DNA from: Cylindrospermopsis raciborskii Cr2010
GTDB taxonomy: Bacteria > Cyanobacteriota > Cyanobacteriia > Cyanobacteriales > Nostocaceae
Assembly (NCBI RefSeq): GCF_003367075.2
Contig: NZ_CP065936.1
Coordinates: forward strand, 180,001-212,000
Direction: 5' to 3'
Length of the DNA stretch: 32,000 nt
Numbering within the stretch: position 1 is the stretch's first letter; the number at the start of each line of letters is the position of its first letter. The notes below the pieces were generated by a model, which had not been told where the DNA came from, did no database searches, and saw nothing but the letters and a program-made list of their open reading frames with translations. Shown here piece after piece: positions 1-32,000 of the stretch. Made by a program: the position numbers and the translations under genes.

Positions 1-897
1 TCCACTGCTTGGTGATGGGATCTGAGGTACTGCAATGGCAACTCCCTCATTGCTCGCTGATGTTGGCAAAGGTAACTCAGCCGCATTAGGCAGATTAACT
101 TCCCGGTCAGGGGGAACTAAAGGAGAAATAGCAACTTGGGCAATTCTTTTGGGTGGAATAACAACCGGACTGGTTGGAGTAGGTAGCTCTTGTATACCCG
201 TCCCAGACTTAACTTGAGGAATGATCAGTTTCTGATTGACCCGCAAATCATGAGGATCACTCAGACCATTAGCCTGAATTAGCTCAGTCACAGAAGTTCC
301 ATAGCTACCAGCAATTTCCTCCAATGTATCACCTGGCTTCACCTGGTAGTTAGAAATTTCCTTTGGAGCCACAACTTGGGGAGTTGTCAGTGCTGTCAAG
401 GATTTTTGTTCTGAGAAGTTGTTATTGTTGATACTACTTGATTCTTGTGCCTTTTGAGGCAAGGAATTCAAATTGGTTTTTAAACGTTCCGATTTTTCTT
501 TTAGCTGGTTGAGTGCAAACTCTTGTTGTTCCCTTAGCTGGTCATCAGCAGTATTGTCAACCTCGGTAGGCGCTTCAATACTTTCTGGCACGCTTGCTAA
601 AGTGGGAGTTTGGACATCCAACTTTTCTGCCGTGATTTTTTCCACATCGGTTTCAGTCGTAGCTGAACCTACGAAGGCTGCTTTTTCACTGCCAACTGGG
701 GCTGCTGCTTGCGCTTGGTCGCTTTTTTGGGTGACAAAAAGGCTGGTGGCACCCATAGAAATTGCTAAACCAATCATGGCTGCTCGTGGTATTGCCCGGC
801 AATTACCCTTTTGATTTGTTTCATTCAAGGCAAATTGGAAACTGTCAGAATTATTTTTAACCACAGCGTTTACCCTCTTGTTTAATGCTCGATTCAA
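1..897 (-). CDS. LysM domain-containing secreted protein, N-terminal part only (gene runs off the window at base 1; possibly a LysM/M23-type cell-wall peptidase)
   Basis: Missing from the ORF track because it has no stop inside the window. My reverse-strand translation starts at TTG 897 (AGGAGG 6 nt upstream; in-frame GTG alternative at 864) and stays open for 299 codons to base 1. It contains a signal/TM-like stretch (AAMIGLAISMGATSLFV), a canonical LysM motif (YQVKPGDTLEEIAGSYGTSVTELIQANGLSDPHDLRVNQKLIIP) and a Pro-rich linker. The + ORFs 35-217 and 473-814 are low-complexity antisense shadows. Confidence 0.75.
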   Translation of the reverse strand, partial: MNRALNKRVNAVVKNNSDSFQFALNETNQKGNCRAIPRAAMIGLAISMGATSLFVTQKSDQAQAAAPVGSEKAAFVGSATTETDVEKITAEKLDVQTPTLASVPESIEAPTEVDNTADDQLREQQEFALNQLKEKSERLKTNLNSLPQKAQESSSINNNNFSEQKSLTALTTPQVVAPKEISNYQVKPGDTLEEIAGSYGTSVTELIQANGLSDPHDLRVNQKLIIPQVKSGTGIQELPTPTSPVVIPPKRIAQVAISPLVPPDREVNLPNAAELPLPTSASNEGVAIAVPQIPSPSSG

Positions 898-1539
898 AGA
901 TGACCTCCTATGATCAAACTTCGCTTAACTGATTTTGATCTTTCTTTTAAATGTCCGATGTTAATTCACGATTGGAACTACATCAAACCATAAGTCAAGA
1001 TCACATTCAAGTCACACTTACCAGAGATATTGACCCAAGATTAACCTGTTTCTCTGATTTAGACAAGTTCATAGTTGTTAGTAAATCTTAATTTTTTCTT
1101 GGTCTGCTCTGTTAATACACCTCACAAAATTCAAGATTGTTGCAATCAGGCGGTTTATGTAGTTACTGGGACTACCAAGAAACCATCCCCTTTACATCCT
1201 TAATACCCGGTTTTTTGTTCCCATCCGTTCTACCAATATCAAACTTTATGTCCTTGTTCCCTAAAAAACAACCGTACAAGTTTTTACTAGTTTCCCCACC
1301 TGATAAACCGTGTCTTAGATCACAATTTCCTAAAAGACTTGATGGTACTTACTTTCCACAATTTTACTCTCGAGAAAAAACCCTCTCAACAGGCTAAAAT
1401 CTAGAAATCAACAAGTGCAGGGAAACTAAGTTTGCTATATAAATTTCTTATATGTTGTTACTGCTACATATTACTACCTTCACCCTGAATATTACTGTGT
1501 AGTGGAAAGTCGTCTTTTGGTCATGCCTTCATTTTACTA

Positions 1540-2001
1540 TTATTTTAAATATCCCAACTGTCGTCGTGACTCAAATAAAGCTACAGCTACGCTCACTGAT
1601 AGGTTTAAGCTACGAACACCAGGTTGATCCATAGGAATGTAGAGGGTAGAGTCACAAATATCGAGAATATTTTCCGGTATACCCGTTGTTTCACTGCCAA
1701 ACAATAACCAGTCATCAGGGCGAAATTCGTACTGAATATAGTTAATATTGCCCCTGACGCTGAACCCTAGCAGTCTACCCCCTCTTTGCCGATGGACTTT
1801 GAGGAATGTGTGATATGATTCATGGTAGTTAAGTTTTACATGGGGCCAATAATCTAACCCTGCTCTTTTGAGGTAGCGGTCAGTGATTTCAAATCCTAAA
1901 GGGCCAACTAAATGCAGTTCGGTGGCCGTAGCAGCACAGGTACGGGCAATATTGCCTGTATTGGGGGGAATTTGTGGGTTAATTAAAACTACCTGAGGCA
2001 T
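1540..2001 (-). CDS. trmL: tRNA (cytidine(34)-2'-O)-methyltransferase, SpoU/TrmL family
   Basis: The 153-aa size fits. The N-terminus INPQIPPNTGNIARTCAAT...LHLVGPLGF and the C-terminal SLNLSVSVAVALFE knot motif are typical of TrmL/YibK. Confidence 0.85.
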   Translation of the reverse strand: MPQVVLINPQIPPNTGNIARTCAATATELHLVGPLGFEITDRYLKRAGLDYWPHVKLNYHESYHTFLKVHRQRGGRLLGFSVRGNINYIQYEFRPDDWLLFGSETTGIPENILDICDSTLYIPMDQPGVRSLNLSVSVAVALFESRRQLGYLK

Positions 2002-2092
2002 AAAATCAAAGACAGGTTTTTAAATGGTCAGAAACAGGTTTGGATCCGAATAGTTCGGATAACCTATAGGTTTTTCTTATATCTGGCAACTT

Positions 2093-3253
2093 TTAAGCAA
2101 TTGGGGAGGAACACAATAACTTGCTTTCTAGTTCTTTTTCCCGTTCGTGAGTACTAACTACCGCTTGTTTGATGACTTGCTGAATGTCTATTCCTACTTT
2201 GTGTAATTGTAGCCACTGCTGGGCTTCATTACCTTCCCGTAGTATTTTCTTTAAGGGGGAGAGAAAACAACTAAATCCTTTTTGTTTGGCTATTTTCCAC
2301 ACTTGTTCATACAACTGACTAATCCATTCTCTGGCTATAATAATACTACCATCTTGCCAGTGCTGTAACTTAGCGTCTAAACTGAATTTGGCTGCTGCCA
2401 TTTCGTTTTTATTTGTTAGGGTAATTAAATCATCCAATGAAAATTCGCTCTGTTTGAGTGGATCTATGTTATCATTCTCTATTATTTGTAACAGTCTTGC
2501 CTCTAGTAAAGCAGTAATTGCTAACAAAGAAATGGGATCTGTCACTAAGTCACAAATTCGCAATTCTAATCGGTTCAAATTATAGGGACGGCGATCGCCA
2601 TTAGGTCTAACGGATGTCCATAAATGGCGCACATTCCTCATAGTACCTGCTTCTAACTGAGACTCTACCCAGTTGATATGATGTGTATGACTAGTAAACA
2701 GAGGTACATAATTGGGGGTTTGAGGGAATAGTCCCCATCGTGTGGAATGATAGCCAGTAGCTTGACCATTTAAAAAGGGTGATGAAGCACTCAGTGCTAA
2801 AAATAGAGGAGCCTCTAAACGAATAACTCGACAAGCTCGCATCAAAACTTCCGGATCTGGTATACCAACATTAATATGCACACTAGCAGTTACTACCTTT
2901 GTGCCATAGGTTTGCTCAATGTAATCATGATATGGGTTAGTAATATCAGAGCGATAAAATCGGTCGCCACCTCCCAGGGATAAGGTACTTCCCGGAATTA
3001 GCGTATATTTATTTAATTTATCCAAGTTAGACAAATTATCTAAATACTTTCTTAAGCGTTGTCGAGGAAGCAGGAGGTTGCACAACTGATATTCATAGCT
3101 AGTGGATGGGGGAGTGATATATTCCACATTACGACTATCTGGTTCTCGCATAAAACCTTGTAGTTCTGAAACAATACGATCGGAGAGACCGACAATATCA
3201 CCCTCAGAAGTACCGGTATATATTTCAATTTCAAAGCCTTTTGTTAAGACCAC
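2093..3253 (-). CDS. gshA: glutamate--cysteine ligase, cyanobacterial/GCS2-type
   Basis: 386 aa with a GTG start and AAGGAG 8 nt upstream. The motifs KGFEIEIYTG, NVEYITPP, VTASVHINVGIP, LALSASSPF and LELRICD match my recollection of the carboxylate-amine/glutamate-cysteine ligase family 2. Confidence 0.7.
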   Translation of the reverse strand: MVLTKGFEIEIYTGTSEGDIVGLSDRIVSELQGFMREPDSRNVEYITPPSTSYEYQLCNLLLPRQRLRKYLDNLSNLDKLNKYTLIPGSTLSLGGGDRFYRSDITNPYHDYIEQTYGTKVVTASVHINVGIPDPEVLMRACRVIRLEAPLFLALSASSPFLNGQATGYHSTRWGLFPQTPNYVPLFTSHTHHINWVESQLEAGTMRNVRHLWTSVRPNGDRRPYNLNRLELRICDLVTDPISLLAITALLEARLLQIIENDNIDPLKQSEFSLDDLITLTNKNEMAAAKFSLDAKLQHWQDGSIIIAREWISQLYEQVWKIAKQKGFSCFLSPLKKILREGNEAQQWLQLHKVGIDIQQVIKQAVVSTHEREKELESKLLCSSPIA

Positions 3254-3295
3254 GTTATTTTGCTCCTTGGCTCTTTTAGATAAATTGTATCAAAC

Positions 3296-4138
3296 TTAAC
3301 GATTTTTGTCATCTAAGAGAAAATTAATCGTTTCTTGAGGTAAATCACATAATTCTGACAGAGAAATTCTACCTTCATCTAAAAAATAGCCAACCCTAGT
3401 GGATGCTGCTGGCAAAATTCGCTTACCACTGCGAATCTGTATCTGAAACTTATGCTCTGTGACGTCAAACACCACAAACAGTGATACTAACTTCCAAATC
3501 ATTTGAGTTGGTGGTAAGATTTTAAAACCCGTGACTATTTTCCCCGTCTCTGGTAGATGAAATGACAAATGAGAACTTTGGATAATTTCTTGTATATCTG
3601 TTAAGGTTAATACAGAAGTGTCCAAACTACCATCTTCCAAGTTGAGCAACAAGGACAAGTCTGGTAAATGCCTGGGCACGTCATGATTAAAAGCTTCCGT
3701 CGTCAGAGTAAATTTCCGCTCCAGAATATCTGTATTAGCGTAAATGTGTACATTGTAAGCTGGTTGAGGAACAGTTCCTTTTTCATAGAATAATCTACCT
3801 TCTTGAGTAACCGTGATTGGGGTTTGAAATGCCAAAGTTTGTAGAGATTGAAGAACAGAAATTGTACTGTGGACGAATACAGGGTCTAGAGCCAAAATTG
3901 CTGCCAACTCATCTGGTGTTGGTGCGGGTTTAAATTCTATTGCTGCACGAATAATAAACTCCTCCAAAACATTAAATGGGCGAGATTCCTTAATGGTTAG
4001 CTCTAGGGAATTTTGATACAAACTATAGCGAAATTGACGAGCAGCAAAAACGGACAAATTGGGATTTTTAATTTCAATTTCGCCGACCATGGTTTTCAGA
4101 TAGGGATCAATATTTTTATTCAAAGAAGTGGGAAACAT
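3296..4138 (-). CDS. hypothetical protein with a winged-helix-like central region; downstream partner of the giant helicase
   Basis: The track ORF is 3296-4195. I prefer ATG 4138 (MFPTSLNK...) because GGAGG lies 8 nt upstream. That start overlaps the helicase stop (4116-4118) by 23 nt. The segment FNVLEEFIIRAAIEF..PTPDELAAILALDPVFVHSTISVLQSLQ...ITVTQEGRLFYEKG reads like a MarR/wHTH fold. I cannot assign the beta-rich C-terminal ~150 aa. Confidence 0.7.
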   Translation of the reverse strand: MFPTSLNKNIDPYLKTMVGEIEIKNPNLSVFAARQFRYSLYQNSLELTIKESRPFNVLEEFIIRAAIEFKPAPTPDELAAILALDPVFVHSTISVLQSLQTLAFQTPITVTQEGRLFYEKGTVPQPAYNVHIYANTDILERKFTLTTEAFNHDVPRHLPDLSLLLNLEDGSLDTSVLTLTDIQEIIQSSHLSFHLPETGKIVTGFKILPPTQMIWKLVSLFVVFDVTEHKFQIQIRSGKRILPAASTRVGYFLDEGRISLSELCDLPQETINFLLDDKNR

Positions 4139-7100
4139 CAAAGAAACCTCCATGACGACGAACAATATTTGCGACTTGTGAATACATACCACCAACTACA
4201 CCGAGATTTTTGGTAAATAAATCATGACATCCAACAATTATTAGTAATTCTTGAGCGCGAGAAAAAGCGACATTAACCCGTTCTGGTTTTTTGGCAAAGC
4301 CCACATCTCCTCGTTCATTATTTCTTACCATACTCACAATAACCACTGGTCTTTCCATCCCTTGAAACCTATCTACTGTTCCAGTTCTGATATGTAATGA
4401 AGGAAAAAGTTCTGGAGTTAGACGCTCTTCAATTTTTCGTAACTGAGCTCCATAAAATGTGATTACGGCTATTTCCTTCTTGGGTTTTCCATTGGCTATC
4501 TTTTCCCACCAATTATCTTCAAATTGTTGACAGATTTTTTGGATCACGTCTATTTCCGCCATATTAAAAAAAGATGTGCCTAGCTGTTGTTCTTGAAACT
4601 TCTTTTCTTTGGGCATTTTTACCCAAATTAAATGGTCTTTTGGTCGCAGTAGAGTTCCTGCTAAGTTGTGGGCCCGTTTGATATCAGCTTCTAAGATACC
4701 ACATTCCAATTTCCCATGATAAAACTGATTAATTGCTCCCATAATAGTAGGGTGCATTCGATATTGGGTATTTAGCATTTGCTTAATGCTATCATCTGCT
4801 TTTTCAAACTGGAATTTAAATAGAGATTCCTCCACAAATCCAATTTCTTCTCTGGAGTTTTCCATTGTTTGAGCAACTTCCTCAACCGTATCGCTATCAA
4901 TCATGGGTGGTAGTTGGCGATGGTCTCCCACCATAACTAATTTTTTCGCTTTTAATGCGGGAATAAGTAATTCCGGTGGTGTGCATTTACTCACCTCATC
5001 AATAATCACAACATCAAAATATTTGAACTCTTCTGAGAAGTTATAATTTGCAGCTTGCACGCAAGTAATACCAACAACGTTAGCATTATCCAAATAAATT
5101 TGTCGTAGATCGTTGCTGTCTCTCTCAGAGGGTTGACGCAGTTTGGCTACCCAATCCTGGATAAATTGTTGATATTTACTTAGATAATTTTGTTGATTTT
5201 CTAGTTCCTGATGCCAAATATCAAATCTTGTTTTTATCTGATCTAGAAAATCTAAATTTAATAAATCTGTTTCTGGGTTTTTCGGTTTTAGTTTATCTGG
5301 TAGATCTTGTAAATGAATATCCCACCACTTTATTTCTCTGATTAAATCGTGGGGTATATCAGTTCCTAATTTTGTGGACATTTCTTCTAATTGGTCTTTT
5401 GCTTTCTCTAGTTTGCGCCATGATATTTCACAGTTTTGGGTGATTTTGATTAATTCTTCTGGCAATCCTTCTTGAATTTTAGCAAACAGGTCTACAGGAT
5501 TTAGTCCCGACTGCAAATTGTCTAGATTGGTGATGGAATTTTCCCATAGGTTAACCTGCTGGGTAAATTCTGGCTCTCTTTCCCAAATAGTTGCTGGTTT
5601 GGCTAGACATTCTTGGGTAATATTTTTTAATTTCGGAGGCAAATTTTTCTGCTTATATAGTTGTTTTAAAATTACCACAACTTGTTCTAGCTGATTTTTG
5701 ACATTCTCCTTAGATTTATCTACCATAGCTTGAGCTTTGGTAAGTTGTTCCGAATTCACTTTCTGCTGGTCTATAATTTCCCGTGATTCTTCTTTGGGCA
5801 AGTTATTTCTTGAATTATTTAAATTATTTATTTGTGCCTCCGTTTCTTTTTTTAGTTTGAGAATGCATTGCCGAGAATTGGTCAGAACCACATCTATTAA
5901 TTCTTGAGTAATATAATGGGCTGTAGCTTGAGAGCTATTCAATGTGTCTCTACTGTAGGTCTGTTCTAGTTGTACTAACCAGGATTGAGTGCTTTCAACT
6001 AGAATTTGCCTTTGTTTGTTACTCAAAAATTGATACTTCTTAAACCGTTGATAGATTCCTTGCCATTTTTGGCGATCGCCTTTTTGCAAAAGCAGGAAGT
6101 GTTGACTAAAATGTTGTTGTATAAACTCACTAAAATAATACTGTTTTCCCTTGACATTAGAGCATTTAGCACTAACTTCATAGGACATGGCTTTGATTAG
6201 AGCTTGCCATTCTGGTTGTTTTATTTGAGAATTTTTAGGGAGTATTGGCAACTGCAACTGATGGGCAAACATTAATAGTCCTAAAGGTAGATTCAGCATT
6301 TCTTCGGTTAGCAATACCTCAGAGGTTTGGCTATTAACCACTAAATCATAAATATGAGCAGAAGCATTCTTTTTCCATTCTTGAATAGCATCAATAATAT
6401 AGTTAATCTCTCGCTGACGATTCTCCCAGTCTTTGATACTTGTTTGTGCAGTTTTCCCCAAACTGCGATCTTGGGGAGGGAATTGCTTTTGTAATTGTTG
6501 TAAAGTTCCAGAATGCTTGTGAAAAACCTTGACCATTTTCACCAGATCGGCCATGGCCATGGTTCCGTCATAAGCATAACTAAATGTGGCTTGGAATCCC
6601 TCAATTTCCTGAGCTATATTTTCCTGTAACCATAGAGATAAGCTAAATATATCATCTTCAGGACAACTAATTCCTAACTGCTCCATATAATTTTTAGCTT
6701 GGGCCACTTTTTTCTGGAAACTTTTTGATAGATTGCCAGATAGATTATTTTCCACCCCATGGATTCTTATTCGCGATAATGTTTTCCTGATTTCCAAATT
6801 ATGACTGCTAATATTTTTCGTTCTCTTGGGTTGATTGAGAATATTCTCTAAATCAACTATTAGAGATTCCATATCCTGTTTATCCTGAATTAATTGGCTG
6901 TAAACCCTTTCTTCTTCCTCAAAAATACTATCTAGCTTGCTCTTTTCTGCTTTTAATTTTTGCTGTTGATAATTAAACTGCTTTATCGAATTATAATACT
7001 CCCTGAACCGTTCATAATTTGTCAGTAATCCTTGAAGAACCTGGATATTTTCCCAACGCTGATAAAGATTATTTTCACAGTCATGGGCGGTATTTTCTAG

Positions 7101-8492
7101 CCATCTTCCAATTACTTGGTCTTCCAGAAATGGTTGTCCTTCCTCTCCTACCTTTTCTGCTTTTCCTTTTCTCACCGCACGAATAGCTGGACTATGTACT
7201 AGCCGACTTAACGCGTTGTCAACTGCCAAATTAGCTTGGGAGGTAATTAAGGTACGACCACCACGCAAAGCTACTTGATAGCAAATTTCCGCTATCACCG
7301 TGGTTTTACCAGTTCCGGGAGGACCCTGAATCAGAACTAAATCCTCAGCAGAAAGCACCTTTTCCACGGAAGCTTTTTGTCCAGGATTGGCCGCAGGTAA
7401 TAATAAATCCTGAGATTGGAGCTTGATGGTTTTTTCAATTGGTCTTGCTTGGGAAGCATCAAACAGAAAATCTCCTAGATAGGGATTTTGAGTACGACCT
7501 TGTTTTAACTGCTCTAATGCCTTTTCTTTGCGTTGAATCTGTTTAATATCACCAGCAGCATCAAAAAACAAGTATCCCTTTGTTGGTAATTGATAATTTT
7601 CAGTTGCCATATACTCTATCAGATCTTGTTCTAGTCTGATATGAATAATGTTTCTTTCTAAGTCTATCTTTTCAATGGTTCCCAATTGACGACTGGTGCG
7701 ACGGATTTTTTCTGTAGGTATAACATCCGAAAATTTAATCTCCTGGTTTTTTGCTTGTCTTACCCTTTCCCAAAAATTATCCTCATTTATATAGTTCTCT
7801 TCATCTCCATCTAGGGTAGCTGAGTTAATATTAATTTTTAATGCAATTTCTCTTTGCTTTAAATCATAGTAGGAATTCACAAAATTGACACAAAATTGTC
7901 TAGCTTTGGCTACTCGCTCTTCTACTTTTAAGAATGCTTTCCACGCCCGCAATTGCTCTTCCGTGGGAACATGATTTCCACATATTGGCATTTTGACTAT
8001 TTGTGCTAAAGTCTTAGGTGGAATATGTACTGGTTCATAGTGATTAGGAACTAGTTGTAAGTTTAATGGAACAGCATAAGCGTCTTTTTTACCTCTTGCA
8101 ATTGGTAATAAATAAGTAGAGAGAATTTTTAAACCACCGTTACCATTTTTTTGCAGTGCTGCTCTTAAACCTAAAGTCTTGTCAAGTTCTTTTAATCTTT
8201 TTGGTAGTGTAAATTCACTTTCATCTGTAGCTATGATTAAATCTAAAATTTCTTCTTCTGTATCCCTCACATTACCTTGGCGACGAATATAAAACAGGCA
8301 TTTTTGTTTCCCCACGCATTCAAAAATGAGTTCATTAGCTCGGTCTTTTTTTTCTCTAAAGTTTGAATATGATTTAACTCTTTCTTGCCCTTCAAAACTA
8401 CGAATTAACCCATCTATTGTGCAATTTAATAGGCTATATCCCCAGATTTGTGACTGATTGATCTGTGACTGATTTTTGACTGAGTTTGTCAT
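4116..8492 (-). CDS. 1458-aa Upf1-like (AAA_11/AAA_12, COG1112-type) SF1 helicase with unassigned N-terminal region and a very long insertion in the helicase core
   Basis: Walker A is LIQGPPGTGKTT (aa 390-397, nt ~7300-7325) and motif Ia is TSQANLAVDNALSRL. Motif II VVIIDEVSK appears only at aa ~1165 (nt ~5000). It is followed by LVMVGDHRQLPP (III), NTQYRMHPTI (IV), VDRFQGMERPVVIVS (V) and VNVAFSRAQELLIIVG (VI). Confidence 0.9.
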   Translation of the reverse strand: MTNSVKNQSQINQSQIWGYSLLNCTIDGLIRSFEGQERVKSYSNFREKKDRANELIFECVGKQKCLFYIRRQGNVRDTEEEILDLIIATDESEFTLPKRLKELDKTLGLRAALQKNGNGGLKILSTYLLPIARGKKDAYAVPLNLQLVPNHYEPVHIPPKTLAQIVKMPICGNHVPTEEQLRAWKAFLKVEERVAKARQFCVNFVNSYYDLKQREIALKININSATLDGDEENYINEDNFWERVRQAKNQEIKFSDVIPTEKIRRTSRQLGTIEKIDLERNIIHIRLEQDLIEYMATENYQLPTKGYLFFDAAGDIKQIQRKEKALEQLKQGRTQNPYLGDFLFDASQARPIEKTIKLQSQDLLLPAANPGQKASVEKVLSAEDLVLIQGPPGTGKTTVIAEICYQVALRGGRTLITSQANLAVDNALSRLVHSPAIRAVRKGKAEKVGEEGQPFLEDQVIGRWLENTAHDCENNLYQRWENIQVLQGLLTNYERFREYYNSIKQFNYQQQKLKAEKSKLDSIFEEEERVYSQLIQDKQDMESLIVDLENILNQPKRTKNISSHNLEIRKTLSRIRIHGVENNLSGNLSKSFQKKVAQAKNYMEQLGISCPEDDIFSLSLWLQENIAQEIEGFQATFSYAYDGTMAMADLVKMVKVFHKHSGTLQQLQKQFPPQDRSLGKTAQTSIKDWENRQREINYIIDAIQEWKKNASAHIYDLVVNSQTSEVLLTEEMLNLPLGLLMFAHQLQLPILPKNSQIKQPEWQALIKAMSYEVSAKCSNVKGKQYYFSEFIQQHFSQHFLLLQKGDRQKWQGIYQRFKKYQFLSNKQRQILVESTQSWLVQLEQTYSRDTLNSSQATAHYITQELIDVVLTNSRQCILKLKKETEAQINNLNNSRNNLPKEESREIIDQQKVNSEQLTKAQAMVDKSKENVKNQLEQVVVILKQLYKQKNLPPKLKNITQECLAKPATIWEREPEFTQQVNLWENSITNLDNLQSGLNPVDLFAKIQEGLPEELIKITQNCEISWRKLEKAKDQLEEMSTKLGTDIPHDLIREIKWWDIHLQDLPDKLKPKNPETDLLNLDFLDQIKTRFDIWHQELENQQNYLSKYQQFIQDWVAKLRQPSERDSNDLRQIYLDNANVVGITCVQAANYNFSEEFKYFDVVIIDEVSKCTPPELLIPALKAKKLVMVGDHRQLPPMIDSDTVEEVAQTMENSREEIGFVEESLFKFQFEKADDSIKQMLNTQYRMHPTIMGAINQFYHGKLECGILEADIKRAHNLAGTLLRPKDHLIWVKMPKEKKFQEQQLGTSFFNMAEIDVIQKICQQFEDNWWEKIANGKPKKEIAVITFYGAQLRKIEERLTPELFPSLHIRTGTVDRFQGMERPVVIVSMVRNNERGDVGFAKKPERVNVAFSRAQELLIIVGCHDLFTKNLGVVGGMYSQVANIVRRHGGFFDVSHFFE

Positions 8493-8706
8493 GGATGTTC
8501 CTGATTCTTAATTTCTCTCACAAGTCACTGTTAGTGATTTCTTGTATGAGATGTTAGTTTTGAGTGTTAGTTTTTTCTAAGGATGATTTTAGGTGATTTT
8601 AATTTTCTAAGTCTTCCCCCATAGACAATACTAACATTCCTTAAAGATAATCCAAACAGTATATCATCTTATTCAGGTTTTTATTGAGATTTCCACTCTG
8701 GAATTA

Positions 8707-10152
8707 TCATGGTATGTATACAGATGAAAAATCAGGCACATCCCCCTTGCTAACCATTGCTCTATATAACAAAGCGCAAACCTCCGCCCTCGTCACTAGT
8801 TTTCTAGTGTTTAATAATCTTATGTTTGGGTAATTTACAATTACACCATTTTGTGTAAGAGCAGCAATCAGCTCCCGGTGTTCACTCCTAATCGTAGAAG
8901 CATCTTGGTAAATAGATAATATATCTCTTGTTGAACCGGTGAATTTATAATTCAAGGCTTTTGCTATGGTAGTTAAAACATCTAAACGGGTGAGTTTTTG
9001 GTCGGGACGAAACTTTCTGTTTGCACTAGGGGTCAAAATCCCCATCTGATAAGTTTTCTGGATGGCGTTATGGGCCCAGTGGTTCTTGGGAATGTCTCGA
9101 AATGCGACTTTCCCCCTGATTGTATCTTTAAAAAAGATTTTTGGCAATAGGGTAGCTAGTTGGGCCCGGGTGATGGGAGCATTAGGACGAAATGTGCCAT
9201 CAGGATAACCGTCAATGACCTCCATGGCGGCTAATTCCTCAATATAGTCTTTGGCCCAGTAATTTTGCGGAAGATCGGAAAATCGTACCCGAATTCCCTT
9301 AGCTACTCCCACCTCTCTATATTTAGTTAATAAGTTATTCAGCTGGTACGCACTTTTATTTAGTTGGGTTAGTTGTACTAGGCTACCTGGGGGAGATAGG
9401 ATAGCTTTTGCTAGTTGGGAATCATTAATGCTAATAGTTTTACCAACCAGGGCAAATTGCCCCTGGGTAAAGCTCGCAGGATAGGTACTCGGTTGAGCAA
9501 CTTTGGCAAATCCTGCAGCTTGATAGGGAGTAGGATCGATGTTTTGTGGACTACTGAGGAAGGTAACCTTTTGGTTCCTGATTTCCGTGAAGTAGTCATA
9601 GCTCATGGTTGTGTCTGGATCAACGATCCCATCTTCATCACTGTCAACTCCGTAAAAAACTCTGACTAGGGGATTTGGCGGAGAATTCGCTGGTAAAATC
9701 AGGTTGACTGTGGTGTGGTTCGGTAAACAAGCAAATTCCGTATAACCAACTAGTTGGTTTTGTGTATTATATAGTCTAATTACAATGCGATCGCCCCATT
9801 TAAACCCATTTTCAAATTTAGCTTTCTGCTTAATTTTATATTGATAATCTCCCAAAAATCTTTCTTGGAGATATTTCTCGCCATACTTAGCTTTCAGGGA
9901 TATACGAGCAATAACTGGAGAAATTGTGCCGTTAGGTTGCCAAATATAGAGGGTAAATCCGGATTTTTTCTCCTGTACTGGTTGAGGTGTGGAAATTTCT
10001 ATGGGAACCGACTCCTGTGCCAAAAGTTGCCCATGAGTGGCTGCTGTGGCCAATGACTGAATTGCCCAGTTCTCTATTGGCCACAGATTAATTATATTAA
10101 TTAGGGAGGCAAAAACTAGCCCTTTCAATACCGTTAATTTACTGTTAGTCAT
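8707..10152 (-). CDS. SLH (S-layer homology) domain-containing secreted protein
   Basis: 481 aa with an N-terminal signal-like segment (LTVLKGLVFASLINIINLW). The C-terminus carries three SLH-like repeats (FSDLPQNYWAKDYIEELAAMEVIDGYPDGTFRPNAPITRAQLATLL; FRDIPKNHWAHNAIQKTYQMGIL; a third ending VTRAEVCALLYRA). I could not assign the N-terminal ~290 aa. Confidence 0.85.
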   Translation of the reverse strand: MTNSKLTVLKGLVFASLINIINLWPIENWAIQSLATAATHGQLLAQESVPIEISTPQPVQEKKSGFTLYIWQPNGTISPVIARISLKAKYGEKYLQERFLGDYQYKIKQKAKFENGFKWGDRIVIRLYNTQNQLVGYTEFACLPNHTTVNLILPANSPPNPLVRVFYGVDSDEDGIVDPDTTMSYDYFTEIRNQKVTFLSSPQNIDPTPYQAAGFAKVAQPSTYPASFTQGQFALVGKTISINDSQLAKAILSPPGSLVQLTQLNKSAYQLNNLLTKYREVGVAKGIRVRFSDLPQNYWAKDYIEELAAMEVIDGYPDGTFRPNAPITRAQLATLLPKIFFKDTIRGKVAFRDIPKNHWAHNAIQKTYQMGILTPSANRKFRPDQKLTRLDVLTTIAKALNYKFTGSTRDILSIYQDASTIRSEHRELIAALTQNGVIVNYPNIRLLNTRKLVTRAEVCALLYRAMVSKGDVPDFSSVYIP

Positions 10153-10317
10153 TGTTGCTTATTTAACCAAATGATTGATTTTGACACACGGACTATTCTA
10201 ACATTGTATTTTCGGATATTTTCTTGAATCTGCCATGATATTTTTTCCACAATGCCAGGAGGATAAGAAGAAGATTACTATAAAGAAACAATACTTTAGA
10301 AATCTTAACCAATTACC

Positions 10318-11202
10318 ATGATCACCACTGAAAATTTACCAACCATAGAAAAACAAATTTGGACTTGGCGAAACTATAAAATCCAATATACTGTTATGGG
10401 TGTGGGTCAACCCCTAGTTCTGGTTCACGGATTCGGAGCTTCTATTGGTCACTGGCGCAAAAACATCCCTATTTTAGCTAAAGCGGGTTATCAGGTTTTT
10501 GCCCTGGATTTATTGGGATTTGGAGGTTCTGAAAAAGCAGACATAAAATATAGCATGGAAGTTTGGGTAGAGCTACTAAGGGATTTTTATCACGAACACA
10601 TCCAATCACCCACTATATTTATTGGTAATTCTATTGGCGCGCTTTTGAGTTTAATGGTTGTCACCCAACACCCGGAAATTGCTAGTGGGGCGGTTTTGAT
10701 TAATTCCGCTGGAGGTTTAAATCATCGTCCTCGGGAATTAAACCCCATTACTAGGTTTTTTATGGCTACCTTTCGTCAATTAGTCACTAATCCCATTACA
10801 GGAACTATTGTTTTTAATCGAGTTCGCACCAAATCCCAAATCCGTCGTACCCTATACCAAGTATATTGCGATCGCAATGCAGTTACTGATGAACTAGTAG
10901 ATATACTTTATGAACCATCCTGCGATCGCGGTGCTAGGAAAGTTTTTGCTTCCATTGTCACCGCACCTCCAGGACCAGCTCCCATTACCCTACTACCCAA
11001 GTTGACACATCCCCTATTAGTTCTGTGGGGTGAAAAGGATCCCTGGATACCCATAACTGGGACAAATATTTATGCAGAAGCGGCTAGTGGTAAGGATATT
11101 GAAATTGTACCTATTCCCAATGCTGGTCATTGTCCCCATGATGAAGTTCCAGATCTTGTCAATAGGGTGATTATTGACTGGTTAGGAAAGAAAAATCTTT
11201 AA
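10318..11202 (+). CDS. alpha/beta-fold hydrolase
   Basis: 294 aa. It has an HG oxyanion motif (LVLVHGFGAS), a GNSIGA nucleophile elbow, and a C-terminal catalytic His context (NAGHCPHDE). Confidence 0.85.
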   Translation: MITTENLPTIEKQIWTWRNYKIQYTVMGVGQPLVLVHGFGASIGHWRKNIPILAKAGYQVFALDLLGFGGSEKADIKYSMEVWVELLRDFYHEHIQSPTIFIGNSIGALLSLMVVTQHPEIASGAVLINSAGGLNHRPRELNPITRFFMATFRQLVTNPITGTIVFNRVRTKSQIRRTLYQVYCDRNAVTDELVDILYEPSCDRGARKVFASIVTAPPGPAPITLLPKLTHPLLVLWGEKDPWIPITGTNIYAEAASGKDIEIVPIPNAGHCPHDEVPDLVNRVIIDWLGKKNL

Positions 11203-11292
11203 GCTCATTTAGTCCCGCTGCTAAAATGCGGGGCTATAAGGCTATAATACTAAATTCTCTAATTCCCAATTGTTAATGTGAAGTAGTGTCAA

Positions 11293-14172
11293 ATGCCAAA
11301 TCCATCAGCAAAAAATTTATCAAGCGATAACCTTCCCCACACTCCAAACCAGGAAAATACCATTCGCATTCGCGGTGCTAGACAGCATAATCTGAAAAAT
11401 ATTGATCTAGACCTACCTCGTGACCAACTAATTGTATTTACTGGTGTCTCTGGATCTGGAAAATCTTCCTTAGCTTTTGATACCATCTTTGCAGAAGGTC
11501 AAAGACGTTATGTAGAATCACTAAGTGCCTATGCTCGTCAATTTCTAGGTCAATTAGACAAACCCGATGTAGAATCCATTGAAGGACTAAGCCCTGCTAT
11601 TTCTATTGATCAAAAATCTACCTCTCATAACCCTCGCTCCACCGTGGGAACAGTTACAGAAATCTATGATTACCTGCGATTGCTTTATGGACGTGCTGGT
11701 GAACCCCATTGTCCCCATTGCGATCGCTCTATTTCTCCCCAGACCATTGACCAAATGTGCGATCGCATTTTATCACTTCCTGACCGTACTCGATTTCAAA
11801 TTTTGGCACCTGTGCTAAGGGGAAAGAAGGGAACCCATCGGAAACTGCTTTCCAGTTTGGCAGCCCAGGGGTTTGTTAGGGCGCGGATCAATGGAGAGAT
11901 TTTTGAACTTTCAGAGGGTATAGAATTAGATAAAAATATTAGTCACAATATAGAACTGGTAATAGACAGATTAGTTAAAAAAGAAGGTATTCAGGAGCGT
12001 CTAGTAGATTCTCTCACCACATGTTTGAAACAGTCCGAGGGAATAGCCATAATTGAAATGATAAAAAACCCTGTAGATGAGGTAGATAAAAATATTTCCC
12101 CAGAGGAATTACCATCAGAGATTATCTTTTCAGAGAACTTTGCCTGTCCAGAACATGGGGGGGTAATGGAAGAATTATCCCCCAGATTATTTTCCTTTAA
12201 CTCTCCCTATGGTGCTTGTTCCCACTGTCATGGAATTGGCACCCTAAAAAGATTTTCTCCTGAGTTATTGATACCCGATCATAAAGCACCAATATATGGA
12301 GCCATAGCACCTTGGTCAGATAAGGAAAACTCCTATTATTTAGAATTATTGTACGCCTTGGGAGTGCAACATGGATTTCAATTACAAACCCAGTGGAGGG
12401 ATCTAAGCAAAGAGCAGCAAGAAATAGTTTTATATGGGGAGAAGCTAGAAAACACAACGGGAGGGAGAAAACAAAATTTTAGGGGAGTAATTCCCATGTT
12501 ACAAAGACAATACGAGGGAGGAACGGAACTAATCAAGCAGAGACTAGAAGAATATTTAATCGATCAACCTTGTGAAGTTTGTGACGGAAAAAGACTAAAA
12601 CCGGAAGCTTTAGCTGTGAAATTAGGTCAATATGGAATTTGGGATTTAACCAGCGTATCAATTAGGGAATTTCAGGAACGAATAGAAAACTTAAAATTAA
12701 CTGCTCGGCAAATACAAATTGGCGATTTAGTCATTAAAGAAATTAAACAGAGATTGCAATTTTTACTAGATGTAGGTTTAGATTATTTGACCTTAGATCG
12801 TCCCGCCATGACCTTATCAGGTGGAGAAGCACAACGAATTAGACTAGCGACCCAAATTGGTTCCGGTTTAACAGGAGTACTTTATGTGTTAGATGAACCA
12901 AGCATTGGACTTCACCAAAGAGATAATGATAGACTGTTGAAAACCTTGATCAAACTGCGAGACTTAGGAAATACCCTAATTGTTGTGGAACACGATGAAG
13001 AAACTATTAGAGCAGCAGATCACATAATTGACATTGGTCCGGGTGCAGGTATTCATGGAGGAAATATTATTGCCCAAGGAACAATTGAAGATGTATTAAA
13101 GGCAGAAAATTCCCTAACAGGATCCTATTTATCCAAAAAAATAGTAATTGATACACCCACAACTAGAAGAGGGGGAAATGGCAAAACTCTGAACATTAAA
13201 AATGCCCACCGCAATAACTTAAAAAACCTAGATGTGGAAATTCCCCTGGGAAAATTAGTTGCTGTAACTGGAGTTTCTGGTTCAGGAAAATCAACTTTAA
13301 TTAATGAATTGCTCTATCCCGCGCTACAACATCATTTATTAAAAAGAGTACCCTTTCCTCCAGAACTCAGTGGAATAGGAGGATTAAACTGTGTGGATAA
13401 GGTCATTGTCATAGATCAGTCACCCATTGGGAGAACACCCAGATCTAACCCAGCTACTTACACAGGAGTATTTGACCTGATTAGAGAAGTGTTTTCTCAA
13501 ACTATCGAGGCTAAAACTAGGGGATATAAACCTGGACAATTTTCCTTTAACGTCAAGGGAGGTAGGTGTGAAGCTTGCAATGGACAGGGAGTAAATGTTA
13601 TAGAAATGAATTTTTTACCGGATGTTTATGTTCAATGTGAAGTATGTAAAGGAGCTAGATATAATCGAGAGACCTTACAAGTTAAATATAAAGATAAATC
13701 CATCTCTGATGTTTTAAAAATGACCGTTGAGGAAGCACTAGCATTTTGTGAAAACCTCCCCAAAGCAGTCAGCAAATTACAAACATTGGTGGATGTTGGT
13801 TTGGGATACATACAGTTGGGACAACCCGCTACCACCCTATCAGGAGGAGAAGCACAACGGGTCAAATTAGCTACGGAGTTATCTCGACGTGCTACGGGTA
13901 AAACATTGTATTTAATAGATGAACCCACCACCGGACTATCTTTTTATGATGTTCACAAGTTATTAGATGTGATTCAGAGATTAGTGGATAAGGGAAATTC
14001 TATCTTAGTGATTGAACACAACCTGGATGTGATTCGTTGTGCGGATTGGGTTATAGATTTGGGCCCAGAAGGAGGTGATAAAGGGGGAGAGATCATCGGT
14101 GTGGGAACTCCAGAACAACTTGCTCAAAATCCCCGCTCCCATACGGGAAGATATTTACAACGGATGTTATAA
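11293..14172 (+). CDS. uvrA: excinuclease ABC subunit A
   Basis: 959 aa with two ABC modules (GVSGSGKSSLAFDT and GVSGSGKSTLINE), signature LSGGEAQR twice, and zinc-finger Cys clusters (CPHCDR, CEVCDGKR, CEACNGQG...CEVCKG). Confidence 0.97.
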   Translation: MPNPSAKNLSSDNLPHTPNQENTIRIRGARQHNLKNIDLDLPRDQLIVFTGVSGSGKSSLAFDTIFAEGQRRYVESLSAYARQFLGQLDKPDVESIEGLSPAISIDQKSTSHNPRSTVGTVTEIYDYLRLLYGRAGEPHCPHCDRSISPQTIDQMCDRILSLPDRTRFQILAPVLRGKKGTHRKLLSSLAAQGFVRARINGEIFELSEGIELDKNISHNIELVIDRLVKKEGIQERLVDSLTTCLKQSEGIAIIEMIKNPVDEVDKNISPEELPSEIIFSENFACPEHGGVMEELSPRLFSFNSPYGACSHCHGIGTLKRFSPELLIPDHKAPIYGAIAPWSDKENSYYLELLYALGVQHGFQLQTQWRDLSKEQQEIVLYGEKLENTTGGRKQNFRGVIPMLQRQYEGGTELIKQRLEEYLIDQPCEVCDGKRLKPEALAVKLGQYGIWDLTSVSIREFQERIENLKLTARQIQIGDLVIKEIKQRLQFLLDVGLDYLTLDRPAMTLSGGEAQRIRLATQIGSGLTGVLYVLDEPSIGLHQRDNDRLLKTLIKLRDLGNTLIVVEHDEETIRAADHIIDIGPGAGIHGGNIIAQGTIEDVLKAENSLTGSYLSKKIVIDTPTTRRGGNGKTLNIKNAHRNNLKNLDVEIPLGKLVAVTGVSGSGKSTLINELLYPALQHHLLKRVPFPPELSGIGGLNCVDKVIVIDQSPIGRTPRSNPATYTGVFDLIREVFSQTIEAKTRGYKPGQFSFNVKGGRCEACNGQGVNVIEMNFLPDVYVQCEVCKGARYNRETLQVKYKDKSISDVLKMTVEEALAFCENLPKAVSKLQTLVDVGLGYIQLGQPATTLSGGEAQRVKLATELSRRATGKTLYLIDEPTTGLSFYDVHKLLDVIQRLVDKGNSILVIEHNLDVIRCADWVIDLGPEGGDKGGEIIGVGTPEQLAQNPRSHTGRYLQRML

Positions 14173-14198
14173 GTATACCACTTCTCTCAATATACAAG

Positions 14199-14223
14199 GT
14201 TGGGTTGAGGAATGAAACCCAAC
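14199..14223. repeat. short hairpin repeat, copy 1 (GTTGGGTTGAGGAATGAAACCCAAC)
   Basis: An 8-bp perfect stem (GTTGGGTT/AACCCAAC) with a 9-nt loop lies between the convergent uvrA and cas2 ends. Two related copies sit at 16516-16540 and 16546-16570 in the same orientation. Confidence 0.7.
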
Positions 14224-14333
14224 TTACAAAGTTGGGCGATCGCACTGAAATATTATTAAAAGCAATCTGTGCTGGAGCATGATAAGTATCTCTAATTAAA
14301 TCCTGAATATTCTTAATTATCCCTGCTCAAACT

Positions 14334-14618
14334 TTAAATCACAAAAACATCTAGATTACGTGGTGGATCGCAACCAATTCTCTCAATGTTATACTGACAA
14401 CATCTTCCTAACTTGTAGAGTAGGATATTATCTTCCTTAGGTTTAATCAATTTATCTAGTCTTTGTCGTAACTTTTGATACTGAGTTAAGGTTAATCGAC
14501 ATTCAAACAAAGAATACTGTTTCCATTCTCCATAAGATTTGAGGCATTTATGAATTTTGTTGCGTCTTTTATCTTCGGAAATGTCATAGCTAATGATATA
14601 AAAACTTTCGTCGATCAT
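14334..14618 (-). CDS. cas2: CRISPR-associated endoribonuclease Cas2 (solitary)
   Basis: 94 aa. It has the N-terminal beta-strand with conserved Asp (YIISYDISEDKRRNKIHKCLKSYG), then QYSLFEC and ILLYKL, which is a typical Cas2 ferredoxin-fold pattern. GAGG RBS upstream. No cas1, other cas genes or repeat array occur in the window. Confidence 0.85.
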   Translation of the reverse strand: MIDESFYIISYDISEDKRRNKIHKCLKSYGEWKQYSLFECRLTLTQYQKLRQRLDKLIKPKEDNILLYKLGRCCQYNIERIGCDPPRNLDVFVI

Positions 14619-14759
14619 CCTACCTCACTTTTAAGGGTAAATATTTTTCTATTTCTTGATTTAAGTGATTAGTCTTGCTTATTTAGTATTTGAACCTCAC
14701 ATTGATATCTATTTGAGTTTGATTGCAGTAGCACAAGATACCTCGTTTAAAAGGAAAAA

Positions 14760-14980
14760 GTTTCAATCTCCTATGGAGATAAGTGTGACATACTCCACAC
14801 ACTCCCTTACAGGTGAGTGTGGGCTTCTCAACGACTCTTCTATGAAGACATTGATTGAGCTTTGAGGGCGTGTGTCCCACGCGCCTTTATATTTATAGCC
14901 GCATTTAGATCCCGGCACAAGCTGACCTTGCAACTAGGGCAATTGTGCGTTCTTTCTGATAGCGGCTTTTTGACTTTGTG
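14760..14980 (-). ncRNA. predicted TnpB omega-RNA (reRNA) scaffold overlapping the tnpB 3' end and right end
   Basis: Established knowledge: TnpB guide RNAs come from the tnpB 3' end plus the RE. Seen here on the minus strand downstream of the TAG stop: hairpin CACACTC-ACCTGTAAGG-GAGTGTG (about 14795-14818), then hairpin ATCTCC-ATA-GGAGAT, then TTGAAAC ending at 14760. That ending resembles the 3' ends of CRISPR repeats. The 5' limit is a guess. Confidence 0.35.
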
Positions 14981-16015
14981 TCCACAGTTAGAACATTCTT
15001 GGCTCGTACCGTTTGGATTTACAGCTATCACTTTCAAGCCAGCATTCTCGGCTTTGTTTGAAAGTATGGTGATGAACTGTCCCCAACCAGCATCGTTAAT
15101 ACTTTTAGCCAATCTTGTTTTAGCAAGTCCTTTTATATTTAATTTTTCAACAGCTACTACGTCATACTTTTTGAGTAGATTATTAGCTGTTTTGAATTGG
15201 AAATCTTTTCTAGTATCAACAACTTTCTTGTGTAGAATACCCAGTTTTTTAATCGCTTTTTTACGGCGATTAGAACCTCTCTTCCGACGAGAGACACGAC
15301 GTTGCGCAGATTTTAACTTGCGTTCAGCTTGGCGTAGAAACTTAGGTGCGGCAATTCTTTCACCGTCTGAGGTGACAATAAAATCAATCAATCCGACATC
15401 AATACCAACAATATTATTAGCATTAAAATCAGGCTTAATTGTGGGAACTGTTTTGTCGTCAAGACTTAGAGTTACATAATACCCGTCTGCTTTTTTAGTG
15501 ACAGATACAGTTTTAATTTGAAACCCGTCGGGAACTTGACGATGAACAATTACTTTAACATCGCCTATTTTTGATAGCGTAATCTTGTTATTGACAAAGT
15601 GATGTTGTTTGAATTGAGGAAAAGTAAATGTTTTATATTGTCCCGTACTTTTAAATCTAGGTCTACCAGACTTTTTGCTGTTGCTATCACCTTTTAACCA
15701 TCGGTCAAAAGCTAACTCAACTTTCTTTGCGACTTCCTGTAGCACCTGAGAATGAATCTCTTTGTACCAAGGACGGTCTTTTTTAAGTTGAGTTAATGAT
15801 GCTTTTTGGTTGTAATAATTAGGTTGCTCTTTGAGTTCTGGTAAATGACAAACGAATATGGAACATCTATTAATAGGGGAACGATTTTGTTCATACCAAT
15901 CAAACCGTTGAGCCAGCAAATAATTGTATTGATAGCGCAGCATTTCTAGCGTTTTATCAATCTTTTCTGCTTGCTCTTTTGTCGGTTTAATTTTGTATTG
16001 ATAGGATATCCGCAC
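14840..16015 (-). CDS. tnpB: RNA-guided endonuclease TnpB (IS200/IS605 family accessory protein)
   Basis: 391 aa with a GTG start. The N-terminus YQYKIKPTKEQ is typical. RuvC-I is GIDVGLIDF, RuvC-II is VVAVEKLNIKGL, the zinc finger is CSNCGH...CPSC, and RuvC-III is CRDLNAAINI. The catalytic D-E-D triad appears intact. Confidence 0.92.
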   Translation of the reverse strand: MRISYQYKIKPTKEQAEKIDKTLEMLRYQYNYLLAQRFDWYEQNRSPINRCSIFVCHLPELKEQPNYYNQKASLTQLKKDRPWYKEIHSQVLQEVAKKVELAFDRWLKGDSNSKKSGRPRFKSTGQYKTFTFPQFKQHHFVNNKITLSKIGDVKVIVHRQVPDGFQIKTVSVTKKADGYYVTLSLDDKTVPTIKPDFNANNIVGIDVGLIDFIVTSDGERIAAPKFLRQAERKLKSAQRRVSRRKRGSNRRKKAIKKLGILHKKVVDTRKDFQFKTANNLLKKYDVVAVEKLNIKGLAKTRLAKSINDAGWGQFITILSNKAENAGLKVIAVNPNGTSQECSNCGHKVKKPLSERTHNCPSCKVSLCRDLNAAINIKARGTHALKAQSMSS

Positions 16016-16093
16016 CTGATTATCGCCTTTTTCTGGTGTCGCACTGTTACTATTCTAGTATACACTAATTATGAGAAATATGGCAAGAAGCTT

Positions 16094-16498
16094 ATGAAAA
16101 ATGTTTTGTTTCAAAGGGAAGGTCAGTCAGTGACTTAAAAGTACATCTAGTTTTAACGACAAAATATAGGCGCAAAGCCTTTACTGGAGATACGTTACAG
16201 CGATTACATATCATCCTAGAGGAACTATTAGTTAAATGGGATTGCAAGCTTGTGGAGTTTAATGGAGGATCATATCCACTGCTTATTCCAATATCATCCG
16301 GACTTAGAATTAAGCAAACTGATAAATAATCTTAAATCAGTTTCTTCTAGGAAATTACGCCAAGAATTTTCAGAACATCTAGCAAAAATTTACTGGAAAG
16401 ATGTTTTTTGGAACGGGTCTTATTTTGTTGCTAGTTGTGGTGGAGTAACTATCTCAACGTTACGAAAATATATTGAAAATCAAAATTCACCGAATTAA
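16094..16498 (+). pseudogene. tnpA: IS200/IS605 Y1 transposase tnpA, disrupted by frameshifts
   Basis: The reading frame is split three ways. MKNVLFQREGQSVT* (16094-16138) is one frame. ...SVSDLKVHLVLTTKYRRKAFTGDTLQRLHIILEELLVKWDCKLVEFNGG... is a second frame, which stops at about 16335. (E)DHIHCLFQYHPDLELSKLINNLKSVSSRKL...YFVASCGGVTISTLRKYIENQ (to 16498) is a third. The HxH motif and catalytic-Tyr region are recognisable, but there are at least two frame breaks (about 16115-16130 and about 16264-16268). Confidence 0.8.
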
Positions 16499-16515
16499 AT
16501 ATAAAATGAACGTAG

Positions 16516-16570
16516 GTTAGGTTGAAGTATGAAACCCAACGCCCGCATGGGTTGAGGAACGAAACCCATC
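16516..16570. repeat. short hairpin repeat, tandem copies 2 and 3
   Basis: GTTAGGTTGAAGTATGAAACCCAAC (16516-16540) and CATGGGTTGAGGAACGAAACCCATC (16546-16570). Both have the same core, GGTTGA.G.A.GAAACCCA, and the same orientation as copy 1 at 14199-14223. Confidence 0.7.
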
Positions 16571-16642
16571 CCTAGGTCCAAGTTTTTTTCAATGTAGGAT
16601 AATCTCAGCTCCTGGTAACTGATTAAGATTCATGATTGCCGA

Positions 16643-18328
16643 TTACAAACTAAACTCATCGAATTTAATAACTGGAGAATTGGGATTTGTTGTATCGAAG
16701 CGATAACTGCTAACAGTACCGGTTTCAGTGTCAAAAATAGTAAAAACTGTGAACTGATTGCTTGCAATATAAGGTAAGGGTTGACCATCTTCCCCTAGGA
16801 GTGGAGAAATAGTAGGTGTGATTGGTGGTAAACCATTGGGATTACCACTTGCTATGTAGTCTTGTGGAAAATCCTCTTGATATTGCTGGGGGATGTCTCG
16901 CTCTCTTTTTCCCCAAGCAGCACCGTAGGAATTACCCACATTAGAAGTTTCTAAAAAGTTGATTCCTCCTTGATTGAGAAACCGATTCCACAGGTGGGAG
17001 TGTCCATAAAAGACTAGTTGAACTTTGGCCTGCTCTAGTAAGGGTATCAAGTCACGAATTATATAATCGGTGTTCTTTGGATATTGATAGGTTACAGACT
17101 GAATATTCCCTAATTCATCTTTTTCAATAATCTGTAAGGGATTAGTATAAGGTGGGACAATATTATCACCTAGGGTATGTGCTGGATGGTGAAACATTAC
17201 CACTTTATATTTTGCTTGTTCAAATTCAGGACTGTTTAATTCTTCCTCGAGCCAAATATATTGGTCACTTCCTGGAACAATTGGTTCATAAATTATTTGG
17301 CCATATCCCCAATTTTCAGGGGAGGAAAGTTGCTGGTTTGATTCCTTATATCTACCTTTGATAGGGGACTCTAATTTGGGATTTCGCCACGCGTTCGTCA
17401 CATATAAGACTATTAATCTCACATCCCCAAAACTGAGGGCGTAATAGGTTTTTCCCCCGGTTTTACTCTCGGGTAAACTAAAAATTTCCTCGTAGGTAAT
17501 AGTATTAAAACTATAGTCTTTTAAATATTCTTTTCCACAAACTTCATTATAGCATTCCTGAGCAATTTCCCGGGGAATGGTATCATTAAATTCCTGGTTT
17601 AAACTAATATTTCCCGTATATCTTCCCATAATCTCATGATTACCAACACAGGGGAACAAGGGAGCATTCTGAATAATCTTACCACCGGTATAGGTAAGTT
17701 TTTCCCCGTTATATTCCATAGTATATTGGGCACGACCTTGTAAACCTGGAAAAAAAGCATTACCGCGAAGATCATCAAACCATTCTGAAGCGCGGTCTGG
17801 CACATTGACTAAGTCTCCAGCAAACCACACCGCGTCAACTACACCGACCGTTTCCACCACTTTCTGTAAATTGGCCGCTGTCATTGGTTTTAATTGGTGA
17901 TCGGAGGTGAGAAGAATTTTCAGGGGTTTACCTGGTTGGGGAATAGGTGTAAGGGTAAAAACCTCACTGTTTATTTTCACCCCATCTTCTGTTATGCTTG
18001 TTACATAGTAGGGAATCCGTAAATTGGGGGTTAGATCCGTAATTTCTGCTTCCTGTCGCCAAATATCTCGTTGAACTGGTTTTTGGTAAACTTGTCCTTT
18101 TTTTCTTTGCTCTTTTACCCTGGAGTCCTGATCTTCTCTGACGCGAGTCAGTTTTGTGGTTTGAGCAATGGTGGTTTTTTCCAGATGATGACCATGAGTA
18201 ACTAAATGCTGCTCACCCGCAAATTCTGTAAACCAAACCACCCGCACCGAATTGACCATTGGTAGTTGTAGAAATGGATCTGTTAACAGTTGAGGTTTTG
18301 ATGTCATTTGGGAAAACTGTGCGGTCAT
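16643..18328 (-). CDS. metallophosphoesterase (calcineurin-like / purple-acid-phosphatase-like)
   Basis: 561 aa with metallophos motifs (LLTSDHQ, AGDLVN, VGNHE, VMFHHP, GHSHLWN). Confidence 0.85.
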   Translation of the reverse strand: MTAQFSQMTSKPQLLTDPFLQLPMVNSVRVVWFTEFAGEQHLVTHGHHLEKTTIAQTTKLTRVREDQDSRVKEQRKKGQVYQKPVQRDIWRQEAEITDLTPNLRIPYYVTSITEDGVKINSEVFTLTPIPQPGKPLKILLTSDHQLKPMTAANLQKVVETVGVVDAVWFAGDLVNVPDRASEWFDDLRGNAFFPGLQGRAQYTMEYNGEKLTYTGGKIIQNAPLFPCVGNHEIMGRYTGNISLNQEFNDTIPREIAQECYNEVCGKEYLKDYSFNTITYEEIFSLPESKTGGKTYYALSFGDVRLIVLYVTNAWRNPKLESPIKGRYKESNQQLSSPENWGYGQIIYEPIVPGSDQYIWLEEELNSPEFEQAKYKVVMFHHPAHTLGDNIVPPYTNPLQIIEKDELGNIQSVTYQYPKNTDYIIRDLIPLLEQAKVQLVFYGHSHLWNRFLNQGGINFLETSNVGNSYGAAWGKRERDIPQQYQEDFPQDYIASGNPNGLPPITPTISPLLGEDGQPLPYIASNQFTVFTIFDTETGTVSSYRFDTTNPNSPVIKFDEFSL

Positions 18329-18368
18329 GGTTATACTATCTTACCATTGTATCATATCACCACAACCT

Positions 18369-19202
18369 ATGAACACCCGAAAATCTCCCATCCAAATTTT
18401 TGGTGTATACGCCCTATTACTGGCGATCGCTCTTTTGACTCTTTTTCCCTTACTATGGCTAATTAGTACTGCTTTAAAATCACCTACGGAGAATCTTTTA
18501 GAGACTCCGCCAAAACTCTTACCCCTTCAACCCACCTTAGATAACTTCGTCCGGGTTTGGGAGTCCTTACCGTTTGGACAATATCTATACAATAGTTTTT
18601 TAGTAGCCATATTAACAGTAGTTTTGAACCTATTGTTTTGTTCCCTAGCAGCTTATCCCCTAGCTAGACTTTCATTTCTGGGGAGAAATACCATTTTTAT
18701 TGCCATTGTTTCCACAATTATGATTCCCTTTCAGATTGTGATGATTCCCCTGTATATCATCACCGTTCAATTGGGTTTAACCAACAGTTATTTAGGAATG
18801 ATTTTTCCCAGTTTAGCCTCTGCTTTCGGTATATTTCTGTTGAGACAAGCTTTTATGGGAGTGCCAAAAGAAATAGAAGAAGCTGCTCGTATAGATGGTA
18901 GTTCCGAATTGGGATTATGGTGGTTCATCATGCTACCAGCTATCAAACCAGCATTAATCACCTTGGCAATTTTTGTGTTTATTGGAGCTTGGAGTGACTT
19001 TCTGTGGCCATTAATTGTTATCCAGGATGAAAGCCTATATACCTTACCACTAGGGGTAGCTAAATTAGCAGGTACATTTTCCTTAGATTGGCGATTGGTA
19101 GCTGCTGGGTCAATTATTTCCGTTGCTCCTGTTTTACTCTTATTCTTATTTTTACAGAAGTTTATTGTGCCTACAGATACAGGCAGTGGCATCAAAGGTT
19201 AG
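18369..19202 (+). CDS. carbohydrate ABC transporter permease (MalG-type)
   Basis: The track ORF starts at 18327. I prefer ATG 18369 (MNTRKSPIQIFGVYALLLAIALLTLFPLLWLISTALK). Multiple TM segments and the EAA loop EAARIDGSSELGLWWFIMLP are present. Confidence 0.85.
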   Translation: MNTRKSPIQIFGVYALLLAIALLTLFPLLWLISTALKSPTENLLETPPKLLPLQPTLDNFVRVWESLPFGQYLYNSFLVAILTVVLNLLFCSLAAYPLARLSFLGRNTIFIAIVSTIMIPFQIVMIPLYIITVQLGLTNSYLGMIFPSLASAFGIFLLRQAFMGVPKEIEEAARIDGSSELGLWWFIMLPAIKPALITLAIFVFIGAWSDFLWPLIVIQDESLYTLPLGVAKLAGTFSLDWRLVAAGSIISVAPVLLLFLFLQKFIVPTDTGSGIKG

Positions 19203-19334
19203 AAGCCCTTGTTCATTTGTTCATTATAGCTGTAGCCATTTAAAAGGGGGGTGGAAGCGAGTTGAGTAGCTACCCATTAACCCTTCATATAGCATTATGG
19301 CTAAAGCTATAATTAAAATATACCCAACAGCAAA

Positions 19335-20924
19335 CTAAACAGGTCTATAAACTCGATAATTAATGCTAGGGAAAATATTATCCATTAACTCAACCTTCTC
19401 TAGCCAACCGCTATCAACCTTGCCAATTTTAACATCTTCGTAAATTTTGTTAAACCGCATCAAATGAGACCTTGTTCTTCTTACCGCGTATGGAACCATT
19501 GTTCCTGTACGCATAATAAATGCCCAGTCAGAAGATTGTGCCAACAACAATTCCCGTGCTGCTTGATTCAATGCTTTCCACTGTAGTTCATCCGCTGGTT
19601 CAAGGCGAGAAAGTTCGATCATTCTTTCAGCAGCTTTATGTAAGTGAGCATAAATCCAGGCATTAGTATCATTTAACCAGTATTCATGGAAACCCTTGTA
19701 ACCCCAACTAGATTGGGAGGGACGACAAACTTGCTGATAGGGATTATCTCGTAAGTAATCTGCCAAATGGGTCATTTGATATGTCCCCTGGTCATACCAG
19801 GACTTACGAAATAGATAATCAATAAACCAAGGACCTTCATACCACCAATGACCAAACAACTCCGCATCATAGGGGGAAATAATAATTGGGGGTCTACCCA
19901 TAATACCATGTAGATGTTCGGTCTGCTTCTCCCGATTATACATGAAGTTAGCAGCATGTTCTGCGGCCTTTTCCTTAGCCCAGTAAGGATCATACAAGGC
20001 TTTGTCGGAAAGACCTAAGCCACGTCCGGTGATTTTATGATACTTAATCCCTATGTTTTTCCGCTGACCATTGGGCATAATATAGGGTTTGATGTATTCA
20101 TATTCCGCTTCCCAACCGAGATCTTTGTAAAATTCCCGATATTCAGCAGCACCAGGATAACCCACTTCCGAAGACCATACCTGTTGTGAAGATTCTTGAT
20201 CACGACCAAAAGCTGCTACTCCTGTTTCTGTAAAAATAGGAGCATAAGTTCCAAAGCGAGGACGGGGACGAGCATATAAAATACCATGACCATCGGTCAA
20301 AAAATATCTTAGTCCAGCATCCGCCAGCATTCGCTCTAAACCTTCATAATAGGCACATTCGGGTAACCAAATTCCCTTGGGTGGTTGACCAAAAGTTTCT
20401 GTGTAATGCTCACAGGCTACCTGAATTTGCGCCCATACGGCTTGGGGATACATTTTCATTAAGGGTAAATACCCATGGGTAGCTCCACAGGTAATGATTT
20501 CTAAGTTATTGCTTTGTTGGTATTCCTGGAAAGCTGTAACTAAATCACCATTGTATTTTTCCCAGACGTGGCGTGCTTCATTGAATTCAGTAGCATAGTG
20601 TTCAGCTAAATAATGCAAATGTCCATGCTGAAGATAGCGTTCTGATTCTAACTCTATTAATTCTTCCAGCTTACTTAGGTGTTGTTCATAGCGTTCTTGC
20701 AATAAGGGATCACGGAGCATGGATACCAATGGTGGTGTCATACTCATAGTGATTTTGAAGTCGATGCCATCCCGCTTCAATCCTTCAAATACTTTGAGCA
20801 AAGGAATGTATGTTTCTGTAATGGCCTCATATAGCCATTCCTCTTCCAGCACATAGTCACTTTCTGGGTGACGAACGAAGGGTAAATGTGCATGGAGTAC
20901 AAGTGCGACGTAGCCTATAGCCAT
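19335..20924 (-). CDS. glycoside hydrolase family 57 protein (1,4-alpha-glucan branching enzyme type)
   Basis: 529 aa. The N-terminus GYVALVLHAHLPFVRHPE...EEWLYEAITETYIPLL and the WLPECAY motif are typical of GH57 branching enzymes. Confidence 0.85.
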   Translation of the reverse strand: MAIGYVALVLHAHLPFVRHPESDYVLEEEWLYEAITETYIPLLKVFEGLKRDGIDFKITMSMTPPLVSMLRDPLLQERYEQHLSKLEELIELESERYLQHGHLHYLAEHYATEFNEARHVWEKYNGDLVTAFQEYQQSNNLEIITCGATHGYLPLMKMYPQAVWAQIQVACEHYTETFGQPPKGIWLPECAYYEGLERMLADAGLRYFLTDGHGILYARPRPRFGTYAPIFTETGVAAFGRDQESSQQVWSSEVGYPGAAEYREFYKDLGWEAEYEYIKPYIMPNGQRKNIGIKYHKITGRGLGLSDKALYDPYWAKEKAAEHAANFMYNREKQTEHLHGIMGRPPIIISPYDAELFGHWWYEGPWFIDYLFRKSWYDQGTYQMTHLADYLRDNPYQQVCRPSQSSWGYKGFHEYWLNDTNAWIYAHLHKAAERMIELSRLEPADELQWKALNQAARELLLAQSSDWAFIMRTGTMVPYAVRRTRSHLMRFNKIYEDVKIGKVDSGWLEKVELMDNIFPSINYRVYRPV

Positions 20925-21050
20925 AATGGTTTTGGGGTTAGAAACTGAGGTTAAATTAGAGATCTGGTTAAATTGGAGATCCGGGGTTGGGTAGAAATTA
21001 ACAATATTTTAAGATAATTATGTTTACTATTGTCACATTTACGGAAGTTC

Positions 21051-21809
21051 ATGAATATTAAAATCAGAAAAAGGAAAATGCTTTTCCTCATTGCCATGGG
21101 GCTAGCAGTTGCCATTTTTACCATAGGTGTAGTTATTGCCCAAACCAGGATGCAGACCCAGTCTACGGGTAGTACCACTACTAGTGTTGAGTCTGTAGGG
21201 CAAAATACTGCACCAGAAACTCCCAGCACCAACTTAAATCCCCAACCTCAGTCCACAGATACTAAAGAACCAGTCAAGGAAAATACCTTGCCAGAAACTC
21301 CCAAAACCAAGCCTAACTCCCAAGCGCAGTTAAGTATCAATGGTATTGGACCAGTAAGGGTAGGAATGAATATTCCTGAAGCTGCTGCTGCTGCTCAGGG
21401 AACCCGCCTATATGTTTCCTATGCTGGTAATGATAGTTGTTATTATCTTGAAGCAGAAGGGCGACTCAAAGGTATATCCTTTATGGTCACTAAAGATGAG
21501 GAAAAAGGTCGTCAGCAAAACATCACCAGTGATGCCATTGCTAGGATAGATATAAACAGTCCAAAAATCACTACGGTTTCAGGTGCCAAAATTGGGGACA
21601 CAGAAGAAAAAATCAAATCCCTTTACCCTCCTGAACAAATTGAAGTTAAAACCCACGAATATAATCCCAAGGGACATTATTTGATTTTTGTTCCTAAAGA
21701 ACAGACAGACAACAAGTATCGCGTGGTTTTTGAAACCGATGGTAAGCAGGTTACTAGCTTTAGGTCGGGTAAGCTACCAGAGGTGGGATATGTGGAGGGA
21801 TGTAGTTAA
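21051..21809 (+). CDS. hypothetical secreted/membrane-anchored protein
   Basis: I chose ATG 21051 over the track TTG at 21030. It has a basic N-terminus plus a hydrophobic anchor (MLFLIAMGLAVAIFTIGVVIA), a Thr/Pro/Gln-rich linker, then a ~150-aa globular region that I do not recognise. Confidence 0.6.
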   Translation: MNIKIRKRKMLFLIAMGLAVAIFTIGVVIAQTRMQTQSTGSTTTSVESVGQNTAPETPSTNLNPQPQSTDTKEPVKENTLPETPKTKPNSQAQLSINGIGPVRVGMNIPEAAAAAQGTRLYVSYAGNDSCYYLEAEGRLKGISFMVTKDEEKGRQQNITSDAIARIDINSPKITTVSGAKIGDTEEKIKSLYPPEQIEVKTHEYNPKGHYLIFVPKEQTDNKYRVVFETDGKQVTSFRSGKLPEVGYVEGCS

Positions 21810-21885
21810 AGCTTAGGAAAAATTAGGACTTGCTGTTATCACAATAAGTCCTATTTAAAACTACATACCCGCGATTACTTATGTT

Positions 21886-23217
21886 TTATGTACGGATTAT
21901 TTTTGCCCCAACTTGCTGTAATTTAGTATCTAATCTATCATAGCCACGATCTAAATGTTTTAGTCCTTGAATAATCGTTTCTCCTTGTGCTGCAAGACCG
22001 GCTAACACTAGTGCTGCGGATGCTCTTAGGTCTGTACCGATAACTGGTGCCCCTGATAATATTGGTACACCCCGAACAAATGCCGTATTACTCTTAACGC
22101 GAATTTCCGCTCCTAACCGGTTTAACTCAGAAGCATGACTCAACCGGTTTTCAAAAACCGATTCGTTAATAATACTATCACCATCAGCTATGCTTAATAG
22201 TGCCATGAATTGCGCTTGCATATCTGTAGGAAACCCTGGATGGGGTAAAGTATCAATGTTGGTAGCTTTGAGTTTTTGTGCAGGTTTTACCCGCAAGCAG
22301 TCTGTACCTTCTTGGAGGATGGACACACCAATATCTTTCAACTTAGCAATTACAGGGATTAAATGGTCTGATTTAACTGGAGATAGCAGCAATTCGGAGT
22401 GAGTAATCGCAGCAGCAATTAAAAATGTACCTGCTTCAATGCGATCAGGAATAATACTATATTCGGTAGAGTGCAGTTTATCAACACCGACGATGGTAAT
22501 TGTACCTGTGCCCGCACCTTGAATTTTTGCCCCCATAGAATTACAGAAGTTAGCCAAATCTACTACTTCTGGCTCTCGGGCAGCATTTTCAATGATGGTT
22601 TCTCCATCAGCTAGAGTAGCAGCCATCATCAAGGTTTCTGTGGCACCAACACTGGGAGTATCTAAATAAATTCGCGCACCTTGTAATCTACCATTGTTAC
22701 CAGTAACCTGGGCATGACAAATTCCATGTTCAATCTCCATATCTGCTCCCATGGCTTGTAGTCCGCGAACATGTAGATCAACGGGTCTGGCACCAATAGC
22801 GCAACCTCCTGGTAAAGGCATTTGTGCTACACCTAATCGAGCTAAAATTGGACCAATGGCAAAAAAGCTTGCCCGCAACTGGGTTACCAGTTCATAGGGT
22901 GCTTTAGATGTGGTAATATCTCTAGCATTAATATTCAGTGTATCCTTATGCCTTTCCACGGATAAACCTAAAGCAGTTAAAACTTGCCCCATACTTTCTA
23001 CGTCCGCTAACAAAGGGACATTACTAATCCGACAATCTCCAGAGCAAAGCAAAGCTCCAGCCATGATTACCAGGGCTGAATTTTTGGCCCCGCTAATTCT
23101 TACATTCCCTTCCAGGGAATATCCACCACAAATTTTTAAGACTGAGGAGTCTACTTGGGTATCTGACAGGGTGCTAGGAGAATTAATAAGTCTACCTCCT
23201 TTAAGATTTACGGTCAT
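21886..23217 (-). CDS. murA: UDP-N-acetylglucosamine 1-carboxyvinyltransferase
   Basis: 443 aa. [15 protein letters not shown], the active-site region [15 protein letters not shown], and [10 protein letters not shown] at the C-terminus are all present. Confidence 0.95.
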
Positions 23218-23338
23218 AGGTGTTCGCGTTCAGTTTTAGATTCTACAGCAAAGTTTACTAGTTCTCTTGACAATCCCCAAGATTTACGTCATCATATTAA
23301 GTCAGCAGTGAAATGCGGTAAAATACTAAATGTAATGT

Positions 23339-23420
23339 GCGGAACTGGCGGAATTGGCAGACGCGCTAGATTCAGGTTCTAGTGCCGTAAGGCTTCCGGG
23401 TTCAAGTCCCGGGTTCCGCA
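23339..23420 (+). tRNA. tRNA-Leu (anticodon CAG), class II with long variable arm
   Basis: Hand-folded. Acceptor stem GCGGAAC/GTTCCGC plus discriminator A; anticodon stem CTAGA/TCTAG with loop TTCAGGT; variable arm GCC-GTAA-GGC; T arm CCGGG-TTCAAGT-CCCGG. No encoded CCA. Confidence 0.9.
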
Positions 23421-23450
23421 TTCGGGCAATTATTAGTCCTTTGGAGTGTT

Positions 23451-24242
23451 GTGCTGACCAGTTTACAAAATCCTCTAGTTAAGCAGATCCGTAAGTTACA
23501 CTCCCCTAAGGAGAGACATAAACAACAGTTGTTTGTGTTGGAGGGAACCCATTTAATTACAGAGGCTTGTAGTGTAAATTACCCGTTGGAAACGGTTTGT
23601 TGCACTATGGATTGGCAAAATTCCCATTCGGAATTGTGGCAAAATGTTTGTAATGCTTGTCATCGTACAGAAATAGTCAGCCAAGAGGTTTTAGCAGCTA
23701 TGGCCACCACGGTCCAACCGGATGGTGTGGTGGCCATGGTCAAACGTTGTGAGGATCACCCCATTCCCATGACGGGGTTGGCTCTAGCTCTGGAAACTAT
23801 TCAGGATCCAGGCAATTTGGGAACTATTATCCGTACTGCTGCTGCTGTGGATGCTTCCGGTTTATGGTTAAGTAATGATAGTGTGGATTTAGACCATCCT
23901 AAGGTTTTGCGGGCTTCTGCTGGCCAGTGGTTTCGCTTAAAAAAGCAGGTGAGTCACAACCTAAAGGACACTGTACAAGATTGTCAACGAGGAGGTATGC
24001 AAGTGGTTGCTACCCTACCAACCGCTGAGTTAACCTATTGGCAAGTGGATTGGTCTTTACCCAGTCTTATTTTACTGGGCAATGAAGGTGCTGGTTTATC
24101 AGATGAATTGGCAACAATGGCAAATATACAAGTTAAAATACCTCTTAGCCCTCAAGTTGAATCCTTAAATGTGGCTATATCTGCCTCTTTAATATTATAT
24201 GAGGCGCAGCGACAAAAAACTTGTGGAAAAAATACAAATTAG
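23451..24242 (+). CDS. TrmH/SpoU-family RNA 2'-O-methyltransferase (RlmB-like)
   Basis: 263 aa with a GTG start. The N-terminal substrate-binding region is NPLVKQIRKL. SpoU motifs are IQDPGNLGTIIRTAAA, LLGNEGAGLS and ESLNVAISASLILYE. Confidence 0.85.
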   Translation: MLTSLQNPLVKQIRKLHSPKERHKQQLFVLEGTHLITEACSVNYPLETVCCTMDWQNSHSELWQNVCNACHRTEIVSQEVLAAMATTVQPDGVVAMVKRCEDHPIPMTGLALALETIQDPGNLGTIIRTAAAVDASGLWLSNDSVDLDHPKVLRASAGQWFRLKKQVSHNLKDTVQDCQRGGMQVVATLPTAELTYWQVDWSLPSLILLGNEGAGLSDELATMANIQVKIPLSPQVESLNVAISASLILYEAQRQKTCGKNTN

Positions 24243-24260
24243 TATTTGACAAGAAAGAGA

Positions 24261-24827
24261 ATGAGTCAGTTCTTGATTAGGACTTTTACTAGTCTCAGTA
24301 TGTTGGTAGGGTTTATGGTAATATCAGGTTGTAACATGTCCTTATTTGAGAATACAAATATTAAAGACGTTGTAGAGAAAGTAAGTGATGGAGACACATT
24401 GATATTAAGAGATGGTAGTGGAGAAAAACACAAAGTACGACTGGGTTGTATAGATGCACCAGAGATACCCCATTCCCATAAGCAAAAGAGGAGTAAAAAA
24501 AGGCGGGATATGAATCAGTTTAATTGGGGGGTAAGGGCAAAAAATCGTCTGGCACAATTGATTAAAAATTCAGGGCGTAGGGTGAAAATAAATGTTGTTG
24601 ACCAGGACGAATATGGTAGAAAAGTTATAGAATTGCGGTTGAGAGATGATACTTTAGTGCAAGAAGTTTTATTGACAGAAGGCTTGGCAAAAGTCCATCC
24701 GGAATACATGAAACTATGTAGTAGTAAAGATATTATGTTACAGGCACAAACCCAGGCCCAAAGACAAAAAATAGGAATTTGGGGTGATGATGAATTTATT
24801 AATCCCTGGGAATATCGCAAACTATAG
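24261..24827 (+). CDS. thermonuclease (staphylococcal-nuclease-like) family lipoprotein
   Basis: I prefer ATG 24261 over the track TTG 24246. A lipobox-like VISGC follows the hydrophobic segment. SNase motifs are present (DGDTLILRDGSGEKHKVRLGCIDAPE, DEYGRKVIELRL, LLTEGLAKV). Confidence 0.8.
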   Translation: MSQFLIRTFTSLSMLVGFMVISGCNMSLFENTNIKDVVEKVSDGDTLILRDGSGEKHKVRLGCIDAPEIPHSHKQKRSKKRRDMNQFNWGVRAKNRLAQLIKNSGRRVKINVVDQDEYGRKVIELRLRDDTLVQEVLLTEGLAKVHPEYMKLCSSKDIMLQAQTQAQRQKIGIWGDDEFINPWEYRKL

Positions 24828-24885
24828 GGTGGGTGGTGGTTTTTAAAAACCACAGTTAGGATATATAATTTAGAGTTAATTTACG

Positions 24886-25725
24886 ATGACTAACAACCAA
24901 TTGCCCAAGTACGAATCCTTAGTGAGATCATCCGGTATGTCAGACCAACCCTTGATTGAACTGAGAGGTGTTTCTAAATCATTTGGAAGAACCAGGGTTT
25001 TAGACAGTGTGGATTTACAAATTTACAGAGGAGAAGCACTCGGAATTATTGGACCATCAGGAACGGGAAAATCAACCATCCTAAGAATTATAGCAGGCCT
25101 ACTAGAACCTGATGCAGGAGAAATTTATATTCAAGGAAAAAAACGCAATGGTTTAATTGAAGATAATAAAGACCCCATTGGCATTGGCATGGTATTTCAA
25201 CAGGCGGCCCTGTTTGATTCCTTAAATGTAGATGAAAATGTGGGGTTCCTATTATATCAAAAATCAAAACTGGCCTCCAATCGCATTCGCAACCTAGTCA
25301 ACGAAAAATTAGAAATGGTGGGGTTATCAGCTGAAATTGCTAATCTTTACCCTTCGGAACTTTCTGGTGGGATGCGAAAAAGGGTAAGTTTTGCCCGTGC
25401 TATCATGTCCAATCCCGACTATCCCCGTGATACTCCGGAAGTTCTACTATATGATGAACCTACTGCTGGGCTTGATCCAATCGCTTCTACCGTTATAGAA
25501 GATTTAATCCGTAACTTGCAACATACTCAAGGCGTTTGTAGTACCTACTGCATTGTTACCCACCAGGATAGCACAATCAGACGCACAGCGGATAAGTTAA
25601 TATTTCTTTACCAAGGCAAGGTACAATGGCAAGGTAAAATAAGTGAAATAGATTACACTGATAATCAGTTAATCAGACAATTTATGAGTGGTAGTATCCA
25701 GGGACCAATTCAGGTGATTGGCTAA
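24886..25725 (+). CDS. ABC transporter ATP-binding protein, MlaF/TGD3-like
   Basis: Walker A GPSGTGKST, signature LSGGMRKRVSFA, Walker B LLYDEPTAGLD. It lies immediately upstream of an MCE/MlaD gene. Confidence 0.85.
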   Translation: MTNNQLPKYESLVRSSGMSDQPLIELRGVSKSFGRTRVLDSVDLQIYRGEALGIIGPSGTGKSTILRIIAGLLEPDAGEIYIQGKKRNGLIEDNKDPIGIGMVFQQAALFDSLNVDENVGFLLYQKSKLASNRIRNLVNEKLEMVGLSAEIANLYPSELSGGMRKRVSFARAIMSNPDYPRDTPEVLLYDEPTAGLDPIASTVIEDLIRNLQHTQGVCSTYCIVTHQDSTIRRTADKLIFLYQGKVQWQGKISEIDYTDNQLIRQFMSGSIQGPIQVIG

Positions 25726-25749
25726 TAACCAGTATGAAAGGGGGATTGA

Positions 25750-27162
25750 ATGAGTGGATTCAAGACTACAAGGACTTTTAGGGAAGGTGCAGTAGGATTA
25801 ATATTCCTAATTGGTTTGGGAGCATTTGGTGTTATTTTTTTATGGCTAAATCGAGTGACTCCAGGACGTAGTTCCTATCAGGTAATAGTGGAATTTGCTG
25901 ATGCTGGAGGTATGCAAAAAGGCGATCCTGTCCGCTATCGCGGGGTGAAAGTGGGTAGTATTGCCAGGATGACTACTAAACCAAATGCGGTGGAAGTCGA
26001 GCTGGAAATCAATGACCCTAATTTGCTAATACCCGCCGATTCCAGAATAGAAGCTAATCAAAGTGGTTTAATCAGTGAAAGTATTGTTGATATTACTCCC
26101 CTAGGTGATGTTACCTTAGATCCTAACACTGCTAAACCCCTGGATAAGGATTGTAATCCCGGTTTGATAATCTGTCATCAGTCCGGTAAGTTAAGGGGTC
26201 AAATTGGCACTAGTGTTGACAGACTAATTAGACAGTCGTCGGATTTTGCTGATAGATATGGAAATCAGCAGTTTTACGATAATATTAATCGTTTGTTAAT
26301 TACTTCCACAGATGCAGCGGCTAGTATAGCTAAGCTAAGTCGAGAATTACAAATTGCCAGCAGAAGTTTTCAGGGAGAAGTGGGAAAATTTTCTGATACT
26401 GCTGTGACTATTCAACGTGCAACTAATGAACTCACTGCTACTACTAAACAAACAGCAGCACAGATAAATACAACCGCTGGTGATTTCAGTACAGCAGCAA
26501 AGCAAGCGGGTAAACTAATTAATAATCTCGATGATTTATTGACTACAAATCGTTCAGCATTAGTCAGTACTTTGAATAATATTAACGAAACAAGCAATCA
26601 ATTGAGGCAAACAGTTAATGCGCTGTCACCAGCCGTAACCAGATTAACCCAAGGAGATATACTCAAAAACCTGGAGATTCTCTCAGCTAATGCAGCAGAG
26701 GCTTCGATTAGTTTAAAAGATGCTAGTAAGACTTTAGCAGATCCTAAAAACATAGTTTTATTACAGCAGACACTGGATGCGGCAAGAGTCACCTTTGAAA
26801 ATACTCAAAAAATCACATCTGATTTAGATGAGTTAACGGGAGATCCTAAATTCCGGCAAAATTTGTTGCAACTGGTGAATGGGTTGAATAAGTTGCTATC
26901 TTCCACGGGGGATATGCAGGAACAAACAAAAGTGGCCTTGACTTTAGACTCGATTAAACTATCAATCAATCAGGGTCAGTCTAAGTCAGAAACAACCTCC
27001 GATTTAGGATTTAGCAATCATGGAGTAAAAGCAGAAAAGTTGGAAAAACAAGAAAATCGAGTGGTTCCTTCCGTTCCTGCAACTCCCAATCCGGTGACAG
27101 AAATTACCCCTGTACCCGAGTTATTACCAGAGCCAGTTTTGCCATCCTCCCAGGAACCATAG
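25750..27162 (+). CDS. MlaD/MCE-family protein with long helical C-terminal extension (TGD2-like)
   Basis: It has an N-terminal TM segment (AVGLIFLIGLGAFGVIFLWL) and an MCE core (GGMQKGDPVRYRGVKVGSI...V.L.I). About 300 aa of Thr/Ala/Gln/Asn/Leu-rich, helix-like sequence and a Pro-rich tail follow. Confidence 0.8.
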   Translation: MSGFKTTRTFREGAVGLIFLIGLGAFGVIFLWLNRVTPGRSSYQVIVEFADAGGMQKGDPVRYRGVKVGSIARMTTKPNAVEVELEINDPNLLIPADSRIEANQSGLISESIVDITPLGDVTLDPNTAKPLDKDCNPGLIICHQSGKLRGQIGTSVDRLIRQSSDFADRYGNQQFYDNINRLLITSTDAAASIAKLSRELQIASRSFQGEVGKFSDTAVTIQRATNELTATTKQTAAQINTTAGDFSTAAKQAGKLINNLDDLLTTNRSALVSTLNNINETSNQLRQTVNALSPAVTRLTQGDILKNLEILSANAAEASISLKDASKTLADPKNIVLLQQTLDAARVTFENTQKITSDLDELTGDPKFRQNLLQLVNGLNKLLSSTGDMQEQTKVALTLDSIKLSINQGQSKSETTSDLGFSNHGVKAEKLEKQENRVVPSVPATPNPVTEITPVPELLPEPVLPSSQEP

Positions 27163-27164
27163 GT

Positions 27165-27461
27165 CTAATTCCAATCTTCTTCCTCTCTTTTAGCACGACT
27201 TTTGTAAATCCCGCCTACATGGTGAATGGCTCGTGTTTTGACAAAGAGTTCTTCCGCAGTCAAACCCCAGAGTTGCAAAATGCGGTCTAAATCATTCTGT
27301 AGGTCCCGAGCTCCTGGAAAACCCTGATATCTGATTTTTAGTCGAGCCAGTTCCGCTAAATTATAATCTGTTTTCTCCTCAGATAGTAGACTATTAATAG
27401 TCAGGCGATCGCTGTGATAGCGGGGGTGATTTTGTTCCTTGGAGGGAGAAGCATCTGTCAT
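27165..27461 (-). CDS. DUF3288-like conserved cyanobacterial protein
   Basis: 98 aa. YNLAELARLKIRYQGFPGARDLQNDLDRIL..WGLTAEELF.KTR matches my recollection of the DUF3288 family. This is from memory and was not searched. Confidence 0.6.
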   Translation of the reverse strand: MTDASPSKEQNHPRYHSDRLTINSLLSEEKTDYNLAELARLKIRYQGFPGARDLQNDLDRILQLWGLTAEELFVKTRAIHHVGGIYKSRAKREEEDWN

Positions 27462-27538
27462 AAATATTACCTAAATTTACGGATTTAAGGGGCAGAAGTA
27501 ATTGACACACCCCTGGTCTATTGAGGATTGTTATATTA

Positions 27539-27748
27539 TTATAACAAATACAAAGCATACCATACCAGACCTATAATATAGGGATGGGAGTTAATGACGG
27601 CTACCACATCCAGGTTAATACGGCTCTCACCACTGCCAAATATGGTTAAATAAGGATATTCTGGATGTAATTCCAGTGTCTTTAAGACTATTGCCCAATT
27701 TCGGATCAAAGTGGTACTATTAAACCAACTAAACCAACGAACAACCAT
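27539..27748 (-). CDS. small hypothetical protein (possibly a gene fragment)
   Basis: This 69-aa ORF is the only one in an otherwise empty 520-bp gap. It has no recognisable motifs and no clear RBS. Confidence 0.3.
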   Translation of the reverse strand: MVVRWFSWFNSTTLIRNWAIVLKTLELHPEYPYLTIFGSGESRINLDVVAVINSHPYIIGLVWYALYLL

Positions 27749-27984
27749 CTGCGATTCATCCTAAGTAGGGAGAAATGCCAGCAGAAGCTAGGTTCTTTTG
27801 GTTGAGTACAAATTCCTTGATAACCTTATTCCTTCAACATCCAAGGATGAGCAATATCAAGTCTAGGAACCGAGATTGGTCTACGAGGAGTTTACCCACT
27901 TATGCTAATTGGCACAGGTTGAATAAAATCGATTAGTGTATTTGTTAGCAGTAGTTAGCAAAAGTATCGGAGAGAGAACCCGCT

Positions 27985-30438
27985 ATGTTTGAACACTTCA
28001 CATCCGAAGCCATTAGGGTAATTATGTTAGCGCAGGAGGAGGCACGCCGCCTGGGTCATAACTTTGTCGGCACAGAACAAATTCTCCTGGGTTTAATAGG
28101 GGAAGGAACAGGCGTTGCGGCGAAGGTTCTGACAGATTTGGGTGTCACCCTCAAGGATGCGCGTCGGGAGGTTGAAAAAATTATCGGTAGGGGTTCTGGT
28201 TTCGTCCCGCCCGAAATCCCTTTTACACCAAAAGTCAAGAGTCTATTTGAGCAGTCTTTTAGAGAGGCTCACGGTCTTGGTCACAACTACATAAATACAG
28301 AACACTTATTGTTAGGATTAACTGATGCGGGAGAAGGGGTTGCAGCCAAGGTGTTAAAGAGTCTTGGGATTGAACTGCAGACAGTACGCAGCAGAGTGAT
28401 GAGTATATTGGGTGAAGATAATAGAGTGGTTGCTGGTCGTCAAGACAACCCCAGACGCAACCAGAATCTTAGTATAGAAGAATTTGGACGTAACCTCACC
28501 AAGTTGGCCCAACAGGGGAGGTTAGATCCGGTAGTGGGTCGACAAAAAGAGATTGAACGCACCGTACAAATATTGGGTCGTCGCACCAAGAACAATCCTG
28601 TGTTAATTGGTGAACCCGGGGTAGGGAAAACCGCAATTGCCGAGGGTTTAGCTCAACGGATTGTGAACCAGGATGTTCCTGAAATATTGCTGAATAAACA
28701 GGTAATTAGTCTGGATATGGGCTTGCTGGTTGCGGGAACACGCTTCCGGGGAGATTTTGAAGAGCGTCTGAAAAAGGTGATGGAAGAAATTCGCTCCGTC
28801 GGCAATATTATCTTGGTGATTGATGAAATTCATACCATCGTGGGTGCTGGCGGTACGGAAGGAGGTTTGGATGCGGCTAACATACTCAAACCCGCCCTGG
28901 CCAGGGGTGAACTACAATGTATCGGTGCCACCACTTTGGATGAGTATCGGAAGTATATTGAGCGGGATGCAGCTTTAGAAAGACGTTTTCAACCAATTTT
29001 GGTAGGGGAACCATCAGTAGCAGAAACTATAGAAATCCTTCGAGGTCTGCGCAGTGCTTACGAGCAACATCACAAAGTAACTATTTCCGATGATGCAGTT
29101 ATTGCTGCAGCTGAGTTATCAGATAGGTACATCAGCGATCGCTTTCTCCCTGATAAAGCCATAGACCTAATAGATGAAGCTGGTTCTCGGGTAAGGTTAA
29201 GGCACTCCCGAATCATTGATAATAAAGAGCTGAAACAACAACTGAAAAATACTAGCCAGGAGAAAGCGGAAGCAGTAAGAGTTCAAGACTTTGGCAAGGC
29301 TAGTAAACTGCGTCAGGAAGAGCTAGATTTACAAACCCAACTAGCGATCGCACAAAATTTGCCCAAGATTACCATTCCCCAGGTAGACGAAGAGGATATT
29401 GCTGAAATAGTAGCCTCCTGGACGGGAGTACCTGTGAATAAACTGACCGAATCTGAATCTGAGTTGTTGTTGCATCTGGAAGATACCCTGCATAAAAGAC
29501 TAATTGGACAGGAACAAGCAGTCACAGCAGTTTCCCGTTCTCTTCGTCGCGCCCGAGTGGGGTTAAAAAGTCCTAATCGTCCTATAGCTAGTTTTATCTT
29601 CAGTGGACCTACAGGGGTAGGCAAAACTGAACTGGCTAAGGCTTTAGCAAGCTACTTCTTCGGTGCGGAAGATTCCATGATTCGTTTAGATATGTCCGAA
29701 TACATGGAAAGCCATAATGTTTCCAAATTGATTGGTTCACCTCCAGGTTACGTAGGCTACGATGAGGGTGGACAACTGACGGAGGCTGTAAGGCGTAAAC
29801 CCTATACATTGCTGCTATTTGACGAAATTGAGAAAGCACATCCCGATGTGTTCAATATGTTACTGCAAATCCTAGATGACGGTCATCTTACGGATGCTAA
29901 AGGTAGGAAAGTGGACTTCAAGAACACCCTAATTATCTTGACATCCAACATTGGGTCTAAGGTAATTGAAAAGGGTGGTATGAGTTTAGGGTTTGAATTT
30001 GATAATCAAGCCAACGCTAGTTACAATCGCATTCGCAATCTAGTCAACGAAGAACTTAAGTCCTATTTCCGTCCTGAATTTCTCAATCGAGTTGATGAGA
30101 TTATCGTCTTCAGTCAGTTGAATAAAGACGAGGTCAAAGAAATTTCCCAGATCATGCTTGAGGAAGTTGCTAAGCGTCTCCAAGAGAAAGGGATTAAGTT
30201 AGAGGTGACAGAAGCATTTAAAGACCTAGTAGTTACGGAAGGCTATGATCCTAGTTATGGTGCTAGACCATTACGTCGGGCCATAATGAGACTATTAGAG
30301 GATTCCTTAGCGGAGGCCATTTTGTCTGGTGAGATTAGAGAAGGTGACCAGGCCATTGTGGATGTTGATGACGATGGTTTGGTGAAGGTGAAGAAAGCAG
30401 AAACCCGTGACTTGGTACTAGTTAGTGCTCCTGCTTAG
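27985..30438 (+). CDS. clpC: ATP-dependent Clp protease ATP-binding subunit, ClpC-type
   Basis: 817 aa. It has a double Clp_N repeat ([20 protein letters not shown]; [16 protein letters not shown]) and two AAA+ modules ([15 protein letters not shown]; [15 protein letters not shown]). A UVR-like middle motif ([16 protein letters not shown]) and an LGF ClpP-docking loop (GGMSLGFEF) are also present. Confidence 0.93.
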
Positions 30439-30461
30439 TATTAGTAATGGTTAGTCCTCCC

Positions 30462-30494
30462 ACAATCCCCATGGATTCTATCCATGGGAATTGT
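30462..30494. terminator. strong hairpin between convergent clpC and the 352-aa ORF (candidate bidirectional terminator)
   Basis: ACAATCCCCATGGAT-TCT-ATCCATGGGAATTGT pairs at 14 of 15 positions. An outer helix AGTCCTCC/GGAGGATT extends it to about 30453-30507. There is no clear U-tract, so terminator function is inferred only from position. Confidence 0.45.
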
Positions 30495-30513
30495 CACTAG
30501 GAGGATTGAGCAG

Positions 30514-31572
30514 CTAACTATCTCCAAAGTCCATGGTCTCAATAAACTCTAAAATATTCTGCTTCATGTCCTCAGCTTCATCTAGAATGGAACCTCGAAG
30601 GTCACCAGTAAAAAATGTTCGTTGACTGCTAACTATATACAGAAAATTGCCATTAGTGAATGTCAATAAGCCACGGTACGCATCTAGTCTTGTTGGGTTA
30701 CCATTGTTTTCCCTTTGGGAAATGCTTGAGCCTTTAGGCATGTCCACTAATACATAATAATAACTACTTAAAGTATCTTGGAGTAAGCTATCCTGTAGGT
30801 ACTCAGTATACTTAATTTCTGCGCCCGGGATATGTTTTAAAATAGCTTGAGGTAAATATCTTTCAATTAAAACAGAGTGGAGATATGTTTCTTGTCCTTG
30901 TTCCTCCATAGTTTCTAAATGTTCTTTAGTAAGGGGATAGTAATCAATTCTGATAAAAGTTCCCCCACTGTCAGAGAAACCAACCATTCCCTGTTGACTA
31001 ACAATTTTTCCTCCTCGTTCTGATGTTACAGGTACAACAACTCTGAAATTATTTGAAGGAGATTGGTATATTTCCTGTCCTAATTCATCTACTATGATTT
31101 CCGGTTGTTTTAATTCTTGTGGATCTTCTATTACTGCTATTACCTCTCTAATAACTTCCTCAGCTTCTATATCCTGCAATTCTAAGGCTTGTTGTAGTTG
31201 TTTGATGTATGACTGTTTTTCCTTGGGTATGGTCATACTCTCTTCTTCCAATAGCATTACTACACCAGCAGCAAACGCATCCAAAACTATATCACTTTTT
31301 AAACTTGTATTGGCAGTATTAAATAGGGAACCTAATCCTTCCTCCTGAGCAATAATTACTAGTCTATTGACCATTTCTAAGATTTCCTCTTGGGAGTACC
31401 CATCAAAAACCTGAAATTCTAGTAAGATATCCGCTAAACTTTCCGTGTCTATATCTTCTATAGTACAGTCAACAGCTGCACTAATAATTGCTATAGCTGC
31501 TACTGCTTCCTCTGAATTTAGGGATTCAGTTGTAAATGCTGAGGAATTAAATATTTTATCATACTTGGTCAT
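30514..31572 (-). CDS. hypothetical protein (acidic helical N-terminal half, unassigned C-terminal half)
   Basis: The ORF is 352 aa and uninterrupted. N-terminal ~150 aa (EEAVAAIAIISAAVDCTIEDIDTESL...EEILEMVNRLVIIAQEEG) looks loosely like a TerB-type helical bundle. The C-terminal ~190 aa is unrecognised. Confidence 0.65.
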   Translation of the reverse strand: MTKYDKIFNSSAFTTESLNSEEAVAAIAIISAAVDCTIEDIDTESLADILLEFQVFDGYSQEEILEMVNRLVIIAQEEGLGSLFNTANTSLKSDIVLDAFAAGVVMLLEEESMTIPKEKQSYIKQLQQALELQDIEAEEVIREVIAVIEDPQELKQPEIIVDELGQEIYQSPSNNFRVVVPVTSERGGKIVSQQGMVGFSDSGGTFIRIDYYPLTKEHLETMEEQGQETYLHSVLIERYLPQAILKHIPGAEIKYTEYLQDSLLQDTLSSYYYVLVDMPKGSSISQRENNGNPTRLDAYRGLLTFTNGNFLYIVSSQRTFFTGDLRGSILDEAEDMKQNILEFIETMDFGDS

Positions 31573-31913
31573 AATGATAGATCACTCTTATTAATTGGTA
31601 ATATCCCGGTCAGAAAAAATTGACTTTTTATGCTCTCACCAGAAAATTCTGGATTTTCGATTTGACCTTGAACTGGTATATACCCAGAGAGTTATACTCC
31701 GGGTTATCCATAGAGCGCGGTAATAGATCATTAACACCCTGATTAAAATCTGCTATATTATCTCAAATTATGGTTAATTTTTCTCGGTTATCCCAGGGAA
31801 AAATTTATAGCTTTAGAGAGAGTGGGACGATAGCCAACAGCGCCTTATTATATCACAGTTATATCACAAAAAAGCTAAGTTAGGATTAAATTTAACTTAA
31901 CCATGAAAAAATA

Positions 31914-32000
31914 ATGACCAAAAGAACATTTCGTCTCAGTATACTAGGAATATTTATATTCGCCGTCGGTTTACGGTTTTGGGGATTGGCTAGATTTAAT
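31914..32000 (+). CDS. membrane protein, first 29 codons only (N-terminus resembles ArnT/GT39-type glycosyltransferases)
   Basis: ATG at 31914 opens MTKRTFRLSILGIFIFAVGLRFWGLARFN, which runs to the window edge. The family guess rests on the LRFWGL pattern alone. Confidence 0.4.
   Translation, partial: MTKRTFRLSILGIFIFAVGLRFWGLARFN

Follow-up and report, generated by a model that had tools for sequence, protein, structure and literature searches.

A Mokosh-related helicase and an MkoB N-terminal module lacking the PLD domain in Cylindrospermopsis raciborskii

Genes and domains at the locus

The window, the whole 32-kb stretch of Cylindrospermopsis raciborskii Cr2010 DNA analysed here (32,000 nts), carries two overlapping genes on the minus strand, coding for a large helicase and a 280-aa protein. 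Their features and the adjoining genes are listed below in window coordinates, with strand (-) and evidence.

4116..8492 (-): MkoA-like Upf1-family SF1 helicase, 1458 aa, ATG start (ORF, PADLOC, Pfam and motifs)
7968..8492 (-): helicase aa 1-175, N-terminal domain of alpha/beta type with no recognised fold, non-kinase (AF2 and profile searches)
7398..7967 (-): helicase aa 176-365, long helix, beta-barrel and long helix (PDLC03921 and secondary structure)
5448..7202 (-): helicase aa ~431-1015, Q/L/K/E-rich RecA1 insertion between motifs Ia and II (Pfam split and composition)
4224..4832 (-): helicase RecA2, AAA_12 at aa 1221-1423, containing motifs V and VI (Pfam PF13087, E 3.3e-48)
4116..4150 (-): coupling junction with GGAGG, ATG and helicase TAA (sequence)
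3296..4138 (-): 280-aa protein, the N-terminal module of MkoB (adaptor) without PLD nuclease domain (PADLOC and orthologues)
3764..3976 (-): winged helix-turn-helix (wHTH) of the adaptor, aa ~55-125 (Foldseek on the AF2 model)
3254..3295 (-): 42-nt spacer before gshA, marking the deletion site (sequence)
2093..3253 (-): gshA, context outside the module (NCBIfam TIGR02048, E 1e-203)
1540..2001 (-): trmL, context outside the module (NCBIfam TIGR00185, E 3e-55)

The maximal ORF of the small gene is 3296..4195 (-), and the 280-aa product starts from the ATG at 4138-4136. A GGAGG (4150-4146) lies inside the HGG codons of the helicase, with a 7-nt spacer to this ATG, and the helicase TAA is at 4118-4116. 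The junction thus agrees with an earlier sequence-only reading of this DNA, which had placed the start at ATG 4138 behind GGAGG with a 23-nt overlap between both ORFs. Orthologues of the small protein begin at the same Met (MF..S); the overlap is kept at 20-23 nt in related PLD-less genomes, and some overlap is present in about 48 of the 70 loci having an upstream helicase. A pattern scan, in which promoter and terminator counts were not above shuffled expectation, gave no terminator-like site between helicase and small gene. A -10/-35-like site of gshA overlaps the 3' end of the small gene (pattern match only). Profile searches confirmed the neighbours gshA, trmL, SLH protein and uvrA, previously described as core genes, together with an alpha/beta hydrolase. 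Except for one IS605 tnpB 6 kb off, no defence or mobile genes were found around the pair in the window.

The full Upf1-like SF1 motif set announced for the 1458-aa protein could be located and all motifs are intact: I (GPPGTGKT, aa 390-397), Ia (TSQANLAVDN, aa 417-426), II (IIDEVS, aa 1163-1168), III (GDHRQLPP, aa 1189-1196), a IV-like QYRMH, V (TVDRFQGME, aa 1372-1380) and VI (VAFSRA, aa 1408-1413). Pfam AAA_11 (5e-41) is split into aa 368-424 and 1016-1200 and is followed by AAA_12. With its AAA_11 plus AAA_12 core, its motifs I-VI and the accessory domains that interrupt RecA1, the protein falls among the Upf1-like SF1B helicases (Upf1/IGHMBP2/Sen1/DNA2 group). By sequence, the closest solved structures are Upf1 (5e-35), IGHMBP2 (1e-34), DNA2 (6e-32), Sen1 and ZNFX1; the protein is nevertheless not an IGHMBP2 equivalog, since its TIGR00376 score (230 bits) is under the cut-off (349). 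The sequence-only reading could name neither the small protein nor the helicase N-terminus. Here, the PADLOC MkoA models matched the helicase with E 1e-116 (PDLC03920, 389.6 bits) and 1.3e-101 (PDLC03921), and the MkoC model with E 4e-33. The MkoA matches start at profile positions ~619/1112 and ~865/1607 and cover aa 181-363 and the helicase core only.

A Ser/Thr-kinase domain has been described for type I MkoA (Millman et al. 2022). In the window helicase there was no Pfam Pkinase, and an AF2 model of aa 1-365 gave no kinase-like Foldseek match. For aa 1-175, Pfam and PADLOC matches were absent, and NCBIfam likewise gave no family (to aa ~180). These residues are conserved in cyanobacterial orthologues only: a protein search with the helicase N-terminus found homologues in Nostocales, Oscillatoriales, Microcoleus, Coleofasciculaceae and Pleurocapsa. 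The matches listed were all fragments and split genes of up to 635 aa; this search was used for alignment and not for distribution. The N-terminus had also been considered as a possible hidden nuclease or as the kinase domain of type I, and AF2/Foldseek and PADLOC supported neither. The AF2 model of aa 1-365 (pLDDT 82) gave nothing significant in the PDB with Foldseek, with low-probability matches to OB-fold proteins and Sen1/SETX. PDLC03921 positions 865-1017 align with aa 181-363 (E 6e-7); this match, the secondary structure of the region (helix 178-197, strands 200-310, helix 313-330) and the weak Sen1/SETX matches lead us to read aa 176-365 as a probable Upf1-type stalk plus domain 1B.

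The RecA1 insertion measures roughly 500-600 aa, of which the MkoA profiles leave ~350-430 aa uncovered (aa ~533-924 for PDLC03920, ~575-1009 for PDLC03921). Within it, aa 755-879 (nt 5856-6230) are similar to the N-terminal part of one RecG subfamily (positions 4-128 of NCBIfam NF008170, E 1.2e-12), a match that recurs in orthologues L037 and L086.

The small protein is matched by the PADLOC MkoB model PDLC03922 (E 3.1e-5), with aa 44-124 aligned to profile positions 16-97 of 610. Coverage of the profile is ~13%, so automatic defence callers would probably miss this protein. Of the HMM searches proposed earlier, PADLOC names both proteins and Pfam gives no match for the small one; NCBIfam gives none either. 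The winged-helix-like segment noticed before is real: in the AF2 model (pLDDT 94.2, pTM 0.83), aa ~55-125 match MntR/MarR/CggR by Foldseek on the PDB (probability 1.0, 63-73 aligned columns, rmsd 1.5-2.8). BFVD matches include Z-alpha-type and other wHTH proteins, and a profile of the family alignment (A2) matches MarR-type chains in a PDB sequence search, which found no solved Mokosh protein.

The absence of a nuclease domain from the pair, noted in the sequence-only reading, was borne out. The small protein ends at aa 280 and has no PLD domain with HxK(x4)D; tblastn of the PLD part of L037 against the 32-kb window found no PLD remnant (best E 4.4). It has no DarT domain either, as judged by Pfam and PADLOC.

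Recurrent loss of the PLD domain in Nostocales

In ~61 of 80 orthologous Nostocales loci the second gene codes for 587-638 aa, made of the N-terminal module (N-module) and an in-frame PLD part, and in 17 of the 80 for only 280-319 aa. The motif HxKxxxxD was found in 55 full-length loci, and the family consensus shows GxxHxKxxxxDxxxxxxGSxN; the profile of the family has a weak match to PLD6 (4ggj) around the HKD motif. Full-length orthologues give a weak PLDc_2 match and score as MkoB with 2.9e-25 and 1.6e-27, from profile position 15 to 420-441. In these loci gshA starts 1.1-1.5 kb further downstream. Orthologues hold ~1 kb (linker, PLD domain and C-terminal tail) where the window has its 42-nt spacer, which therefore marks the deletion site. 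The PLD-bearing state is ancestral in most Nostocales, and the PLD was deleted in the clade of the window. On the N-module tree, truncated forms are spread over at least 5 separate clades, and PLD loss is recurrent.

One earlier suggestion was that the pair could be a helicase-based defence system not yet described and without kinship to any named one. The small protein and helicase aa 1-180 indeed lack any Pfam or NCBIfam family. However, both proteins match Mokosh models and their orthologues are complete MkoA/MkoB-like pairs with PLD, which makes this proposal extremely improbable. The match to a named system, together with a conserved syntenic position (see below), brings the ‘new system’ reading down. 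Among the papers searched, none linked Mokosh with Nostocales or Cylindrospermopsis.

Could the missing effector be supplied in trans? Under this explanation the complex uses a PLD or other effector encoded elsewhere, as a complete nuclease-NTPase defence. In some Nostoc genomes N-module and PLD are separate ORFs, for example with stand-alone PLD pieces of 273-348 aa, and the adaptor can take more than one effector (PLD, DarT). On the other hand, nothing PLD-like was detected in the window or within 10 kb downstream of the 17 truncated loci. When the PLD part from the nearest full-length orthologue served as protein query, 67 matches were obtained, none attributed to the PLD-less genera Cylindrospermopsis, Raphidiopsis, Sphaerospermopsis, Dolichospermum and Aphanizomenon; since this search listed proteins up to ~570 aa and seems to under-report long ones, the negative result for a stand-alone PLD constitutes moderate evidence only. 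Taken together, we find a nuclease in trans very unlikely.

Retention of the pair and its possible activity

Most of the 80 Nostocales loci share the syntenic arrangement helicase-mkoB-gshA-trmL, and the N-module gene tree clusters by genus. In the Dolichospermum/Aphanizomenon (ADA) clade, which lacks gshA/trmL at this place, the pair stays joined though the flanks change, and Trichormus variabilis carries the same PLD-less pair. The alternative already raised of a lineage-conserved pair is thus upheld as far as gene order is concerned, and the window locus has housekeeping neighbours and does not lie in a defence island.

Such a distribution, with no defence or mobile gene near the window pair save the distant tnpB and no type I kinase region, would suit a housekeeping role, in which the whole Nostocales family would be a cellular RNA/DNA-processing helicase complex (Upf1- or MOV10L1-Zucchini-like) and the Mokosh matches would reflect shared ancestry. 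Several observations are at odds with this. Single genomes frequently show disruption or partial loss, unlike an essential function. Close paralogues are borne on conjugative plasmids. One lies on plasmid pC052_C of Nostoc sp. C052, within a BREX-1 locus, where an MkoA-like helicase (2.7e-106) is followed by an overlapping gene for an N-module-DarT fusion and then by an ADP-ribosylglycohydrolase. The N-module of this fusion is 29% identical to the window protein over aa 1-256 (E 1e-24), and its DarT part matches PF14487 (9e-16); DarT was found only in this plasmid paralogue (L090). In distant relatives the helicase still precedes its partner and the genes overlap; one such relative lies beside a PemK/RHH toxin-antitoxin pair. 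A sporadic, defence-island or mobile setting was thus found for the plasmid and BREX paralogues and not for the window locus. Finally, between genera the dN/dS of the pair is several-fold above that of gshA, a gap that is small for the window versus R. brookii. We therefore hold a purely housekeeping role to be unlikely.

The fusion to DarT in a BREX locus makes the N-module look like a helicase-coupled adaptor with swappable effectors. A further relative (P0150, 1212 aa) had been taken as a case of WD40 replacing the PLD; this was withdrawn, as PADLOC shows the PLD kept, plus IF2_N and WD40.

Between window and R. brookii, the small gene had a dN/dS of 0.235 and the helicase gene one of 0.156, compared to 0.118 for gshA and 0.150 for trmL. 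Between genera the pair gave 0.15-0.24 versus 0.03-0.05 for gshA, with synonymous sites saturated (dS 1.2-1.9), so that overall values are ~0.15-0.25 for the pair and 0.03-0.12 for gshA. Other PLD-less pairs ranged from 0.16 to 0.37, and the N-module in PLD-bearing pairs from 0.11 to 0.48. Intact copies of the two ORFs occur in Cylindrospermopsis, Sphaerospermopsis, Anabaena azotica, Dolichospermum/Aphanizomenon and Trichormus. Intact helicases with motifs I-VI and the 20-23-nt overlap were present in all 8 other members of the window clade except R. brookii D9, whose helicase ORF is broken near aa 264, and likewise in the Trichormus/A. catenula PLD-less clade. Intact overlapping genes have thus been kept under purifying selection after PLD loss, and the pair probably still does something without a nuclease of its own.

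These data bear on whether the PLD deletion killed a Mokosh-like defence and left two non-functional genes heading for loss. [quoted passage not shown] For this reason, a pair without PLD may have no immune function left. Decay also recurs in other Nostocales, where foreign genes between the pair, interrupted helicases and orphan N-modules indicate dispensability, as does the break in R. brookii D9. Nevertheless, both ORFs have stayed intact across PLD-less genera despite saturated dS, with dN/dS of 0.15-0.25 and all helicase motifs and the overlap kept. Moreover, the window pair is retained in what we take to be one of the smallest Nostocales genomes. An inactivated remnant thus appears unlikely, and slightly more so than a housekeeping complex.

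We consider it probable that the pair is a chromosomal, vertically inherited relative of Mokosh type I, in which MkoB has been cut to its 280-aa N-module by deletion of the PLD; homology of both window proteins to MkoA and MkoB is shown. The N-module would be the putative docking region of MkoB, binding the helicase and contacting nucleic acid via its winged helix. In complete systems it may keep an effector (PLD or DarT) next to the helicase, which would expose nucleic acid engaged by the 5'-3' Upf1-like motor to attack. In the window, a translationally coupled helicase-adaptor complex would still be made and would bind and translocate on RNA or ssDNA without its own nuclease, acting through ATP-driven remodelling or displacement alone or passing substrates to a host nuclease. 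Its present role might be anti-phage or domesticated surveillance.

A more specific proposal can be put forward tentatively, and we would not bet on it: that a Mokosh-derived helicase-adaptor is kept effector-less under selection in bloom-forming Nostocales (Cylindrospermopsis/Raphidiopsis, Sphaerospermopsis, Dolichospermum/Aphanizomenon and Trichormus) for a nuclease-independent activity, and that the MkoB N-module is a general effector-docking adaptor, which would carry PLD, DarT or nothing. Such an activity could be nuclease-free immunity, in which phage nucleic-acid complexes are stripped at the expense of ATP, or domesticated RNA/DNA surveillance.

This locus family amounts to a natural dissection of Mokosh type I. 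The first ~280 residues of MkoB are autonomous, confidently folded and always travel with the helicase, and the effector behind them is PLD, DarT or absent; this constant module with varying effectors points to the part of MkoB that couples to the helicase. Effector-less natural variants in genetically tractable cyanobacteria make the own activity of the helicase-adaptor open to testing. An order-wide syntenic ‘defence’ operon is unusual and is relevant to the question of how an immune system turns into a resident or domesticated one. For annotation, the locus accounts for a ‘hypothetical protein’ present in all C. raciborskii genomes, in a pair that defence-system callers will probably miss.

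Comparison with known systems

Helicase sensor or motor and effector also join in one complex in Hachiman HamAB, Gabija GajAB, Nhi and Hhe. These belong to other helicase clades with other partners, and their defining proteins are unmatched beyond the P-loop, where the helicase gave weak local HMM matches to Hhe, GajB and Nhi. The Upf1-type SF1 core is likewise shared with Upf1 (NMD) and with MOV10L1-Zucchini/PLD6 (piRNA), and a Mokosh-piRNA parallel has been proposed (10.1101/2022.12.12.520048). In contrast to the eukaryotic pairs, the window partner is a wHTH-containing adaptor only; the resemblance is one of possible working mode and not of membership.

Mokosh type II (MkoC, e.g. E. coli YjhR) shares the helicase family and, with full-length orthologues, the helicase-plus-PLD logic. 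However, in type II helicase and PLD are fused into one polypeptide, the PLD being C-terminal, whereas here there are two genes; orthologues place the adaptor between helicase and PLD, and the window lacks the PLD. The pC052_C BREX-1 cassette likewise has an MkoA-like helicase gene overlapping a gene that starts with the N-module, but it is plasmid-borne in a defence island with a DarT effector and glycohydrolase partner, while the window pair is chromosomal and effector-less.

Mokosh type I is a two-gene operon with the helicase first, as here. Its COG1112/Upf1-like helicase corresponds to the window helicase (390 bits on the PADLOC MkoA model), the adjacent partner is homologous to the MkoB N-terminal region, and most Nostocales orthologues bear a PLD/HKD domain like MkoB. 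Nuclease and NTPase subunits generally form complexes in such defence systems, and the type I complex has resisted purification (10.1101/2025.07.10.664194); our literature search found no mechanistic study of type I. The window pair differs in that its MkoB-like protein is entirely without PLD domain, its helicase has a private 175-aa N-terminal domain and a RecA1 insertion instead of the Ser/Thr-kinase region, and the locus, inherited vertically at a syntenic position, is not part of a defence island. The reading left is that of a Mokosh type I-like operon in a derived, nuclease-less form.

The gene pair and its junction

The MkoA-like Upf1-family SF1 helicase and its small partner are both encoded on the minus strand, as follows (window positions):

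4116-8492, minus strand: helicase ORF, 1458 aa, start ATG
3296-4195, minus strand: small ORF in its longest form, downstream of the helicase ORF
4150-4146, minus strand: GGAGG, read at the junction
4138, minus strand: ATG of the small gene, read at the junction
4118-4116, minus strand: helicase stop, read at the junction

At the junction, the helicase frame runs from CAT GGA GGT through TTC TTT GAT GTT and TCC CAC TTC to TTT GAA TAA. The positions of the GGAGG, the ATG and the stop give a 23-nt overlap and a 280-aa product, which bears out what the sequence-only reading had claimed. As judged by orthologue comparison, the equivalent methionine is the start of the orthologues too, and an overlap of 20-23 nt is kept in related genomes. 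The small ORF product shows 100% identity to P0001, annotated in the database as 'hypothetical protein'.

The neighbours of the pair in the window are gshA, trmL and the genes of an SLH-domain protein, an alpha/beta hydrolase and uvrA. Just past uvrA lies an IS605-family OrfB/TnpB gene (14840-16015, minus strand; HTH_OrfB_IS605, OrfB_IS605 and a Cas12f1-like TNB domain), the sole mobile-element gene identified among the window ORFs scanned (27985-30438 and 30514-31572 left out). Elsewhere (23451-24827, plus strand), the gene of a SpoU-type RNA 2'-O-methyltransferase with an MRM3-like substrate-binding domain directly precedes that of a 193-aa staphylococcal-nuclease homologue.

Motifs I, Ia, II, III, IV-like, V and VI are all present in the helicase. 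Pfam returned AAA_12 and a split AAA_11 (aa 368-424 and 1016-1200) and no kinase domain; the nearest solved structures by sequence are Upf1, IGHMBP2, DNA2, Sen1/SETX and ZNFX1. In PADLOC-DB, the helicase matched MkoA (E 1e-116), a second MkoA model (1e-101) and MkoC (4e-33). Residues 181-363, with a predicted layout of helix, beta-barrel and helix, align to the MkoA profile region just ahead of the ATPase core and may represent the Upf1 stalk and domain 1B, as suggested by weak Sen1/SETX fold matches. Residues 1-175 form an alpha/beta domain with relatives detected in cyanobacteria only and none beyond; this negative calls for caution, as the protein search listed proteins of up to 635 aa only, though helicases of 1430-1500 aa exist in the same genomes.

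Motifs Ia and II are separated by a Q/L/K/E-rich insertion of roughly 500-600 aa, of which about 350-430 aa fall outside MkoA profile coverage. Within this RecA1 insertion, aa 755-879 (5856-6230, minus strand) matched the RecG equivalog model NCBIfam NF008170 over its positions 4-128 (E 1.2e-12). The match was repeated in the full-length orthologue L037 (2.3e-12) and in L086 (3e-11) and was absent from the distant relative L081; the segment looks helical, unlike the RecG wedge. Many orthologous helicases carry an N-terminal IF2_N domain (PF04760, E 1.2e-8; L037:5518-5670 and many other Nostocales loci), and some are named by NCBI 'translation initiation factor IF-2 N-terminal domain-containing protein'. 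IF2_N is absent from the window helicase and its clade, and none was found upstream of window position 8492.

The small protein as an MkoB module without its PLD part

Against PADLOC-DB, the 280-aa protein matched MkoB with E 3e-5, only over aa 44-124 (profile 16-97 of 610). This partial match is explained by related loci, in which the same module runs on into a PLD-like part. When one genome per species was scanned, 216 species proved to encode a relative, and the best 80 of the 216 loci were analysed, nearly all labelled Nostocales and a few bearing generic cyanobacterial or other names. The ORF with the homologous module was 587-638 aa long with an in-frame PLD-like part in 61 of the 80 loci. 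In 17 it was 280-319 aa long, and the 10 kb downstream contained no PLD-like sequence. One further ORF (Cronbergia) had 444 aa and retained the HKD motif, and another ran off its contig. HxKxxxxD (typically HVKEVIVD) was present in 55 full-length loci, and the family alignment (n = 72 sequences) gave the consensus GxxHxKxxxxDxxxxxxGSxN. Full-length orthologues matched MkoB much further along the profile (Tolypothrix PCC 7101, E 2.9e-25, profile 15-420; Anabaena cylindrica UHCC 0172, E 1.6e-27, profile 16-441) and also touched PLDc_2, DrmC and the PLD end of MkoC.

This homology identifies the small protein of the window as the N-terminal module of an MkoB-like protein. The nuclease sought in vain by the sequence-only reading is lacking through deletion; with the PLD part as tblastn query, no match occurred in the 32-kb window. 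The same reading had named an undescribed system as one possibility. The MkoA and MkoB homology and the full-length orthologues with PLD do not bear this out, and an unrelated new system is extremely improbable.

Only 42 nt separate the small-gene stop from the gshA start. By pattern match only, a -35/-10-like site (ATGACA, 17 nt, TG-TACAAT; 3284-3312, minus strand) lies over the last codons of the small gene, just upstream of gshA; gshA may be transcribed from a promoter of its own within the deletion junction.

The predicted fold of the 280-aa protein (pLDDT 94.2, pTM 0.83) begins with an N-terminal helix and a long beta-hairpin. A winged helix (aa ~55-125) comes next, then a second alpha/beta region that bears a further long hairpin, and finally three C-terminal helices. 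Structural neighbours were found for the winged helix only (MntR, MarR, DtxR and CggR in PDB; Z-alpha-type and other wHTH proteins in BFVD), with probability around 1.0 over 60-73 columns but E values of only 0.03-0.1. The family of the module is small: when 1.8 billion cluster representatives were searched exhaustively with a profile, 155 clusters were found, many of 580-690 aa.

Synteny, locus damage and selection

In most of the best 80 loci, the helicase, the mkoB-like gene, gshA and trmL occur in the same order; in about 70 loci the helicase gene lies ahead of the mkoB-like gene in the same orientation. Such synteny favours a purely housekeeping family. This explanation is nevertheless unlikely, as the locus is often damaged and paralogues occur on plasmids and in a BREX locus. 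The two genes overlap in about 48 of the roughly 70 helicase-bearing loci and are separated by 0.07-9.6 kb in the others, where the inspected intervening DNA consists of unrelated genes (a BASS-type transporter, a Uma2/DUF820-like protein, a HAD hydrolase and a cation antiporter). Insertions seem to favour this junction: unrelated genes amounting to 0.8-5.3 kb lie exactly between the two genes in several genomes of Nostoc type (L007, L016, L018, L027, L031, L044-L047, L053, L058, L059, L062, L067 and L069). Helicase matches stretched over about 10 kb in L017, L020, L049, L075 and L076, whose helicases appear interrupted.

Four lichen-associated Nostoc loci (L029, L038, L039, L088) carry orphan PLD-less N-module genes of 296-319 aa (dN/dS 0.25-0.37), one of them adjoining ileS; no helicase was found in their available upstream sequence. 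Members of the ADA clade (Dolichospermum/Aphanizomenon) encode a truncated 277-aa protein with an overlapping 1434-aa helicase ahead, between different flanks (BolA and glutaredoxin upstream, an MFS transporter downstream). Since this pair is intact despite its changed flanks, the genes are linked to each other and not to gshA.

Truncated forms fall into at least five separate clades of the N-module neighbour-joining tree. One joins the window to Raphidiopsis, Sphaerospermopsis, Anabaena azotica and others, and a second pairs Trichormus NMC-1 and A. catenula. A third unites Tolypothrix VBCCA and Scytonema hofmanni UTEX 2349, in which the truncated gene has an IS605-type tnpB behind it, and two more are Nostoc groups. 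Nei-Gojobori dN/dS estimates between the window and R. brookii were 0.235 for the small gene, 0.156 for the helicase, 0.118 for gshA and 0.150 for trmL. Against more distant PLD-less species, with dS saturated, they were 0.15-0.23 (small gene) and 0.15-0.17 (helicase). For close pairs, the N-module gave 0.16-0.37 in PLD-less and 0.11-0.48 in PLD-bearing lineages, and the PLD part 0.18-0.54. These values are to be read with the choice of the 80 loci by N-module similarity, which under-represents decayed N-modules.

The helicase is intact with all seven motifs in 8 of 8 other PLD-less members of the window's clade and in the Trichormus/A. catenula clade, R. brookii D9 being the exception. There (L001:5647-10023), the ORF leading to the conserved end has 1194 aa despite a tblastn match to aa 6-1458, which indicates a frameshift or stop near aa 264; either the gene is truly a pseudogene or the old draft assembly is in error here. 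A dead remnant is quite unlikely. PLD loss is old in the window's clade, and both genes remained under purifying selection afterwards; continued function of the pair is likely. That the effector is supplied in trans is very unlikely: a database search with the PLD part returned no homologue attributed to PLD-less genera among listed proteins of up to 571 aa, a negative to be taken cautiously given that MkoB-like proteins of 610-650 aa exist in the same genomes.

Probable exchange of effectors and relation to Mokosh

Helicase-then-partner order with overlapping genes also occurs in distant relatives. Beside a PemK/RHH toxin-antitoxin pair, a 654-aa relative stands behind a 1520-aa helicase (matching MkoB and MkoA, respectively), and a 1212-aa relative (L084:8001-11639) combines N-module, PLD, IF2_N and WD40. 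Paralogues are carried by conjugative cyanobacterial plasmids. On the Nostoc sp. C052 plasmid pC052_C (L090:5277-12025), three consecutive genes stand in a BREX-1 locus, with pglX on one side and pglZ on the other. The first encodes an MkoA-like helicase (1246 aa, E 2.7e-106). The second overlaps it and encodes a 531-aa protein. Its first ~256 residues share 29% identity with the window protein (BLASTP E 1e-24), while a DarT ssDNA ADP-ribosyltransferase (PF14487, 9e-16) makes up its C-terminus. The third encodes an ADP-ribosylglycohydrolase. The trio resembles a Mokosh-like cassette whose effector is DarT, and we found no published description of it. Different effectors thus stand behind one N-module, always after the same kind of helicase. 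This variety is the strongest indication that the N-module is the helicase-coupling part of MkoB, whose C-terminal domain would be an exchangeable effector.

The window pair retains an intact ATPase/helicase and a coupled, conserved, well-folded wHTH partner, with no nuclease domain. Subunits of nuclease-NTPase systems generally form a complex (10.1101/2025.07.10.664194), and Mokosh defence depends on the ATP site as well as on the PLD site (10.1101/2022.05.11.491447). By analogy, the helicase and the 280-aa protein would form a complex. In complete relatives, the adaptor would bring PLD or DarT to the helicase for attack on the RNA or ssDNA that is engaged there. The window's complex would be kept without an effector; it could rely solely on translocation or remodelling driven by ATP, or pass substrates to a host enzyme. 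Any specific activity is speculative.

The literature search found no paper linking Mokosh with Nostocales or describing the MkoB N-terminal module. Order-wide synteny, repeated loss of the effector with helicase and adaptor retained under selection, and PLD/DarT effector swapping are useful leads into the Mokosh mechanism. Taken together, the pair descends from, and works like, a Mokosh type I-like operon, an evolutionary identity that we consider very likely. Mokosh type I is defined by a PLD nuclease and by a kinase region in the helicase, whereas the window pair has neither and lies in no defence island. We therefore class it not as a complete Mokosh system but as a Mokosh type I-like variant that has no effector.
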